This document shows positions 1 to 64,000 of a stretch of DNA of 64,000 nucleotides, one piece after another. How positions within the stretch are numbered: the stretch's first letter is position 1; each line of letters begins with the position of its first letter. Under the pieces are notes generated by a model. The model saw only the letters and a list, made by a program, of their open reading frames with translations, was not told the origin of the DNA and searched no databases. Source of the stretch: Takakia lepidozioides (taxonomy: Eukaryota > Plantae > Bryophyta); NCBI GenBank assembly GCA_030704615.1, contig CM060732.1, positions 60,760,001-60,824,000 on the forward strand. The letters run 5' to 3'. Both the position numbers and the translations under genes were made by a program.

Positions 1-110
1 TTGCCTGTAAACTGATCTGGGTTGTCAATTGGAGGTGGATGCTTTTTGAGGAGAGAAGAGATGGCAAGATATGCCTCTGATGATAGGTAAGCTTCTGGAC
101 TTGTGAGCAG

Positions 111-646
111 CTACAATTTTCTGGACAGCGTGGAGTCAATTGTGGGAGGCGTCTGCTCCGTCTCTATCTCTCTCCTCCTCCCGTCCATTTTCTATTACAA
201 GTCAGTGTCTTTTCCCATCTTTCAAGATTCCAGTATGAATATTTCTCTCTCTCTATGAGCTTTCCGCGGACGTTATAAAGCACCATTTCATTTCATTTCA
301 TTTCTCTCACTCTTTTCTTACCTTTACATTTAACTAAAGAAGCCAGGAACAATGAAGATGAAGGGGCCAGAGTTGGAGTCAGCTATTCTGAGGCATTGCT
401 CCAAAGTAGTGCTGCAATGCTCACAATTTATGGTGTCCCACATTGCCAGTTCACCTCATTCTGGTGGGATGTGTATATCACACAAGACTGAGTTGAGTGG
501 AGTGGGGTTTTGAAAGGTTGCATGTGCAGGAGATGAGTGTTCAGAGGAAGGCAACAGTAGTGGGCATGTGCGGTCTGGGAATTTTGTGTGTGTTGGGTAT
601 TGCCACCATCAACATTCTGAAGCTGTCCCAGATCATCAAAGTCTAG
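111..646 (+). CDS. 3' end (last two exons, 111-200 and 517-646) of an amino-acid transporter, Aa_trans/AVT1-like
   Basis: The AG/GT-bounded exons splice in phase to YNFLDSVESIVGGVCSVSISLLLPSIFYYKLHVQEMSVQRKATVVGMCGLGILCVLGIATINILKLSQIIKV*. The hydrophobic helices and the S..LP..FY pattern resemble AAAP/AVT C-termini. The gene begins upstream of the window. Confidence 0.7.
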
Positions 647-1094
647 TTGCTTATTTCTGAATATATCAACTGACTATTTATCTGCATACATGCAAAAGAG
701 AGTGTAAAGGGCTATGAAGATGAGACCGTTTTGCAAGTAAGTGTGCTGTTTAGTTATTAACATGTAGTGTCTTTTGGTGGAAATGACCATATTGTTTTGT
801 AATGGTATGTTCAGTAAAACTTGTAGGTTTTATTTGCAGAATTACTGGAGGATAAGCTTGTCGTTGTACATCAGGGGAGGATTTGAACAGTTGGTGTAAC
901 ATTTCCCATTATCTTCTGTAGTGGGAATTTCATAAATAACTGGTCATAATAAGGTTTACTCTGCAGTTTGCGTACCTCGTCAAAGACTATATTGGATTGT
1001 AAAGACATACTTATTTAGTATATCAACCATTGCTCCTGCTTGGGTACCATGTCTTGGTTGGAGACTACTCTTCACAAGCTTCAGTAAGCTCTAG

Positions 1095-2698
1095 TTAGCT
1101 CTTGCACTCCCAAATAACAAAGCCATCACAATTGCATAGTCTCTTGTGCACACCAGCCCTGTCACTGCGGCCAATGACTGCAGCGGCTATTTTCTCAACG
1201 TTCGCACTAAGTCCAGGGGCGTATAAAACTACCGAACGCCCAATCATATCTGTCACCATCAGCTTACTGTTTGTTGCAGAGCTTTCTGCATGGCCATTTC
1301 TATCGGCTACCAGCATTCCCAAATCTCCCGCAGGTGTTTCCTACAAGCCATCCATTTTAACACAATTTCACTGAAATCATGGTTGACTTAAAGAAGCTAC
1401 TACTCTCTCTAGAAATTTGAACGCTTGAACTGGTTTGAACATACACCTCAAACAAGCTTTGACCTGTAAACTTCAATTCAATTCACCAACTTAGGTGCAG
1501 CCCTAACTCCTCCAGATCTCACACACCTCACCCACATACTGTTGGGGGACTGAAAGGTCCAAAGTAAGTCACTCACAAATATTGGCAGATTGGAGGGGTG
1601 ATAAGCTGCACCCGTGCTGGCAGGGCCCTGTGTGAGGTCACCGTATTCGTGCACACTCCAGCCATGGGCACCAGGGGCCAAACCATCGATGACAGCCTCT
1701 ATCACGCATGCCTGCAGCCCAGTGACCTCTTGTGCAAATCTCACCACCCCGTGCACAACTGGGCCTTTAAATTCTGCCACCGCTATCGTCATAGGTTCGC
1801 CTGTCTCAGGCCAGAATATGAATTAGTGAACAACCAAGTGTGGTCGGAGCTGCCTGCAAAAACTGAGGCATCCTCCACTAGGAAGAAATATTGCATCTTT
1901 ACCTACTCTTGAGACCTTCCTGAAGTGACGCAGAATAACTCTTTTGTTGAAGTACAGAGCACTAATCTTAGATCACAGCACACTGCTATTCGAGTGATGA
2001 GACGTACATCAAGGACGACTTCGTTATCTCAGTTACCTTCGCGACATACATGTACACCTTCAAAACGAGACCCAGGAAGAAGTTGGTTTGAGGTGGCAGG
2101 AATTCCTGTAAATCTAATGCAGCTGTCTTGACAGTGGACTGCATCCGGGAAAGATTGAAGTCTGACTCACTTTTGTGTCCTGATTGTAGCTTGGGAAGTG
2201 GTGAATCATCGAAGCTCTTTGGCTTGCCTGACCCCATTACTTTGAACAGATCCTGACTGGAATACTCTTCAAAGATTTGTGAGTCACCTGTTGGTCCCAC
2301 CGTTGAATTCAGTATACATTGAGTCTTCATAGTATGTAATCCTTTTAAGTTGTAACATATATGCTACTTTTGGGCAACCGGCCATGTAGTGAGTTCACAC
2401 GAAAGCAACCGTACGTACAAATAAGTTGACGTACATGACCTCGGATCGTTTTTCCCAGCAACCTCAAATTATCTCTGATTCCGATTCCTGAGAACATCCA
2501 GGCTACTGGAAATTAATGGAGTACCTACCGCAGACATACTATGAAGAGACTATGAACAATAAGGCCCAGTGAGCTCGTATACGTACCCGCCGGTTGGACA
2601 TTGCAGGCGACCATCGTAGCTGCCCCTCCCGCACGTTTGCAGCTCCTCTTTCCCTGCTTCTGTTCCACACAGACAACACCAAGTCCAATACCCGCCAT
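1095..2698 (-). CDS. CCS: Copper chaperone for SOD (CCS)-like protein, 193 aa, apparently lacking the ATX1-like domain I
   Basis: Exons 2698-2587, 1800-1577 and 1340-1095 total 582 nt in phase, with the ATG in an AAAATGGCG context. Domain II motifs: AVAEFKGP..GVVRFAQ, GAHGWSVHEYGDLT.GPASTG, GDLG, IGRSVVLY. Domain III has the CxC motif in KRLCNCDG. Exon 1 is the least certain part. Confidence 0.85.
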
Positions 2699-3378
2699 TT
2701 TGAGGATTGCCTTTGTAATAGTCTCACTGTAAGTCACATGAATTGCATACCACCCGTGTTCAAAACCGAGGGTTCCTACCCTTCCAGATGTCCCGGTTGC
2801 ACTTTTTGTATCTTAATCTCTCTCTTCAGGGCCAATGTACATATATATAGCTTCTTTCTTCTCTTTTTGATTGAACAGCATGACATGCCTGAAGCAAAAC
2901 TGAGGGTGATCGAATCCACACCTGCTGAAGTTTGGTTACTGAGACAAACACAGTGGTTGCAATTCCTGGCTCTTTCACACCCGGCAGCAGGCTGAGGCCA
3001 CAGCTCCTAAATCCAAAGGCTGCAGGCGAAGTGATCCAAACAACCATTGGCCTCTCCAGCTAGTTCGGTCCACTAGCTCTCATTACATCTACATAGATGG
3101 GCACGCTTCCTGCCCAGCAGACCCTCCCAAGACCGGACGAGAGCCCACAAGTCCCTATGATCCACCGAAGCAAATGCCCCTCAAATGCCCCTCAAATGCC
3201 CATCTATATAGAACCCAGAATGCGAGGAATTGGGGACCTGCTCGAGGTAGATCTCGGTCAAACCATGGGGCAAGAGTGCTGGTAGAGAATTCAACACAAA
3301 GTAATTTGCATGGTGGCACGATGTTGTCACTTTTACGACACTACTATGCACTGTGTGCATTGGGTTTAAATCTCACAT

Positions 3379-3881
3379 GTACAGTGCACTGTACTACTAT
3401 GGCTCTTTTGTACTTGTATTGTGTACTACACTTGTGTACTGCACAGAGCTGTATGTTTGTTCAAAGCTTCGCTGAGTTAGTCCCAAGGGAATTCCTCCTT
3501 GTGCGGAAAACCCTTTAAGTCACACACACTTTGAGATCAACATAAGTAGTACATCTAGATCTACATCTCCGCAATACAGATGTTGGATATATACTCTTCT
3601 AGAAACTCTTGTTTTGAAGAGCCATGAATCTCTGAGCCACGGCTTATCATTGATAAAGGATGTCGTCATTGTGTTGTGCGGTCGTAAGAAGGGTAGACCT
3701 GCAGCTGGATGGATGCGGTTATGTGAGCCCTAGATGAAATGGTTGCTCAAGTCACATGTTTTTCTTACATGTGGGTCGCCCACTTGGGAGAAGAGCTCTA
3801 TTGTGTCTCTAAGTATTGTGTACTACACTAAATGGCCGCAGTACACAGGGATGCCTGTACTGCAGTAGTACACTGTAGTAC
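3379..3881. promoter_or_regulatory. Two clusters of GTAC(T) copper-response elements (SBP/SPL7/CRR1-type) in the shared divergent promoter
   Basis: 11 GTAC in about 500 bp: 3379, 3391, 3410, 3423, 3436, 3549, 3820, 3841, 3857, 3868, 3878. Ten are GTACT/AGTAC. TATA-like boxes lie near 3205 (minus side) and 4015 (plus side). Confidence 0.8.
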
Positions 3882-4083
3882 ACAGCTCCAGGCTGCTGGC
3901 ATCTTCTTCAAACAATTATTCTGAAACCCACTCATCTGGAGTTATTAAAGAGGTGCTCTTTGAAGCCACGCCCCTGACGTGTTTGTTCTGGGTTTGCATG
4001 ATCGCTTGCTATCTTATAGAATCGGCATTTGCCCGCCCCTTCACTCTTGACTTGCGTTTGCATGGTTCTCAGATCTGAGGATC

Positions 4084-6125
4084 ATGGCAGCTGCAGTTCC
4101 ACTACCGTTGGCAACCGTGGAGCTCAGGCCCCTCCCCTTCGATTTTGTAAGCGGGTTGTGGAAATCTGTAATTTGTGTTGATTTGTGTTTGTCTGATTGC
4201 ACAGGCGGCGCTTATCTGGATTCTGTACTGTCTGGCTGGGTTCTCGCTGGGTTCCGTGTGAATTATCAGATGAGGTGTTTAATCAGGTCGATTCAGAACT
4301 AATAGCGCTCGGCCCTGTAGCTGCATGTCTACGAGCGAGTAAGTCGGTCCTAGTGCTGTTCGAGTTGCGTCACGATGTCTGTTCAAGCTCCAGCTACCCG
4401 ACCACTTTGATAAGGCGTGGCCTAATACGTACGCATGGCAGGATGCGTTGGAACCACACATGAGCAGGCAGACTCTAGAAGTACACTGGGGTAAACACCA
4501 CCGTGCCTATGTGGACAATCTCAAGAAGCAAATCGATGGCACTGATCTGGCCCGCAAAAGCCTTGAGGAGATTGTGAAACTTTCTTACAACAACGGCCAG
4601 CCTACCTCCGCTTTCAACAATGCTGGCCAGGTTTTCTTCTTAAGCTTCATTCTACTCTCGTCTCTTCTGAGTCCCATATATATACTTTTTGAGCTTCAAA
4701 CCGGTTTTCAGAGCTATGTCTCCCTCTCCATATAATCTGTCAGGCGACTGTCTGCCGTTCTCTTGCAGGTATGCCCAAGGCGGTAATTGCTGGAAGTCAT
4801 GCTTAGAGTTCCAAATTTCATGAATTGCTATGTATATCTGGACACGTTCAGTTTGAACACTGCCAACTCCATCACACATATGATGCACGATCCAAAAATG
4901 TTACCAGGACTTCTGAGGGTGCCAAAGGGGCCCGGGCGCAGGCATGGAACCACGAGTTTTTCTGGCAATCAATTAAGCCGGGTGGCGGCAAGAAGCCGAG
5001 CGGTGAGGTGCTCCAGTTGGTAGAACGGGACTTTGGGTCATTTCAGGGGTTTGTGCAGCAGTTCAAACAGGCTGGCGCTTCCCAGTTTGGTTCTGGCTGG
5101 GCATGGCTCGTCTGTAAGCAAAACATCCGAGCAAAACTAGTTTTTCATGTCATTCTGTGTTAAAGCAACAAAGTAGATTCCCAGATTGCACAGGTTTGAG
5201 CTTGTAAAATATATATGCCTTTAATTCGATCAGGCCTAGCGTCTTGTGACTGAAACATTCATGCCTTGCGGGGGATGAGGAGCAGGGAAAGATGGAAAGC
5301 TAGAAATTCAGAGCACTGCCAACGCCATCAGTCCACTTGTCTTCGGCTACAAAGTAAGGGCCTTCACCTAAGTAGTTGTAGCCTATGCGCTATCTCTTTC
5401 ACTGTTTCTATATGATTATGTCGAGAATTCTACGTGCGATCTTACATGTAAGCTTACATTGTGGCTCAGAATATCACTTGATAGGCCAACCGCACTTACT
5501 GACTCATAATTTACTGAGAACTGTCTGGGTGATTGATGGAACGGAATGGGGGGTGACAGCCTTTGCTGGTTGCGGATGTCTGGGAGGTGCGTATCTTACC
5601 TCAGCCTATTTTGAACTCTTCCTTACAATTTCCTGCTTCTGATATTACTGTACTGAGCTGGTGTTTTGTCCTAGGTAGATCCCGCATGATTTTTCGCAAA
5701 TTGAAGTATCTTAGCACTGGAATCTCAAGGATTCTAGAAACCAGCTTGTAACATATCATCTCTAAGAGAGGACGTCCTGCTAGAGAAAGAAGCTTGCTGG
5801 AGAAAACTCAAATTGAAGTTCTTGAGCATGAAATCTTATGTTTGCTGGGGTATGGGGATGGGCTTCGGTTGTGCAGCACGCTTATTACCTCGACTTTCAG
5901 GTGAGTAGCAGCATGCCTTGCCTTCGTAATCTGATACTTCAAGTACATCCCCGCACAGTGAACCAGGTCTTTGGCATTTTCGAGATCACAAATTGGAACT
6001 TACAATAGTGTTGTGTGATTGTGGGTATAATACAGAACCGGCGGCCTGATTATTTGACTACATTTGTGGATGAGTTGATCTCGTGGGAAGCTGTCGCTGC
6101 GCGTCTGGAGCACGCGCGCACATGA
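4084..6125 (+). CDS. FSD: Iron superoxide dismutase, 7 exons, no obvious transit peptide
   Basis: Exons 4084-4146, 4442-4630, 4942-5113, 5286-5353, 5560-5586, 5877-5900, 6036-6125. Motifs [27 protein letters not shown] (Fe-type), [26 protein letters not shown]. Confidence 0.95.
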
Positions 6126-6961
6126 TTTTACCCACAACCCGTACTGGACCCTGGAAAATTCCTAACCGCAGCAGATCAGCTGCAGTATTGAGGCCCCAAC
6201 AGTACCTGCAATTTGGCTCAGTCGTTAAATGGGATAAATGATTCCTTGCTTGTTTCCCATTGTACCTGAGTGTGCCAAATGCCAATTCAGAGACTTTTTA
6301 AATTGAGAAGCATCTCCGTCTCTCTCTCGCGTGTAGGTATGCTTTGTACATCCACGTTGTCTGGTAATACTTACGTTCTTCTCTCAAACGTTGCAAATCT
6401 GCAGACAGTTGCCATGCTATCAACTGCAGAATAAGTCGTTAGGAGATTAGATCAGATCTTAAATTGTACTGCATGCAGTGTACACATTCTCTAGTGCGCC
6501 TAAGGACATATGAATTGTTGATAGCGACGTGGCTGGCAGTAGTGAATCTGTTCTTCCCACGGCCTGGCCGCATATATGCTCCCAGATGGTCTGTCTATGT
6601 ATGGAGTGTCTCAATTCTGATGAGTGTTCTTCATAGCGTGATCAAACACAGACTAATACTTGATTGTAGTCTTATGGTGTCAATGGAAGAATAGATGTTG
6701 TCATGTAAAGATTCTTATACAAATCTAGACTGACGGTATGGGCTCTGACACGAGTTCGAATGAAGCTGCGAAGTAGATTCAGTTAGCTTAAGAAAAAAAA
6801 CAAAAAAACAAAAGGATAATAATCAAATTTGCGGGCGCTGGGGCAGAGTATATTGCAAGATTATGGCTTTAGAGATATACATATAAACGTATGCAAAGAA
6901 AACATGGTTTGTGGGTGGGAGCGTAGGTTATAGCTACTAGCGTAGTTTGTGCCGTTGGCAC

Positions 6962-7385
6962 AAGTGTTAAGTGTCATCTAAGCCCAAGTGCAATCTCCTA
7001 TGTATCCAAGTGCCTCTCTTCCCAAGTACAACCTCTAGGGTAGCTGCCGTTGGCCCATGTGTGAAGAATTGAAATCTAAGACCAAGTGCAATATCATATG
7101 TATTCCAATGCGTCTCCTATGTCTCCTATGTCGAGGCCCATCTAAGACCAATTTCAATCTTCTATGTATCCAAGTGCATCTCCCGCGTAGAGGCCCAAGT
7201 GTCCATTGTCATATAAGCCCAAGTGCAATCTCCTATGTATCCAAGTGTGTCTCCCAAGTAGACGCTCAAGTGCGACCTCCAATGTCTAATGTCATTTAAG
7301 TCCAAGTGCAATCCCCTGTGCATCCAGAGACCCTGCAGTTTGGGAGATCTCCACGTCAATCTCAACAATCTCTATGTCATTGCCC
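6962..7385 (+). repeat. Degenerate minisatellite, unit about 22 bp (CCAAGTGCAATCTCCTATGTAT)
   Basis: Near-exact or decayed copies at about 6984, 7082, 7149, 7219 and 7302, with further partial CCAAGTG units between them. Confidence 0.7.
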
Positions 7386-7414
7386 ACTTTGCTATTTTTG
7401 CAATCTTTGTCGAT

Positions 7415-8594
7415 CACTACTGCTAAAAGGGGGGTTTACGACGCCCATGGCCCGGCGCCGTGCGACCCCACTTATTAGCGACGTCAAGAGGGTCGTTATT
7501 CATGGGTCGGTATTATACCGACCCCTGAGGGGTCGCTATACTGAAATCCCAGCAAAATGAGGATCTTAAAATGACTAAGTCATTGGGACCGACCCCCCCC
7601 CCCGGCGTCGCTAATACCGCGGGGTTGATTTCCCGTCGGTTTCTTCTTGCGACGCCCCTGCCGACAGTCCCAATCCGACCCCTCTGGGTCGGATTAGGGT
7701 TTTTTTCCCCAAACGACCTCCGGGCCAACCAAATATATTTTTAACACTCTCTACCCTCGTCCTGGGCGTCGCTTTAACGGGGAAAGTTGATTGTTAAAGT
7801 TCTAATTTTGATTTTTAATTATTTAATTTCAATTTAAAGTCTGATTTTTGAGCAGGAAACCCGCTGATAGCACCCCAGAAATATTTTGCAAAAATACTCA
7901 CAGCGACCCCCCATAGGTCGCGGCGTCATGTTATTGTTAGGAAGTTGAATCGACCCCAGGAAGGCGCTGATAGCACCCCCGAAAATATGGACAAAAAAAT
8001 CTGACAGCGACGGCCTAGGGGTCGCTGTCAGCAGCGTCGGGTTATTGTTTAGGGACTTGAAGCGACCTCAGGGAAGGCGCTGATAGTAGTAACGACCCCA
8101 GGGAGTCACTAATAGAACCATTTGATATTAAATCGAATTTTAATGAATTTTAAATAAGTATTATGATTTAGAATATCTAGGATTGCGGATTTGAGGGGCG
8201 CAATGATTTTGTTTTTGGCAATAATTGGAATTCCAGACATAATCAAAAAGGTACTGCCAGTAGAGAACAGTAGTGAACGTGATCTATCTGGCTCCAAAAA
8301 GTGGTTTTGTGAAGCCACGCGTTAAAACCCTGGTCATCGAATGGCCTAATCACACCACTCTTGTCCTTCTCTTCTTTGGGAAACATATTGGTTTCCCTTT
8401 ATCATGTCAGTTACTCCAAACTATGAAAAGTCCATGCAACCAGGTAACTGGCAGAATTCAACATGAAAAATTAGGGTCGAAATGGAAACAACAGGGTGAA
8501 ATGTGTTGAATACAAACCATGTTACCCTACCAAACGTACAAACCAAGTGCTCCCTCACAAGTTTTAGACATCTGCCCTTACATCAATAGTAGTG
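7415..8594. mobile_element. Non-autonomous CACTA (En/Spm)-like element
   Basis: Begins CACTACT at 7415. AGTAGTG ends at 8594 with GAT on both flanks (candidate 3-bp TSD). CpG-rich subterminal repeats (CGACCCC/GGGGTCG/GCGACG) occur in both orientations at 7430-8110. An alternative right end, CAGTAGTG at 8268-8275, has no TSD. Confidence 0.6.
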
Positions 8595-8599
8595 GATAG

Positions 8600-11340
8600 C
8601 ATCACATTATCTGTTGCCTGCTGACGATTCTTTTCGGCACATGTTATCCACATCTCAATGAAAGTTTGCAGGCACCAAGCAAGTTCCAGTCTCTAGATGA
8701 GCTTACTTTGCAGTGTGAGCGATTGGGGAAAAAACGGGACGATTGTAAGACCACTATTTCTGCGGAAATAGACCAATTGAAGGCAAAATGACAAACTATT
8801 GATACCTAGAGGCTCGAGGCAATCCAGGAGAGGATGCGCGCATTTTGACTTTACAAGATCAAATGATTGGAAAAGATGTCCGAGTACGAGAGTTGGAGAT
8901 GCATTGGAACAAGCCTTCCACGATATGGTGGACTTAGAAGGTCCAAACCCTCGATGAAAGGAGTTCCGGACGAAATGTTTGCGAAATTACAGGTAGAACT
9001 CGAGCAGTATCGGAACCTCCACGAAGAGGAGTATGAGGAGTTGGAGATTACTGCCAGAGATTAGTTGGATGAGTTGGACAAATTAAGGAAAGAGCCACCT
9101 ACCGAGGTTGAACTATTGGAGCAATATGTTCTTATCCATTGGTCATAGATGTATTATGCAGATAACCTTCAGCAAGGTTACACTTACGACAGGAGCATTG
9201 TGAAAGCTATTTACAATGGAGACGAGCAACCCATTGATTTGGAGGAGGGGTGGCCAGAATTGATGCGCCTGGGGATGGAGAATCTTATGGTAGAGATGGT
9301 GGTTAGATGAGATTTGACGGTAGAACATCCTCATCTTTTCCTGATGACAGTAAGACTTTCCTACTAGTCGTTGTTTCATGTATTATCAACAATTGGAATA
9401 TCGATTGGAGATGTTTGTCAATCATCGGAAGGACAACCTTCTTGGGAATAGGCAGGTACGTAATGATTTCATCTGCCCCGCCAACGAGAAATTTGCTGAA
9501 TATTTGGTCCAATTACGGAAATTAGCAGAAAGAACCCTAAATGTTGCAACATTCCAGAGAATGCTGGATAGTTGCTATGGGCGTTCCAGGAAGCCTAGTG
9601 GAATGGATTTACACGATGCAGTATATGACTAAATGCGTACGAGCATTGCCAATCGTTTGCGCATTTGGTCAAGGGGAAGGAGTTGGGTGGAATTATTTGT
9701 CGATGGTTGGACTCATGACCTTGTCTTGGAGAGGCCTTCTCCTGTTCGGATGGTCACAGCAGGAAACCAATTGTTTGACCATTGTAATTTCCCACGCAAT
9801 TGGGAGTATTCGGAGTTTGTGGGGAAGACGAAAAAACTTATCAGGATTTGGATGATAGAGTGATTCCAGGGCGGGATGTTTTAACCTGGATTGGACAGGA
9901 TTACAGGGATACTGCGACCAATGAATAGATGAGCAACTAGGAGGAGAGAAGTGCCCAAAATCAAAGATTCCAATTCATGTATCGATTCGAGGCAGTATCG
10001 GGGCGTGCAATTGTCAGAGAAGGGGAAAATGACGAGAGATCTAGTGAATTCACACCTGCTCCAGGGAACATGACCCTAGAAAAGGATTTGCAATTCTCAA
10101 TTGCTTTGTGAAGCCATTCAGAACCTATTTCCAGTACGCTTCCATTTCACGAGTGATCGCAACCTCTACACCTTTTGCAGTTCTCTGGTCCTTAGGAAGA
10201 CTGTTATAATACTTGGCCTTGCCGCGCTCACCTACCTCACATATCTCTTGCTGCAAGCACATATAGAGAATTCATGTAAGAAGCAATCATAAAAAAATGT
10301 AGGCACTGCTGAACAAAGCAACCAAAAAATAAAAATGAGCATGTTCAAGATAGACAAATAGTTTGGGAGAACGTTACCGCATACATATACTCAAGAAAAT
10401 CGTCCCTGGTCAGCGTGTTCTAAGTGTCTTTTTTTGTTGGTATCGTATTTTTGGAATGTCTCGTCAGACAAAACAACCTCGAAACTCGTCAGAGACATCT
10501 TCCCGAACTTTTGCAAATTCGGTACAAGGTGTGTACCAGGTTCGCCGTCCCATGGGATGTCTTAGTCCCCCTGAGACGAACAAAATTCACTTTGGAGATC
10601 ACTTTGGAATAAAGAGACATTGTTTGGGATAAATTCAATCATAAGAAGTGTAGACTGGGATAAAAAACATGTAAGAATAACATGATTATTTGAAAGCTGA
10701 GTCTCAAACTTTCTGTTCACGTCTATCCAGTACCCACCCCCCTCGTCCATTATCTTGTCATTCACATCTGTCTCATTCCCATTGGTATCTGCCACTAAAA
10801 CTTAAAACACTGGGACCATAACAGAACGAATTGGCCTTCTTAAAGGACATGATCTCTTCTACCTTGTCCTCGTAATCCATATTGTCTATGTCAGGACTAG
10901 CCTCCGTTTGTTGCACCCGTTTCGCCTTCACTGTCTTATGCTATTTCTGCTTCTGTTTCAAAAAGAGAATCCACGTTACACCAGATAAATTAGTGCGATG
11001 CATGCAACAAGCATTGTTTGCAGTTCCGAGATATATCATTTTTCATGATAATGCTGAAGCACCATATGATCTTTGTGTCAACGCAGAGATCAAATGCTGG
11101 TTTTGCATTTGGAATTGTCAACAAACCCTCGCTTAGGTACTATTGCTAAGAAAACATACCCTCTTATGCTGCTTCGGCAAAGTAGTAACCTCAAATGGTC
11201 CCTGAGTTAACGCAAGGATCATCGGTTGTATTGAGGGATCATATTAAACTAGACGCAATACACTATCTCCGACAATAAAAAAAGTAAAGAAGGACCAAAT
11301 GACGCACCACATCATCATCGCCACGTTTCGGAAGCCACAT
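8600..11340. other. Degenerate coding-like sequence, probably a transposon relic of undetermined family
   Basis: Broken ORFs with charged, coiled-coil-like peptides (e.g. 8867-9064) and many stops or frameshifts. No clean exon chain and no recognisable domain. Confidence 0.3.
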
Positions 11341-12848
11341 CATTCAACGAATATTCTTGAAGCTGTCCGGATTGTCTGGAATTTTTTATTTATTTTTTGT
11401 TTTTAATAAAAATCAGTTTTATCAAATCTGCTATAATATTTCTTTCGTTTTTTTCTCTCTGTCTCTTCTTTCTTTCTTTCTTTCGTTTCTTCACTTATTC
11501 AATGTAAATGTTGTAGCACTTCCAAATATTACTTTGATTTTGTGATAAATACGTTGCAATTTATTAATATTTTATGATTGTATATGTAAATATGATAAGG
11601 GCAATAAAAATGAAATGTCAAAATTCTTATTAATATTAATTTTTTATCTCTTGTCTGTATTTGGATAGTTAAAAATATAATAATATAATAATTACACATC
11701 ACTAAAATCAAACAAATTCGTGTTGAAAATGAAATGAATATCAATACTGTTAATTTGCCCAAATTACTGCAAAAAAATAAAACAATGCATAGAATGGAGA
11801 ATCCTAAGAATAATGTATGAAGTTTAATGCACGCATGTGATCTTTGACAAGATGGTAGGTGTTATACAGCAGGGAATGTAACTCTACTCGGTGTAACTTA
11901 CATTTGTCTCTAAATTTGACCAAGTCCAAAATTTGGTTTGATAATTTAAGGGATAGTTACACAATACATAGATGACAGGAAAGCCAAAGATGACATTACA
12001 ACCCATCAATAATCAAACCTTTCATCTCATCGCCTTCATTACCATCACCCGCCGTTTCTTTTAAGAAACTTGGACAACAAGAGTGACTGAACAGTTTTGC
12101 AAAAAATAGCCGTACATTCTGTTCATCTACTGAAACTCATCCACCTCTGTACTTTAATCCATTTATATCATCCATATTTGGCAAATTCATCCATAGTTTA
12201 TTTTTTATTCGTAGAAGTTTGGTGATTTCATCCATGAAAAAACAGGGAATTTGCGACAGAATATATATATATATATATAGATATTGAGGTTGCAATTTGG
12301 CGATAAATCACCAATAAAAGAATAGGCTACTCATTATGGTCTGACAATCTCTTGTATTCTAAAGTATTTATTAGTGAATCCCAGACAATGTGGGGAAGAT
12401 GTGAAAGGGGGCAGCTAGAGGAGCCCATGCCGTCTAAATGTAACAAAATTACTATGAGAGCATATGCCTATATCATATTTTTACATTGTTCCTAATTGTT
12501 TTGCAAAAAAATATGTTTCAATCAAAAGGAACATTGTTTTCAAAAGTTGGCCAAGCGTATATTGGCATGTGGCATGTGAGTTTGGGGTTCAAATCAAACC
12601 TTGTCATCCGTCTCTTACCTTCGGAGGGGGCTCTGTAATGCCTGCATGGCTGAGAAAGGGGGTTTATTTTCCCCCTCAAGCTGGTGGGCTTGGAAACAGG
12701 AAAAACAAAACAAGAAATCCAATAGTTAATTCTAGATGGAAAAAGAATTTATCTATAGAGGTGTGTGTTTTACTAGAATTGAATCGCGAAACGAGTATTT
12801 AAATTAATATAGAAGAAATCAACAAAAGAGGATATTATACCTTATATA

Positions 12849-12853
12849 TGACG

Positions 12854-12885
<32 letters not shown>

Positions 12886-12928
12886 TGGAGCCTAAATCCA
12901 GCGCCTTAGACCACTCGGCCAAACCGTC
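12849..12928 (-). tRNA. tRNA-Leu (anticodon UAG)
   Basis: Reverse complement reads GACGGTTTGGCCGAGTGGTCTAAGGCG-CTGGA-TT-TAG-GC-TCCAG-TCCGAAAGGGC-GTGGGTTCAAATCCCAC-AGCCGTCA. This is a full cloverleaf with a long variable arm and A and B boxes. Confidence 0.97.
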
Positions 12929-13429
12929 TTCAATACAACACCTCAAGGTTTTAAAATATATACTGTTATTTAGAATTCAGGATTACAATACCCTCACTAG
13001 TTAACACATAACTTGGAGTAGAATTGACATTGGCCTGATTTTTCAATGATTCACTCACACGCATTGCATACAAATTGGCCCAACAAGGTCATTTTCGTGG
13101 AGGTGATTGGTGGCAGTTTGCCATACATTCTCTGCTTGACCTCACCTGTAGGTCTGTACAAGAGAGGGAAGACTCCGGCCAAAGTTCAAGCAGTGTTATT
13201 CGTTTGTAGCGATGTTGTTATAGGCCTGCAGTTTCCAATTTTTTGAACCAATTAGTGAGCGTGTCAAGAAAGGAGATCGATTGGCCCTCATTTTGCTGGC
13301 CATTCTTGACAAGCTGGCACCCAGCTGCGACTGCCATCAAGATTAGCTCTGTGCTTTGAGCTTCTTGGGTTCTCTACAATTTAGAACAAACTCTCGTTGA
13401 GCATTTGTTGAGAGTGCCTGCTACAGCTA

Positions 13430-13720
13430 GATAGATACCCTTGAGCAAATAACTGCTACACAAATCATGCTGTTGTATATGAGCAAAGACTTAGTTCCTG
13501 CAGGGCATGCAACGTTTCACTTGCTGATTGAAGAGCATACTGGCTGCAGGGGGACAAATGTGGTCTCAGGCTCAAGCAGTGGCATAGTGCTCTCAACAGG
13601 TGACAACACCTACATCAATTTCATCAGCTTTGGCGGACGCAGCTCCCATCAATGGCTTCCAGAATGGCGCTTGAAGGGTCTCATGTGTTCTCATCTGCTT
13701 CATGCTGGCCATAGCTTCCC
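13430..13720 (+). pseudogene. Fragment of a P-type (P3B, MgtA-like Mg2+) ATPase
   Basis: SKDLV...GTNVVSGSSSGIVLSTGDNTYI, then after a frameshift PINGFQNGA*RVSCVLICFMLAI. This resembles the actuator domain to TM3 region; no other exons are nearby. Confidence 0.6.
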
Positions 13721-14285
13721 AATCCTTGAGATGGTGGAAATTATCCCACCTTGGTTTCATTGTGTGTTATCATTTCATCTCTAATCTTAGATTGTTGAGA
13801 GTTCCAAGTGAGTTCTTCATTGAGTTTTGTTATCTTGTTTAGACGCCAAGGTGTTGGGGCCTTGTGGGTGCCTTCCAAACTCGTTACTCCACAAATATTG
13901 GCTAGTTGGCAGTTTCCCAACTATGTAGCTCATCATAGTTGAATAAAATCAGTTAGTCCACTGCAAAAATCTTCTTGTTGAGCGTTTGAATGTATGAGAC
14001 ATTTGGGTGTGATAGGGTAGTTATCAGTCCACCAAAAGACGACACTCTGAAGTAGAAGGATATGAAGAGGTGGTTGTTGTTGCCGTCTCCTCAATGCTCT
14101 CAGATTTGAACACCCAAGTTCCAGAATGTTTTAAGATGGAAGATATTTGCGCTAAGCTGATTGTTGCTAAGTACTATTTAAAGATGTTTGATAGTTCCTG
14201 GGCTGGCTAGTTGAAAGAAACGCAGGGTGTTGGTAGCAAAGCTGCCAGCTACAAACAGATTGTTGATAACATTTTCTCCCACATT

Positions 14286-17200
14286 CTACACTTGACGAGT
14301 AGGTAGAGTTACATTGTTAAGGCGCTCCAAGGCTAGAATCAATGCTTGTGTTCCCAAACTGCCTTCACCATACCCCTTCAAAGAGACGTACAGCTGCTGT
14401 GCCTGCATACAGTTCCAAATATCATCGCTCAAAAGAGCAAGATCTCTGTAGGTGTTGAGCACCAAATTTAAGAATCATAGTCAAAATATTGAATAGCACG
14501 CCAGGATCACAAAATATAATTATGGTTGACCTAAGATGTTGGGATTGCCTCAGTTTGTGTCAATGCTACAGACACCATGGCACTGAATTCGAAACAGTCA
14601 ATAGATTTGAGTGATATGACCAAAGTCTACTGTCAGAGTCAGTCTTGAATTCACCTTTCCCGTGTATATAGATATGACAAACATTGCAGGATCTCTCCCC
14701 TAGGCGCAAGAAGAGAGATGTAGTGACCCCATCCCCTTTCAAGTCTTTCCAGTGGACTCTATTGTGTGTTTGATACAACACTTTAAAATCACATTAAATC
14801 CGTATGTTTGAACTTCGCCACAAAAAATACCTGACGCAAAAAGTAGATTCACTAATGACTCCCTCAAAAGTTTGGAGGTAGGAAGAGACTTACAAGAGCA
14901 AGCCCTGGCAATGCAATGCCCATTTGCTGGCATTCCTGTAGTGCAATCCCAAGATCCTTTACAAAATGATCAATATAAAAGCCTGCATTCACCGCAACAG
15001 TCTTTAGCTTTATTGACTATTACATATCTTCAGTTATGACCACAAATGTTTCAGGAAACAAGGAAATTTAACTGGCATTTATAGGTCATAAGACTTTCGG
15101 ATTGAAAAAAATTGACAATTAAGACATGAGAATCTCTACCACACGAGATTCAGTGAATGTCCTACATTCAACTGCATGCTTCGGAAAACAAGGTAAATGA
15201 GAAACTCTCTCGAGTATTATGACACCTCAAAGCTGAAATGCAACAAGCAAACCGTACCAGCTTGAAGAACACCCCAATGGTTGTGTGCAATAATACAGAC
15301 ATGATAATAGAGGGACTAGAGCCTCTTGCATGGTGCTCATTTCACAATGATCTGCCGTGTGCTCAGAAACCTTAGATCCAATGAATCCATCCATGTGGGA
15401 AGCCCAAATCCTTGAAACTTCTCTCATACCGTAATGTGACGCCTGGAAGAAACTATGGCATGACAGGATTACCTGGCACAAAATCCCGTTTCTGAATGCG
15501 GGCAGAGTAGAGCTCCAATGACTTCGATCCAGCCGCACCCCCTGCTATTGCTTGTAGATATCTGTACAGCCATGCACAGAAATACAGTATTCTTAGAAAC
15601 AACGTGCAAACAGATTCCATTTGCATGGATGCTACATGCAGGGTCCAGTATGATCCTGCAAATCTACTACTGTTGTGGTCATGTTTCATGTGCTTTTCAT
15701 CTATCCCAACACACTATTTTTTTGGACATGCACAATTGTATACAAACTGCAATCTCACTTCATACAAGTTCCATAAATCCTGAATGCAAACCAAATCTTG
15801 CACTCTAACCAACTATCATGCAGAGGGGACCACGTCATAACTTTTATACAATTGGAGGTAAAAGCACAGCAAACTGGAAAAATCCACAATAATGAAGCTA
15901 TGAACTGAACTTTCACTCGTACATGTACATTAACAATATGCTCTAAACACCCAGGCAGATGATCTCTACCTGGGGTCTCCCATATACCAGCTCTTCTCCA
16001 AACAGGAAGAGTTTGTTAGCTGCCTAACATTTCCTGTTAACTATCCTCTAGAAAAAGTGTTAGGGGAGTCCAAGGCACAGTGTCTGGAGGGTTGAAACTG
16101 GAGAGGAGAAAGGCCTCACGTGGAAACATCAAGGCCTGCTTTATGTGCATACAACATTCCCTGTATCAAGACCAACCCCCACCATCATAAGCGGACTTGC
16201 CATCCAGAACTAGCTGACATTTCTCTTTGAAATGTTAAGCACATCGTCCAAGCAGCCAATTTCCGGCAATCCAAGAGTCTTCTTACGACCAACATATAAT
16301 TTGGTTGCCAACGCTGCTAAAATGTGCAAAACATCCTATTGAGAAGAGTATATGACATGGCTTCGTAAGCACACATACAGACATATATAATATATAGCAA
16401 TGTGCCAGTCAATCTGGCATTCCGTGCATGCATCTGATTTGCTGCAAACTAAGGGGAAAACGGAGTACAAAACAGCAATAGCATGTACCTCCACCATGCC
16501 AACCATTGTGGATGCAATTGTGATCTGCATGTCCAATAATCCCCAAGTTCAACTCTGGGTTCCAAACGTAAAAACGAATCAAAAGAGTATATGCATTTAC
16601 TCAGTTGGAGAGAGCAGCTTCCAAAAACACGTGAACTGACAATGTGGGAAACCATAATTATCAACAGTCCAAAACTAGTTTAGAGGAATGCTGACTACAA
16701 CTCTGGCCACTTCCCCTTCTTTAGTTCTTTGTAAGAGGTAAGAAAAGAGAGAGAATGTACTCATAAGACATTGTTTGCCGTAGCCTTGTGGCCATAGACC
16801 CCGTGCCCAGTTTGGGTGGAACAAAAGGGAACAGATACTGCTTTTGTGAGGGGCTCGCTCCAGTCGACAACTAGTTTGGGTTTTCCAGATATCCCTCTAG
16901 AAAGCCCTTCACACAAGCATCAACTTGCTGTGTGTGAGCTGCCCAGCAATTAGACCCCAACAGGCCAGGGTTTAGACTAAGCCTCAAGATTTTAGAAGTT
17001 GGTGAACAGAGGTTCGGGACAATATTCTTGATGTTCCTGAAGAGGGTCACACTTTGGTGAAAATATCCCGGACAATGTATCAGGAAATGGATATTGTCTT
17101 CAGGCTGCCTGCACATCGGGCAATAACAATCTCCTCTTCCGCTCTGCGTCTGTCTATTGTTCAAAGGCAGGCTTCCCGCCCTGAGTTTAAATTTCAGTCC

Positions 17201-20200
17201 AGTGCCGAGGCTAGGTAGGCCCTTGAGATCATCTCTGTAACATCTACAGAGGGCTACGAGGGCCCATGGGACAAGGTTGAACAAATGAAGAGCTTTTATA
17301 AGGAAATAGCTTAATGTCTTTCTGGACTTCCTTGTCATCATATCTGCATGTGACATCACTTTTCACAGTGCCTGATGGCCTATCTAGTTGAGGGACGTTG
17401 TCTTCAAGGACAATTGATGTATTCTGAAGTGGATCTTCAAAGATGAAGGTCTTCGCCAAAGATAGGATCTCTAAATAGACAATAGTGTCGCCCTCAAATC
17501 TCTTAGCATGCAAGAAAGAAGCAAAAAAGTTCTCTGGGAGAAAGAAAAAACTTTATACATGGCGCCCATGGAACAAAGTACCGATAAGTGTAACTCTATT
17601 GTGCAAGTCATAGAAGGAACCAGAAGAGCAAAGGCACCTGATTGGCAAGTTTGCAGCTTTGTCCACAGCCTGCAGAACCCAAATAGGTGGGAGAGCCCAT
17701 GCATTTGAACAGAGGTAAAAGTCTCCTAATCTGTCACACAAATCCACTTGCAGCATCTTTTATTAGACCAGCCAAACCCTTTACAGTAATAGCTCTTTGC
17801 ATTTGATTAACTCATACACACATAGCAGACAAGAACCTTTCATTGAATCTGCCCACTTAATGTACCTTAAAGCTGATTAACATTCCACGCAAAGTAGGAC
17901 TTACTGTCTCTTCGCGGCCACCAGCCATGATGGCAAGAGTCCCGGCCTTGGCTCCCTTGTCACCTCCTGAGACAGGTGCGTCAACTGCATCACACCCCCT
18001 TCCTTGCCACACCATCCTGTGAGTTGACCTTTACTACCCTTTGATAAGGAGTCCTCTCAGATCTAAGTTGCCATTACCCGCCTATCACTGTCAAGTCAGA
18101 GTGCATGTCAAATGCATCAGTCAAGCTATGCATCTACCTCTGCGTACGTCTGTGTGCAGTGTGCACCCTCTCACCCTCCAACTTTGTTTTTGTCTTATCT
18201 TCATGACCAGCAGACAGTTTTTTCTCTGTGTCATGATTCTGATAGCCTGTGGGGTACGACAAGTGGATTTCATAATTAACACTCAATCGTAAAGGAAAAA
18301 TTGAGCTCTCATGTCAAGCCTGAGATTGGTGCTAGCTGTTTCAAATACAACCATCACAAGCCCTGTTGGGTAAGGACCCTACATCCACCTATGATTCCTG
18401 CCATACAGGACCAATAATTGAACAGCTGTTGAAGAATGATCAAATGGTACTCTCTCTCCAAATAGATGAAATTTCTTTGTTTCTTTCTCATTCACTCGTG
18501 AAAAATCTCTCAACATCAAAATCCCATGAGAAAATCTGTTCTGCTTCCATAGAAAGGATGCCACATACTTCTGCTGAGCAGCCATAAAAATTTCACGAGC
18601 CAGGGAAGGCTCACTAGTTGTCATATCCACCACCTGACCCACCCACCCACACAAATGGACAAAATTTGAGTAACAAGCTTTCTTAACATCCTTCCGAGTA
18701 TTGCTCTAAAATATCTCCCGGCAGATTGTTTTGATTCTTAGTAAACAATTAATGTCCCCATGGATACTGTGAGTGGTAGGGCTACTTCTCACAGCTAACA
18801 CTTTTCATAATGGGATGCACAAACATAGAATGTACTCATAACACTTTGTTTCCTGTAGCACTGTGTCCATAGACCCCGCACCCAGTTTGGACGGAAAATG
18901 CACAAACATAGAGGTAGCAAGATAGCTTGTACACCCACAATTCCACCAGGACGAAGACCTTGCAAAATGCCTGCTTCTCCAAGAATGACTTCGCGCACAT
19001 CTGCTGGATACCTGCAGCACAATAATAGCAAACTCAACATGCTACAGCTCACAGTAGCTGAAGTGCTTGATATTTTCCTTAAAACGGTAAATGTAGGTCT
19101 GCATGTTCCCACTGAATGTATGCAAAATGATAAAAGAGAATGGAAGTCAAAAGTGTAACAACGTAATAGACAAGCAGCATCATCATCTACAAAAGGACAG
19201 AGCAACAGACATACCCAACAATTGTGAAAACAATGTCACTATTCTGGGCAACAGCCTTCGGAGAATCAACCATCACTGCACCTTTCTGACATAATGCCTC
19301 TGCTTTGCTGCTCTCAGCCATAAACAATACATGCCAAACTTGAATGTCAATTAGGGTTAAAGGAGACAGCTGCTGCAGTCTTCACTAAAATTTACAGAAT
19401 ATGTACTACTACTTGCCTGCAGGCTGGCTTCGCAAAAGCACCTGCTGGAAGTGAGTTACCACCTGTGGCCAATAACAATGCTAGATACACACATTCTCAT
19501 AAAATAATCTCCCTCGCAATCTTGTAATTCATTTCTGATATGTCTGCTACATATCTTGCCAATGACAAGATAGGCTCAACTGTACTGCAAGGGCCCCAAC
19601 CACATCTTAAGAAATAGCCCATGTAAGCTTATCATTACAACCGCATCTACCAATAACAATGATGTTACTTTCATCAACAGACATTGATGTGAGGTAAGTG
19701 AACATGCAGGTGGTTGCAAATGTGCTCTTTCAAATGGTAGGGCTAATGGGATGGGCTCATTGATGGCTGCAGAAGTACAGGCATGACAGCAACGGCAATC
19801 AATTACTACCTGGGTGTGCGATTAAAGAGAGTAACAGTGAAGCCGGCATCTTGGATATGGCTGCACATTGCCTGTCCCATGACGCCTGTCCCTATCCATC
19901 TGTATGTCACAAACATAAGTATACAACCCTTCTAACCAAGCACTTACCCTTCTTTGAGTTCACTATTGCACTTCCAATTTAAATCAAATCAAGACTCTAG
20001 TCAACTTTTACTTGTCAGGGAATCCAATTACAAGTATGTCGCCATAATCAAGGCAGCTCCAAAATGACTTTTTAAATTACTTGAAGTAGAAAGCTACTTC
20101 TGTCTTTGAATATGAATATCTGTTAAATGTGGAGGAGGACAAGCAAAAGTGATGATTGGCACGCCGGTTGTGCCTGACCATCCTCACAGGGAAAGTGATT

Positions 20201-21126
20201 GTATCCACGCAAGGTAAACAATTTAAAGCACCGAGAAGGTAATGAACAATTACCCAACTCGGGTTTGACCTGCCACAATCTCCTTCCTCGGGGGGTTGTT
20301 TTCTGCCATGAAATCCTGTGTACTGCTGCGGTCCTCCCAACTCAAACCTGGAATCATGACAATTCGTTTGAAGCACAGTGAAACATAGGTTGTGAGCATT
20401 TTCAAAATAATGGCAAGTTGACCTGAAGAACAGTTATACCGACAGTATGGACGAAGTTCAGTCAAGCCCCCCTCTGCAGACCAACCCAGTTGTTCTTTCA
20501 GCATCCAAGACCGGCCCCCTTCTCCCTCCATTTCTTCGGTTTTCACCTCCATCCATCACACTCTCTCACTCTAAAGATCTCATCGTCCGTAAAACAATTG
20601 ACTAAATTCGCCTGCGCCCTCTCCGAACTAGGTGTAGAACCCATACGAAGAGGATGTGCGCTGTTGTTGGGAACAAAACAGACAATGCATCGGGACTGCA
20701 CGCAACAAGGGTCAACGAGAAGAATCTGAACCAATTCAAACTAGGAAAGCTTCGCAGGTCGCAGCCGAATCAAATCAAAGCAGTAACAGAGTGTAAGCAA
20801 TGTCAGACTGGATCTTGCTCCAAAGTCATCAAAACGGTGAAAGTGCAAATCAAACTCTCCGATAATTGCTCTGACTCAATTGCACAAAATTCAAATTCAC
20901 ACCCGAGACTGTGGTCTATGGCGTTTCCCCCATACAGAAATTGGGCAGCAGCAGACCTGACCTCACCTCCAGCTTGCAAACAGCAGCTAGCCCCAGCCGA
21001 ATGAGAGAAGTTCAAAGAAAGCAACAAGCCTGCCGTTTGTAGGGAGGAATGACGAGAAAATGTGGTAACAAAGAAAGGGTTGATGAGACGCGATGCAGAG
21101 ATGCGTGACAGGGTCGCAGCTGCCAT
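14286..21126 (-). CDS. 3-hydroxyisobutyrate dehydrogenase / 6-phosphogluconate dehydrogenase-family NAD(P)-binding protein with an N-terminal targeting peptide, about 13-14 exons
   Basis: Exons encode [19 protein letters not shown] (19899-19810), [88 protein letters not shown] and [14 protein letters not shown] (stop 14286-14288). The 5' exon junctions are less certain. Confidence 0.9.
16742..17510 (-). mobile_element. 5'-truncated LINE (ORF2 C-terminus plus 3' end) inside an intron of the dehydrogenase gene
   Basis: ORF 16871-17359 contains [14 protein letters not shown]....[11 protein letters not shown], a CCHC knuckle typical of non-LTR ORF2 ends. It is followed by a 3' tail ending TTATGAGTACATTCTCTCTC. 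Confidence 0.75.
18827..18898 (-). mobile_element. Short copy of the same LINE/SINE 3' end
   Basis: AGAATGTACTCATAA...CCATAGACCCCGCACCCAGTTTGG aligns by eye with 16752-16822. Confidence 0.7.
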
Positions 21127-21284
21127 TTACTTACCTTCTGCCCTTCACTACACTACTTACACCACACTGCTGCAAAACCAGCGATTGAACAGTCATTCCA
21201 TGCAGGCAGCACATTCATTTTTTTTAATTGTTTTTTAAAGGAAACACATTCATAGAACATCGTTAGGTTTTGATCTATCATACC

Positions 21285-21494
21285 CTTTCTTTTCTTTTCT
21301 TTTCTCTTAAGGGAAAAGACCATCAGGCCCCTTGATAGTGAGAGGAGAAAATAACCTCTTTCAGGAGAAATGGGACACAGCCCAAGAGAAGGGGGAGAAG
21401 AGTATCCAAGTATACCACACCAGTCAAATAGCAGGATTTGACCCTTGGATCATCTGCGTGGCACTCAGTGTACTAACCAACTGAGCTACTGACT
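21285..21494 (-). mobile_element. tRNA-derived SINE
   Basis: On the minus strand: A box TAGCTCAGTTGG (21488-21477), B-box-like GGGTCAAATCC (21444-21434), an unrelated body and an (AAAAG)n tail. There is no complete cloverleaf. Confidence 0.65.
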
Positions 21495-21762
21495 ATTTCT
21501 TTTTTTAAATATACAAAGATTGATTTTTATACTTGATGGTATTGGTTAGTTTGGTGCAATGCCATGTTGGTAATGTGTGAGCCAGTAAAATCCTGTACCC
21601 TGTTAGTTGAGGGTTTGTAGTTGATTGTGGGTTGCTTCTACTCTGCTGCTAAGGCTACAATTCCTACAGAAACTTCCTGAGTCTCGTTGTTTGTAAAGGC
21701 CCCAAACCCATATGACAGTGCTTCCTTGAAATTCTTGGGGTCCAACTGCTAAATCTGTCTCT

Positions 21763-22930
21763 CTATCCCACGGTTTCCAGGGGTGATTCACCTTCCGGCT
21801 CCTTAACGGTAGCTCCTCGAGTCCCGAAGCCAGCCTGCTTCTCAGCTTTCTTGCTTTTCTTCTTACCACCTGCCGACCTCTCAACATTATGTTTCTCCAT
21901 AAGCGACTGAGACCTCTTGTGTGAGTTATATGAGTCCATAAATTGCGCCTCTTTTCTTGCTCTCTCCTTCTCGCGCTCTTCAAACTTGTCAGCTGGACCA
22001 CTTGTGAAAGCAGCTTGCTTAAGGGCAACCAGATATTGCATATTTGCCTTCTGAGCCTTGTCTGCTGGCGTCTCAGTCCAAGCACTCGTATCACCACGCG
22101 AGAGGCACACCTCTCTCTGAGGCGGAAGTCTTGTCATCCATTCATCTCTAGCCGCTGCCAGAGGACCTCTTAGCAGCTCGTCATCACCCTCTTCTACCAT
22201 TCCTCGTACACGCCTCCACTGTGCAGCAAATTTAGCCTGCATTTCAGCCACAAATTCTTCACGGGCCACCTCCTCAGCAACCTTGTGGTTAATCTCAGCT
22301 CTCTTTGTGGGAGTCCTTGAATGCCTTGTTTAGTACCATAAGGGCCTTGTGTGCTTGTGGATGTTTACACTTATGTGGATGCACTAGTAAAGACAATTTC
22401 CAATACTTTTTCTTCAAGACAGCAGGTTCAACATCTGACTTCACACCCAGCAGATCATATGCGTTCTTCACTTCACGACAAAGCATTCTGATCACCTCTT
22501 CAATTCGTTCAGCGTCATTAGCGTATGCAGCCTCCGCCACCACTGTTGGACAAGCAGGTCCGACGAAGGGATCATTTTCTAGCTCCAGCTCTGCCTCTCT
22601 CAGACGAGCCTCGGCTTCTGTAAGTCGTGCTGCAGCAGCTAACATGTCAGCAGATGGCAGTGCTGGACCAATGATCCTGAACTTGGTTTTGGGTGAATTA
22701 AGGCCTCTTCTCCTTCCAGCTTCATCACAACTGCTAACAGCGAGAGGCTCATGGAGATCATTGTCGGAGTGTTGGGCATGCGGTGGAAATCTGAAAACAT
22801 TGCTTCTGGTTCGCTTCTTCGTCCAGGATTCAGTTGGCAGCTATCCCCGCCATAAAACCAATCTACTCGAAAGCTTCACCAAGAGCTTAAATGCAAATCA
22901 CTTGCACCTGATGAGGTCTCGTCTCTGAAC
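21763..22930 (-). pseudogene. Processed pseudogene of a DnaJ-domain / GPALPP-DUF3752-type gene
   Basis: Intronless IIGPALPSADMLAAAARL...AYDLLGV..KKKYWKLSLLVHPHKC (HPD changed to HPH). There is a premature stop at 22295 and a frameshift before RDEWMTRLPPQR...SAWTETPADK. Confidence 0.8.
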
Positions 22931-23548
22931 AAACCCCATCTTTTAAAAATTGGCTTACCACTCCGTCATTGAGGAGGCGGCTTTGACAGGCTTCCTATCA
23001 TACTTTTTTCAGTCACCCAACCTATTTATGAGAGTGTCATACTTTTCTTAATCTTTTGTCTTTTTTTTCCTTTTTCTTCTTGTTTTTTTTGGCAAAGCCT
23101 GGCCTGAGGGAGGCCAAAGGTATTGATGATGAGGAAAAAAAACTTACCTCACATGACAGGCCACGGAGGTCTTTTTTCTTTTCTCTCTTTTGCATTTTAC
23201 TTTTTTTTCCAACAAAAACCTGGGGCCTAAAAAGTCAAAATTTTTGGACCTGTCACACTTTTGAGAAAAGCTAAATTGATGTGCAAAAGAGAAGAAAAGA
23301 ACCAAGGGAAACTGTATATAAGGATGAAGTTTTCTATCTCATTCACAAACTTCTTTCGAGATCAAGTTCTCCTCTCTCTCCTCTTGGATCTGTTCATTTC
23401 TCGGGGTCTTTGTTGCTACATAGCTTTGGTAGCTCTCTGTCTCTTCTTAGGCTTGGTTGGCACGTTGGCACTTCCCTGTGGTCTTTGTTGCTCGGTAGTT
23501 TTGGTAGGTGCTCATCAATCTTGGATGCGTAGTTTTATATTGGTGGCA

Positions 23549-24724
23549 ATGACAAACATTATGAGAGGTGCAGTGTTGCTTTTGGTCATCTTAGCTTCAG
23601 CTTTTAATCCGGTCAGATCACTTTGTCCATCGGGTGCTGTGTTCATGTTCGGAGACTCGCTATCGGATACTGGAAATGATCAGCTAGCATTTCCATTGAA
23701 CCAACAAGTACACCTGAGCAGACCTTATGGAGAAACATTTTTTGGACATCCAGCAGGTCGATTTTCGAATGGGCGGATTGTGATTGATTTCATAGCTCAT
23801 GCCTTTGGACTTCCCTTCCTCACCCCAATTCAAGCATACACAACGAACCGTACAAAGTCCAATTTTCAACATGGGATCAATTTTGCTTATGCTGGAGCTA
23901 CGGCACGAAACGATGACTACTTGGTTCCATATCATCTCGAGCTTCAAGTCGAACAATTTTTGGATTTCAAAACCAACGCACAATCAAAATTGGCAAGAGA
24001 ATTGATACCCACCTCAGAGAATTATGAGAATGGATTGTACATTATACACGCTGGGGGCAACGACTTCTCATACCAGTATCTCCGAGACATGGGTCCTACA
24101 AATGTAATGAAATACATTGTGCCTCAATCGGTGGCTGCAGTTTCAGCTGCTACAGAGAATTTATATAATGCAGGAGCTAGACACTTTTTTATTTACAACA
24201 ATCCTGCTGAAGGTTGCTCCACTATTTTCCTCTCAAACTGGGGCACTCCTGAGGTTTCAAGAGACGAGTACGGGTGTTTGATTCCCTTCAATGAAGTTGT
24301 TTTAGCGTACAATGAGGGCTTGAAAAGCATGATTAAGGATCTCCAACAACGGCTTCCGGGAATTTCCATTCACTTTGGTCGATACTATGACATCAACATG
24401 GACATTGTAAAAAATCCGGAAGAATATGGATTTCCAAAGGAGAACATATTCCAAGCGGCTTGTGGGTATGGACATCCATACAATTTCAACTTGGATGCTA
24501 TGTGCGGAAACATTAACGGAACCGTAGAAGGGAAAGCTGTGGATTTAGATGTGTACAAATCTAGGGATCCTAACAACTATATCATGTGGGATGGAGTACA
24601 CTTTACAGAAGCCTTCTACAAGATAGTAGCAAAGTCTTTTCTGACAGGAAAGTATTTGGAGCCACCTACCAATTTCATGAGAGAATGCAAGTTGAACGGG
24701 GAATATTTTGCCCAAGGAATGTGA
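23549..24724 (+). CDS. GDSL esterase/lipase, secreted, intronless
   Basis: Signal peptide, FGDSLSDTGN, PAGRFSNGR, GINFAYAGATA, GGND and WDGVHFTE. An alternative ATG is at 23525. Confidence 0.93.
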   Translation: MTNIMRGAVLLLVILASAFNPVRSLCPSGAVFMFGDSLSDTGNDQLAFPLNQQVHLSRPYGETFFGHPAGRFSNGRIVIDFIAHAFGLPFLTPIQAYTTNRTKSNFQHGINFAYAGATARNDDYLVPYHLELQVEQFLDFKTNAQSKLARELIPTSENYENGLYIIHAGGNDFSYQYLRDMGPTNVMKYIVPQSVAAVSAATENLYNAGARHFFIYNNPAEGCSTIFLSNWGTPEVSRDEYGCLIPFNEVVLAYNEGLKSMIKDLQQRLPGISIHFGRYYDINMDIVKNPEEYGFPKENIFQAACGYGHPYNFNLDAMCGNINGTVEGKAVDLDVYKSRDPNNYIMWDGVHFTEAFYKIVAKSFLTGKYLEPPTNFMRECKLNGEYFAQGM

Positions 24725-25687
24725 TCTCCTCATTGAGGATGGATTATGTTTTGTCTTTTGTATTATCAATTGTGTTTGAAACCATGCAATAAAATTTAGT
24801 AGTGTATTCTGACCCATCACTCTGTTTGCCATTGTGTAGTCTAAATTTCCCAAAGGAGCTTTGTTAAGTAATGGTTTGTGGGGTGGTGTACTGATCTGTC
24901 TATTGAGGACTTGACAAGCCGCAACTACATAATTTACTACTGTGTCTACAGCTATGTAGTTCACAACCAACTTTGGAGTCTCCTTCTGCAGGTTCATGAA
25001 CTAATTAAGTCGGACAATAAATACATAGACCTGTGGGCAAATTAGTCAGGCTAGCTACTCCATGATGTCACAGGGGATAGTGATGCTGATAGTGGTTATC
25101 ATCAACAGACAAGGTTTCACATATCTTCACATGTTTACTGCATTGAGTGCAAAAGATTGTTACCGCAGCAATCTTGGGTGTCCCAGAGCGTTTAATAATA
25201 TTTTCACTACAGGAATTACTCAGCTGACAGCTTATTTACAATTAGACATTGATAAGACACTGTTCATCTTGATTACTTTACAGGTGTTTCATGCTCACCT
25301 TCTTCATGTGTACAATAGCCAACAATAGCGCCCCATTCACTAGAAGTCCTTGATGATGGATGTTTGCGTTTCCGATGAAAATTACTGTACAAATATTTAA
25401 CAATGAACAGTTGCAGGCGCGTTCAAAAACAGAAGGCTGAGGGATCAGAAGTCTCAAGGTTTTGAACCATGCTGAAGAAACTAAAGAAAGGAATTGTGTT
25501 TGGGGAATCGACTACTCAGCAACTTTTGCCAACAGCAGACCTACTGTGCATCCATGGAAACAGCACCCCCATTTGTGCGACGATGCACTCTCAACACCCT
25601 CCACAAAGGTTTGCTTCTTCATACTTCCCAGTGTCTTTCTGCTTCGTGCGCGCTTCCGCTTTCCTAGTCTCTTTTTTTGTTGAAGAG

Positions 25688-28671
25688 TTAGGCAGGTGCA
25701 TTGAGAAAGTGGCAGGCAAGTCCCCCAGGACAATCACGGTAATGCCGCTCGTGTGAAAGACCCAATTTTACTAATGCCACCTCCACGTCCCTTTTGTCTA
25801 TCCCTAAACCCATTCCCAAACATACTTTCCCAGTTAGCCAGACACTCTTAAAATACATGCAGTACAAAAGGAACATCAATTCCCTCAGACACATCACTTG
25901 CATCACATCAGAAGTAGCTCTAACAGTACAAGCCCCTGCAGCCATTTTAACAATCTGCTGTACTATGTATTTAGAAGGTCCAGCCAAGTACCTGCTGCTT
26001 TGCTAATATGGGTAAGAGATTCCTCGGGGTTTCCAGTGAGCTTCTTGGAAGCATTGGCTATATCAAACCCTACAAGTTGTAGATGCATCGCAGCCCTGCT
26101 TGTGCGCCTGTCATAGTCCAACATGGCCCCTGGCCATACACCCTGGAGCTCTCTAATCACATGCAAAATCAACCCAAAAACAATAATACTAATTCAGTAT
26201 ATTAAATCTAGGTTGACCTGGAATGTGGCATATAGACCTCAAGGGCAACCTTCCACAATCATCATGCAGAAAAGCATACCACATTCAAGGACCATGGCAA
26301 CCAGCATGTGTGTTGCACTCCAAACTTATGCCACAATCATTGTGAACATCAATCGTTCATCCCTCTTCTGCTTAATGAAGGTCCAGCTGACTAAAGTTTC
26401 TTTCCCTGTCTGATATCCCAAGATTGATGTGTCAGATTATGTCTGCTAGAAGAACAAGAAACAAGACCCTCATAATCTAAAAACTGCTGTGACCTTACAG
26501 ACACTCCCTTCACATTCATAGATATTACTAAGCCATCCAGAGCTTAATCCCCTACTGAAACTCCACAACCTGTCCCAGTCAGAAGGTACCAACTACTCCT
26601 AACAACACTGGTCCTCCAGTTGAGTTGGTTTGTAAGTATTACAGATTCACCTTAAAAAAGTGTGGGCAGTATTGTTGGTCAGGCCATGCAAGCTGCTGAT
26701 AGCTCGACAAAGTTCATTGGCATCATGCACGCGCTTCATAGAGGAAACCTTGCCTTCATACTCCGCCTCCAACTGCCTGGCCAGTTTCCGCAGCCATGCT
26801 GCTGCTCTGCATCAGTTGAAAGCTCCAAAACAACCAGGAGGATATTTCAAAACCGGATACAATATTGAGCAGCTGTGCTATGAGGAGGGTGGTTAGAACA
26901 GAGAGGGAAAGGACAAGGTCCAGATCCACTAGCTTTTGTCATGGAGCAAAAACATTTCTTGGTCCATGATTTGTATCAGATAAACCAGAATGACTTAAAA
27001 TACAAGAGTAATAGGGAGAACATGACTTAAGAGGGAGTTTGACTAGAAACCCACCAGGAAGAGAGAGCAACTCACACTACTGCAAGGGCCAGTGAATCTC
27101 TTTTCACTTCCACAAACCAATGCAGACATTTAGTCCGTAAAGTAAGCAAAGGTGCAAAGAGATGTGAAAAGTCAGAAAGAGAGACAGACCTGTGCTTGTA
27201 GGTGGTGTAGCCTGCCGTTTCTAGAATATCTGCGAGCTCATTCTCCTCCATGCGCAAAGTGTCCCGCACACTTGTCACGCCAGCCTCTCCCAGTTTCTGC
27301 CATGTACCAGATGGGTTGGACACCTAAGGACAAAAGTTCTTCACAACTAGTTGTTGATGGCAAAGAATCCTTGTGGATGCCAGTTAAATTTCATTTTTGG
27401 TGTTAAGTTGCACTTGCAAAGTCACTTTCAAGAGAAACTATCAGAAGTAGGATGTAGAAAAGGCTGACCTTGAACGTCTGCTTCAAAACATCAAATGTCA
27501 AATGTCGATGGAAAAGAGTGACAGCCAGGAACCACCTCTCTACTTCTGAATCACCCGCATTTACATCAATGCCCAAGTCCTTTGAATATCTGCCTCCTAC
27601 TTTGTTCAGCAGCACTCCAACTACCTGTTACGCCCAACAGAAATCATATGATAAACCTAAAAACAAAATTTATGCACCTGCTAGAGACAAGAGATAGAAG
27701 GAGAACAGTGTAATGTAGGTGACGGCTGCATAGTAAGACATTTTAACTTGAGGCTTCACAGCAAGATAGAAAGCATTTGTGCAGACAGTTCCTGGCAAGC
27801 ATTCTCAACCAATGGATTCTCACCTGTCGTGCAATCTCTTTCTCCAACGGAATGCGATCCTCCTCGGAATCGTAAGAACCAGTCATGGAAGAAGTGCCCT
27901 CTTCATCGTCTGCAAGCAACAGTGTCTCCTCCTCCCTTACTTCCGTATGTCTGATTGTGGCTACTTGAACTGGCCCACTTTCTCGAATGTCACCCTCTTC
28001 CGCAGGAGCTGCCAATGTGCGCTGGACTGACACGAACATTGTGGTGGAGCGTGTCTCATGGTAGGGCTTGCCGGCGTCATCATCGCTGTTCCTCACAGTC
28101 AGGTGGTCTTCCTTTACATCCTCCTGAACCGGAGCTGAGCTCCAGGGAAATGCCCCATATTCCTTCTGATCTCTAGCTGCAGTTTAAACCCCTGTCGATT
28201 AGTAAAAAATCCATCACGATTATAGCTTGCCACCTTTCCTTAGAATGTTGTCAGCAAGTATGCCCTTCCTACGGAGCCATTTGTAAAACAGAACTAGCGC
28301 CTTGACGAGAAGGAAATAGCTGTTCTCCAGACTACCAGCATTCCCATCACTACGTGCGAAATTGGCGAAAGTACTGAAGCGTTGCCTTCGACTAGAGACT
28401 AGCATAGTATGAACATTTCAGACTATCATGATCCACTGAGGTCAGGAGAGTTGTGTATACCAGTCGACAAAGGAATTGGGTCGCCGCTGGATCGCAAGGA
28501 TTCGGCCAGTAAGGGACCATACATGTAAGAGTCAGCCGTGAAAAAGGCGCGTAGCGCGTGCAGCAGCCCGCCACGAGCTACCTGCTGCCGCCGCTTCTGA
28601 CGCACCTGCCGGACCTCCTTCTTCTTTTCTCTCCGGACCACACCCGCCTTATGCACTCTCGTTTTGCCCAT
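25688..28671 (-). CDS. Uncharacterised protein with a prokaryote-like HhH/endonuclease-III-related C-terminal domain, 7 exons
   Basis: In-phase exons 28671-28461, 28176-27824, 27624-27469, 27323-27190, 26806-26651, 26152-25992, 25803-25688. They give GGRYSKDLGID..RWFLAVTLF..AGYTTYKHRAAAWL..TAHTFLRELQGVWP..DVEVALVKLGL..CPGGLAC. The N-terminus is basic and NLS-like. Confidence 0.8.
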
Positions 28672-30139
28672 GCTTTGTCGCCCTGTTCTATTCACAGCTA
28701 AACAGTCCGCAGTAAAGTGTCAGCCTTCGAGACGAAGAAGGTGTAGTTTTGATACAACCCAACTTACAGCTCTCCTGAACTGTGAGAAGTTCTGCACAGA
28801 ATCCGAGGAACAAACAATAAACTACACAGAGAGATGAGGACAAAATCCCTTAGAGATCTAAAGTTGCTTTTCTGTTTTTACAGCACAAACACCACCCAAG
28901 AGTGTGCGAGAGACGCGAGAGATGCGAGAGACAGAATTGGACACTCGAAGAGCAAAGAAGAAAGCCGCCCAAACAGCAAACTCATGCCAGAGTAAACCCA
29001 CGCGTCTGGCAAGCAATAGTGCCAAGAGTCGCTCCTGCAGTTCCAGCAATTTTGAGCCCGCCACTTGGTAGATACAGTTGCTGTAGGATTTCGGGATCCA
29101 ACGTTCCACATTCAACTGCGCTCATGCACTTTAGCGTGACTCAGCTCCTGAGTCCATCCCACAGTTGCTGGGTTGAGAAACAGCATCTTCGTTCACAAGA
29201 TGCCTCATCCGTCATGGAGCCTTCATCCGGAGAGGGTGAACAGTTGTGACAGGAGTGGGGAGATATGATAGCAAGATGAGAAAGGATAGAGAGGTAATTG
29301 AGCATAAGTGTAGGTTGCATAGTTGAAAAGAAACTTTTCCTATCTCATTCTCTTGTCAGTCGGCAGATTCAGCAGAAAGTGACTCAGAAAGTGACTCGGA
29401 ATGGAAGGGAGGGAGAAGATGGCAGATGCACCGCAGCTTTCTCAAAAATTGCAGTTTGCATTTTGCAGTCCGAGGGGTGTTCTTCCTGTGCACACATTGT
29501 CAGGCTTGATCAACAATCACGTTTCAACTTTGAGCACCCAAGCCTATGCATCGCTTGGGTGTCCCAAAGTCAGATGGAGTGTTTCCACCTTCGGAAAATT
29601 ATGTCTGGCTTAGAGATACATGTACACTGGAAAGATGAAAACAGCCCGTGCACAAATGTCATTTGATTACTAGGAGGCAGCGTGATGGTGCAGCTTTAAG
29701 TATGGAAAATGGGTTTGGAAGCGGCCCAGTCCTTCTGGAGGACCTCAGTCTTCAAAACTTTCGTGTTTTTGCGCATCCAGTTATTTCGTGGTCTGCCTGC
29801 ACTCAGCCGTCACAACAGCTAATCGAACCGAATTGGACTTCCTGCAGCATAACTGAAGACTACTGCAAGGACATTGTTATCTGCAGTGTGCTGTGGTTTT
29901 ACTCCACTGCTGTCATGTGCTTACACAAACTTGGGAGATTTTTATGACGCTCTGCCTGCACACTTGTTGCCTTACAAGAGTTGCTCAATTTGCCCACAGT
30001 GGATGGAAGTCGACTTCTAGGCATGTTTCTTTTACGGCTACCAATCCCGCCCTTGGTGACTTAGAAGTTGCCTATTGTAAATCCGAGGTGCACATAGATC
30101 CAGATTGGTCGGAGACTTGAGGCGATTTCTGCAGGAAAT

Positions 30140-33100
30140 ATGAGCGCAAGTTCATCAGATTTTTATGGACTTCCCCAGTCCTTGCCATCCTTTCTGCTGG
30201 GAGTGCTGGCTCTAGCTGTTGTGGAGCTTCTGTGGCTAGGTTATGTTTGCAGGAGCGCACTATTCAAGCGCGAGTTGAGGAGTGGGTCAGTCTCTACGGT
30301 TGGAATCCGGACCCATGCCGGATCCATACGATTCAATCTTGAGGTATTTTCCTTCTTTGCTAGGAATTTAGGAGGGAGAACAGAATTCTGTACTCTGTGG
30401 AGTAGTTGAGCTCATCAATGCGATTTTGAAGGTCGCACTTAAGTGTGCTACTACTCCATAAATAGCTAAGAATCATTCACTGGGTATTCCAAGAAGCATA
30501 CACTGTTCTTGAAACCTTACTTTTGTCTTCTCACTACTTGAGCCTAGATGGAAATCATACTGGGCAGAGCTTCTATCATGACAGCGTTATTTCAAACAAT
30601 GAGATGTTTGGGATATTATTGCATGCTTGGGGATTAGGTTTGGACCAACAATTTCCATTCTCCTGTCTCTAGGTACTCACATACTTAAAGGTGGCTTTGG
30701 AAGTGCATTCTGAAATATTGCATCTAGTCAGAAACTGCAGTAAGGTAGTTTAGGCTTCTTGATCATACCTACTGATAAGGGGATTCTCATAGTTGAGCTT
30801 GTTGAAGCCTCCCACATAGAGCCTCTTTTTGATGCCCTCATGCCCTGTATTAGTGCAATTTTCCTTGCCAAACCTGACCTCAAATTATCACATTTGACAT
30901 GAGAACCTTCCATCCTAATTCATACGGACTAGGGCTACTTCCTCAATGTCGTATTTCTTCTTGGACAGGTTTCAAAGTCTTGTTGTCAGTGGGGCATAGA
31001 ACTGTCTTGAATTATGCAAATTTTGTAAAGATGGTAGGCAAATGCTTACCCATGCATGTGGTTGGCTTTTCTGTCTCAAAATCCATTGTGCTGGTTGTAT
31101 GTAGGGAAATTTGTGGGTTGCACCACTTCCCGAGGGAGACTGGAGCAAGGCAATACTCAATCAGGTCATCAAGCACGACAAGAATAGTACAGGTGGAAAA
31201 GTGGTCCAGACCAGAGAGGGGGTAAATGACAACCTTGAGATAGCGCCGAGATGGCGACACGGTATCCTCCATGAGGATATTCTTCTTTTGAAGGCTGCAA
31301 ATGGAACTGAAGAGAGCATTTATTTGGAGGGCTGTGACATTGTGAGTGTTGCTGGCGGCACGGAAGCTCAGACTAAGTGGTAAGTGATAATTCCCCATCA
31401 AAAAATCCAGTAAGGTTATGAAAGGTCGTGAATGTATTGCACCCACACTACCAATGACGTTTATGTTGACCCAAGAATGGAAATCTTTGCAACAGATATT
31501 CTCTAGCTGTTTCCTCATGGCATTACTCACACTTGTGATGTAACTCCAGTTGCTACAGAGCTAGTGGCAACCTAAGCTATGCGTTTTGATGTGTTTAGAA
31601 GTGTATTTACGGTGTCCAGTCTTACCAACCTTTTGAATGAGTAAGAGGTTGTTTCCCCTTTGTCAACCTCCTTCTTGGACCATATAATCCTCCATAGGTC
31701 TTTTGTTTACAGCATCATGCTCACTAATATCTGTGAGTGGAGGGTTGTTGTGGGATCCTCAGTGTCTAACATCTTGAATCTTGTCCCACTTGTACAAATA
31801 TAGTAGACTTTGTATCAATGTTCGAAAAAACTTCCTTCAAGCCTTATAATGAATGTAGATCCTTGGTTAATTCGAAAAATGAACATGGGGAGATAGACAG
31901 TATTTAATCAACCTATTATTGCGGGTGAAGGAACAAAAAGTTCCCTATCAAGGTACACCATAATGAGCGTGCGATCCTTGGAGGGTGCAAAGATTTTCTG
32001 ATTTACTTGGAGACAGGGTGGGAGAAGGAGGCATGGTGTGAACTTCTTCGGGCCAGTGCCAAATTGGATTATACTGCCAATGAGTATTTTGTCAAAACCA
32101 AGAAAGAGTATGCAGAATATGCCCTTCGGGTTCAAGCTCTCACCCCTTTTCTGAACAAGCTTTATACAGGAATGGATTCCAATGTTTCTAAGGATAAAAG
32201 CATGAATATCCCTCCAGAACTTACTAAAAGACAGACGCTTTGGAAGAAACTGACAAGACGGGAGTCGAAAAGCATGGGCAGCAGCAAGGAGATGAAATCC
32301 CCCAAGGCACCAAAAGAAAGTGCCAGTTTCAAAAGAAAGAACGTCCCAAGCAGTTCCAGCTCCACAGACCAAGGAGGGATGCACACTGTGGCTGCCACAG
32401 GTAGTGACCAGCTGCAGAAGTTGGCCATTCCTGTCAGTGAGAGAGGGGACAAAGAGGCTTCCCCTTTGACCTCCATTGTGGAGCAGGATTCTGGCGAGCC
32501 AACACTCCATCTGGAAAGGGCAATCGATCATGGATCTCTCTGTTTCAATATGATTGTGTCAAGGTTATTTTTTGACTTCTATCACAGCCCAGCTCGGATG
32601 ACTTGGATTCATGGAGTAGTTCAGGCAAGTTGCATGTTTTCTCACTTTGGGAGCTGGGACTTCAATTTTTTTGAATTTATCAGCTGTCTACGATTTGGAT
32701 GGTATCAAGTGCAACCTGTTCCTTACTGTAGCCTCTCTTATAATAACCCAATAGTATTGTAGACTAGCTCACTTTTGCAAGGTTCCCTTGTATGCATCTT
32801 CACTAGTCTCATCCTGAAATCAATGTTTTGACACCTCAGACCTATTATGGGTTCCAACACGCACTTTTTCGTTGCCTTGCATGGTTCACGGTTTGTTTGA
32901 CCAAATTACCAGAGGTTAGTGTCAAGGATAAGGACTCCCAGTTTCATTAAAGCAATTACTGTCACGACCGTGGATCTTGGAAAATCGCCCCCTTACACGA
33001 CTTCTCTACGTATGCTCCCGGTGGATGCTGAGGGGGCCTTAGGCATGGAAATTGGCTGGGAATACCATGGCAACGGATTCATCGTATGTGAGACACGAGT

Positions 33101-34941
33101 TGAGGTGCGGGATTCAAACTCTCAGGAGCAAATGGTGGCACAAGAAAACGAACTCAGCTTAGCAGTAGCTGAGACTTCTGGACTTCTATCTGGTCTTGGC
33201 CGAGAGGACCTGGACATTGATGGAGAGGGACTAGCTGTTGCAGAAGACACATTGCAGGGTGGTGCTACTTCTCCAAGGGCTAGAAAAGGTGTGTATTATT
33301 GCCATGCACCTCTATTTTTCTTCCCCTCCGGCTTGGAAAGAGGGAAGCCATACATGCCTGATCTGTGGGGTGATTTGGAAATAGGTATTATTTAGATCAT
33401 CAGAGATGTGACTTCACATCAATTCGAACAATATGACAGACTCAAGACTATGCAGCCAGTTGTGACCCTCCTTGGGATTGATTCAAGGATGTTGTTTTGA
33501 ATCCAGCTTTACTGAGACATTAACTCTAGAACTCTCTACTTGCAAAGGAAGACGTATACCATGATTGCAGGTCCCAGTCAGCTTTCCTCCCCTGCTTCCC
33601 CTCTACTTTCCCACTTTTCTCTGATGTACAATAGATGTGGGGATCTACTGCCACGCACGGAGTCTATCGATTCTATTGCTCTCTTGACCTCATGCCTTCT
33701 TCCCTCTCCAAATTTTTAGCAAGCATGCCAACCATAATCTTGCGCTTTCGTTATCCAGTATCCACCATACTACCTCCCACCGGTCAAAGTTCAACTTGAG
33801 CTTCCCACCAACAATTGTTGACCCCACATTCATCTGTTTAGTCTGCACAGATTACCTGTCATACCTAGGTACTGTGATACAGTAATACAGTAGCTACAGG
33901 CTATTCATGTGCTGATTCTTATGCTTGGCTTGCTTTGGGGAGGTGGGGAACCAGGTGTGGAGGGTAGTACAACAAAGAGAGGTTGGAAACAGTCTATGAA
34001 GGCAATGGTGTCACGTGTTGTTGAGCAGGTCTCCCAGGTATATAGTCTTCCCTTGCCTGTGCGTATGTTTGGTTGGTATTGTTCTTCAGGACAATTCTTG
34101 GTGGTTAGAGTTCATGCGAGTGTGTATGGAAACTTACAGGAGTTGTCTAGTTGAGGTGCCTCAGTCGCCATCTATCAAATGATAGCTGATAATTGTAGCC
34201 TCCAATTTATATAGAGGTTATGTGTAGCTACACTCACATGAGCAGCATGAGAGGGCACAGAGAAAGACAGAGACAGACAGCTTTTGTAAATAACATAGTT
34301 GTCACTATTGGCAATCGATCTATCATCATGGATGGGCAGGTGCCACTGGCGCTAACGGTTAGATGCGAGTCGCTGAAGGGAACGGGGCTGATAAGGATGC
34401 GGGCACCTCCATCAAACCGCATCTGGTTTTCGTTCAAAGAAATGCCTGCAGTGGAGCTGGTGCCTGAGCCTTGTATTGGTGACCACAAGATCAGCAGTGG
34501 CCCTTTGGGTACCTTCATCGTGAATCAACTCAAGGTCTTCACCAACTCCACTCTCACTCTCACTCTCGTGGTTTGTAAAATGGTTGTAAGAAGATGTAAC
34601 GGTCGAGCTGTTGGTTTTGGTTGAACTGGGTGCCACATGTGTTGGTCAGACATAGGACTGGCTTTGATATAGGAGTCGAAAGGTGGGGAAGAGCGAGAGA
34701 GAAAGAGGGACTGTATGTGTTGACTCTGCAAAAAGAATGACCTTTGAAGCCTGCTGCTCCATGTGTGTAGGTGCAACTGCAAGAGTCGTTGGTGATGCCA
34801 CATTGTGAAGATTTGTGTGTCAGATGGATGATGGCTGCAGATGACAATTGGGTGCCGCAAAGTACCATCCCTGTAGAATTTTCACCCTCACAGGCACCCG
34901 AGTTTGTGCCTCTGAACATGCAAGAGAAAGAGGAATGTTGA
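30140..34941 (+). CDS. TEX2/Nvj2-like protein: N-terminal TM, PH-like domain and SMP lipid-transfer domain
   Basis: Exons 30140-30343, 31105-31379, 31931-32624 (GC donor), 32913-33288, 33955-34037, 34340-34534, 34771-34941. Motifs KWNKKFPI, ETGWEKEAWC, CFNMIVSRLFFD, SRIRTPSFI, PPSNRIWFSF, ESLVMPHCE. The 3' end is uncertain. Confidence 0.85.
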
Positions 34942-36765
34942 TGGAAGTTGAGGGCCCCACCATCTGGCAGCTCCTCACTATCTGTCAAAAGTCTCCAACC
35001 TCCTATCAGCCGTCCGCCGTCTCTCAACCTCTCTCCAGCTGTCAGCTTTCAGAGTCCAGCCCACAACCAATTGTGCTGGTCAGCAAGAAGGATAATATCG
35101 AATGATCTCCTTGTATTCACAGCATATTGATCCCCTGGCTTAACTAAACTTCTCTCTGGTCAGTCTTCAGGGAGGGAGGCACCAGTCAAGCTTGAATTCT
35201 TCTGATTGCAAGGGAGCTGATGGAGCTATCAGCAAGTTTTGATGCATACAGGTCCCCCCCCCCCCCCCTGTTTTGGAACAAAATGAGGCTGAATTAGTGG
35301 GATGATTGGATATCTTGGAAGGATGGCAAGATAAGAAAGTGAGGGTAGAGATGGCTCTTTCTGTACGAGCCATAAGTTGAATGCCATCACACCTGAAACA
35401 GAGGCATCAATATTTTTGAGGATCCCCCAATGCTGGTACATGAAACTAAACATTGCCCCTAGAAATCAAGGAGAAAATGTGCCGGCCAACGTGCAGTGAC
35501 GATGAGATTTGTGCCTGTCGACCTTTAAAAGGAGAATCTGCGCTACCCAACATGCAATGAAGGTGGGAATTGCGCATTTGTATGCACTTTTGGTATCTCT
35601 GAAGACTGTCTGGGTGTCAATTTTGGTGTAGAAGGTATCTTATGGTATAGTATCCATGGAAAGCTACCTTGACCCATCATGCTTGCCACTGATATCATCT
35701 GGACATTCTATTATCTGTCGACCAAGATAATCCCTTATGGGTGGATGTCCATGAGATTGATTCATACATTTTTAGATCCATTAGTGACCATGAGGAAGTG
35801 CTTGAAAGACCTGGCAATGACAATTCATATGGCACTTAGTTTACCGCCGATGACAGGCCACTTGCATCCAACACTTCTAGCTCTAGGATGGATTGGAATT
35901 GCTTGCACAGAATAATAACCAATTATCTGTCCACTCCTAAGTTCATTGTCCTCGTCACCTTTTAGACTACCTTTTAGACCGTTCTATTCGCAACACAGGT
36001 TACATCGCTTGCAGTAGGAGGGCTTCATGGAAACAAAAGAGATGATAGGCCAGAAGTGTTGAGTCAAGCAAACTCACTTAAGGGCACCGAACATGGACAG
36101 ATGGTGTGGGGTCCTTCTCCCGACCATGCCTAAACTTGTGAAGAAAGGTGTTTGATGCAGTTTAGATGGGGCCTTTGTGGAAAGCCACTGGAGCTTGACT
36201 CTCCGATCGAAGGGAACTCTCTTACCATTCCGTTGACGCTGCTTATTACCGCTTAGAGCTGATCAAGGCGCAGAGATCCCTCCAATAAACTTGTCTTGTT
36301 TCTGTATAGAGAAATGCTATGACAGTATGGAACGAAGAGCCTAGGAAATGGCATCGGGATGAAACAGGAAACCTGTCGAAACTCAATATTCACCGACTGC
36401 TTAAGTAAGGTAGTAATGGAGCCACAACTCCTAACCTAAATTTGGGGACGTCTCATGCGGAGGACACTTTGGGTGCGTCTGCTTGTGCTCTTTCTTCAGT
36501 CTTCTTCGATTGCAAGAGCTGGAGCGACGGTATATGTAGTGTCGTTCGTGGGTTCGTCTTGGAGTAAGATAGATAGATGATAGTGAGAATGAAAGCCTTT
36601 TTGTTTCCAGGTGGTCCGCTGGAGAGAAACCCACACCCCTTCACAGTCTCCTTCCTAGAGGGAAAAATGAGTGCACAAGATTAGGAGGGGTTCACTCTAT
36701 TGGGGGAAGGCGGAGGCAGAGGGAGAGAGAGAGAGAGTGAGAGAACACTGAAGAAGTGGGCAGCC

Positions 36766-39192
36766 ATGAGGCGTGCTACACTACAGGTGACGATAATGGC
36801 GGCCGAGGAGCTCAAGAAAGTGAACACGTTTGGGAAAATGAGTGTGTATGCGGTGGCGTGGGTTGAACCTTCCATGAAGCGAGCGACTCGCATTCGTCGC
36901 AAAGTGGGCAAGAATCCCGTGTGGAATGATGACATTTCTCTCCCAATTGAGGATCATGTCCTCCACCACCCTCACTCTGCTCTCACAATCGAGGTCGGTC
37001 TTTTTGTTTTCGGTTTCTGTTCGGTGAAATTGAAACCATGTTCACATATTTTTAGGTGCAGTACTGGCGTATATCATACACCAAGCCACGTCCTGGTCAC
37101 TTTATGTCTGAATGAGCAAGGAAACTTGACAGGTAAAGGGAACATATGAAACTCTGAGGAGCTCAGTAAGCACAAGGAACAGCTTACTAATACACTAGTG
37201 CGGAACAATCTGGTATTCTTGTCAAGTCATGGTCACAAATTAGATATCGAGATTTTTATGGAGTCCCCTGGTCCATGGGTCTTAGCCCTCAACATTCTGG
37301 TCCAAGTATCTCTCAGCTGCATGTCCTTCGCATGCGGGACAGACTTCGTCTAAAGTCTGGTGATCATGCGCTGCAGGTTCTCAGGTCAGTGTGTATATTT
37401 GAGAGAGGGAGAGAAAGGAAAGAAAGACAGAAAGAAACTTTGCAATGTCCACTAGGGCCTAGAGGGCCCATTGAACAAAGGAGAACAACGACATATCCAC
37501 ATGAAAATACTGCAAAGCTTTATAATGTCCACAGAAGGCCACAAGTCTTGAACTACTTTCGAATACATCAAGTGCCGCCCAAAGGCGAAGTGCCAGAAAG
37601 CAGGAGAGAGAGGGAGAGAGTTGTTTACTTGACTTGACTCTGCTTTGGGCAGCTTTGTGGTCGTGCCCAGTGAAAGAGAAATATAGCAGCAGGGGAGGGC
37701 ACTGAAAATAATGTGACAGCCAGTCTTCAGGGCAGTACATCCTCAAATTTGGTTGGCTTAACAACGAGGATAGACCGTCTGATAAGTGGCAAATTGACTC
37801 AAGCTATGCAAAGACCATCATTGATGAATGTGTATTTGCATGAGGCAGGTATTCAGCTATGGGACAGTGACGAACACTCTGGTGGGGACCACGCACTTTC
37901 CATTGGCAGAGATTGCAAGAATGAAGGCATCGAAACAAGATTCAGAGGAGGGTGACATTGTTACTTTGCCACTGCACAGACCCTCAGGGCGCTCACAGGG
38001 AATCATAAGGCTCTGTATCAACCTGTCAGGGGCTTCCATTGAGCAAATGATGTTTGCACTTGGTACTACAAACCCACCCTGTTTCGCTCTCTCTCTCTCT
38101 CTCTCTGCCAACCTGAAGACAATGTCCATTTTCTGATACATTCTCTGGGGTATTCTCATCAGAGAGTGACATCAAGAACATGGCTCCTGCACCTCTGTCA
38201 CCAACGTTGGAAATCTTGAGGCTGAGCCTAAAGCCCTGGTCCTGTGGGGGCTCTAACTTTGTGGCTGCTCACAAACAAATGCTTGTGAACGGCTTTCTAG
38301 AGGATATTTGGAAAGCTGAAACTAATTGTTTGTATAGAAGTAAGTTACACTACTGTAGTGAGCCCTTCACAAATGTAGTGCCTATTCCCTATGTTTCCGT
38401 CCCAAGTGGGCGCAGGGTCTATGGTCACAAGGCTACTCCAAACAAAGTTTTATGAGTACATTCTCCCTCTGCAATTGCTTAAGCTTTGAGCTGATCTTCG
38501 GGATCTTTCTTTCCTCTCTCTAGACTACATGAAAGAGGATGTACTCATAAGACGTTGCTTGCCGTAGCCTTGTGGCAATTGAACCCGCACCCCATTTGAG
38601 CAGAACACTGCATGAAAGAGAGAGCAAGAGAGAAAGTACAGAAAAGGAACATTATGACATGCTTTGATTAGTTTGTTTCGGAGGTATGATTGGTTACCTG
38701 AGAGCAGTGTGAGACTGGCACAAACCCCTTCAGATCCAAGTTGGTCATAATCTCATTAGTTTGGTTAATGTGAATTTTCTTCTTTCTAATGCAGATAATG
38801 GACTAAGAATGTGTGCATCAGGGATGCCGTCATCTTCTCTAGGGGTTGTGGAGGGAATTCCTGTCTCGGCGTATTATGGAATTCAGCATTCCTACCAAAC
38901 TGCATATCCCTCCTCTAGCAATCTTGCAGTTTATCCCTCAGCTCCACCTTATGTCTCTCATCCTTCAAGCAGTGAGGAAAGATACCCAGTGCCGGCACCG
39001 CCAGCTGTTGCTTACTATCCTGCTGCCAACTTGAATCTGCAAACCTCGCCCTACGTTCGAGCGTCCCAACCTTATGTGCCTGTTTGTGCCCGGCGGTATC
39101 GAAGGCGGAGGGGTGGCAATCTCTTGCTGGCATTTATCGGAGGAGCCATAAGTGGGCTTCTGCTTGGGGACATTCTGGGTGGGGCGATCTAA
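36766..39192 (+). CDS. C2-domain protein (SRC2/BAP-like) with a Pro/Tyr-rich region and hydrophobic C-terminal motif
   Basis: Exons 36766-36993, 37849-38062, 38795-39192. Motifs GKMSVYAVAWV, GKNPVWN, LHRPSGRSQG and C-terminal GAISGLLLGDIL. Confidence 0.88.
38392..38607. repeat. Inverted pair of LINE/SINE 3'-end copies in intron 2 of the C2 gene
   Basis: 38392-38470 (+) and 38531-38607 (-) both match the 16752-16822 tail and face each other tail to tail. Confidence 0.7.
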
Positions 39193-41088
39193 GTTGTTGT
39201 GCTGCTTAATACACAGTTGAAGGTCATTAGAGCGCAGGAACCTTTAATGGTTCCGTGCAAGCTTGTTTGTTTGTTTACAGACAAAAAAACTCTTTTCTGA
39301 AGTTCGGCAGACTCTGGCCATCAACCCCACACCATTTTGGAGCAGATAAAAGGGAGTGGGGTTGCTGTATATTTCTACCATTTACCTCAGATCCGACCCC
39401 CAAGCTCTGCTTCCTGGCCAACTCCTCATGAAGGTCTGGCTCAAGGATTCAAGCTCTGCAAAAGTGGGCCATGGCTCGACTGAGCCAGGGTGGGCTGGTC
39501 AGAGGCTACTGGAAACCTAGCTGCAAAGCAGCAATCGGTATGTTGGAGGACCCTTATATAGCAGACGTCTGTTTTGTGCAGGTAATGAAGGGGTTTTTGG
39601 GCAAAAAGTAGTGGTGGTGTCGGAATGATCTGTAAGAACTGTGTGCCCCTTTGAACAGCACATGTTGTCTGGAAATCCATTTGCAGGTCAGAGTGCAAGC
39701 TGTGAGGCGAACTCCTTTGCATCCAAGTTGAGTATTTGTCAGAATTGTAGCTGCTGGTGGTAAGAAACTATGATCATATCATCATTGAGCAAGCTGCAGT
39801 TTACTCTTGGACTAATTGAGAATATCCAATGTTGGCACTAAAGACCCAGCAGGGATGAGATCAATCTTGCACAAGTATGAGTCAAGGAGGAAGAATTCCC
39901 ATCCATAGGCAACACAGCGCGTCAGAATCTACCCAAAATCTACCTAAAAACCCTCATGATATTGAAGACGAGACCGGATGGGAAAGAACCCATGCAGTTC
40001 CGGCTCATCAGTGTGTTCTTCAGAGTTTACTCAAACTCGCTTTAGAGGTGTGAGGGTTTGTAATTTAGAAGGGACAAATCTTTATTACAGGATTCTACAA
40101 GAAGGCACATTCAGTAAGAGATCAGTTCATTTCTCAGAAGGAGTTGGGAGTACAAACAGATTACCTCAAATTAGGGGTGGCTATCCAAATATCCAGAAGT
40201 CAATCATGCAGTGTGCACATGGGGTAACCGGCTTTGAACCTAGCAGCTTTTTAAAACTGAGAGGTAAAAAGTAAACAGAAGCCCTAGTGTTAAAGTAAGA
40301 AAAAACGGCTATAAGGCTGTAAGCAGTGCTTGTTTGGTGACAGTAAAGGTGGCCTACTAACGTAACAATGGTGGGTTGAGAGTTGAGAGGCAGGGCCCAG
40401 AAGGGGGAGCCCAAATTCAAACTGGGTCAGCTCCTTCTTTGCTTCTCTGCCTGCTGTCTTGCTTCTTCGTGTGCTTGCAATGCACTGCGGATCCGAAGAG
40501 CCACAGGAAGTGACTGTTTTCCCTGTCAGTCAAGAGCTGTTGGAGCATTTCATGTGCGGGATAGATCTAGATCAGAGCATATAATGAGTAGGAGTGACAG
40601 AGGACGACAGGATTGGTGTGTAGTGGCTGTTGATGCAGACTACTCTGCTGCTGCTGCACGTAGGGGGTGGCAAGGGCATTACCGAATCTGTTCTTGCAGA
40701 AGAGAGACTGGATTCAACGCAAGCCTGAGCGTGAAGGTGGGTTTATAATATTGTGGCTGCTGGTCTGTGAGGCATCTCTGGATGATATAAGGTACTGTAC
40801 CATATTGGTTTTGTGCCAGCGACTTGTGTGCATTTGTTTTGGGCAAGTCGGCAGGTGAGGATGTGTTTTTATCAAAGAAGAAGAAAGTGTCATGATCAGA
40901 TGTGTGTTAGCTTTTCCTGATGTCGATTTCTCATTTCTGCTCGTGTGTCTTACGCTGCCGATGCCTGATACGTTCTTTCATTCCAGTTGTTAAGAAGGAT
41001 TGTGTTAGTCTCATGAGGGAGTCCGAGCCTGCAGGTCGTCGCAATGTGTGAGAATACTGCATGCGAGAAGAGCATCTGAGAAGCCACG

Positions 41089-44000
41089 ATGCCTCGTTTT
41101 GTGCTACCTTATTCTCCCCTCTCTCCTAGTCTGAAGGAGAACAAACCGTGCCGGTTGGGTGGTCGTGACAGCGAGCAACCGGTAAGTGCTCTCCGCAGAG
41201 GGGTGAAGCCGCTTAGGGAGCATAAACCTGAGAACCGCTCCCCGAAGACCGAGTCCCCACAAGGTGCGAGAACACCAAAAAGTAAACACGCTCCTTCAGC
41301 TAGGAACATTCTCGTAAGAAGGCTCGAAGACAAATGCCGAAGCCCCCCTATCAACTTGAAAGTGGACATTGAGAAACCCAGCGTTTGGGAGGTTCCCAAA
41401 AAATATTCGCCTTCCTCTTCCGAAACTGTTAGGAAGGGGAGCCCCAGATATGTCAACGGGGCTTTAAGGTCAAAAGAGGAGAGTTGTGAAGTCAGCTCCT
41501 GCAAAAGAAGCATTTTCGTTTCCACTTCCTGCCTGAAGGAAAGCCCTCGAAAAAATAACTCGAGAGCAAGGACATCCAAAGGTGATGGCCACAGGGGATG
41601 GTCTGCATTACGGAGGCATGTGAGAGCAAATGTGAATAGGGTGTCTGTTGTGGAGGTACCGGCTTCACAGCCAGAAGACTCACCAGAGTTTTCCAAGTGG
41701 GGAATTATGCCTGCTGCAGATGGCTGCATTGAGGGAGGAAAGGAAGACGTGGTGTCGGAAGAGGTGACACCCCCGCCACAACCCACAAACTCACCTGAGT
41801 TTGTCAAGCGCGGGCTGTTTCCTTCTGCCGGGGGTTGCTTTGGTGCAGGCCCCATGGTGGGGCCGGAAGGAGTAGGTGTGGTGAGGGACAGGCGCAAGTG
41901 CAAGCCCCGAGGGATCCTAACCATCGATACAGAGAGCCTGGCTAGCTCAGGAAGCCTTCCTGATGAAGCAAGCGAAATGCTCCAGTCAATGCAGCTGGTA
42001 CCTGTGCCTGCTATGGCATCTGTTGAATGGATGGTGGCTGATGAACTGGGTTCTGAGTCTTGTGAAAAGTCGAGTTTGGAGTGTCATCTGCATTCAAACA
42101 CACTGAACATCGGCACAACCATGCACACTTTTGCCCCCTCAATGACTGAACTGGAGAGTGTTGGAGATCCAGAGGCTTTTGACCAACCAGAACAAGAGCG
42201 TCCAACTTATGGAGTGCTATGTAGAGATGGGATTCCTCAGCAATGGAGCAGGTTGCAAGGATGTGGAAGTCCTGAGCCAAAGTTGCAAGAACTCTCATTA
42301 TTGGATACAAATAGGAAGGAGCCGTCTTTGAATTTGACCGGTGTGCAAGGCAGCGTAGCAACAACCACAAATGGGGAACTTCTGAAACATTCTCCTGAAA
42401 CCTCAGGGTGCACCATGGGGTGCAGTACCACATTACACACCATAAGGCCAGGATTGGAAGTTGTAGAAATTCCTTATGACTCACGTCAACCAAATGCTGT
42501 GTCAAGTACCGGGAGCCACTGCAGAATCAAGGTGCAGGATATAGCAGGTGGAAATGGGGACTTTGTAAGTGGTTCTCCAGGTTTGGGGGAGTTTTCTATT
42601 TACAGAGGTCCACCAGAGTTTGCAGCTATGGACAGAGAGCTCCTACGCTCCTGCCTTGATGGCTCAGTGTCATCTTTCTCTTGGAATTGCCTTGAGGATG
42701 GTAGGTCTCCACCCTCTATTTGTCATCACTCTCCAGAAGGGGTGGCCTTGAGTGCATCCTCTAATTCCATAGCACCGATTCCTCTGGAGAAGTTTTCTCG
42801 TGTAATCTATCCGACTCGTGGAACACCAGATGTGTACAGGAGGGAATGTGCAAGTGATGTAAACAATGGTGGGAGTCCATGGGGCGAGCTGCTGGACAGC
42901 AGAGATGGAGCTTTTGAATATGAATCACCTTTAACTGAAGAAGACTTGTCTCCAGTCAAATGTGTATCTACCACTTTCTGTCCTGACATGCCCGAAAGTA
43001 GTGAGGCTGATACAGTCTTGGGAGTATGCCAGAGCATTTTGAGCACAAGCGTGGATATGTGCAGGGTCACCTCTGTGATGAAAACCCCTGGCTCAGGTGC
43101 TTCGGTAGAATCACATCCACTGCCCCACATGTTGGAGGAAGGGGACAGCTTTTCAAGGGAAGCTGAGCTGTATTCAAAGAATTCTCCAACAGACAGGCAG
43201 GAATTGACACCTTCAGAGTCGGAAATAGAGAAATGCGACTGCCGCATATTTGTACACAAAACAGATACCGATCATCTACACCATGATGGCAGTTTGTCTA
43301 CAGGGCAAAGAGCCAGTGATGCTGCAAACATTGAGAGGCCACAAGATTCTTCAGAGGCTTGCAAACTTAAAAGAGTAACTGATAGGAAGAAACGTGCAAG
43401 GACAAGGAGTGGCTTGTATGAAGGTCTTCAGAGAGAGCTGGAACTGACCACCTCGTTTTGTTGCAGTGATGAGATGCCTATTGTGGATGAAAACCCCTCA
43501 CACTCCAGGGGAAGGCCAACATCACGCAGCAGTCACTTTGAAGATCTGGAAGTGGCTAAAGACATTCACGTAGTTGAGGAGTGCAGACCACAGACCAAGA
43601 GGGATCAGGAGTCTCAAAGAAATATAGACAAGCGGTCTCTAGTTCTGCTTGACATGCAGCGAACAGAGCTGCGTCTTGCTTCACAAGTTCTTATGGCTGA
43701 AGCTCTCTATGAGCTCACTGTGGCGTACCTACGAAAATCAAGGGGGAGAGATTGTAAGGGTTCGGCTGATTCTCAAATGCTGACTATCCCTAGGACACCC
43801 TTAGTTGGTCCCCATGCCTGTGAAAGCTCCAGTACAGTTGTCCCACAGCGCGAGAGTAAGGACTGCAGTGTATCTTCATCCCTTTTGACTGAGGACAGCC
43901 ATGCTAAACTGTACCAGTCTCTGGAGAGTTGGATCTCAGAACAAGATAGAAGCAGAATTGGAGAAGTTCAATCCTGTGTCTCCAGCACATCATTCTCTGA

Positions 44001-44220
44001 GTGCACAAAGAATCTCCAAAAGATCAGGCAGCGGGCAGTGCAAAATGGCTGTCAGGAACAGAGTACATGTGGGTGCAATAATAGTGAACAGATCCAACCT
44101 GCTCTGGCTGCTCAATACGGCAGCCCAGTGGCAGCTGCTGGACTTATTTTGCTTGGAGTGGTGATTGTGGGTTATATTTGCCTCCATGGTCAGGGCTGCT
44201 CACCGAAGCGACCTGCATGA
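41089..44220 (+). CDS. Uncharacterised 1043-aa Ser/Pro-rich protein with a C-terminal transmembrane segment
   Basis: Uninterrupted 3.1-kb ORF. Basic N-terminus rich in SP/TP sites, an RKCKPRGILTI motif, and a terminal hydrophobic helix VAAAGLILLGVVIVGYICL. Confidence 0.85.
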   Translation: MPRFVLPYSPLSPSLKENKPCRLGGRDSEQPVSALRRGVKPLREHKPENRSPKTESPQGARTPKSKHAPSARNILVRRLEDKCRSPPINLKVDIEKPSVWEVPKKYSPSSSETVRKGSPRYVNGALRSKEESCEVSSCKRSIFVSTSCLKESPRKNNSRARTSKGDGHRGWSALRRHVRANVNRVSVVEVPASQPEDSPEFSKWGIMPAADGCIEGGKEDVVSEEVTPPPQPTNSPEFVKRGLFPSAGGCFGAGPMVGPEGVGVVRDRRKCKPRGILTIDTESLASSGSLPDEASEMLQSMQLVPVPAMASVEWMVADELGSESCEKSSLECHLHSNTLNIGTTMHTFAPSMTELESVGDPEAFDQPEQERPTYGVLCRDGIPQQWSRLQGCGSPEPKLQELSLLDTNRKEPSLNLTGVQGSVATTTNGELLKHSPETSGCTMGCSTTLHTIRPGLEVVEIPYDSRQPNAVSSTGSHCRIKVQDIAGGNGDFVSGSPGLGEFSIYRGPPEFAAMDRELLRSCLDGSVSSFSWNCLEDGRSPPSICHHSPEGVALSASSNSIAPIPLEKFSRVIYPTRGTPDVYRRECASDVNNGGSPWGELLDSRDGAFEYESPLTEEDLSPVKCVSTTFCPDMPESSEADTVLGVCQSILSTSVDMCRVTSVMKTPGSGASVESHPLPHMLEEGDSFSREAELYSKNSPTDRQELTPSESEIEKCDCRIFVHKTDTDHLHHDGSLSTGQRASDAANIERPQDSSEACKLKRVTDRKKRARTRSGLYEGLQRELELTTSFCCSDEMPIVDENPSHSRGRPTSRSSHFEDLEVAKDIHVVEECRPQTKRDQESQRNIDKRSLVLLDMQRTELRLASQVLMAEALYELTVAYLRKSRGRDCKGSADSQMLTIPRTPLVGPHACESSSTVVPQRESKDCSVSSSLLTEDSHAKLYQSLESWISEQDRSRIGEVQSCVSSTSFSECTKNLQKIRQRAVQNGCQEQSTCGCNNSEQIQPALAAQYGSPVAAAGLILLGVVIVGYICLHGQGCSPKRPA

Positions 44221-45611
44221 TTCCCGGCCTGTTTCTGCCATTTGTTTTAGCTCATTACATTTCAATATTTTTGCTAGAGGGCTCCTAGAGGCTTAGCATG
44301 GTTTGTGAAAGTATATAATGTCATTAAATAGTTGCTCTAAGAAGCTCCTTGGCAAAGTTGAGGTTTCAACAATGTGCTATGTATAGTCAAGACAGGTAAG
44401 GAGAGCGTTGTCCACTTCAGCCAAATGGTGTTCTTAGTGCAGTTCTGAAGGACCAGGTTCTTGAAATGTACTTGCAAGTCCTCACAAATCTGATCTCAAT
44501 TCAGGTAGTGTCCTCTGTTACACCAATATTTGCCTCCGTTCATATGGGGAATTACATCATGGTTGCTCTCAAATGCTTCAACTTTGGATTATGTTTGGGT
44601 GGAAGTGTGCTGAAGCTTGTTCATGCATCATCTGGTCGTCGACTTCAATTGTGGATCATTAGTACTGTGGATGGCTACTGCAGCCAGTGCCGTGTTTTCA
44701 GTCGATCCGGAGTTGGTTAGTAGTTTTTTTCTACCCAAGCAGATATTCCTCTTATGCAGGATCTTGTAGACACCCCCCAACTTGAAGTATCCATCAGAAA
44801 CATTGCTGAGACCAATCTTCATAGACCTGATCTCTATGATCTCTATCGTGTAAGTCCGGCTGGTGACTGAGAGGAATCGTTGGTCGAGGAGGGCCTCAGC
44901 TTTCAAGCGATTCCCTCTGGCCTCATCGCAAGCCCACTGACATTGAACGGCAGAGCAGCAGTGGGCGCACTTCGTTTGAAGGAGGACCTTATGCTTCGTT
45001 GATTTGGGTATTTGAACGGAGGTGAGCTCGTTACAGAAGAAAAGGGATGGTCCTCAGCACACACACCATAGAACTTGGACTGTGGGGTCCCAGTATACTG
45101 CCTGGTTGTCCGTTAGTCCATCCGATTTCCCACGGGTGTAGCCTATCCGAAAGAGACACGGGAAGATGGCCCTCAAAACATGGGTAGTAAGGAGATACCG
45201 GTAGCCTCGGCGCCAGTTACGAGGGATGCAGGATGACATCTATCGAAGCAGATTGTGTAAACGAGGGGGAGCCTCTTTGCCCATCGCCACTGGCAAGATT
45301 GGCCATATTGTCTTCGGTGAAGACGTAGAGTGGAGGGCTGCCGAGGTCATCGTTTTCCTCTGTAGATCGTTGTGCGAATTTCCGAGCTTCATCAGCTGGT
45401 GCGCGCTACAATCAGCTCGCTGTTGCACGGTTGTTTGTCTAATCTTTGATTGTTCATGCTTCAAACAGGGAGAGTTTTACTGGTTATATGGGCGATTCTT
45501 CTTCCGTGAATTTAAATTGGTACTTTCAACTCTCATCTCGCATACCTCTCTTTTCTTTCTGTTTGTCAAACATGCCCTGTCTTCGGTGAAGAGCTTGGAG
45601 AGCGTGATGCA

Positions 45612-47189
45612 ATGAAAGCGTCCGTGACGGTAAGAGAGGGGCAAAAGCCTTTGTTGCGGGCGAAAGTTCCAGTCAATCTCGTAGGGCTGCCGTTGTTCTC
45701 AGCCATATCTGTGGGGAATCCGCGGGAACTTGCACTGCATCTCGGCTCCTATCTGGACGCTGGCCCTTCTTTCAAGGTGTCTTATAAGCCCAATGACCCG
45801 AGCAGTCTTTTTACCTTGCTTCTCAAGACAGGGTTCGGAGTATGGGGTTCTCCTAATGGTGCCGCATTGGCCATGGCGGCTGAATTCAATCTCTCCAGCA
45901 GGGGTAGCCCATCCTTTACTCTCCGTGTGAAACCTAGGGTTGGCGATTTTAGCTTCAGGAAGGATGCCTCTAGCTCTCCAATCCCTTCTATAGAACACAG
46001 CAGGCACTCATCGGTGGGAGAAGAGGACACTGCCACATCTGTGGTAGGAGCAGCCAGCCCGGGTACAAGTGGAAGCAAAGCTGGAGCAAGATCGTATGAC
46101 AACGGATTTGATAATGGGCTTAGTCCGTTGGGATTAGGGGTGGGTTCAGGACTGAAAATGAGAGAGAAGGTCCGGCACTTTGGGGAGCCCACGAGCCCTG
46201 GACTGATGGTTCACTCTCCCCGGGATGAAAGCCTTGAGAGAGAGGGGATGGTGGGAGCAGACACAAAGAGTGGAATGGAAAGTGCGAGGCACCATTTGGA
46301 GAATGGTGATCGAGCTAGTGCAAGTGACGCCTTTGAGGCGGGGTTTGTTGGGGCTGTTGCTGACCGTGATGCTCCGGGTGACTCTTCATTAGATGTGAAT
46401 CCAAGCTGGTTTGGGGAGAATGCAAAGAGCTGGAGCCTACACGTGCACAGTGCACTTCCCCTTGGTAGACAGGTGATGGGACGGGTAAGATGGGGAGTAC
46501 GAGTACCCTCTGACCTCTTTCAAACTTCTGGCAGCCAAGGGTCGAACTTTTCTCTCCTCAAGTTGCCGTTGCTGGTCATGGATAAAATCAGTATTGAGAG
46601 TGCAGACCCCTACAGAAAGCTGCAACCCACGCCCAGCTTCTATGCTGATGACGGGCTTCTCAACTATGGGCTTATGGAGGGTCGTACAGAGGAAGGCAGG
46701 CAATTGGGGTCCATTGCCTCCGTGTGTTGTTCTATACGCCAACAAGTACACTTGCTTCATTCAGAAAACAGACTTTTGAAGGATACCATGGAGGATTTGA
46801 AGGGTGAGATTGGTCAGTTTGTTAGTACAGTAAACAAGCGCTTTCCCACTAGACCCAGGGACATTCTGATGCAGGAAGAGAATATGCTCCGATCTCAGCT
46901 GTTTGGTGAGCTACAGGAGAAAGTTAGTGGAAGCAATTTGCAGACGAGTGGTTCAAAGGAATCAAATTATCACAAAGAGAATCAGGGCAAGAAATGGAAG
47001 AAGGGAAACAAGGAGTTTCGGGAGATGGGTTCAGATGGTGAAATGGAGCCAGGCAATGAGTACAGGAGCAAACCGGTAGCCAATGAACGAAAAAAATCAG
47101 ATAGTTCCTCTGAGCATGCTGTCAGTGAGGAACTCAAGAAGGCAATTAGGAATGCCACGAACCAAACTGGCACTCTGAGAATGGAATGA
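45612..47189 (+). CDS. OEP40-like (At3g57990-type) chloroplast outer-envelope protein, intronless
   Basis: N-terminal MKASV..RE.QKPLLRAKVP..GLP..GPSFKVSYKPND..KTGFGVWGSP..MAAEFNL, plus RWGVRVP, LPLLVMDKI, a coiled coil and terminal VSEELKKAI. These match my recollection of this family. Confidence 0.75.
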   Translation: MKASVTVREGQKPLLRAKVPVNLVGLPLFSAISVGNPRELALHLGSYLDAGPSFKVSYKPNDPSSLFTLLLKTGFGVWGSPNGAALAMAAEFNLSSRGSPSFTLRVKPRVGDFSFRKDASSSPIPSIEHSRHSSVGEEDTATSVVGAASPGTSGSKAGARSYDNGFDNGLSPLGLGVGSGLKMREKVRHFGEPTSPGLMVHSPRDESLEREGMVGADTKSGMESARHHLENGDRASASDAFEAGFVGAVADRDAPGDSSLDVNPSWFGENAKSWSLHVHSALPLGRQVMGRVRWGVRVPSDLFQTSGSQGSNFSLLKLPLLVMDKISIESADPYRKLQPTPSFYADDGLLNYGLMEGRTEEGRQLGSIASVCCSIRQQVHLLHSENRLLKDTMEDLKGEIGQFVSTVNKRFPTRPRDILMQEENMLRSQLFGELQEKVSGSNLQTSGSKESNYHKENQGKKWKKGNKEFREMGSDGEMEPGNEYRSKPVANERKKSDSSSEHAVSEELKKAIRNATNQTGTLRME

Positions 47190-48819
47190 CCTGTCCTGTT
47201 GCATGGATTTGCACAATGAACGTGGATCTGAAATTGAGACGTATTTGCAAATATACAACAGTTTAATGGGAGATTTACAGGTGTGTAAAGTGTTTGTTAG
47301 GGGACATTTCAGTGTGAAGGAAATTGATTGCGCAATGGCGAACGACCTTCAACAGAGCTTTGCAGAGCGTAGAACTATGAAAAAGCAGGTTTGTAAATAC
47401 ATGGAGGCCTTTAGGTGGATGTTTTTGGAGCTCCCACTACTACCAGCTGGTGTTTTGTCTGGAAGATCTGTAACTGAGGCAGAGATGTCACACCTGGAAA
47501 GACCAGGGAATTTTGTGAGTGTCCTCCAGAACTTTACCTTCTGGGAACTGGCGAAAGCCTTTCTCCTTTGGTGGATGTAGGGCTCTATGATCAGGTTTAA
47601 CTTCAAGGATGATGAGCACTTTCTTAGAAGGATAGTGGGAGGGATATAGAGTGATTGTGTCTCAACTGGTTGGGTCGCTTTGTGGAAACTGTGATGGGTT
47701 TTCATCCGCTGAGGCATCCCACTTTAAGGGGTGGGGATCTCTCTCTTCCTCTCTCTCAATCCTTTTCTAGACACTATTGATTGGCATGCAATCACAGCCG
47801 CAGTGGCTTCCAAATTGATATTGTTTTGTGTAGTATGATTTATACTTTTCCACAGGCATACTGCCACCCCATGGTATAGTGTTGGAAGGGAATGAGGGAT
47901 GAGTATGTTCTCTGTCTCTTCATTTAATGATGCCATCACATGCATTGTATGGATAGCACGGCATTTTCGTTTTCCGTGTGAGGTTGATTTGTAGGTTCAA
48001 TCCAAGTGATTCCTGCAGCGCCTTTTACACAAACCCAATGCTCTATCTATCAAGGCAAATGATGTTGTCTATCTGAAACTCCTTCCCTGCAGCCCATTTT
48101 GTTGCAAGACTGCCTTTCAAGGTTTGATTGATGTTCACATTTTCTCTCTTCATGGGACAAGGCGAGGCATTGCTCCTCCTTGACGCAAAAGAGGGCCTTC
48201 AAATGGGTACCTGACCCAAGAAGCTATTATACTGGAGTGTTTCCATTTGGCTTTCCAGACTGCAGATAATACTAAAAGCTGATTCTACTGCCCCCTGCCC
48301 TTTATGAAGACATCTACTGGAATGAAAAGTTCACAATGGGAGTAATCTGAATGGGCATGTGAGCCACACTTTAACCATTTCTATGAGGAGCCAATGATGG
48401 AGTGAAGGCTAAACCAGCACTTCCCCCTCAAGCTGGCTATTTGGTTGTTGATGATGGTTCTTCCTTGTGTTGAGCTTCAGGGATGATCTGCTGCAGTTTT
48501 GAAATTTGTGCAAGCAAGAACTCAATGTTTGGTTTAAGTATTCGCTTTTGGTAAACCAAATTTATAGTGCATCAGAAGCCAAAGATGTGGAGATAGTTTG
48601 TAGTGCAGACAGCCTAAAAGAAGAAACTTTCTTGCTTTTCACTCCCACTCCATCTGATGTATGGCAATTCTACTCCACCTTCAATTCTTCACGGAACTCA
48701 ACTCCTGAGATCCAGTGCCACAATGAAAAATTGCAAGCCCACAGATTTCTTTCCATTGATGTTGTGCCGGAACCAATGTAGCTGGATGAAAAGGTTGTTG
48801 GATGGAGGTTCAGAGGGGG

Positions 48820-48893
48820 GCCAATGGGAGAGGGAGGGCCTTATCTGGGAGCGAGGCCAAGCGAGACTTGTTATTGGGCACCCACTTATCCTC
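48820..48893. promoter_or_regulatory. CCAAT box plus two I-box/GATA (CTTATC) motifs upstream of PsaH
   Basis: GCCAAT at about 48820 and CTTATC at about 48840 and 48885, typical of light-regulated photosynthesis gene promoters. Confidence 0.45.
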
Positions 48894-49018
48894 CGTACCA
48901 CACTGATCCATCTTCTATCATCCGCCTGTGAGCGAGTGTGCCAGCAATTTGTGGAAGACAGAAGGAAGGAAACACAAATCTCAGATAGTGCATTGTGGTG
49001 TTCAACTAGACTTTGCAG

Positions 49019-50173
49019 ATGGCGGCCCTTGCAGGAACCGCTGTGGTTGCGGGAGTGAGCAGCAGCAGCATCAATGGACAGAGGTTGATCGTCCCCTCTT
49101 CCCGTACCGTCTCTGTCCGCTCTCCTTCCAGGTTCCTCTCCGTGGCTCTCCCCCTCTCTAACGTTGACGATGTCCTGACATTGCTTTGTCGCAGTCTCCG
49201 TATTTGAGATTTGCTTCGATGCCTAAGCGTTCTGGGAAATGTGGGTGTATGTCAGTATCAGCAATGCTGGTGGATGGCTGTTGGGATAGTGTTGACTCTC
49301 GACAGCTCGTAGAGTAATAGTCCATCACAATTCAGAGGTTTCCTCTGTATTGTTTTCTGCATGCCGGGGAAGACTTCAATGTGTGTGAGTCATTGACCTG
49401 TTATGCATAGCCGATTTCAAACAGACATAATTAGTCGCTGGTCTGATTGTGCGGGCTGTGACTGCCCATGGCCTGTCAAGTTAAGGAGGCCACACTTTGG
49501 GTCCCGCTTAGTCCACTGGAGGGCTCAAGACTAGACTAATGAAAAATGGTGAGATTGAAATCTATTGAGCACATAGGGCGAGCCGAGGTGATTATCTTTG
49601 GAAATGGATAGTGCAGGGTGGGAGCTGTGACAGCCAAGTATGGTGAGAAGAGTATCTACTTCGATTTGGGTGACATCAGCAACTCCACTGGAGACTGGGA
49701 CCTTTACGGAAACGATGAGCCAACCCGCTACAATGGCTTACAGGTGCTTGTCTTTTCTTATTTTCTTTACTCCTTCCTCCCTCCTCCTCCCTGCCATACC
49801 CCCTTTTGGGATTAAGTCTTCATCCCTGCCTATGCACATCAGTCGAAAGTCTCTCTACAATACTGTTGTAGATAGTGTTCCATCTGGTCCGTTTTGAAGT
49901 CACGCAGGCCCCCACGAACACAAAAGATGAGAACTTCAGTGGTCTTTGTTTTCTGCAAGTGTGCCACCATCTCAGCCAGTTCCTTTGACATTGCAGAGCA
50001 AGTTTTTCGAGACATTCGGTGGTGCCTTCACCAAGAGGGGATTGTTGCTGAAGTTTTTGGTGCTGGGCGGTGCCACTACCATTGGATACCTTGGCACCAC
50101 AACCGGTGACATTTTGCCCATCAAGAAAGGCCCCCAGGCAGTACCAGTCCCCGGCCCCAGGGGGAGGATCTAA
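49019..50173 (+). CDS. PSAH: Photosystem I subunit VI (PSI-H)
   Basis: Exons 49019-49131, 49617-49743, 49997-50173. Transit peptide followed by [57 protein letters not shown]. Confidence 0.96.
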
Positions 50174-50850
50174 AAGTGCTTCACCTTTGTGCATATACCA
50201 GCCAGATTGTACTCTTGTCTCTATTCATGAACAGAACTGTAATGTTGTAAACATGCTTCCTCAAGTGATCATTTGATTTGAGAAAAGACCTGATCTACTA
50301 CACAACCAGTCGTTTTTCGAGCTTGTCACTCGGAGCTTTTGTCTGCCCATGAGGATCTGTGTGTGTTTGGAATTGCTGCAACGTCAGGATGCTCTGCTCA
50401 TCAAAGAAAGAGGATGAAAACCCAAGAATACATTCTGAACAGTAAGATAACCAAAAAAACTGCTTAAATGAATTGCCAGTGTAGATTATAGCACAATAAG
50501 GCTGTGGCCCGGTGGTTTGACATCCTGTGCATTTTCTTTGTTGCCCCCACTCTTGGGGAAACAAAAGGGACAGATCCTACCTCTGTCCGGTGGCTCAAAC
50601 TTCAAACTCCTGTGTGCAGTCTCTCCACTGGAGTTTCAATGGAAACCCATAAGAAAAAACGAGGACAACACTGATTAGTCTTACTTAACGAACGTAGAGT
50701 TACTTAGTAGATGAACAATGATGTGGAGGTTAAGTCGGTTTAGCACAACTCGTTGGCATGAAACTACCTGCCCAACATGGAAACAGCAGCTGCATGCAAA
50801 CTCAAACTCCTAACACTACAAGTGCAAGAGAACGCTCAACGAAAGCGTTG

Positions 50851-50888
50851 AAGAGAGAGAGAGAGAGAGTGTGTGGTGTGTGTGTGTG
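50851..50888 (+). repeat. Compound (GA)n(GT)n microsatellite
   Basis: AAGAGAGAGAGAGAGAGAGTGTGTGGTGTGTGTGTGTG. Confidence 0.85.
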
Positions 50889-51111
50889 CATGCAAGCACT
50901 GTCTGAACTTAGATCAGGAAGTGCAGAGGAAAGGTGGACAGGAAAGTGCGTAGCACAACAGTGTAGAAAACTAGCAACCACACGCAAAATTTTGGTTCGT
51001 GTGATTGGATAGAGAAGTTCTTGTTGTTCCATCTCTGTTCCTTCCGTAGTACATCACGTTACTGTATTTTTTATCCATATCCTTTCTGGGCCAAGGTTGC
51101 AATCATCAGTC

Positions 51112-52833
51112 ATGACGGTTACCAAGCTCTACATTGTGTACGTGTTACTCATATTTCACATATACTACATTTTGTTTCAAACTCTTCTGTTGTTGTTGCT
51201 GCCAGCGTTTTGACACTTTTGTTGTCATTGATTCCAATGTCGATGTTGATTAATGTTTCTGCTCATCTTTAGTCGGTTTCCACTTTGGTGTTTGATTGGT
51301 TGACTACCATGGCTGTTCTTGTTTATCAACATATGATATGGCTCTCTCCCGGCCTCTCTTTTTCTTCTCTTTCTCTTAGCTGGCTACCTCTCAAACGTGA
51401 GCTCAGATTTTACTAGGTTCTCTATTTGATGTTCATTCTTAACACATTGTTGTGTGATTGAGTTGTAGTCCTAGCCATCCCTGGCTCCTTCCTGACAACG
51501 CATCTTCTTCGTCATTTCTGTTACCAAATATGGTAGTCTGATTCATTTCATGGTGATTGATTATTCTCGTTGTTTTGAAACATTTACGAGGATTTGTTTA
51601 GCATTTTGCTGTTATCGACTCTGTTCTTGTTTGTTGGCACATTGAATACTTGGAGTCATCTTGCACTCGGGTTCAGTTGGTTCCAAGTGATTTGTTGGTT
51701 GAATCTCATAGCAATTTGATGATCGCATGTGAAATGTGCAGGTACTACTCCATGTATGGTCATGTGGAGAAGCTTGCACAGGAGATCAAAAAGGGTGCCA
51801 GCACTGTGGAAGGAGTGGAAGCCACCCTCTGGCAGGTTTGGTCCTGTCTTACCTGTATTTGTCATTTCTTGCAAAGAGAAGTGTATTGTATTGTCAAAAA
51901 TACATGACTTCTGAAGCATTTGTTTTCCATTGACCTTGTGTATCCCACAAAGATTTGAGGAGTCAAAAAGTTTAAACTGATCAGTTTTCAAGTAGTTTAG
52001 AAGTCTTGATCAAACTGGACAGTTTGGTTGTGTTGTTTTGTTGAATAAACAAAGTCAAAGTCACTGTGCGCCAAATTAGTAAATCCAAGCACTTGAGGGT
52101 GTTGAAAGTATTGAAAAAACAGGAGAGCAGATTGTGAAGGATCCGAACACCGATAAGCTGATAATTCGATGATGGCAGGTGCCAGAGACATTGCCATATG
52201 AGGTTCTAGCGAAGATGGGAGCACCTCCAAAGTCTGAAATTCCAGTTTTAGAGAGCTCGCATTTACCAGAAGCTGATGGTTTCATTTTTGGGTTCCCAAC
52301 GCGCTATGGGATGATGGCTGCACAGTTCAAGGCCTTCTTCGACACCACCGGGGGTCTCTGGCAAAAACAGGCACTGGCAGGCAAACCTGCCGGCATCTTT
52401 TTCAGCACTGGCAGTCAGGGTGGCGGGCAAGAGACAACCGCGTAAGCTTGTCACCCTTTGAACAGTATTGTGATATTGTGTCTTTGTAGGATCATATCCT
52501 GGTTCAATACATATCCAAGGGGTGCCTAGAGGCAAAACTGTTTCTTCGTCTTTCTGTTTTACTTTACTCAAATCACACCTGACCAGACTATAATGACGAC
52601 TTGCCAGGTTGACAGCAGTAACACAATTGACACACCATGGCATGGTATTTGTGCCAATCGGCTACACATTTGGGGCAGGAATGTATGAGATGGAACAAGT
52701 GAAGGGCGGATCACCCTATGGTGCAGGCACGTTTGCTGGTGATGGAAAGCGCCAGCCAAGCAAGCTGGAGTTGGAGCAAGCTTTCCACCAGGGCAAGTAC
52801 ATAGCAGGCATCACCAAAAAGTTGAAGCACTAG
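51112..52833 (+). CDS. FQR1: Flavodoxin-like NAD(P)H:quinone oxidoreductase (FQR1/WrbA family)
   Basis: Exons 51112-51137, 51742-51835, 52179-52441, 52608-52833. [66 protein letters not shown]. Confidence 0.95.
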
Positions 52834-53088
52834 CTTCTTTGTCACCTTGTTGCTTTGTATAGTTCTTGTTGTAGCTCAGTAGATTCAAGGAGATGCATTG
52901 GCATCTTCCCTAGCCACAACATTGATCACTTTACACTGCCACCAATTCAATAAGGTGGACAATCTCTTCATTTTGTGAATTTTCTTGCACTCCAAATTGC
53001 AGCTTGAAAGAGTAAAGAAGATCGAGGACTTGCATTACCTCCACACAAATGAGAATTGAGCACCGGATCTTGGGGATTAACCATGTAG

Positions 53089-54972
53089 TCAGGCCCCAGC
53101 TATGCGTTTTCGTTCATACCTTTCACATACCACACAAACAGAGGTAAATGAGGCATCAGACGCCCCAGTTACAATGCCTCCACCCTCCAAGACCGTTCTC
53201 ACATAGTCTATTGCAGCTTGTGTCAGAACTTCCCCAGGAGCAATGACTGGAATGCCAGGAGGATATGGACACAGCAGCTCTGCACTCACACGCCCTACAG
53301 CATCAGCAAGCTCCACCCTCTCATTTTCTGCAAAAAAAGCCTCCCTTGGGCTTAGCGCAACCACCTGACCCCATAGCCCAGGCAAGAGTGTTCCACTCTC
53401 ATTGATTGCATAAGCAGCACAATCTTGGTCCCTTTTGATGACATTATGTTTTGGGGCCAAGGGACCGGTTTGCACAAGTCGGGCAGAGAGGGCTGACAGA
53501 GAATCGATCAACCGTTGTATGTCGCGCGGGCTTGTGCCAGCGCTTATGGCAAACGTGAGAGACAACAGTGAAGGAAGCTCAGCCACCACTCCGAACTCTA
53601 GTCGCAGAATATCGTCTGCTTCAAACCCTGTCATGCCTAACCTCCAAAGGCCCACCGTGATGCGCAAAGGATCTATCCCAGCTATTGCTCCCTCTGCCGC
53701 TACCCTCTCGTCCACTGTCGACGTATCCAAGACCAACAGCCCCGGAATTTTCTGCAATGCATTTCTTGCCATCAATGCGAGGGAAACAGTGGCATCCAGC
53801 GTTGGATTTGTGGGCTCGGCCTCACCCATTTGAGCCCTCGCTGCATCCAACGATGCGAGGAGCAGGTAGCTGGGACTTGACGTCTGGAGAATCTGGAGGC
53901 ACTGTGCAACTCGGGCATAGCTCACGCGCGTGCCCTGGGCATGTAGCATGGCTGATTGTGTGAGAGAGCCCAGCACTTTGTGCGTGGATTGCACGGCTAT
54001 GTCCGCCCCTTGCTCCAATGCTGGCTTTGGAAGGCTTGCTTGAAACCGGAAGTGCGCCCCATGAGCCTCATCAACAAGGAGAGGGACTCCATGTTTGTGG
54101 CACACATGTGCTATAGACTCCACCATGCTGCAGACTCCGAAGTAGGTTGGAGATACAATAAGTACTGCCCCTACTCTACCACCTCCTCCCTCCACTTCAG
54201 ACAGAGCTACTTCCACTTGTTGCGCAATGACCCCGTGTGCAATTCCCCACCTGGAATCAAGGCTGGGCATCATGTATTTGGGGAGAGCCCCAGAGAGAGT
54301 CATGGCTGACACTGCTGACATGTGAGAATTTCTTGGAAGGACCAGGTAATCGCCAGGGGAACATGTGGCCATCACCGCTGCCTGGATGCCGCAGGTGGAA
54401 CCATTCACTAAAAACCAGGTGACATCTGCCCCAAACAAGGTCGCTGCCTTTCTCTGTGCATCAGCAATTACTCCCTCTGGTGCATACAGGTTATCCAACT
54501 CAGGAAGTTCCGGCAAATCGTGAGCAAAAGGAGCAGTCCCCACAAGGTTAGCCAAGAGTGGCGGGGCTGCTGCTCCGCGGCTATGGCCTGGAAAGTGAAA
54601 AGCTGCAGCATCCATGTCTGCGCACTCCTTAAGAGCATCCACTATAGGTGCAGTTGCACCTTCCTCCTCCTGCTCATTCAGGACGAATGAGTTGCATGAC
54701 CAGTCCATTTCAGATTCAACCCCTCTCGCTCTGCTGGTGTCATGTTTTCTGCCTTCTCCACACACTGTCTCTGAAAGACCCACCCTCCCCTCTCCTGTCA
54801 AGGCTCTACATTCCCAGCTCAGGGCCGCCCAATTCCTTTCTACCGGTTGCAACCTCAAACTGCTTGAGGGAGATAGATCTGCAAGCCAACGCTTCCTCGG
54901 ACAGCGAGAGATTTTGCTATTCGAGACGATTTTGACGGAATTCGGGTTCCTCCAAAAGATGGCTCTATGCAT
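53089..54972 (-). CDS. Bacterial-type PLP-dependent Orn/Lys/Arg decarboxylase (fold type I) with an N-terminal extension, intronless
   Basis: FHFPGHSRG, DLPELPELDNL, FLVNGSTCGI, PRNSHMS, SPTYFG, VDEAHGAH, QSTHKVLGSLTQ (PLP lysine), TSSPSYLLLASLD, PYPPGIP. First ATG is at 54972. Confidence 0.92.
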   Translation of the reverse strand: MHRAIFWRNPNSVKIVSNSKISRCPRKRWLADLSPSSSLRLQPVERNWAALSWECRALTGEGRVGLSETVCGEGRKHDTSRARGVESEMDWSCNSFVLNEQEEEGATAPIVDALKECADMDAAAFHFPGHSRGAAAPPLLANLVGTAPFAHDLPELPELDNLYAPEGVIADAQRKAATLFGADVTWFLVNGSTCGIQAAVMATCSPGDYLVLPRNSHMSAVSAMTLSGALPKYMMPSLDSRWGIAHGVIAQQVEVALSEVEGGGGRVGAVLIVSPTYFGVCSMVESIAHVCHKHGVPLLVDEAHGAHFRFQASLPKPALEQGADIAVQSTHKVLGSLTQSAMLHAQGTRVSYARVAQCLQILQTSSPSYLLLASLDAARAQMGEAEPTNPTLDATVSLALMARNALQKIPGLLVLDTSTVDERVAAEGAIAGIDPLRITVGLWRLGMTGFEADDILRLEFGVVAELPSLLSLTFAISAGTSPRDIQRLIDSLSALSARLVQTGPLAPKHNVIKRDQDCAAYAINESGTLLPGLWGQVVALSPREAFFAENERVELADAVGRVSAELLCPYPPGIPVIAPGEVLTQAAIDYVRTVLEGGGIVTGASDASFTSVCVVCERYERKRIAGA

Positions 54973-55494
54973 TATCTCCCCTTTCTTCAACCCAGCGTGC
55001 GAGGAGGAGTCCAGAATCTCTGTAAATTGCTTCTACAGCACAACTTGAAATTGACTGCCCTCTACTTCCCTTGCCTCTCATAACGTCTTATGAGTACATT
55101 CTCATGACGTAACCAACCCCAGACGAAGATCTACAAAGGACTGTGGAACCTGAGACAGCACAGCTCAAGTACAAGTCATCACAATGCAACGTATACCAAT
55201 TGCAGAAGCAGCTCGACCATGAAGCGCTGCTATCATAGTGATTGACAACGTTAGAGCAGGAGAGGGAGAACGGTAGGGTTCAGGGTTCTAGATGAGTTTA
55301 TAAATCCACACATTTTGAGTCTCTCCACGAGAGCTATTCCGTGCGCATGAGAGGCTACCTTACACGAGTAATCAGACTGCAAACCGCCACCATAGATTCC
55401 GTTAGAGCCAGCAATCTCGCAACCTGGGAGAACAGTGGGTGGTGCAGTGGTCACGAAGGGATGTGAATTGTGTCATTGTACCACCTAATCCAGA

Positions 55495-56135
55495 TGAGGC
55501 CACAGGGACACAGTGTATGGTTTAAGTAGTAACTTGTAATCAATTTGTCATGAGTCAACCAGTAATCAATTTGACATGAGGATTAACAGAGCAGAAGCCG
55601 TAATTGGGTAGGCGAATACAGAGTCTGTGAAAGTGTGTATTCCATGCAGTCTCTTCAGAAAGACCTCTTCAGCCTACTGTAGCTTACTATAGCTTTTGTT
55701 TTTCTCTAGCTGAGTAGCTTACTATAGCTTTTTGTTTTCTTCTCTTGTTTCTTGTTCCTCCCCCCCCCTTTTTGGGAACTTCACATCATATGCACGTTCA
55801 CCCATTGTACATGTTGCAAATAAAGTCTTACAGGGTTTCATCATCTTCAGCCAGTTTCTTTGTTCCTTGCACCACCTGACTGGGTATTGCGTCTCCACTA
55901 CCCACTCTCTTCTTCAGGAAAATCAGCTGATTTCTCCAGCTCGACAACGTGAGGCCACAGGGACACAGTTTATGGTTTAATAACTAGTTTAAGGATCAAA
56001 CAGTAATCAATTTGACATGAGAATTAACAGAGCAGAAGCTGCAATTGGGTAGGCGAATACAGAGTCTGTGAAAGTGTGTATTCCATGCAGTCTCTTCAGA
56101 AAGACCTCTTCAGCCAGTTTCTTGTTCCTTGCACT
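55495..56135 (+). repeat. Local direct duplication of about 170 bp
   Basis: 55495-55675 and 55950-56115 share GAGGCCACAGGGACACAGT...CAGTCTCTTCAGAAAGACCTCTTCAGCC. Confidence 0.85.
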
Positions 56136-56723
56136 ACTACCTTCAACTACCTTGTTTAGGTCAAAGTAACCCTCAACACAAAAGGCACATATCTGTTTGG
56201 AAATCAAGTTGGATTCTTGAGCAGTTTGCAAGCAAATAAAAGCCATACAGCAATTAGAGCTTATGGACAAAACAATGGAGGAAATGTTGAGAAAAGCGTC
56301 CTGCACCCACTGATATGAAGTGTTGGCAGCAAATGTACATAGAGACTTACTGTTGCAGCTAATGACACATGCCAAACTCAGAATGAAAACCCCATCTGCA
56401 ATATGTTTTGGCAGCTCTGACTATGATTGACTGGCCTGTAACCAAAGAAAGGCTTGACATACAATCTAATCACGAGTGACGTCACCTTGCCACCTCATCT
56501 ACATCTAGAGAGAGAGTAGACTGACCAAAGTCTTTGTGGTACTGCCCCTTTCGGGAGTGGTATCCAAGTCTAACGTAAAAACTGAGCATTATTGTACAGC
56601 AGTAGTACTAGACTGACAGGTGCAACTCAATGGAGGAAACAAGCACCTTGGATGACAGGCTAGCAAGTTCTCTAAGCCACGATAAAAAAGACAATACAGT
56701 GACTAACATTCCTAGTAAACCAG

Positions 56724-59326
56724 CTAATACTGAGGGTGGCCACCATGGTGCAAAATGAGGGTAGATCGATAGAGCGTAGCTAAGTAGAAGAGCACCATCA
56801 CGATCACCAACAGGTCATCCAGTAGACCCACCAATCCCAGCACTCCTGTCCACATACATTCCAGCAAACATGAGCACCACTCACTAAAACTCCACTTGGA
56901 ACCCTGCAAAGGCAACCTTTACAATCTTCACCCCCAAACACCAAGTGTATAGCCATACAGAATTGCATGGACTGTTTAATATTGGCTGCTTCTGAAACCC
57001 AAAGGATGGACCCATATTGCCCTACAATGCAAGTGATATACTTCAGCTTTAGGGAGACCTTAGTACTTTTATTTTGCTTTGGACCAAAGTGTCCAAAAAT
57101 TGTGTCACAACGGGAAAACGTACCCTCAGGAATAAAATCGAGAGGAGAGAAGACATAGCAAGCCAACAAAACCAACTGCACACAGCCATTCACCCACAAC
57201 AAATTAGATTGCATGCATGGGATGAAAAAAGTTTTTCTGTGGTCATCTATGCTCTTTCACATTATGGCAACAGGGTGCAAATAGGTGTGAAATGCATTTG
57301 CATGGCCCATCCAGTGGACACGAACATCAGCAACCCGGCCCTGGACTTTTAATGGTAAAGCAATCACACTCTGCTCTCTAATACCCCACACAAGCTCCAC
57401 ATAAAAAGATGGCAGGGTGGTAAGTGTACAAGAAATAAAATGCGGGTGCGGTGAACAAGGGGGATTGCTCGTTGCGGGTCCATCAACTCCCAAAGCATGC
57501 GACGCAGCAGTAAAGGCATATCACGCACCCTCTGAAACAATTTCGGCTTTGTTAGCATCATATCAGACCAGGACTCTTAATAGCTTAGATAGGTCACATG
57601 CAACCAACCATGCATCTCTAGAACCTGAGTATGATGCTGGTGGGGAAGAGCTTTGGAAACGCCATTGATGCTGCTATGGGTTTAAGGCCCTAGCTTCGAA
57701 CTAAATTGTTTTAATGGCTCACCTTTCCAGGCAAGGACTACCATCACAAGATTGGCACCACATCCCACTTTTGAGGGGCTCGAAACCCACTTCTATGCAG
57801 ATTGGCTTCTTGTAAGCTTCATATACTGGCACATCATCCACCTCTAGTGAGTCGAACATTTCTGGCATTTTTGGAGCTGGACAAGCAAATGGACCCCGAG
57901 CCTCAGCAATCTACTCAGGAGGGTGTAAAATGTGGACTTAAACTTCGAGTAAATTTCACTCCACAATGAACACAATGAGGGTTCCAGGTTGAGAGCTTAT
58001 TGAGGGAAGCTGCTGACAGTGATAACACAGTCCTCCCACAAGTTATCTTGCCAGAAATGGGACAAGCAAACCATACCGCCAGTCACAGGGAGATTTTGCT
58101 TATTAGAAGTAAACATAGAGAACAGGGAGCATGAGGGAGAAGACAAACAAGGTCAAGAGGGAAGTAGACACAGAAGGGAGGAGGGCTTGCCTGCAAGAAG
58201 CTGACAGCGCCTCCACCAAAAATCCGGTTGTATTTGGCAAGGTCACGCATGATGCGCTCAACATGTGGTTCTTGTTGTTGCGACTCCGAGATGACAGTAG
58301 GAATGAGCAGTGTGATGGCACGCCTGCAAATAGGACACTTGCATGGCTGCAGCGCCGAGCTGTGCTGCCATACCCTCAATATGCACTCTCCTGCCACATC
58401 ACTGCCATGTCAAGATCGCAGGAAAGAGTGCGGTAGCGGTAATGGTCTTGATGCATAAATGGCTATGAAATGCTGTTTGATCTGACAAATCTGCTGGATA
58501 TGTAAGTTTCAGGAGAACATACCACAGAACCAGTGAGCGCAGTTGGCCTGACAAGGCAGGGTGAAGGTGTCATGACAGACAGAGCAACAATCATTTTCCG
58601 GAGGGGCATTCATAAGTGATAAAAAGCTACTGTTTCCAGGCCCTTGGTCAAGGTCGCCCCTGCAATGTCCCCTCACCAGACTCCACACACCTCCAAACCA
58701 CCGTCTAAAAATATACACCCCCTCCTTCAGCAAAGTGAATGACTGCCTGCACTCATCATCCATGCACTTTATTCAGAGGAGAATCCAAGTTGAACCCTCA
58801 GGGCAAGGCCCCACACAATAGCCCGCCTTTGCTGGAAGGCAACTGGGATAAGGGCCAGCAATACAGGGTCAGCTTCAATTCCATGAGTTGGGAGTTTGGA
58901 AAAGGTTGTCATCAATGGATCATCTTCCATAAACATATGCCTCCAAATCACTTTACCTACTCCAAATCCTCTTCTTTGAGAGTACATATAATCCCTGTGT
59001 GCCTTCCTTTCCGAATATCTGTGAACTGCTCAGGAACCAGAAGGATTTCCTCCTTACTTTCGAGGTGCTTACTTTCATAAACAAACTTACAAACTACCTA
59101 AGTGTGCTTGAAAGAATGAGGAGGTCGCATTTATGGGTGTGGTAGCTTCCATACCAATCTGGACAGGAAGATGCTGTATTGAGAGGAAAGTATTTGGAGT
59201 GATAAAAGGGAGTGATAAAAGAGGACAATGAGAATACCCCAAGGAAGAGCGGCAGATGAAGACAAGGGGGGCGGCAACAAGTGCCGTATACACCAACTCA
59301 TCGCCCACCCCGTCTATTATGGGCAT
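56724..59326 (-). CDS. RNF170-like C3HC4 RING E3 ligase with a C-terminal DUF1232-type membrane region
   Basis: Exons 59326-59238, 58704-58523, 58390-58191 (GC donor), 57531-57430, 57175-57124, 56845-56724. CSVCHD..CQANCAHWFCGECI..CPICRR, YNRIFGG, YVFSPLDFIPEGVLGLVGLLDD. Confidence 0.9.
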
Positions 59327-60439
59327 GGTCTACAGTGACCCCTGGCTTTTGTATCGTTTGACCCAGCTCGTCGTGCCTTTGATAAACACCCCACCCACGA
59401 CGGGGGTGTAAAGCTTTCAGAAGTTGGCTGTCATAGCACCTGGAGTACATCCAAGAAGTGTAAGATGTCTCTCTATCTCTGCCCCCCATCCCCATGCTCT
59501 AATAGAGCACAGAATCAATAATCACACAACAAGCCGCCTGACGTTAGCAACCCCTAATTGAAAAAATGAACTCGTCAGCAATACACACTCTCTTGGATGT
59601 CCCATCCAACACCATTAGAGAGTGCCGACCTTTACCGACAAAAGTCTACTACTTCTTTTGCATCAGTTTCTACCACCCAAGGTACATTCTTCTCTGAAAC
59701 CTGGAGCCCAATTTAAAGAAGCTGCATCTTCACCCTGAGCTCGTGGACCGACAGAAGTCCCTATCCATCCCTAGCCAAACTTCCAAAGAGCACTGACATT
59801 TCGTGGAAGATGCCCTGTCTCTGAAAACGATCACACCACTGCCATATAAATCTACGTAACCTGTACCACTTGGCCGTTCCAACAATACCATATAGTTCCA
59901 AGCTGCCAATTGGTCAACACTGCTTTCTATATGCACATATCCGAGCAAAGACTCCCACCATCGCAGGCTCCAGAATTGGTTGCTTTATCCCGTTTCAACA
60001 ATTGAAAAGAAAGAAAATACATAGAATGAAGGAGGAGATACTGAGACGAGCACAGCGATCGCCAAGAAATTCGGGGACAAAGATACAGAAACAGGCTCAC
60101 AGAAGCACACCATCAGGCAGATCCACGACAAAATCAACAAAGAGAATACCTGCATGTTGTAGACTTGTTAAAAGGGCGACAGGAACAATCAAAGCTTAGA
60201 GGATGCAGGCACCATTGTAGAGCGCGCGAGGTCAGATCTTGGCTCCAGAGAGATGGTGGGCTCTGTTGTGCAACGGACATAGTCGTGCTTGCCCGGCCCG
60301 GCGCTTTGTTCCTTCGCCCGGGGATGCCCCTTCCAGGCAGCCCCCGCGAAGTTTCCGTTGCACTCCCCAAGTCTTCATCTTTTTTTTCTTTTTTTCATCT
60401 TGTTTTTCAGTGTTAGCTCTGTCCCTTTGGCAGGGCAGA

Positions 60440-61620
60440 AACTTTGCATCATGTTGAAGTCAATGGAGAAAATGTGGTCAATGGACCTTACACCGTGTCA
60501 AGAGTATGATTGGTCTAAAAAAGCTCTGAAGTATAAACCACATGGCAGCTTGTCAAAATTGTTGCTTCAATGGATAGAGCCTCTCGCGGTTTGCGGCTTG
60601 TTTTGTTTCGATTATTATTATTTTTACGGAACAGGGGACAGAGACCCTGGAAAATATATTGGAAGAAGTGGAAAAAGATGCTAGTTCAACCTCCATCAGC
60701 AAGCTGGGCCCAAATCTGTCAAAAGAGGAAGTTTGGTGGCCTTGGTGTGCTGGATCTGTAAGCACAAATAACTGCTCTTCTGGCTAAGTGGATTCCTAGG
60801 GTTTTCACCAACTTATCAAGCCCATGGAGTAGGCTGGTCAGATGCCATCTTGTTAATGCCACTCCCAGATCTAGCCCTATGTGGTCTCCCTCCCTGAGAT
60901 GGACAGTGCAAGGTGGAAGCCCCAACTCGAAACCTGGTATTGGTTCCAGGGCTTGGCAAACTATTTGGACAGCCTAGTGCAAGTTAAGAGGTTTTGTCTT
61001 CCAAACCAAACCTTCCTCCTCCGATGAAGTCATCAGGCAGCATCTTTTTGGTAATTTTAACCGTGACTCAGAGGATTTGGTTCAGTGTGTTGAGAGGTGG
61101 CCGCATTGGGAATCTACAGGTTTATCTCACATGCTGCATTTTTGGGATTCACAGAAACATGCTATCATTGACCCTGCAACAGCCTCACTTGCTCTTTCCA
61201 GCAGAAGACGAACCATGGGTTGGGATCTGGTCATTGGCAATCTACCTCCTTTCTGGACTGAACTCCTAGCCAGGAGGCATCATTTTACTCTTCCCAAATG
61301 GCTGGGGTTCTCTAATGGTGCACAGCTTGAAGCTCTAGTCTTCGCTTCCTCGAAGCTGGGAATCATTTCCGTGGTATCTGTTTCAATGTGCAGTCAAATG
61401 GACTTTTGACAAAACCTGAAGTGTTTTGGTTGCCTGATAGCTCTGAATGATATTTCAGTCAAATGCAGTTTGATTGGAAATTTTCATCTTTGCTGAATGG
61501 TCCTTGAGGGTAACTTGCATGTACAGAACTACTGCACTGTGTTCCCATGAGGTAGTTTGTTTGAGGGGTCATGTCTTGGTAGTGATCAGTATCTGCTATG
61601 TAAGCCAACGTCGAATGGTA
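60440..61620 (+). mobile_element. Degenerate L1-type LINE ORF2 fragment (post-RT region)
   Basis: ASWAQICQKRKFGGLGVLDL*AQITALLAKWIPR..SPWSRL, with stops and frameshifts. Confidence 0.7.
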
Positions 61621-61699
61621 TCCTTGAGCTACATAAGTTGTCACTTATTGATCTAGTCGCGAGCAATGATGCGTGGTTTAGGATCCGGTGATGATTCTT

Positions 61700-63270
61700 A
61701 GCCCACATACCTGCTATATCATCAATGGGTGAGTGAACTGTCTCTGCCCAGCCAAGGGAGTTGTAGAAACTGCCATGGGGAAACTTGAAAATCCGGAAGT
61801 AACAGTGGGAGAATTGACCAATAGGCTTTCCTTCATGACCGTTGTTGACACGGACCCATACCACATACTGCTTGGCCTTCATTTCTTGAAGAAGTTTGGG
61901 GCAGTAGTTGATACTGAGACGAAGACAATGAGGATAAGGTATGGACTCGGTTTGCCCACTTTCCTTTGCACACCATTAACCAAGTGGAGTATGAGGAGGA
62001 AGGTTCAAAGAAGATGTTCGATCGCAAGACTTGTTGTTTGTGAGTTACCAGAGCAAAATCACAGTTATGATGACATCATGGATGTCTCGGCTTCAGCATC
62101 TCTGTTGGATCTTGAAGTAAGGAGAGACCGTGAGCTCACTACATCCACTATAAGACATGGGGGCCAGGGTTAATTGGCGAAGTTGGGGTTAATTGGCGAA
62201 GTTGGGGTGACGCTGCGCAACGCCCCCATTTGGGGCAGGGTCACAGCTCCAGATTGCGACGTCCGGACGTCGTAGAGGCGTCGCACCCGAAACGTCACTA
62301 AAAACCGACGTCAAGGGGGTCGTAAAGTGACGCCGGCACGACTTGCGACGTACAGGCGTCGCAAAAAAAATGCCCATCCCCGGACCCAGCCCTAGCGTTG
62401 CTATAGCGCCATGTGCCCCCAGCGACATTTTGCGACGTCGGGGGATCGTAAAGCCCGGAATTTTTTATTTTTAAAAAAACATTGTGACCCCCCGGCGTCA
62501 CATCGTGCGAGGCGGGGCGCTGCTGAGGATGCCCGACGTTGGGGCTGCTGCGACTGCGACTCCCCAGCGTCGCAATTTCCGGCAGCTGCGACGCCCCAGC
62601 GGCGAGACGACGCAAACCCACGCCCCCCCACCCCCTTGCAGTAGGGGTCAAAGGAGATTCCAGTGATGAAACAGAGATTCAGGAGTGTGTGAAACAAGTT
62701 GGTAAAGCAGCCAAGATTTTGGAAGAGCAAGAAGCAGTGTTGGAGGATCAAGCTTTGTCTAAGCTTCTTGGGATGGAAGTACCAGCCAAATTGGCCTCAT
62801 CATTAATACAAGGAGCCTATGTCAAGGCATGGGAAGGGGAGCTGGCAAACACCAATGCAAAAATTGAAGACGACTTCCATGCAGATTGGAAACTGGTCAG
62901 TAGCCATGAAGGAGAGAGGGGGTTGAAAGATGATTTGAGCTGGCTCAATCAAATTGCCACAAATGGAGGTCATAATGAGGCAAGTATCCGTTGGCAGAAC
63001 TTGCACGCTAGGATCATGGCTTGCATGCTAGGATCATGGCTTGCATGAGTCAAGAACTGTCGGAGATACAGAAAAGGGATTTAGAGGGTTAGCTTCATCA
63101 AAACCAAGATGCTCTGCTCTTAGTAAGGAAGACCTAGGTTTTTGCTCGGTTGTTGAACATGTCATTGATACTCAAGGGTTTCCCCCTTGTATAAGTCAAC
63201 CCCAGTCGCTTGTCAGAGTGGGAAGAAGAAGAGATACAGACCAAAGTTATGTTGTTTTCTCTCGGGAGTT
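61700..63270 (+). mobile_element. Degenerate Ty3/Gypsy pol fragment (protease to pre-RT linker), interrupted by a GC-rich insert
   Basis: GVVETAMGKL..FMTVVDTDPYHILLGLHFLKKFGAVVD (retropepsin C-terminal half) and DLGFCSVVEHVIDTQGFPP (pre-RT motif). Confidence 0.65.
62165..62640. mobile_element. GC/CpG-rich insertion resembling a DNA-transposon terminus
   Basis: Starts CAGGGTT with a tandem duplication of about 20 bp (GGGTTAATTGGCGAAGTTG) and many GCGACG/CGTCGC motifs in both orientations. No partner TIR was found. Confidence 0.5.
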
Positions 63271-64000
63271 CCACTGCAGCTGATTTGAGCTCTGCTTGAG
63301 AGGCGCAGCTATCATACGTTCCTTCCACACTTTCTCGGCAAGGCGGATGATCAGAAGGAAAGCTCGTGAGGGATTTCCCAAGAAACATGATGCTTTGGAT
63401 CCACTAGCCCTCCATTTGCGGGTTGTACATTCCAATGTCAACTTCTGTATCTGAATTCATCCGTGCAAACAATGCTTCCACCCCTGTTACAACAGCACTA
63501 GGCAGTTGAAATAATTCATTGACACCTTCCAATGTGAATAACTGCATGCAAATCTAGCCAAATCCTTGAACAAAATGGCATAGATCTTAGGTGATCCAGT
63601 TAGCTACTAACCTGTGATAAGAGGAATTATGTAGCCCATAGCCTGCACACCAAGCATCCCAAACGAGATGTAGGACGTCGACTCCAGATGACTCTTGACA
63701 TGTGACAATTGGGCACCAATACATAGTAGCATCAGAGTTAGGGTTGCCACACTGAACGACCATTTCAGACTCTTCCGAGAAATGATCTCATCCTACTTTT
63801 TTTTACTGGTCGACAGCCCTCCAAGTACATTTTCCCATCCTTGGGATTACACAGACCTTCTGCAAAATACACGAACTTAATCTTGGTCAAGTGAGCTCCC
63901 ACTTTGAAGTATTCTGGTTGCTTGCTTGGGCGGCTTGAGCGAGGATTCGCTTTTAACGATTGTCATGTGGTCCTCAAGTGCAATCACACTAAAGCTCATA

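Follow-up and report, generated by a model that had tools for sequence, protein, structure and literature searches.

Copper economy in plants is usually illustrated by the replacement of Cu/Zn-SOD by Fe-SOD, a swap attributed to microRNAs and the induction of FSD1. When copper is scarce, miR398 reduces CCS in Arabidopsis. The Arabidopsis FSD1 promoter carries SPL7/CRR1 elements; GTACTRC is the SPL7 ChIP motif, and TGTACT/AGTACA flanks make the best in-vitro site (PMC9516184). Among mosses, GTACT elements have been mapped in the Fe-SOD promoter of Barbula unguiculata in work that also involves PpSBP2 and that, as summarised in PMC3617394, regards the region as driving Fe-SOD alone. Copper genes arranged head-to-head with GTAC boxes and a proposed bidirectional promoter have been described for Arabidopsis COPT1/COPT3, two paralogous transporters with 2.3 kb between them and antiphase expression (PMC6037871).

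Here we analyse a window of 64 kb from the moss Takakia lepidozioides, in which a CCS-like gene and an Fe-SOD gene diverge from a GTAC-rich spacer. The array resembles that of Arabidopsis FSD1 in its clustered GTACTRC motifs and TGTACT/AGTACA flanks, placed just upstream of a gene for an FSD1-type Fe-SOD that lacks a transit peptide, but it lies between two divergent genes, the second of which is a CCS paralogue. The Fe-SOD belongs to the same moss clade as that of Barbula and has the same GTACT motif. Unlike COPT1/COPT3, the two moss genes are unrelated, less than 1.1 kb apart, co-moving and linked across mosses. The paralogue, which lacks domain I and is labelled CCSL throughout, shares the SOD-like domain II, docking Arg, G-D-x-T motif and domain III CxC with canonical CCS of plants, yeast and human and with Drosophila CCS (PMC2602909, PMC6383938). 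It differs from Drosophila CCS, which lacks MxCxxC (PMC2602909), in that the whole HMA domain is undetectable and not the cysteines alone, and from canonical CCS in that its linker is rewritten, canonical CCS coexists with it and it runs opposite to CSD1/2. Its orthologues or closest kin, Physcomitrium Pp3c17_14500, Ceratodon KC19_2G049600 and Marchantia MpSOD4, likewise consist of a Sod_Cu domain and a CxC tail and are annotated as plain CCS or SOD; we found no paper that notes their domain loss, their linkage to FSD or their promoter. A cut-down CCS copy paired with moss Fe-SOD appears to be undescribed.

Structure of the locus

Pfam matches on the exons (Sod_Cu, Sod_Fe_N and Sod_Fe_C) and spliced RNA contigs for both genes (run X1) bear out the head-to-head arrangement proposed in the initial annotation (Table 1). 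Both transcripts occur in run X1 and neither in run X2, a weak comparison of presence and absence only. The Fe-SOD ATG at 4084 was correctly placed, whereas the ATG assigned to CCSL, at 2698, lies inside intron 1, is spliced out and falls in a bin (2670-2866) with no RNA coverage. The intron call is based on the loose end of a single contig (3171-2922), whose 12 loose letters match 2648-2659 exactly and imply a GT..AG intron at 2921-2660, and on orthologous intron phase, the CCSL phases (0,1,1,0) being those of Ceratodon and Physcomitrium. Translation most likely starts at 3047, the first in-frame ATG of exon 1, from which 261 amino acids are read without a stop; ATG 2698 shares the reading frame of exon 2 and may therefore see minor use. 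The exon 1 product looks transit-peptide-like. With the start at 3047, the two ATGs are 1,036 bp apart and not about 1.4 kb as first estimated, and the divergent transcript 5' ends at 3171 and 3947, which as contig ends only approximate the starts, are separated by about 775 bp, within the 1 kb that marks bidirectional promoters; in Physcomitrium the annotated genes stand 201 bp apart.

Table 1. Features of the CCSL and Fe-SOD locus (positions within the window)
Feature	Position	Strand	Details
CCSL exon 1	2922..3171	-	5' UTR 3171-3048, probable ATG 3047, 42 codons; RNA contig and frame check
CCSL intron 1	2660..2921	-	GT..AG, phase 0; holds ATG 2698
CCSL exon 2	2587..2659	-	RNA contig joint 2285/2585
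CCSL exon 3	2171..2287	-	Linker at the expected place of domain I; no HMA or MxCxxC
CCSL exon 4	1577..1800	-	First half of SOD-like domain II; docking Arg (human R104), G-D-L-T motif
CCSL exon 5, coding part	1095..1340	-	Remaining domain II, altered domain III linker, CxC, stop
CCSL CxC (C249-N-C251)	1136-1128	-	In exon 5
TATA-like box (putative function)	3205..3210	-	About 35 bp upstream of CCSL transcript 5' end
Second conserved element TGACAACATCGTG	3317..3329	-	Between cluster A and CCSL start; same position in five other mosses
GTAC cluster A	3379..3442	.	Five GTAC, of which four are TGTACT and three GTACTRC; 208-268 bp upstream of CCSL 5' end
Single central GTACTAC site	3546..3552	.	Motif scan
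TGAC(A/G)ACATC element, second weaker copy	3659..3668	-	Second copy also in three other moss spacers
GTAC cluster B	3820..3881	.	Five GTAC, all GTACTRC; 66-127 bp upstream of Fe-SOD 5' end
Fe-SOD exon 1	3947..4146	+	5' UTR starting at or before 3947; ATG 4084; lacks a transit peptide; RNA contig
Fe-SOD exons 2-7	4442-4630, 4942-5113, 5286-5353, 5560-5586, 5877-5900, 6036-6125	+	RNA contigs

The spacer does contain two dense GTAC clusters, one on each gene's side, as had been claimed. It holds 11 GTAC sites in all, nine of which are GTACTRC (0.28 expected) and ten TGTACT/AGTACA, and the two clusters are the only places in the 64 kb with five GTAC within 65 bp (chance of even one, about 0.003). 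Clustered GTAC of the GTACTRC or TGTACT form, a few hundred bases from a start, is what is seen in SPL7/CRR1-type promoters. The clusters have an exact 17-mer in common (3416-3432 in A and 3813-3829 in B). The inverted GTAC sites of cluster B account for its ability to form a hairpin (z -2.8). We rejected the idea that the spacer encodes a microRNA or another RNA, since Rfam gave no match and no RNA contig covers 3261-3851.

The Fe-SOD is of the FSD1 type, with Sod_Fe_N and Sod_Fe_C domains, intact iron-ligand motifs and a spliced open frame of 210 amino acids. It is 76% identical to the cytosolic Fe-SOD of Pogonatum and 71% to that of Barbula, and groups in the clade of the Barbula gene (support 99/98), whose GTACT elements are reported to have been mapped (PMC3617394). 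The PpFSD3 orthologue has been reported as induced by low copper.

Conservation and regulation of the pair

The divergent CCSL-FSD pair is kept in Ceratodon, Physcomitrium, the Polytrichaceae-like loci L020/L021 and two other mosses (L002 and L014), and was recovered from the CCSL side and from the FSD side alike. GTACTRC-dense spacers accompany it in all of these, and at each moss locus GTACTRC is most concentrated either in the spacer or upstream of CCSL; because orthologous spacers show the enrichment again, a transposon origin of the clusters was discarded. The window's proteins branch below those of all other moss loci, its spacer does not align with that of L002, and synonymous sites are saturated. 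The suggestion that a CCS-family gene and a copper-regulated Fe-SOD are physically coupled around SBP-type elements is supported, and the coupling is conserved in other mosses. To our knowledge, it is uncommon for gene linkage to be kept across a whole plant phylum. In two liverworts, CCSL has its own GTAC cluster and no Fe-SOD nearby. No Fe-SOD lies in the 665 bp by which locus L001 extends upstream of CCSL, and candidate P0177/L010 proved to be a canonical-type CCS fragment. The best 120 hits included no HMA-less CCS paralogue from Sphagnum, hornworts, lycophytes or ferns, and a metagenome scan returned canonical CCS alone.

Coordinated change is seen in the Physcomitrium orthologues, Pp3c17_14500 and Pp3c17_14510. 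Both rise in ppdnmt2 (0.34 to 14.5 and 0.75 to 46 FPKM), together with COPT (PMC7419982), and in hkt, 7- and 10-fold (PMC11826126). Upon Fusarium infection both fall (log2 -3.8/-3.6 and -4.6/-4.0), as does COPT (-3.6/-3.3), while CSD1 (+3.8/+2.2) and CSD2 (+3.6/+2.4) rise (10.1101/2022.10.21.513210). The pair thus moves in the same direction in all three published datasets, with COPT alongside in two and CSD1/2 opposite in the one that lists them; copper was not deliberately varied in any of the three, and the copper reading comes from these marker genes. We found no direct copper experiment on the CCS-like gene in the literature. The initial annotation had allowed for either co-induction or reciprocal control, and it is co-induction that fits this joint movement. 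Synteny and co-expression largely refute reciprocal control, as well as an adjacency by chance in which a repeat or small transposon supplied the GTAC clusters, and such readings seem to us highly improbable: the hairpin-forming potential of cluster B and the 17-mer repeat would suit such an origin, but the pair and its motif enrichment recur in at least five further lineages, the direction of change agrees in every dataset, and the hairpin has neither Rfam match nor RNA contig.

We consider it probable that the locus is an ancient moss copper-deficiency module, in which an SBP regulator acts on the GTACTRC arrays of the spacer and Fe-SOD and CCSL come on when copper is short. The arrays in the spacer of about 0.8 kb would be bound by an SBP-domain factor, whether an activator like SPL7 or a repressor like PpSBP2 that lets go when copper is low; the FSD1-type Fe-SOD and CCSL would then both be almost silent while copper is plentiful and both active when it is scarce. 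Co-induction does not require shared sites, since a cluster lies close to each gene and in liverworts CCSL comes with a cluster but no Fe-SOD. It is a serious, if not the favoured, possibility that the regulation is the same but that two independent copper-deficiency promoters stand back to back, each cluster serving its nearest gene and the linkage persisting by inertia or shared chromatin. FSD-side and CCSL-side groups are indeed separate in most moss spacers, liverwort CCSL carries ten GTAC by itself, and the 17-mer suggests local copying; yet the spacer stays at 570-1,040 bp in all lineages though downstream neighbours differ, and L002 and Ceratodon have just two FSD-side sites although copper strongly regulates this FSD clade. 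The GTAC sites that remain next to the truncated Physcomitrium FSD3 were discarded as proof of shared use, as the pseudogene looks recent (dN about 0.06-0.09).

The CCSL protein and its possible role

By sequence comparison, CCSL is a paralogue separate from normal CCS. It has no CxxC and no Pfam HMA domain in place of the MxCxxC-bearing domain I; all CCSL N-termini score about -1 bit against an HMM of plant CCS domain I, which has no significant match in the window, and a search for a hidden HMA exon in the introns and elsewhere in the window was fruitless. Domain II retains the docking residues (human R104, G135-D136-x-T138 and R232), and the docking face, the CxC and the downstream DG..W are conserved in CCSL, the CxC in every member. 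The linker that positions the CxC is nearly invariant in canonical plant CCS, with an Asn239 equivalent and fixed CxC spacing, and is rewritten in CCSL: that of the window is one residue shorter and lacks the Asn, those of liverworts vary in length, and the new form is invariant from Polytrichaceae to Bryopsida. Nor does CCSL carry all the Cu and Zn ligands and disulfide cysteines of a Cu/Zn-SOD enzyme: His46, His63, His120 and both cysteines are missing on inspection of the alignments (SOD1 numbering). A structure model gives Physcomitrium CCSL the CCS domain II fold, and dN/dS of 0.06-0.18 points to purifying selection on CCSL; the Physcomitrium copy is partly broken (Arg-to-His at the docking site, frameshift after the CxC). 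CCSL coexists with canonical CCS in Physcomitrium, Marchantia and Riccia; Pp3c20_5530, considered as the canonical Physcomitrium CCS, is a thioredoxin reductase. There is thus no support for reading the gene as the regular CCS arm of the switch known from Arabidopsis, because CCSL lacks domain I and runs opposite to CSD1/2, canonical CCS lies elsewhere in other bryophytes, and mosses have no miR398 (PMC9502370).

The role that we tentatively prefer for CCSL is that of a docking decoy or a copper-recovery factor for Cu/Zn-SOD. Through its intact domain II face it would dock on immature Cu/Zn-SOD or on canonical CCS and, unable to pass copper on in the normal way, would either block Cu/Zn-SOD maturation or retrieve copper via the CxC, with Fe-SOD replacing the activity. 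Retention of the docking residues together with replacement of the Asn239-bearing linker favours such a role. Loss of domain I alone would not make a decoy, as its cysteines are dispensable for SOD1 activation in yeast and absent in fly CCS (PMC2602909).

That dispensability also agrees with an unlikely alternative in which CCSL is a replacement chaperone for low copper, its CxC alone maturing or stabilising a small Cu/Zn-SOD pool such as the cytosolic forms. Conservation of the docking face and of the CxC with its downstream DG..W would be expected of such a chaperone, but CCSL runs opposite to CSD1/2, the CxC-positioning linker is rewritten and of varying length, and the window protein, alone among CCSL, has Gly at the position of human Ala231, a substitution that slows SOD1 binding more than 300-fold in human CCS (PMC6383938).

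Still more doubtful is a role towards Fe-SOD itself or another client, for instance in shielding apo-Fe-SOD from copper, with the linkage reflecting partnership. Tight linkage across mosses, the invariant new linker and joint decay in Physcomitrium of FSD3 and CCSL speak for it. Fe-SOD has a fold unrelated to that of Cu/Zn-SOD, however, whereas domain II of CCSL retains a Cu/Zn-SOD-type dimer face; liverwort CCSL is not linked to Fe-SOD, and joint decay is equally expected if the whole low-copper programme became dispensable.

Significance

Taking the decoy or recovery role further, bryophytes could spare copper by a switch at the protein level that flowering plants are not known to have, in which CCSL would be an anti-chaperone or recovery factor induced by copper shortage and kept by mosses, since their earliest split, on one bidirectional SBP-controlled promoter with Fe-SOD; we regard this fuller scheme as speculative and, as a whole, somewhat unlikely. 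A conserved, strongly co-induced chaperone paralogue that opposes its presumed client is an unexplained extra component of the SOD swap, and CCSL offers a natural test of the purpose of CCS domain I, which is still debated. As a compact promoter that works in both directions, with a wide range that reached about 40- to 60-fold in one of the datasets, the spacer might serve as a copper reporter. Reports of CCS rising under stress in Physcomitrium concern the CCSL paralogue, in a species whose copies are partly broken. In mosses, CCSL may help to save copper instead of delivering it.

Results

Pfam placed Sod_Cu on two minus-strand exons of the window and Sod_Fe_N/C on plus-strand exons, and RNA contigs from run X1 of the same species defined introns in both genes, confirming the initial annotation of CCS-like and Fe-SOD genes as divergent neighbours. 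The CCS-like start proposed at 2698 falls inside intron 1, itself inferred from a 12-base contig end; the ATG at 3047 opens a CCS-like frame of 261 residues (frame check). Intron phases of this gene (0,1,1,0) are the same in Ceratodon and Physcomitrium. The Fe-SOD gene has seven exons and encodes a 210-residue protein that keeps its ligand motifs intact and lacks a transit peptide. The 5' contig ends lie at 3171 (CCS-like) and 3947 (Fe-SOD), ~775 bp apart. In X2, a second run from the species, a neighbouring transcript was present and both the CCS-like and Fe-SOD transcripts were missing, a weak hint of joint switching.

Exon structure of the CCS-like gene in the window
Feature	Position	Strand	Evidence
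Exon 1	3171-2922	minus	X1 RNA contigs
Exon 2	2659-2587	minus	X1 RNA contigs
Exon 3	2287-2171	minus	X1 RNA contigs
Exon 4	1800-1577	minus	X1 RNA contigs
Exon 5	1340-1095	minus	X1 RNA contigs
Intron 1	2921-2660	minus	inferred: 12-base loose contig end exactly matches 2648-2659

At the window's start (1-1094), the CCS-like contig of X1 extends ~1.6 kb beyond position 700 and a separate 1.4 kb contig in X2 ends at 887; a convergent neighbour gene, its 3' end overlapping the CCS-like transcript, probably lies there. A low-depth contig links Fe-SOD exon 2 to ~4766 (4766-4830), so that intron 2 would contain either a little-used second acceptor site or an additional exon. Upstream ATGs occur in the 5' UTRs of CCS-like (three, 3083-3094) and Fe-SOD (3998 and 4062), and 3080-3215 folds with unusual stability (z -3.7). 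Just 3' of Fe-SOD (6900-8000), a run of similar short repeats precedes a GC-rich stretch resembling a DNA transposon end.

The spacer between the two starts holds 11 GTAC (10.6 per kb vs 2.4 elsewhere). Both dense clusters originally noticed there were found, and they are the only five-site clusters across the window, the chance of even one being ~3 in 1,000. GTACTRC occurs at nine spacer sites against 0.28 expected and the TGTACT/AGTACA form at ten; these are the ChIP-seq motif of the SBP-domain regulator SPL7 and its strongest site in vitro (PMC9516184). The clade B flank GTACGG was absent from every compared spacer. A second element, TGACAACATCGTG (3317-3329), occurs once in the window. In Ceratodon, Physcomitrium and the moss loci L001, L002 and L014 an exact or near copy of it separates the GTAC cluster from the start of the CCS-like gene; it was not found in moss locus L021 or in liverwort upstream regions.

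A synteny search, suggested at the outset for bryophytes, recovered the head-to-head pair in L002, Ceratodon and Physcomitrium when begun from a CCS-like exon, and in L014 and L020/L021 when begun from Fe-SOD. L020/L021 are probably Polytrichaceae, judging by an Fe-SOD nearly identical to that of Pogonatum. Moss pairs have 570-1,040 bp between ATGs and 8-11 GTAC per spacer (the L021 CCS-like start being approximate), and in every moss locus compared the densest GTACTRC stretch lies in the spacer or the region upstream of the CCS-like gene. The window and L002 spacers do not align and synonymous sites between the window and other mosses are saturated; the motifs have therefore outlived their surrounding sequence. 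In trees, the window's CCS-like and Fe-SOD proteins are each sister to all remaining moss copies. The Polytrichaceae-like mosses carry an additional four-site GTAC cluster within the CCS-like gene (L020:1050-1098, L021:6237-6282). In Ceratodon (L008:5343-5585), the annotated Fe-SOD is 292 aa, with an 81-residue extension crossing the FSD-side GTAC sites; this may be an annotation error, since relatives have 210-211 aa.

On Physcomitrium chromosome 17 the annotation leaves 201 bp between Pp3c17_14500 (CCS-like) and Pp3c17_14510 (PpFSD3), which are taken as locus L004 on position and domain content. Low copper is reported to induce PpFSD3. In three studies, which did not deliberately vary copper, the pair rose together in ppdnmt2 (0.34 to 14.5 and 0.75 to 46 FPKM, respectively, with the copper transporter COPT at +2.8 log2; PMC7419982) and in an hkt mutant (7-fold and 10-fold; PMC11826126), and on Fusarium infection of two genotypes fell by 3.6-4.6 log2, with COPT also down and the Cu/Zn-SODs CSD1 and CSD2 up 2.2-3.8 log2 (10.1101/2022.10.21.513210). 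The passages reporting these changes do not remark on the adjacency. Movement of the pair with COPT and against CSD1/CSD2 is the pattern that would be expected of a copper-status shift. Of the two modes initially envisaged, co-induction is thus favoured and reciprocal control contradicted, because the pair shifts in the same direction. Arabidopsis CCS decreases in low copper via miR398, which is missing from mosses (PMC9502370).

Discussion

The CCS-like protein has neither an HMA domain nor MxCxxC. In a model of the Physcomitrium orthologue the fold is that of the CCS domain II barrel, the N-terminus is predicted with low confidence, and the best matches are to human CCS domain II. Lacking SOD metal ligands, the protein is by its sequence a non-enzyme, despite the Marchantia name MpSOD4. 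It retains CxC and the docking residues defined for human CCS (PMC6383938), and the linker positioning CxC on SOD1, near-invariant in canonical plant CCS, is substituted. One new linker version is invariant from Polytrichaceae through Bryopsida; that of the window is shorter, with Gly at the Ala231 position. dN/dS among mosses is 0.06-0.18, and Physcomitrium, Marchantia and Riccia also encode a canonical HMA-bearing CCS. A decoy or copper-recovery factor may fit best, a reading we hold tentatively, because the SOD-docking face is kept, the copper-loading domain lost and the delivery linker rewritten in a protein present when CSD1/2 disappear. A chaperone for low-copper conditions is somewhat unlikely, and is entertained because CCS works without the domain I cysteines in yeast and fly (PMC2602909).

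Both Physcomitrium genes show damage. PpFSD3, cited as a copper-induced Fe-SOD, is broken in the GCA_000002425.3 assembly (chr 17, L004:4700-5186), with exon 2 shortened, exon 3 frameshifted and later exons missing from the 6 kb examined. Its CCS-like neighbour (L004:7430-7520) has a one-base deletion right after CxC-D-G that costs a conserved Trp, a frameshift also present in transcripts (L005-L007), and a docking-site Arg-to-His change. Such joint decay hints at a protein working with Fe-SOD or another client, which we consider quite unlikely.

Control of Fe-SOD via GTAC is already known. Searches of an open-access library turned up no paper that describes the linkage across mosses or treats the HMA-less paralogue as a class of its own. 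COPT1/COPT3, proposed earlier (PMC6037871), is, like the moss pair, a pair of divergent copper genes. The structure of the pair, its enriched motifs, the linkage shared among mosses and the joint expression changes are observed; we infer with good confidence that low copper, through an SBP factor, would switch both genes on. SPL7 is an activator, and PpSBP2 is described as an Fe-SOD repressor in high copper (PMC3617394); the sign of SBP control may be of either type.

The same HMA-less CCS-like gene, with ten GTAC in its upstream kilobase, occurs in Marchantia polymorpha and Riccia fluitans, with no Fe-SOD within 10 kb in either. A further HMA-less copy (P0005, L011:1164-1793) forms a long branch close to those of the liverworts; its 1.1 kb upstream holds no Fe-SOD and no GTAC cluster. 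The branch uniting liverwort and moss genes has support of 83/88, a single origin being neither rejected nor shown by the tree. Because liverworts carry the gene and its upstream GTAC without a nearby Fe-SOD, the GTAC-controlled paralogue looks older than its linkage to Fe-SOD, if the genes of both groups go back to a single origin.

Follow-up and report, generated by a model that had tools for sequence, protein, structure and literature searches.

A CCS-family gene without an HMA domain next to Fe-SOD, and its HMA-less relatives in bryophytes

The window (the whole 64-kb stretch of DNA that was analysed) contains on its minus strand, at 1095–3171, an intron-bearing CCS-type gene for a protein whose domain II is SOD-like and whose domain III has a CxC. 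We think it rather likely that this is a functional member of the CCS family that became HMA-less by in-place decay after duplication, and that its product acts as a copper-responsive, domain-I-independent maturation factor for Cu/Zn-SOD. The first-pass annotation proposed a CCS homologue that has no copper site of the ATX1 type, and this is borne out by the matches to domains II and III and by the absence of HMA.

Plant CCS is usually treated as one three-domain protein, and what domain I does in vivo is still under debate. A paralogue that is conserved, under constraint and expressed, has no copper site in domain I and stands beside a canonical copy would be a natural separation-of-function experiment. 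The gene is a variant of a known family, with relatives that databases list either unnamed or under loose names; we found no published description of this paralogue or of its MpSOD4-type relatives in the literature on MpSOD4/MpCCS, Marchantia CCS or Marchantia copper deficiency, and a soybean paper on the CCS family was uninformative.

Corrected gene structure

The RNA evidence consists of the assembled contigs of a single small public run (X1), in which transcript ends and levels are unreadable. Contig 1 (2643 nt, depth 38) is placed on 517–1339, 1576–1799, 2170–2285 and 2585–2652, and after correction for shifted cut points the introns lie at 1341–1576, 1801–2170 and 2288–2586, all three with GT..AG on the minus strand. 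The phase 1 GT donor after 2587, as first annotated, is used in this contig. The accompanying claim that the first exon is spliced straight onto domain II does not hold, because the RNA puts a 117-nt exon (2287–2171) between 2587 and 1800. The 37-codon first exon of that annotation also falls away: the RNA does not include its ATG (2698), as coverage ends at 2652 and resumes at 2922–3171, and no contig of run X1 lies over the intervening 2653–2921. Downstream of the gene, contig 1 runs into the last exon of a convergent plus-strand gene and crosses a plus-strand GT..AG intron (201–516).

The second contig (262 nt, depth 32) spans 2922–3171 and ends exactly at a minus-strand CAG/GT donor; the 12 letters at its downstream side do not match the adjacent DNA, and the plus strand has no AG at the 2922 boundary. 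At the other side of the gap, the coverage of contig 1 stops beside AG acceptors at 2654/2653 and 2660/2659, both in frame, which give E2 a start at 2653 or 2659. ATG 3047 has an in-frame stop five codons upstream and opens a stretch of 42 codons that ends in phase 0 at 2922 and is in frame with either start of E2. The join of E1 to E2 is inferred from donor, acceptor and frame, and the other three exon junctions are seen directly in contig 1. The transcript most likely starts in the upstream exon (3171–2922), with ATG 3047 as its start codon. Fe-SOD is the divergent neighbour, with an RNA on the opposite strand whose start lies at 3947 or before, which leaves no space for another upstream exon of the CCS-like gene. 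The gene has five coding exons, E1–E5 (Table 1), and a product of about 259–261 residues.

An alternative metal site had been suggested for the three cysteines of the 37-codon exon. One of them is intronic according to the RNA and the other two are likely to be coding; N-terminal cysteines are not conserved in the relatives, and the suggestion is thus not supported.

Table 1 Exons of the CCS-like gene and GTAC clusters in the window and in related loci
Feature	Position	Strand	Description
E1	2922–3171	minus	5′ leader with three tiny uORFs; ATG 3047; 42 codons; donor CAG/GT at 2922/2921
E2	2587–2653	minus	67 nt (73 nt with AG 2661–2660 as acceptor), phase 0 to 1; no CxxC
E3	2171–2287	minus	117 nt, 39 codons, phase 1 to 1; joints 2287/2587 and 1800/2171 in RNA
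E4	1577–1800	minus	N-terminal half of SOD-like domain II; Sod_Cu and human CCS matches; RNA joints
E5	1095–1340	minus	C-terminal half of domain II; domain III CNC at 1136–1128; stop 1097–1095
3′ UTR	517–1094	minus	Putative extent; RNA contig 1 runs on into the last exon of the convergent plus-strand gene
GTAC(T) cluster	3379–3436	unspecified	Spacer between CCS-like gene and divergent Fe-SOD
GTAC(T) cluster	3820–3878	unspecified	Spacer between CCS-like gene and divergent Fe-SOD
Third GTAC cluster	2411–2583	unspecified	Five sites; intron between E2 and E3
GTAC cluster, L001	6942–7054		Between Fe-SOD and CCS-like gene
GTAC cluster, L002	365–462		Within block conserved with L001
GTAC cluster, Marchantia L004	520–700 bp upstream of MpSOD4 ATG		One more cluster elsewhere in 21 kb
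GTAC cluster, Riccia L005			Upstream of HMA-less gene; sole cluster in 21.5 kb

Domains II and III and the fate of domain I

E4 (1800–1577) matches Pfam Sod_Cu at 1.9e-10 (ORF piece 1792–1478) and has domain II of human CCS as its best solved relatives (about 2e-11). E5 (1340–1095) matches Sod_Cu at 8e-4 and aligns with human CCS residues 163–247, CxC included. In SOD1 numbering, the equivalents of His46, His63 and Cys57 in E4 are Ser, Ala and Pro in these alignments, and E5 has a Tyr at the position of SOD1 His120 and human CCS Asp200. Three of the four copper ligands of the Cu/Zn-SOD enzyme and both of its disulfide cysteines (Cys57–Cys146) have given way to other residues, in a domain with a shortened zinc loop. 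The loss of copper ligands and the short zinc loop indicate that domain II is, as judged from its residues, of the CCS type and not a Cu/Zn superoxide dismutase enzyme. The domain III CxC, reported as intact from the start, is the CNC at 1136–1128, which aligns with the CxC of human CCS and is kept in every liverwort relative and in L001, a 356-kb ENA contig. The CxC is retained throughout the HMA-less group, and so are GDxT, IGRS and AVI(A/G)RS motifs, which may be read as counterparts of the dimer-interface segments of SOD1.

The gene is under purifying selection. For E4, dN/dS is 0.08–0.10 between the window and L001 and 0.04–0.10 between the window and L002 (a JGI metagenome contig), in both cases with saturated dS, and 0.19–0.21 between L001 and L002, where dS is unsaturated at 0.63–0.68; for E5 it is 0.11 between the window and L001, again with saturated dS. 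These values and the correct splicing exclude a neutrally decaying copy, and the spliced, expressed and constrained gene is not a pseudogene; an untranscribed gene that evolves neutrally was one of the outcomes that would have undone the original proposal. The least credible account of the locus is that of a functionless duplicate in decay. It could draw on the N-terminal exon sequence, which is not conserved with L001, and it is opposed by the intact reading frame, by a contig depth comparable to that of the adjoining Fe-SOD contig, by the retention of the CxC and the interface-type motifs, and by dN/dS of 0.04–0.21 across all pairs, including the pair with unsaturated dS.

No HMA domain was detected upstream of domain II, in agreement with the first reading of the sequence. 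A motif scan of the minus strand of 1–4300 found no M.C..C in an HMA-like context, and Pfam HMA gave no match in E1, E2, E3, exon 1 of the first-pass annotation or the long ORF through E3. A CCS-specific HMA HMM, built from 23 CCS HMA domains and run in six frames, recovered the HMA exons of canonical Marchantia CCS at 1e-19 and 1e-13 as a positive control, and gave nothing better than E about 2 in 1–4300 of the window, in L001, in L002 or in the HMA-less loci of Marchantia and Riccia. When a 23-sequence HMA profile was compared by hhalign with E3 plus the upstream ORF, the probability was 0.4%, and E2 gave no match. The sole resemblance is that of GSGKPKS in E3 to GQGVPSE in HMA. A candidate relic of HMA at the sequence level, a tblastn match of 36 residues at 2330–2226 to animal CCS (E 0.05 in an 8-kb target), was rejected alongside that hhalign value.

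The exon structure provides a different kind of evidence. Sizes and phases were obtained by mapping annotated proteins onto their loci. Canonical MpCCS (P0200 on L006) has exons of 369, 30, 73 (phase 0 to 1, with MxCxxC), 135 (1 to 1, rest of HMA), 233 (1 to 0) and 255 nt, and the window gene has exons of at least 126 coding nt, 67 or 73 (0 to 1), 117 (1 to 1), 224 (1 to 0) and 243 nt plus stop. The five window exons correspond to the last five exons of MpCCS, with the same phases and nearly the same sizes (67/117/224/246 nt versus 73/135/233/258 nt, stop codon included). By position, E2 is homologous to the 73-nt exon that carries MxCxxC in canonical CCS, and E3 to the 135-nt exon that encodes the C-terminal half of HMA, and the split codon ahead of domain II lies six residues before AVAEF in both genes. 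The homology of E2 and E3 to HMA exons is claimed by exon position, not by sequence. In the HMA-less gene of Riccia fluitans (P0032 on L005; exons of 162, 76 (0 to 1), 239 (1 to 0) and 258 nt) the symmetric 1–1 exon of 117/135 nt, which the window gene retains, is absent.

The matching phases and sizes imply that the two HMA exons persist in place in degenerate form, and domain I appears to have decayed in situ following a DNA-level duplication. Together E2 and E3 encode 61 residues with a high content of Gly, Ala, Ser, Pro and Lys; from this composition they seem to be without the alternating hydrophobic strands of the HMA fold. The original description of domain I as missing is therefore right for the protein, which has no HMA, and wrong for the gene, from which no exon was removed.

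It is very improbable that the model is an artefact and that a normal HMA exon sits in an unsampled isoform or region. The 5′ end and the E1–E2 junction do rest on two unjoined contigs of one small run; against this reading stand the silence of the validated HMM in all six frames of 1–4300, the in-frame stop five codons before ATG 3047, the Fe-SOD RNA on the other strand from 3947 or before, and L001, L002 and the annotated liverwort proteins, which are likewise without HMA.

Relatives and origin of the gene

Throughout the searches, alignments and trees, the window exons were taken singly. A phmmer search of E4 against 1.84 billion representatives returned two fragments as best matches, P0001 (79% identical; from L002) and P0003 (73% identical; from L001), and E4 is 74–81% identical to L001 and L002. 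L001 has equivalents of both E4 and E5, including LCNCDG, and retains the head-to-head Fe-SOD neighbour. The upstream exons of L001 do not align with the window. Upstream blocks are conserved between L001 and L002, and the sequence suggests a Ser-rich N terminus in these two. The N-terminal ‘IVAC’ of P0001 was set aside as evidence, being intron read-through from a prokaryote-style gene call.

Full-length HMA-less proteins are present in four liverworts, Marchantia polymorpha, M. paleacea, Riccia sorocarpa and R. fluitans, and in all four Pfam finds Sod_Cu alone. The M. polymorpha protein is P0151 (270 aa; MpSOD4, MARPO_0152s0017, BBN14163.1). A profile search, with the window exons entered as separate rows of the profile, found canonical HMA+Sod_Cu CCS in M. 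polymorpha, R. fluitans and R. sorocarpa (P0200, P0276 and P0287) and also in Sphagnum, Selaginella, ferns and Mesotaenium. The idea that the gene is a paralogue thereby gains support, as an HMA-less protein accompanies a canonical CCS in each of these three liverworts, M. polymorpha, R. fluitans and R. sorocarpa.

We built a tree of 39 rows under LG+C20, in which each exon of the window and of L001 was entered as a partial row of its own. One clade (100/95) comprises the 23 canonical land-plant CCS, and every HMA-less bryophyte row, including both window exon rows, falls outside it. A second clade (93/95) unites E5 of the window and of L001 with P0005 and the four liverwort HMA-less proteins. 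A liverwort-specific duplication was rejected (AU p 0.002). We rate the gene as probably orthologous to MpSOD4. Long branches leave the depth of the duplication uncertain.

The E4 rows behave differently and point to an alternative, which we consider somewhat unlikely, in which domain I was lost once in the lineage of the window and once more in the Marchantiopsida, and the gene would parallel MpSOD4 and would not be its orthologue. For E4, the window, L001 and L002 make up a clade of their own (97/92) that is not placed with the liverwort HMA-less clade, and constraining all HMA-less rows to one clade costs 6.25 lnL (AU p 0.058). Independent loss would also fit the 117-nt exon that the window gene retains and Riccia has lost, the absence of Fe-SOD synteny from the liverworts, and the HMA-less copy in Brassica, which demonstrates that such a loss can recur: the Brassica protein is nested with Brassica CCS (99/95) and is a recent duplicate. 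Opposed to it are the grouping of E5 with the liverwort HMA-less proteins, the position of both groups outside the canonical clade, the short C terminus after the CxC and the GTACT promoter clusters that both groups have, and a weak resemblance between their N-terminal regions in hhalign (P 0.11). Fe-SOD synteny was rejected as an ancient trait: it is found in L001 and is absent within 10 kb in Marchantia and Riccia.

GTAC clusters and proposed function

E1 and the Fe-SOD transcript are separated by 775 bp, and this spacer contains 11 GTAC sites versus 1.95 expected (Poisson P 6.6e-6). With a cluster defined as at least five GTAC within 200 bp, clusters in the whole 64-kb window are confined to this spacer and the E2–E3 intron (Table 1). 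GTACT-type clusters occur in five of the five HMA-less loci that have upstream sequence, 36 of 41 GTAC sites being of the GTACT/AGTAC type. The canonical MpCCS locus (L006) has no GTAC cluster, its 3-kb upstream flank included.

SBP/SPL factors bind a GTAC core (PMC12993094), the copper regulators SPL7 and CRR1 being members of this class, and in moss PpSBP2 acts on GTACT motifs of the Fe-SOD promoter to repress Fe-SOD at high copper (reviewed in PMC3617394). GTACT-rich promoters make copper-dependent regulation plausible, and we regard copper-responsive transcription of the paralogue as a well-founded prediction. If the clusters act as they do at Fe-SOD in moss, expression of the gene would be mainly a low-copper affair.

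The protein that we propose would begin with some 105 residues that are not HMA, followed by a SOD-like domain II without a copper site and a C-terminal CxC domain III, and would derive from a three-domain CCS by gene duplication, with decay of the ATX1-like exons to spacer or leader. Its domain II would bind the SOD monomer, while the domain III CxC would insert copper, oxidize the SOD disulfide or do both. Copper would arrive in trans, from a separate ATX1-like chaperone, glutathione or a transporter, and not from a capture site of the protein’s own. SBP/SPL-type factors on the GTACT clusters, which are common to the gene and the divergent Fe-SOD, would make transcription copper-responsive. 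By analogy with CCS proteins of other organisms, we give the activity itself, domain-I-independent maturation of SOD with copper received in trans, an even chance.

The analogy draws on several precedents. Yeast CCS with both domain I cysteines mutated fully activates yeast SOD1, and Drosophila CCS, which naturally lacks MxCxxC, activates human and fly SOD1, and the CxC of CCS is required (PMC2602909). The activity of the yeast mutant and of fly CCS means that loss of domain I need not abolish chaperone activity. A 2026 review emphasizes that domain II acts as a molecular chaperone, and it presents insect CCS as a stabilizer (PMC13017621).

A different role, which we judge unlikely and which develops the decoy, stabilizer or copper-retrieval function conjectured in the first-pass annotation, is that of a copper-economy regulator whose domain II would dock on apo-Cu/Zn-SOD without loading copper, serving as a decoy, holdase or anti-chaperone at low copper and being co-induced with Fe-SOD. 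The GTACT clusters speak for it, shared as they are with Fe-SOD, conserved at MpSOD4 and the Riccia genes and absent at canonical MpCCS, as does the GTACT-mediated repression of moss Fe-SOD at high copper (PMC3617394). The canonical CCS present in liverworts would leave the second copy free to specialize, and insect CCS is described as a stabilizer rather than a copper donor, and a human CCS mutant can extract copper from SOD1 (PMC13017621). Low copper is also the condition in which domain I matters most in yeast, so that expression at low copper would fit a non-loading role better. The CxC, with its function in copper insertion and disulfide oxidation, is nevertheless strictly kept in all members, and a pure decoy would need none.

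Such low-copper expression, if it occurs, would count against the role in SOD maturation proposed here.

Still more tentative is a broader proposal that combines origin and regulation. The HMA-less genes might represent an ancient second bryophyte CCS lineage, older than the split between liverworts and the lineage of the window, without a copper-capture domain and on an SBP/GTACT switch with Fe-SOD, whose products might restrain or buffer Cu/Zn-SOD metallation at low copper as a holdase or anti-chaperone, sparing copper for plastocyanin. If true, this restraint would correspond, at the level of protein, to the copper-economy circuit that seed plants run through miR398.

The conserved GTACT clusters and the promoter common with Fe-SOD suggest that the gene may be an unrecognized part of the bryophyte copper-deficiency response. 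Marchantia, with MpSOD4 and MpCCS, offers a direct test system for the role of domain I. Should the protein be merely a redundant chaperone, the outcome would be a modest correction of annotation.

Among known systems the gene is closest in layout to MpSOD4 and its homologues in M. paleacea and Riccia, which have an HMA-less N-terminal region of about 90–110 residues, a Sod_Cu-like domain II, the CxC and a short C terminus, with a length of 245–270 aa compared with about 260 in the window gene. It also resembles the MpSOD4 group in its upstream GTACT clusters, in the grouping of E5 and in its position outside the canonical CCS clade. It differs from that group in that domains II and III are just 50–62% identical, in that the window gene adjoins Fe-SOD and in the exon that the Riccia gene is without.

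Compared with canonical plant CCS (Marchantia P0200 and the Arabidopsis CCS type), domains II and III are 48–60% identical, the last four introns have the same positions and phases, and the Tyr at the SOD1 His120 position, the shortened zinc loop and the CxCDG..IW motif are shared. Unlike canonical plant CCS, the window gene has no MxCxxC or HMA fold signature, has a shorter C terminus and lies outside the clade.

Insect CCS (Drosophila, Anopheles and Bombyx) likewise combines domain II and a CxC with the lack of a domain I copper site, and is still functional in SOD1 maturation or stability without MxCxxC (PMC2602909, PMC13017621). Insects, however, have no other CCS than this protein, to which descriptions still assign an N-terminal domain I, whereas the domain I sequence of the window gene is unrecognizable and liverworts have a canonical CCS alongside the HMA-less copy. 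The HMA-less CCS paralogue of Brassica (217–219 aa; P0046 cluster) is similar in layout, with domains II and III directly after an N-terminal leader of about 70 residues; unlike the window gene, it arose independently in a much younger event.

Genes flanking the CCS-like gene

The CCS-like gene, a minus-strand paralogue of the copper chaperone CCS that lacks the ATX1-like HMA domain, lies between a divergent Fe-SOD gene and a convergent gene at its 3′ side, both traced by RNA. The Fe-SOD and CCS-like genes share a 775-bp spacer. This head-to-head pair is kept in L001, a 356-kb ENA contig with a related CCS-like gene; it is not conserved at the Marchantia and Riccia loci.

A single RNA contig extends from the convergent gene on the plus strand into the CCS-like 3′ UTR, and thus the 3′ ends of the two genes overlap or abut. 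Within the intron of the convergent gene, a very deep stack of unrelated RNA contigs with many loose ends (window 242-307, summed depth about 5000) identifies a dispersed repeat.

Features flanking the CCS-like coding region (window coordinates)
Feature	Position	Strand	Evidence or structure
Convergent gene	111-887	+	RNA contigs
Convergent gene, final intron	201-516	+	GT..AG, RNA contig
Convergent gene, final exon	517-887 or beyond	+	RNA contig
Upstream ORF 1	3094	-	ATG-TAG
Upstream ORF 2	3088	-	ATG-TAA
Upstream ORF 3	from 3083	-	7 codons
Fe-SOD gene	3947-5875	+	RNA; divergent, from the shared spacer
Fe-SOD exons	3947-4146, 4442-4627, 4939-5113	+	RNA
Fe-SOD, further joints	5113>5286, 5353>5560, 5584>5875	+	RNA

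Leader and upstream flank

The leader of the CCS-like transcript (window 3048-3171, minus strand) contains three tiny upstream ORFs, which may exert translational control. Immediately upstream of the point at which the RNA contig of the first exon, E1, ends, the decamer GGGCATTTGA occurs in three tandem copies (window ~3171-3200, minus strand). These repeats may mark the promoter-proximal region of the gene; alternatively, they may simply have caused the RNA assembly to break at E1.

Other HMA-less copies

An HMA-less CCS-like ORF, P0005 (contig L003, Logan SRR33208241), clusters with exon E5 of the window gene, the last coding exon. Its zinc-loop region includes about 35 in-frame residues that resemble intron read-through. 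Riccia fluitans has a second, damaged-looking HMA-less copy of 167 aa (P0169, R1flu_001073), which has CSCGG instead of CSCDG and lies five gene models away from R1flu_001068.

HMA-less proteins also occur in Brassica, where the P0046 cluster (18 members from several species) comprises a CCS paralogue of 217-219 aa that has a leader and lacks the HMA domain. This paralogue arose recently by duplication of Brassica CCS and represents an independent angiosperm instance of the same domain loss.
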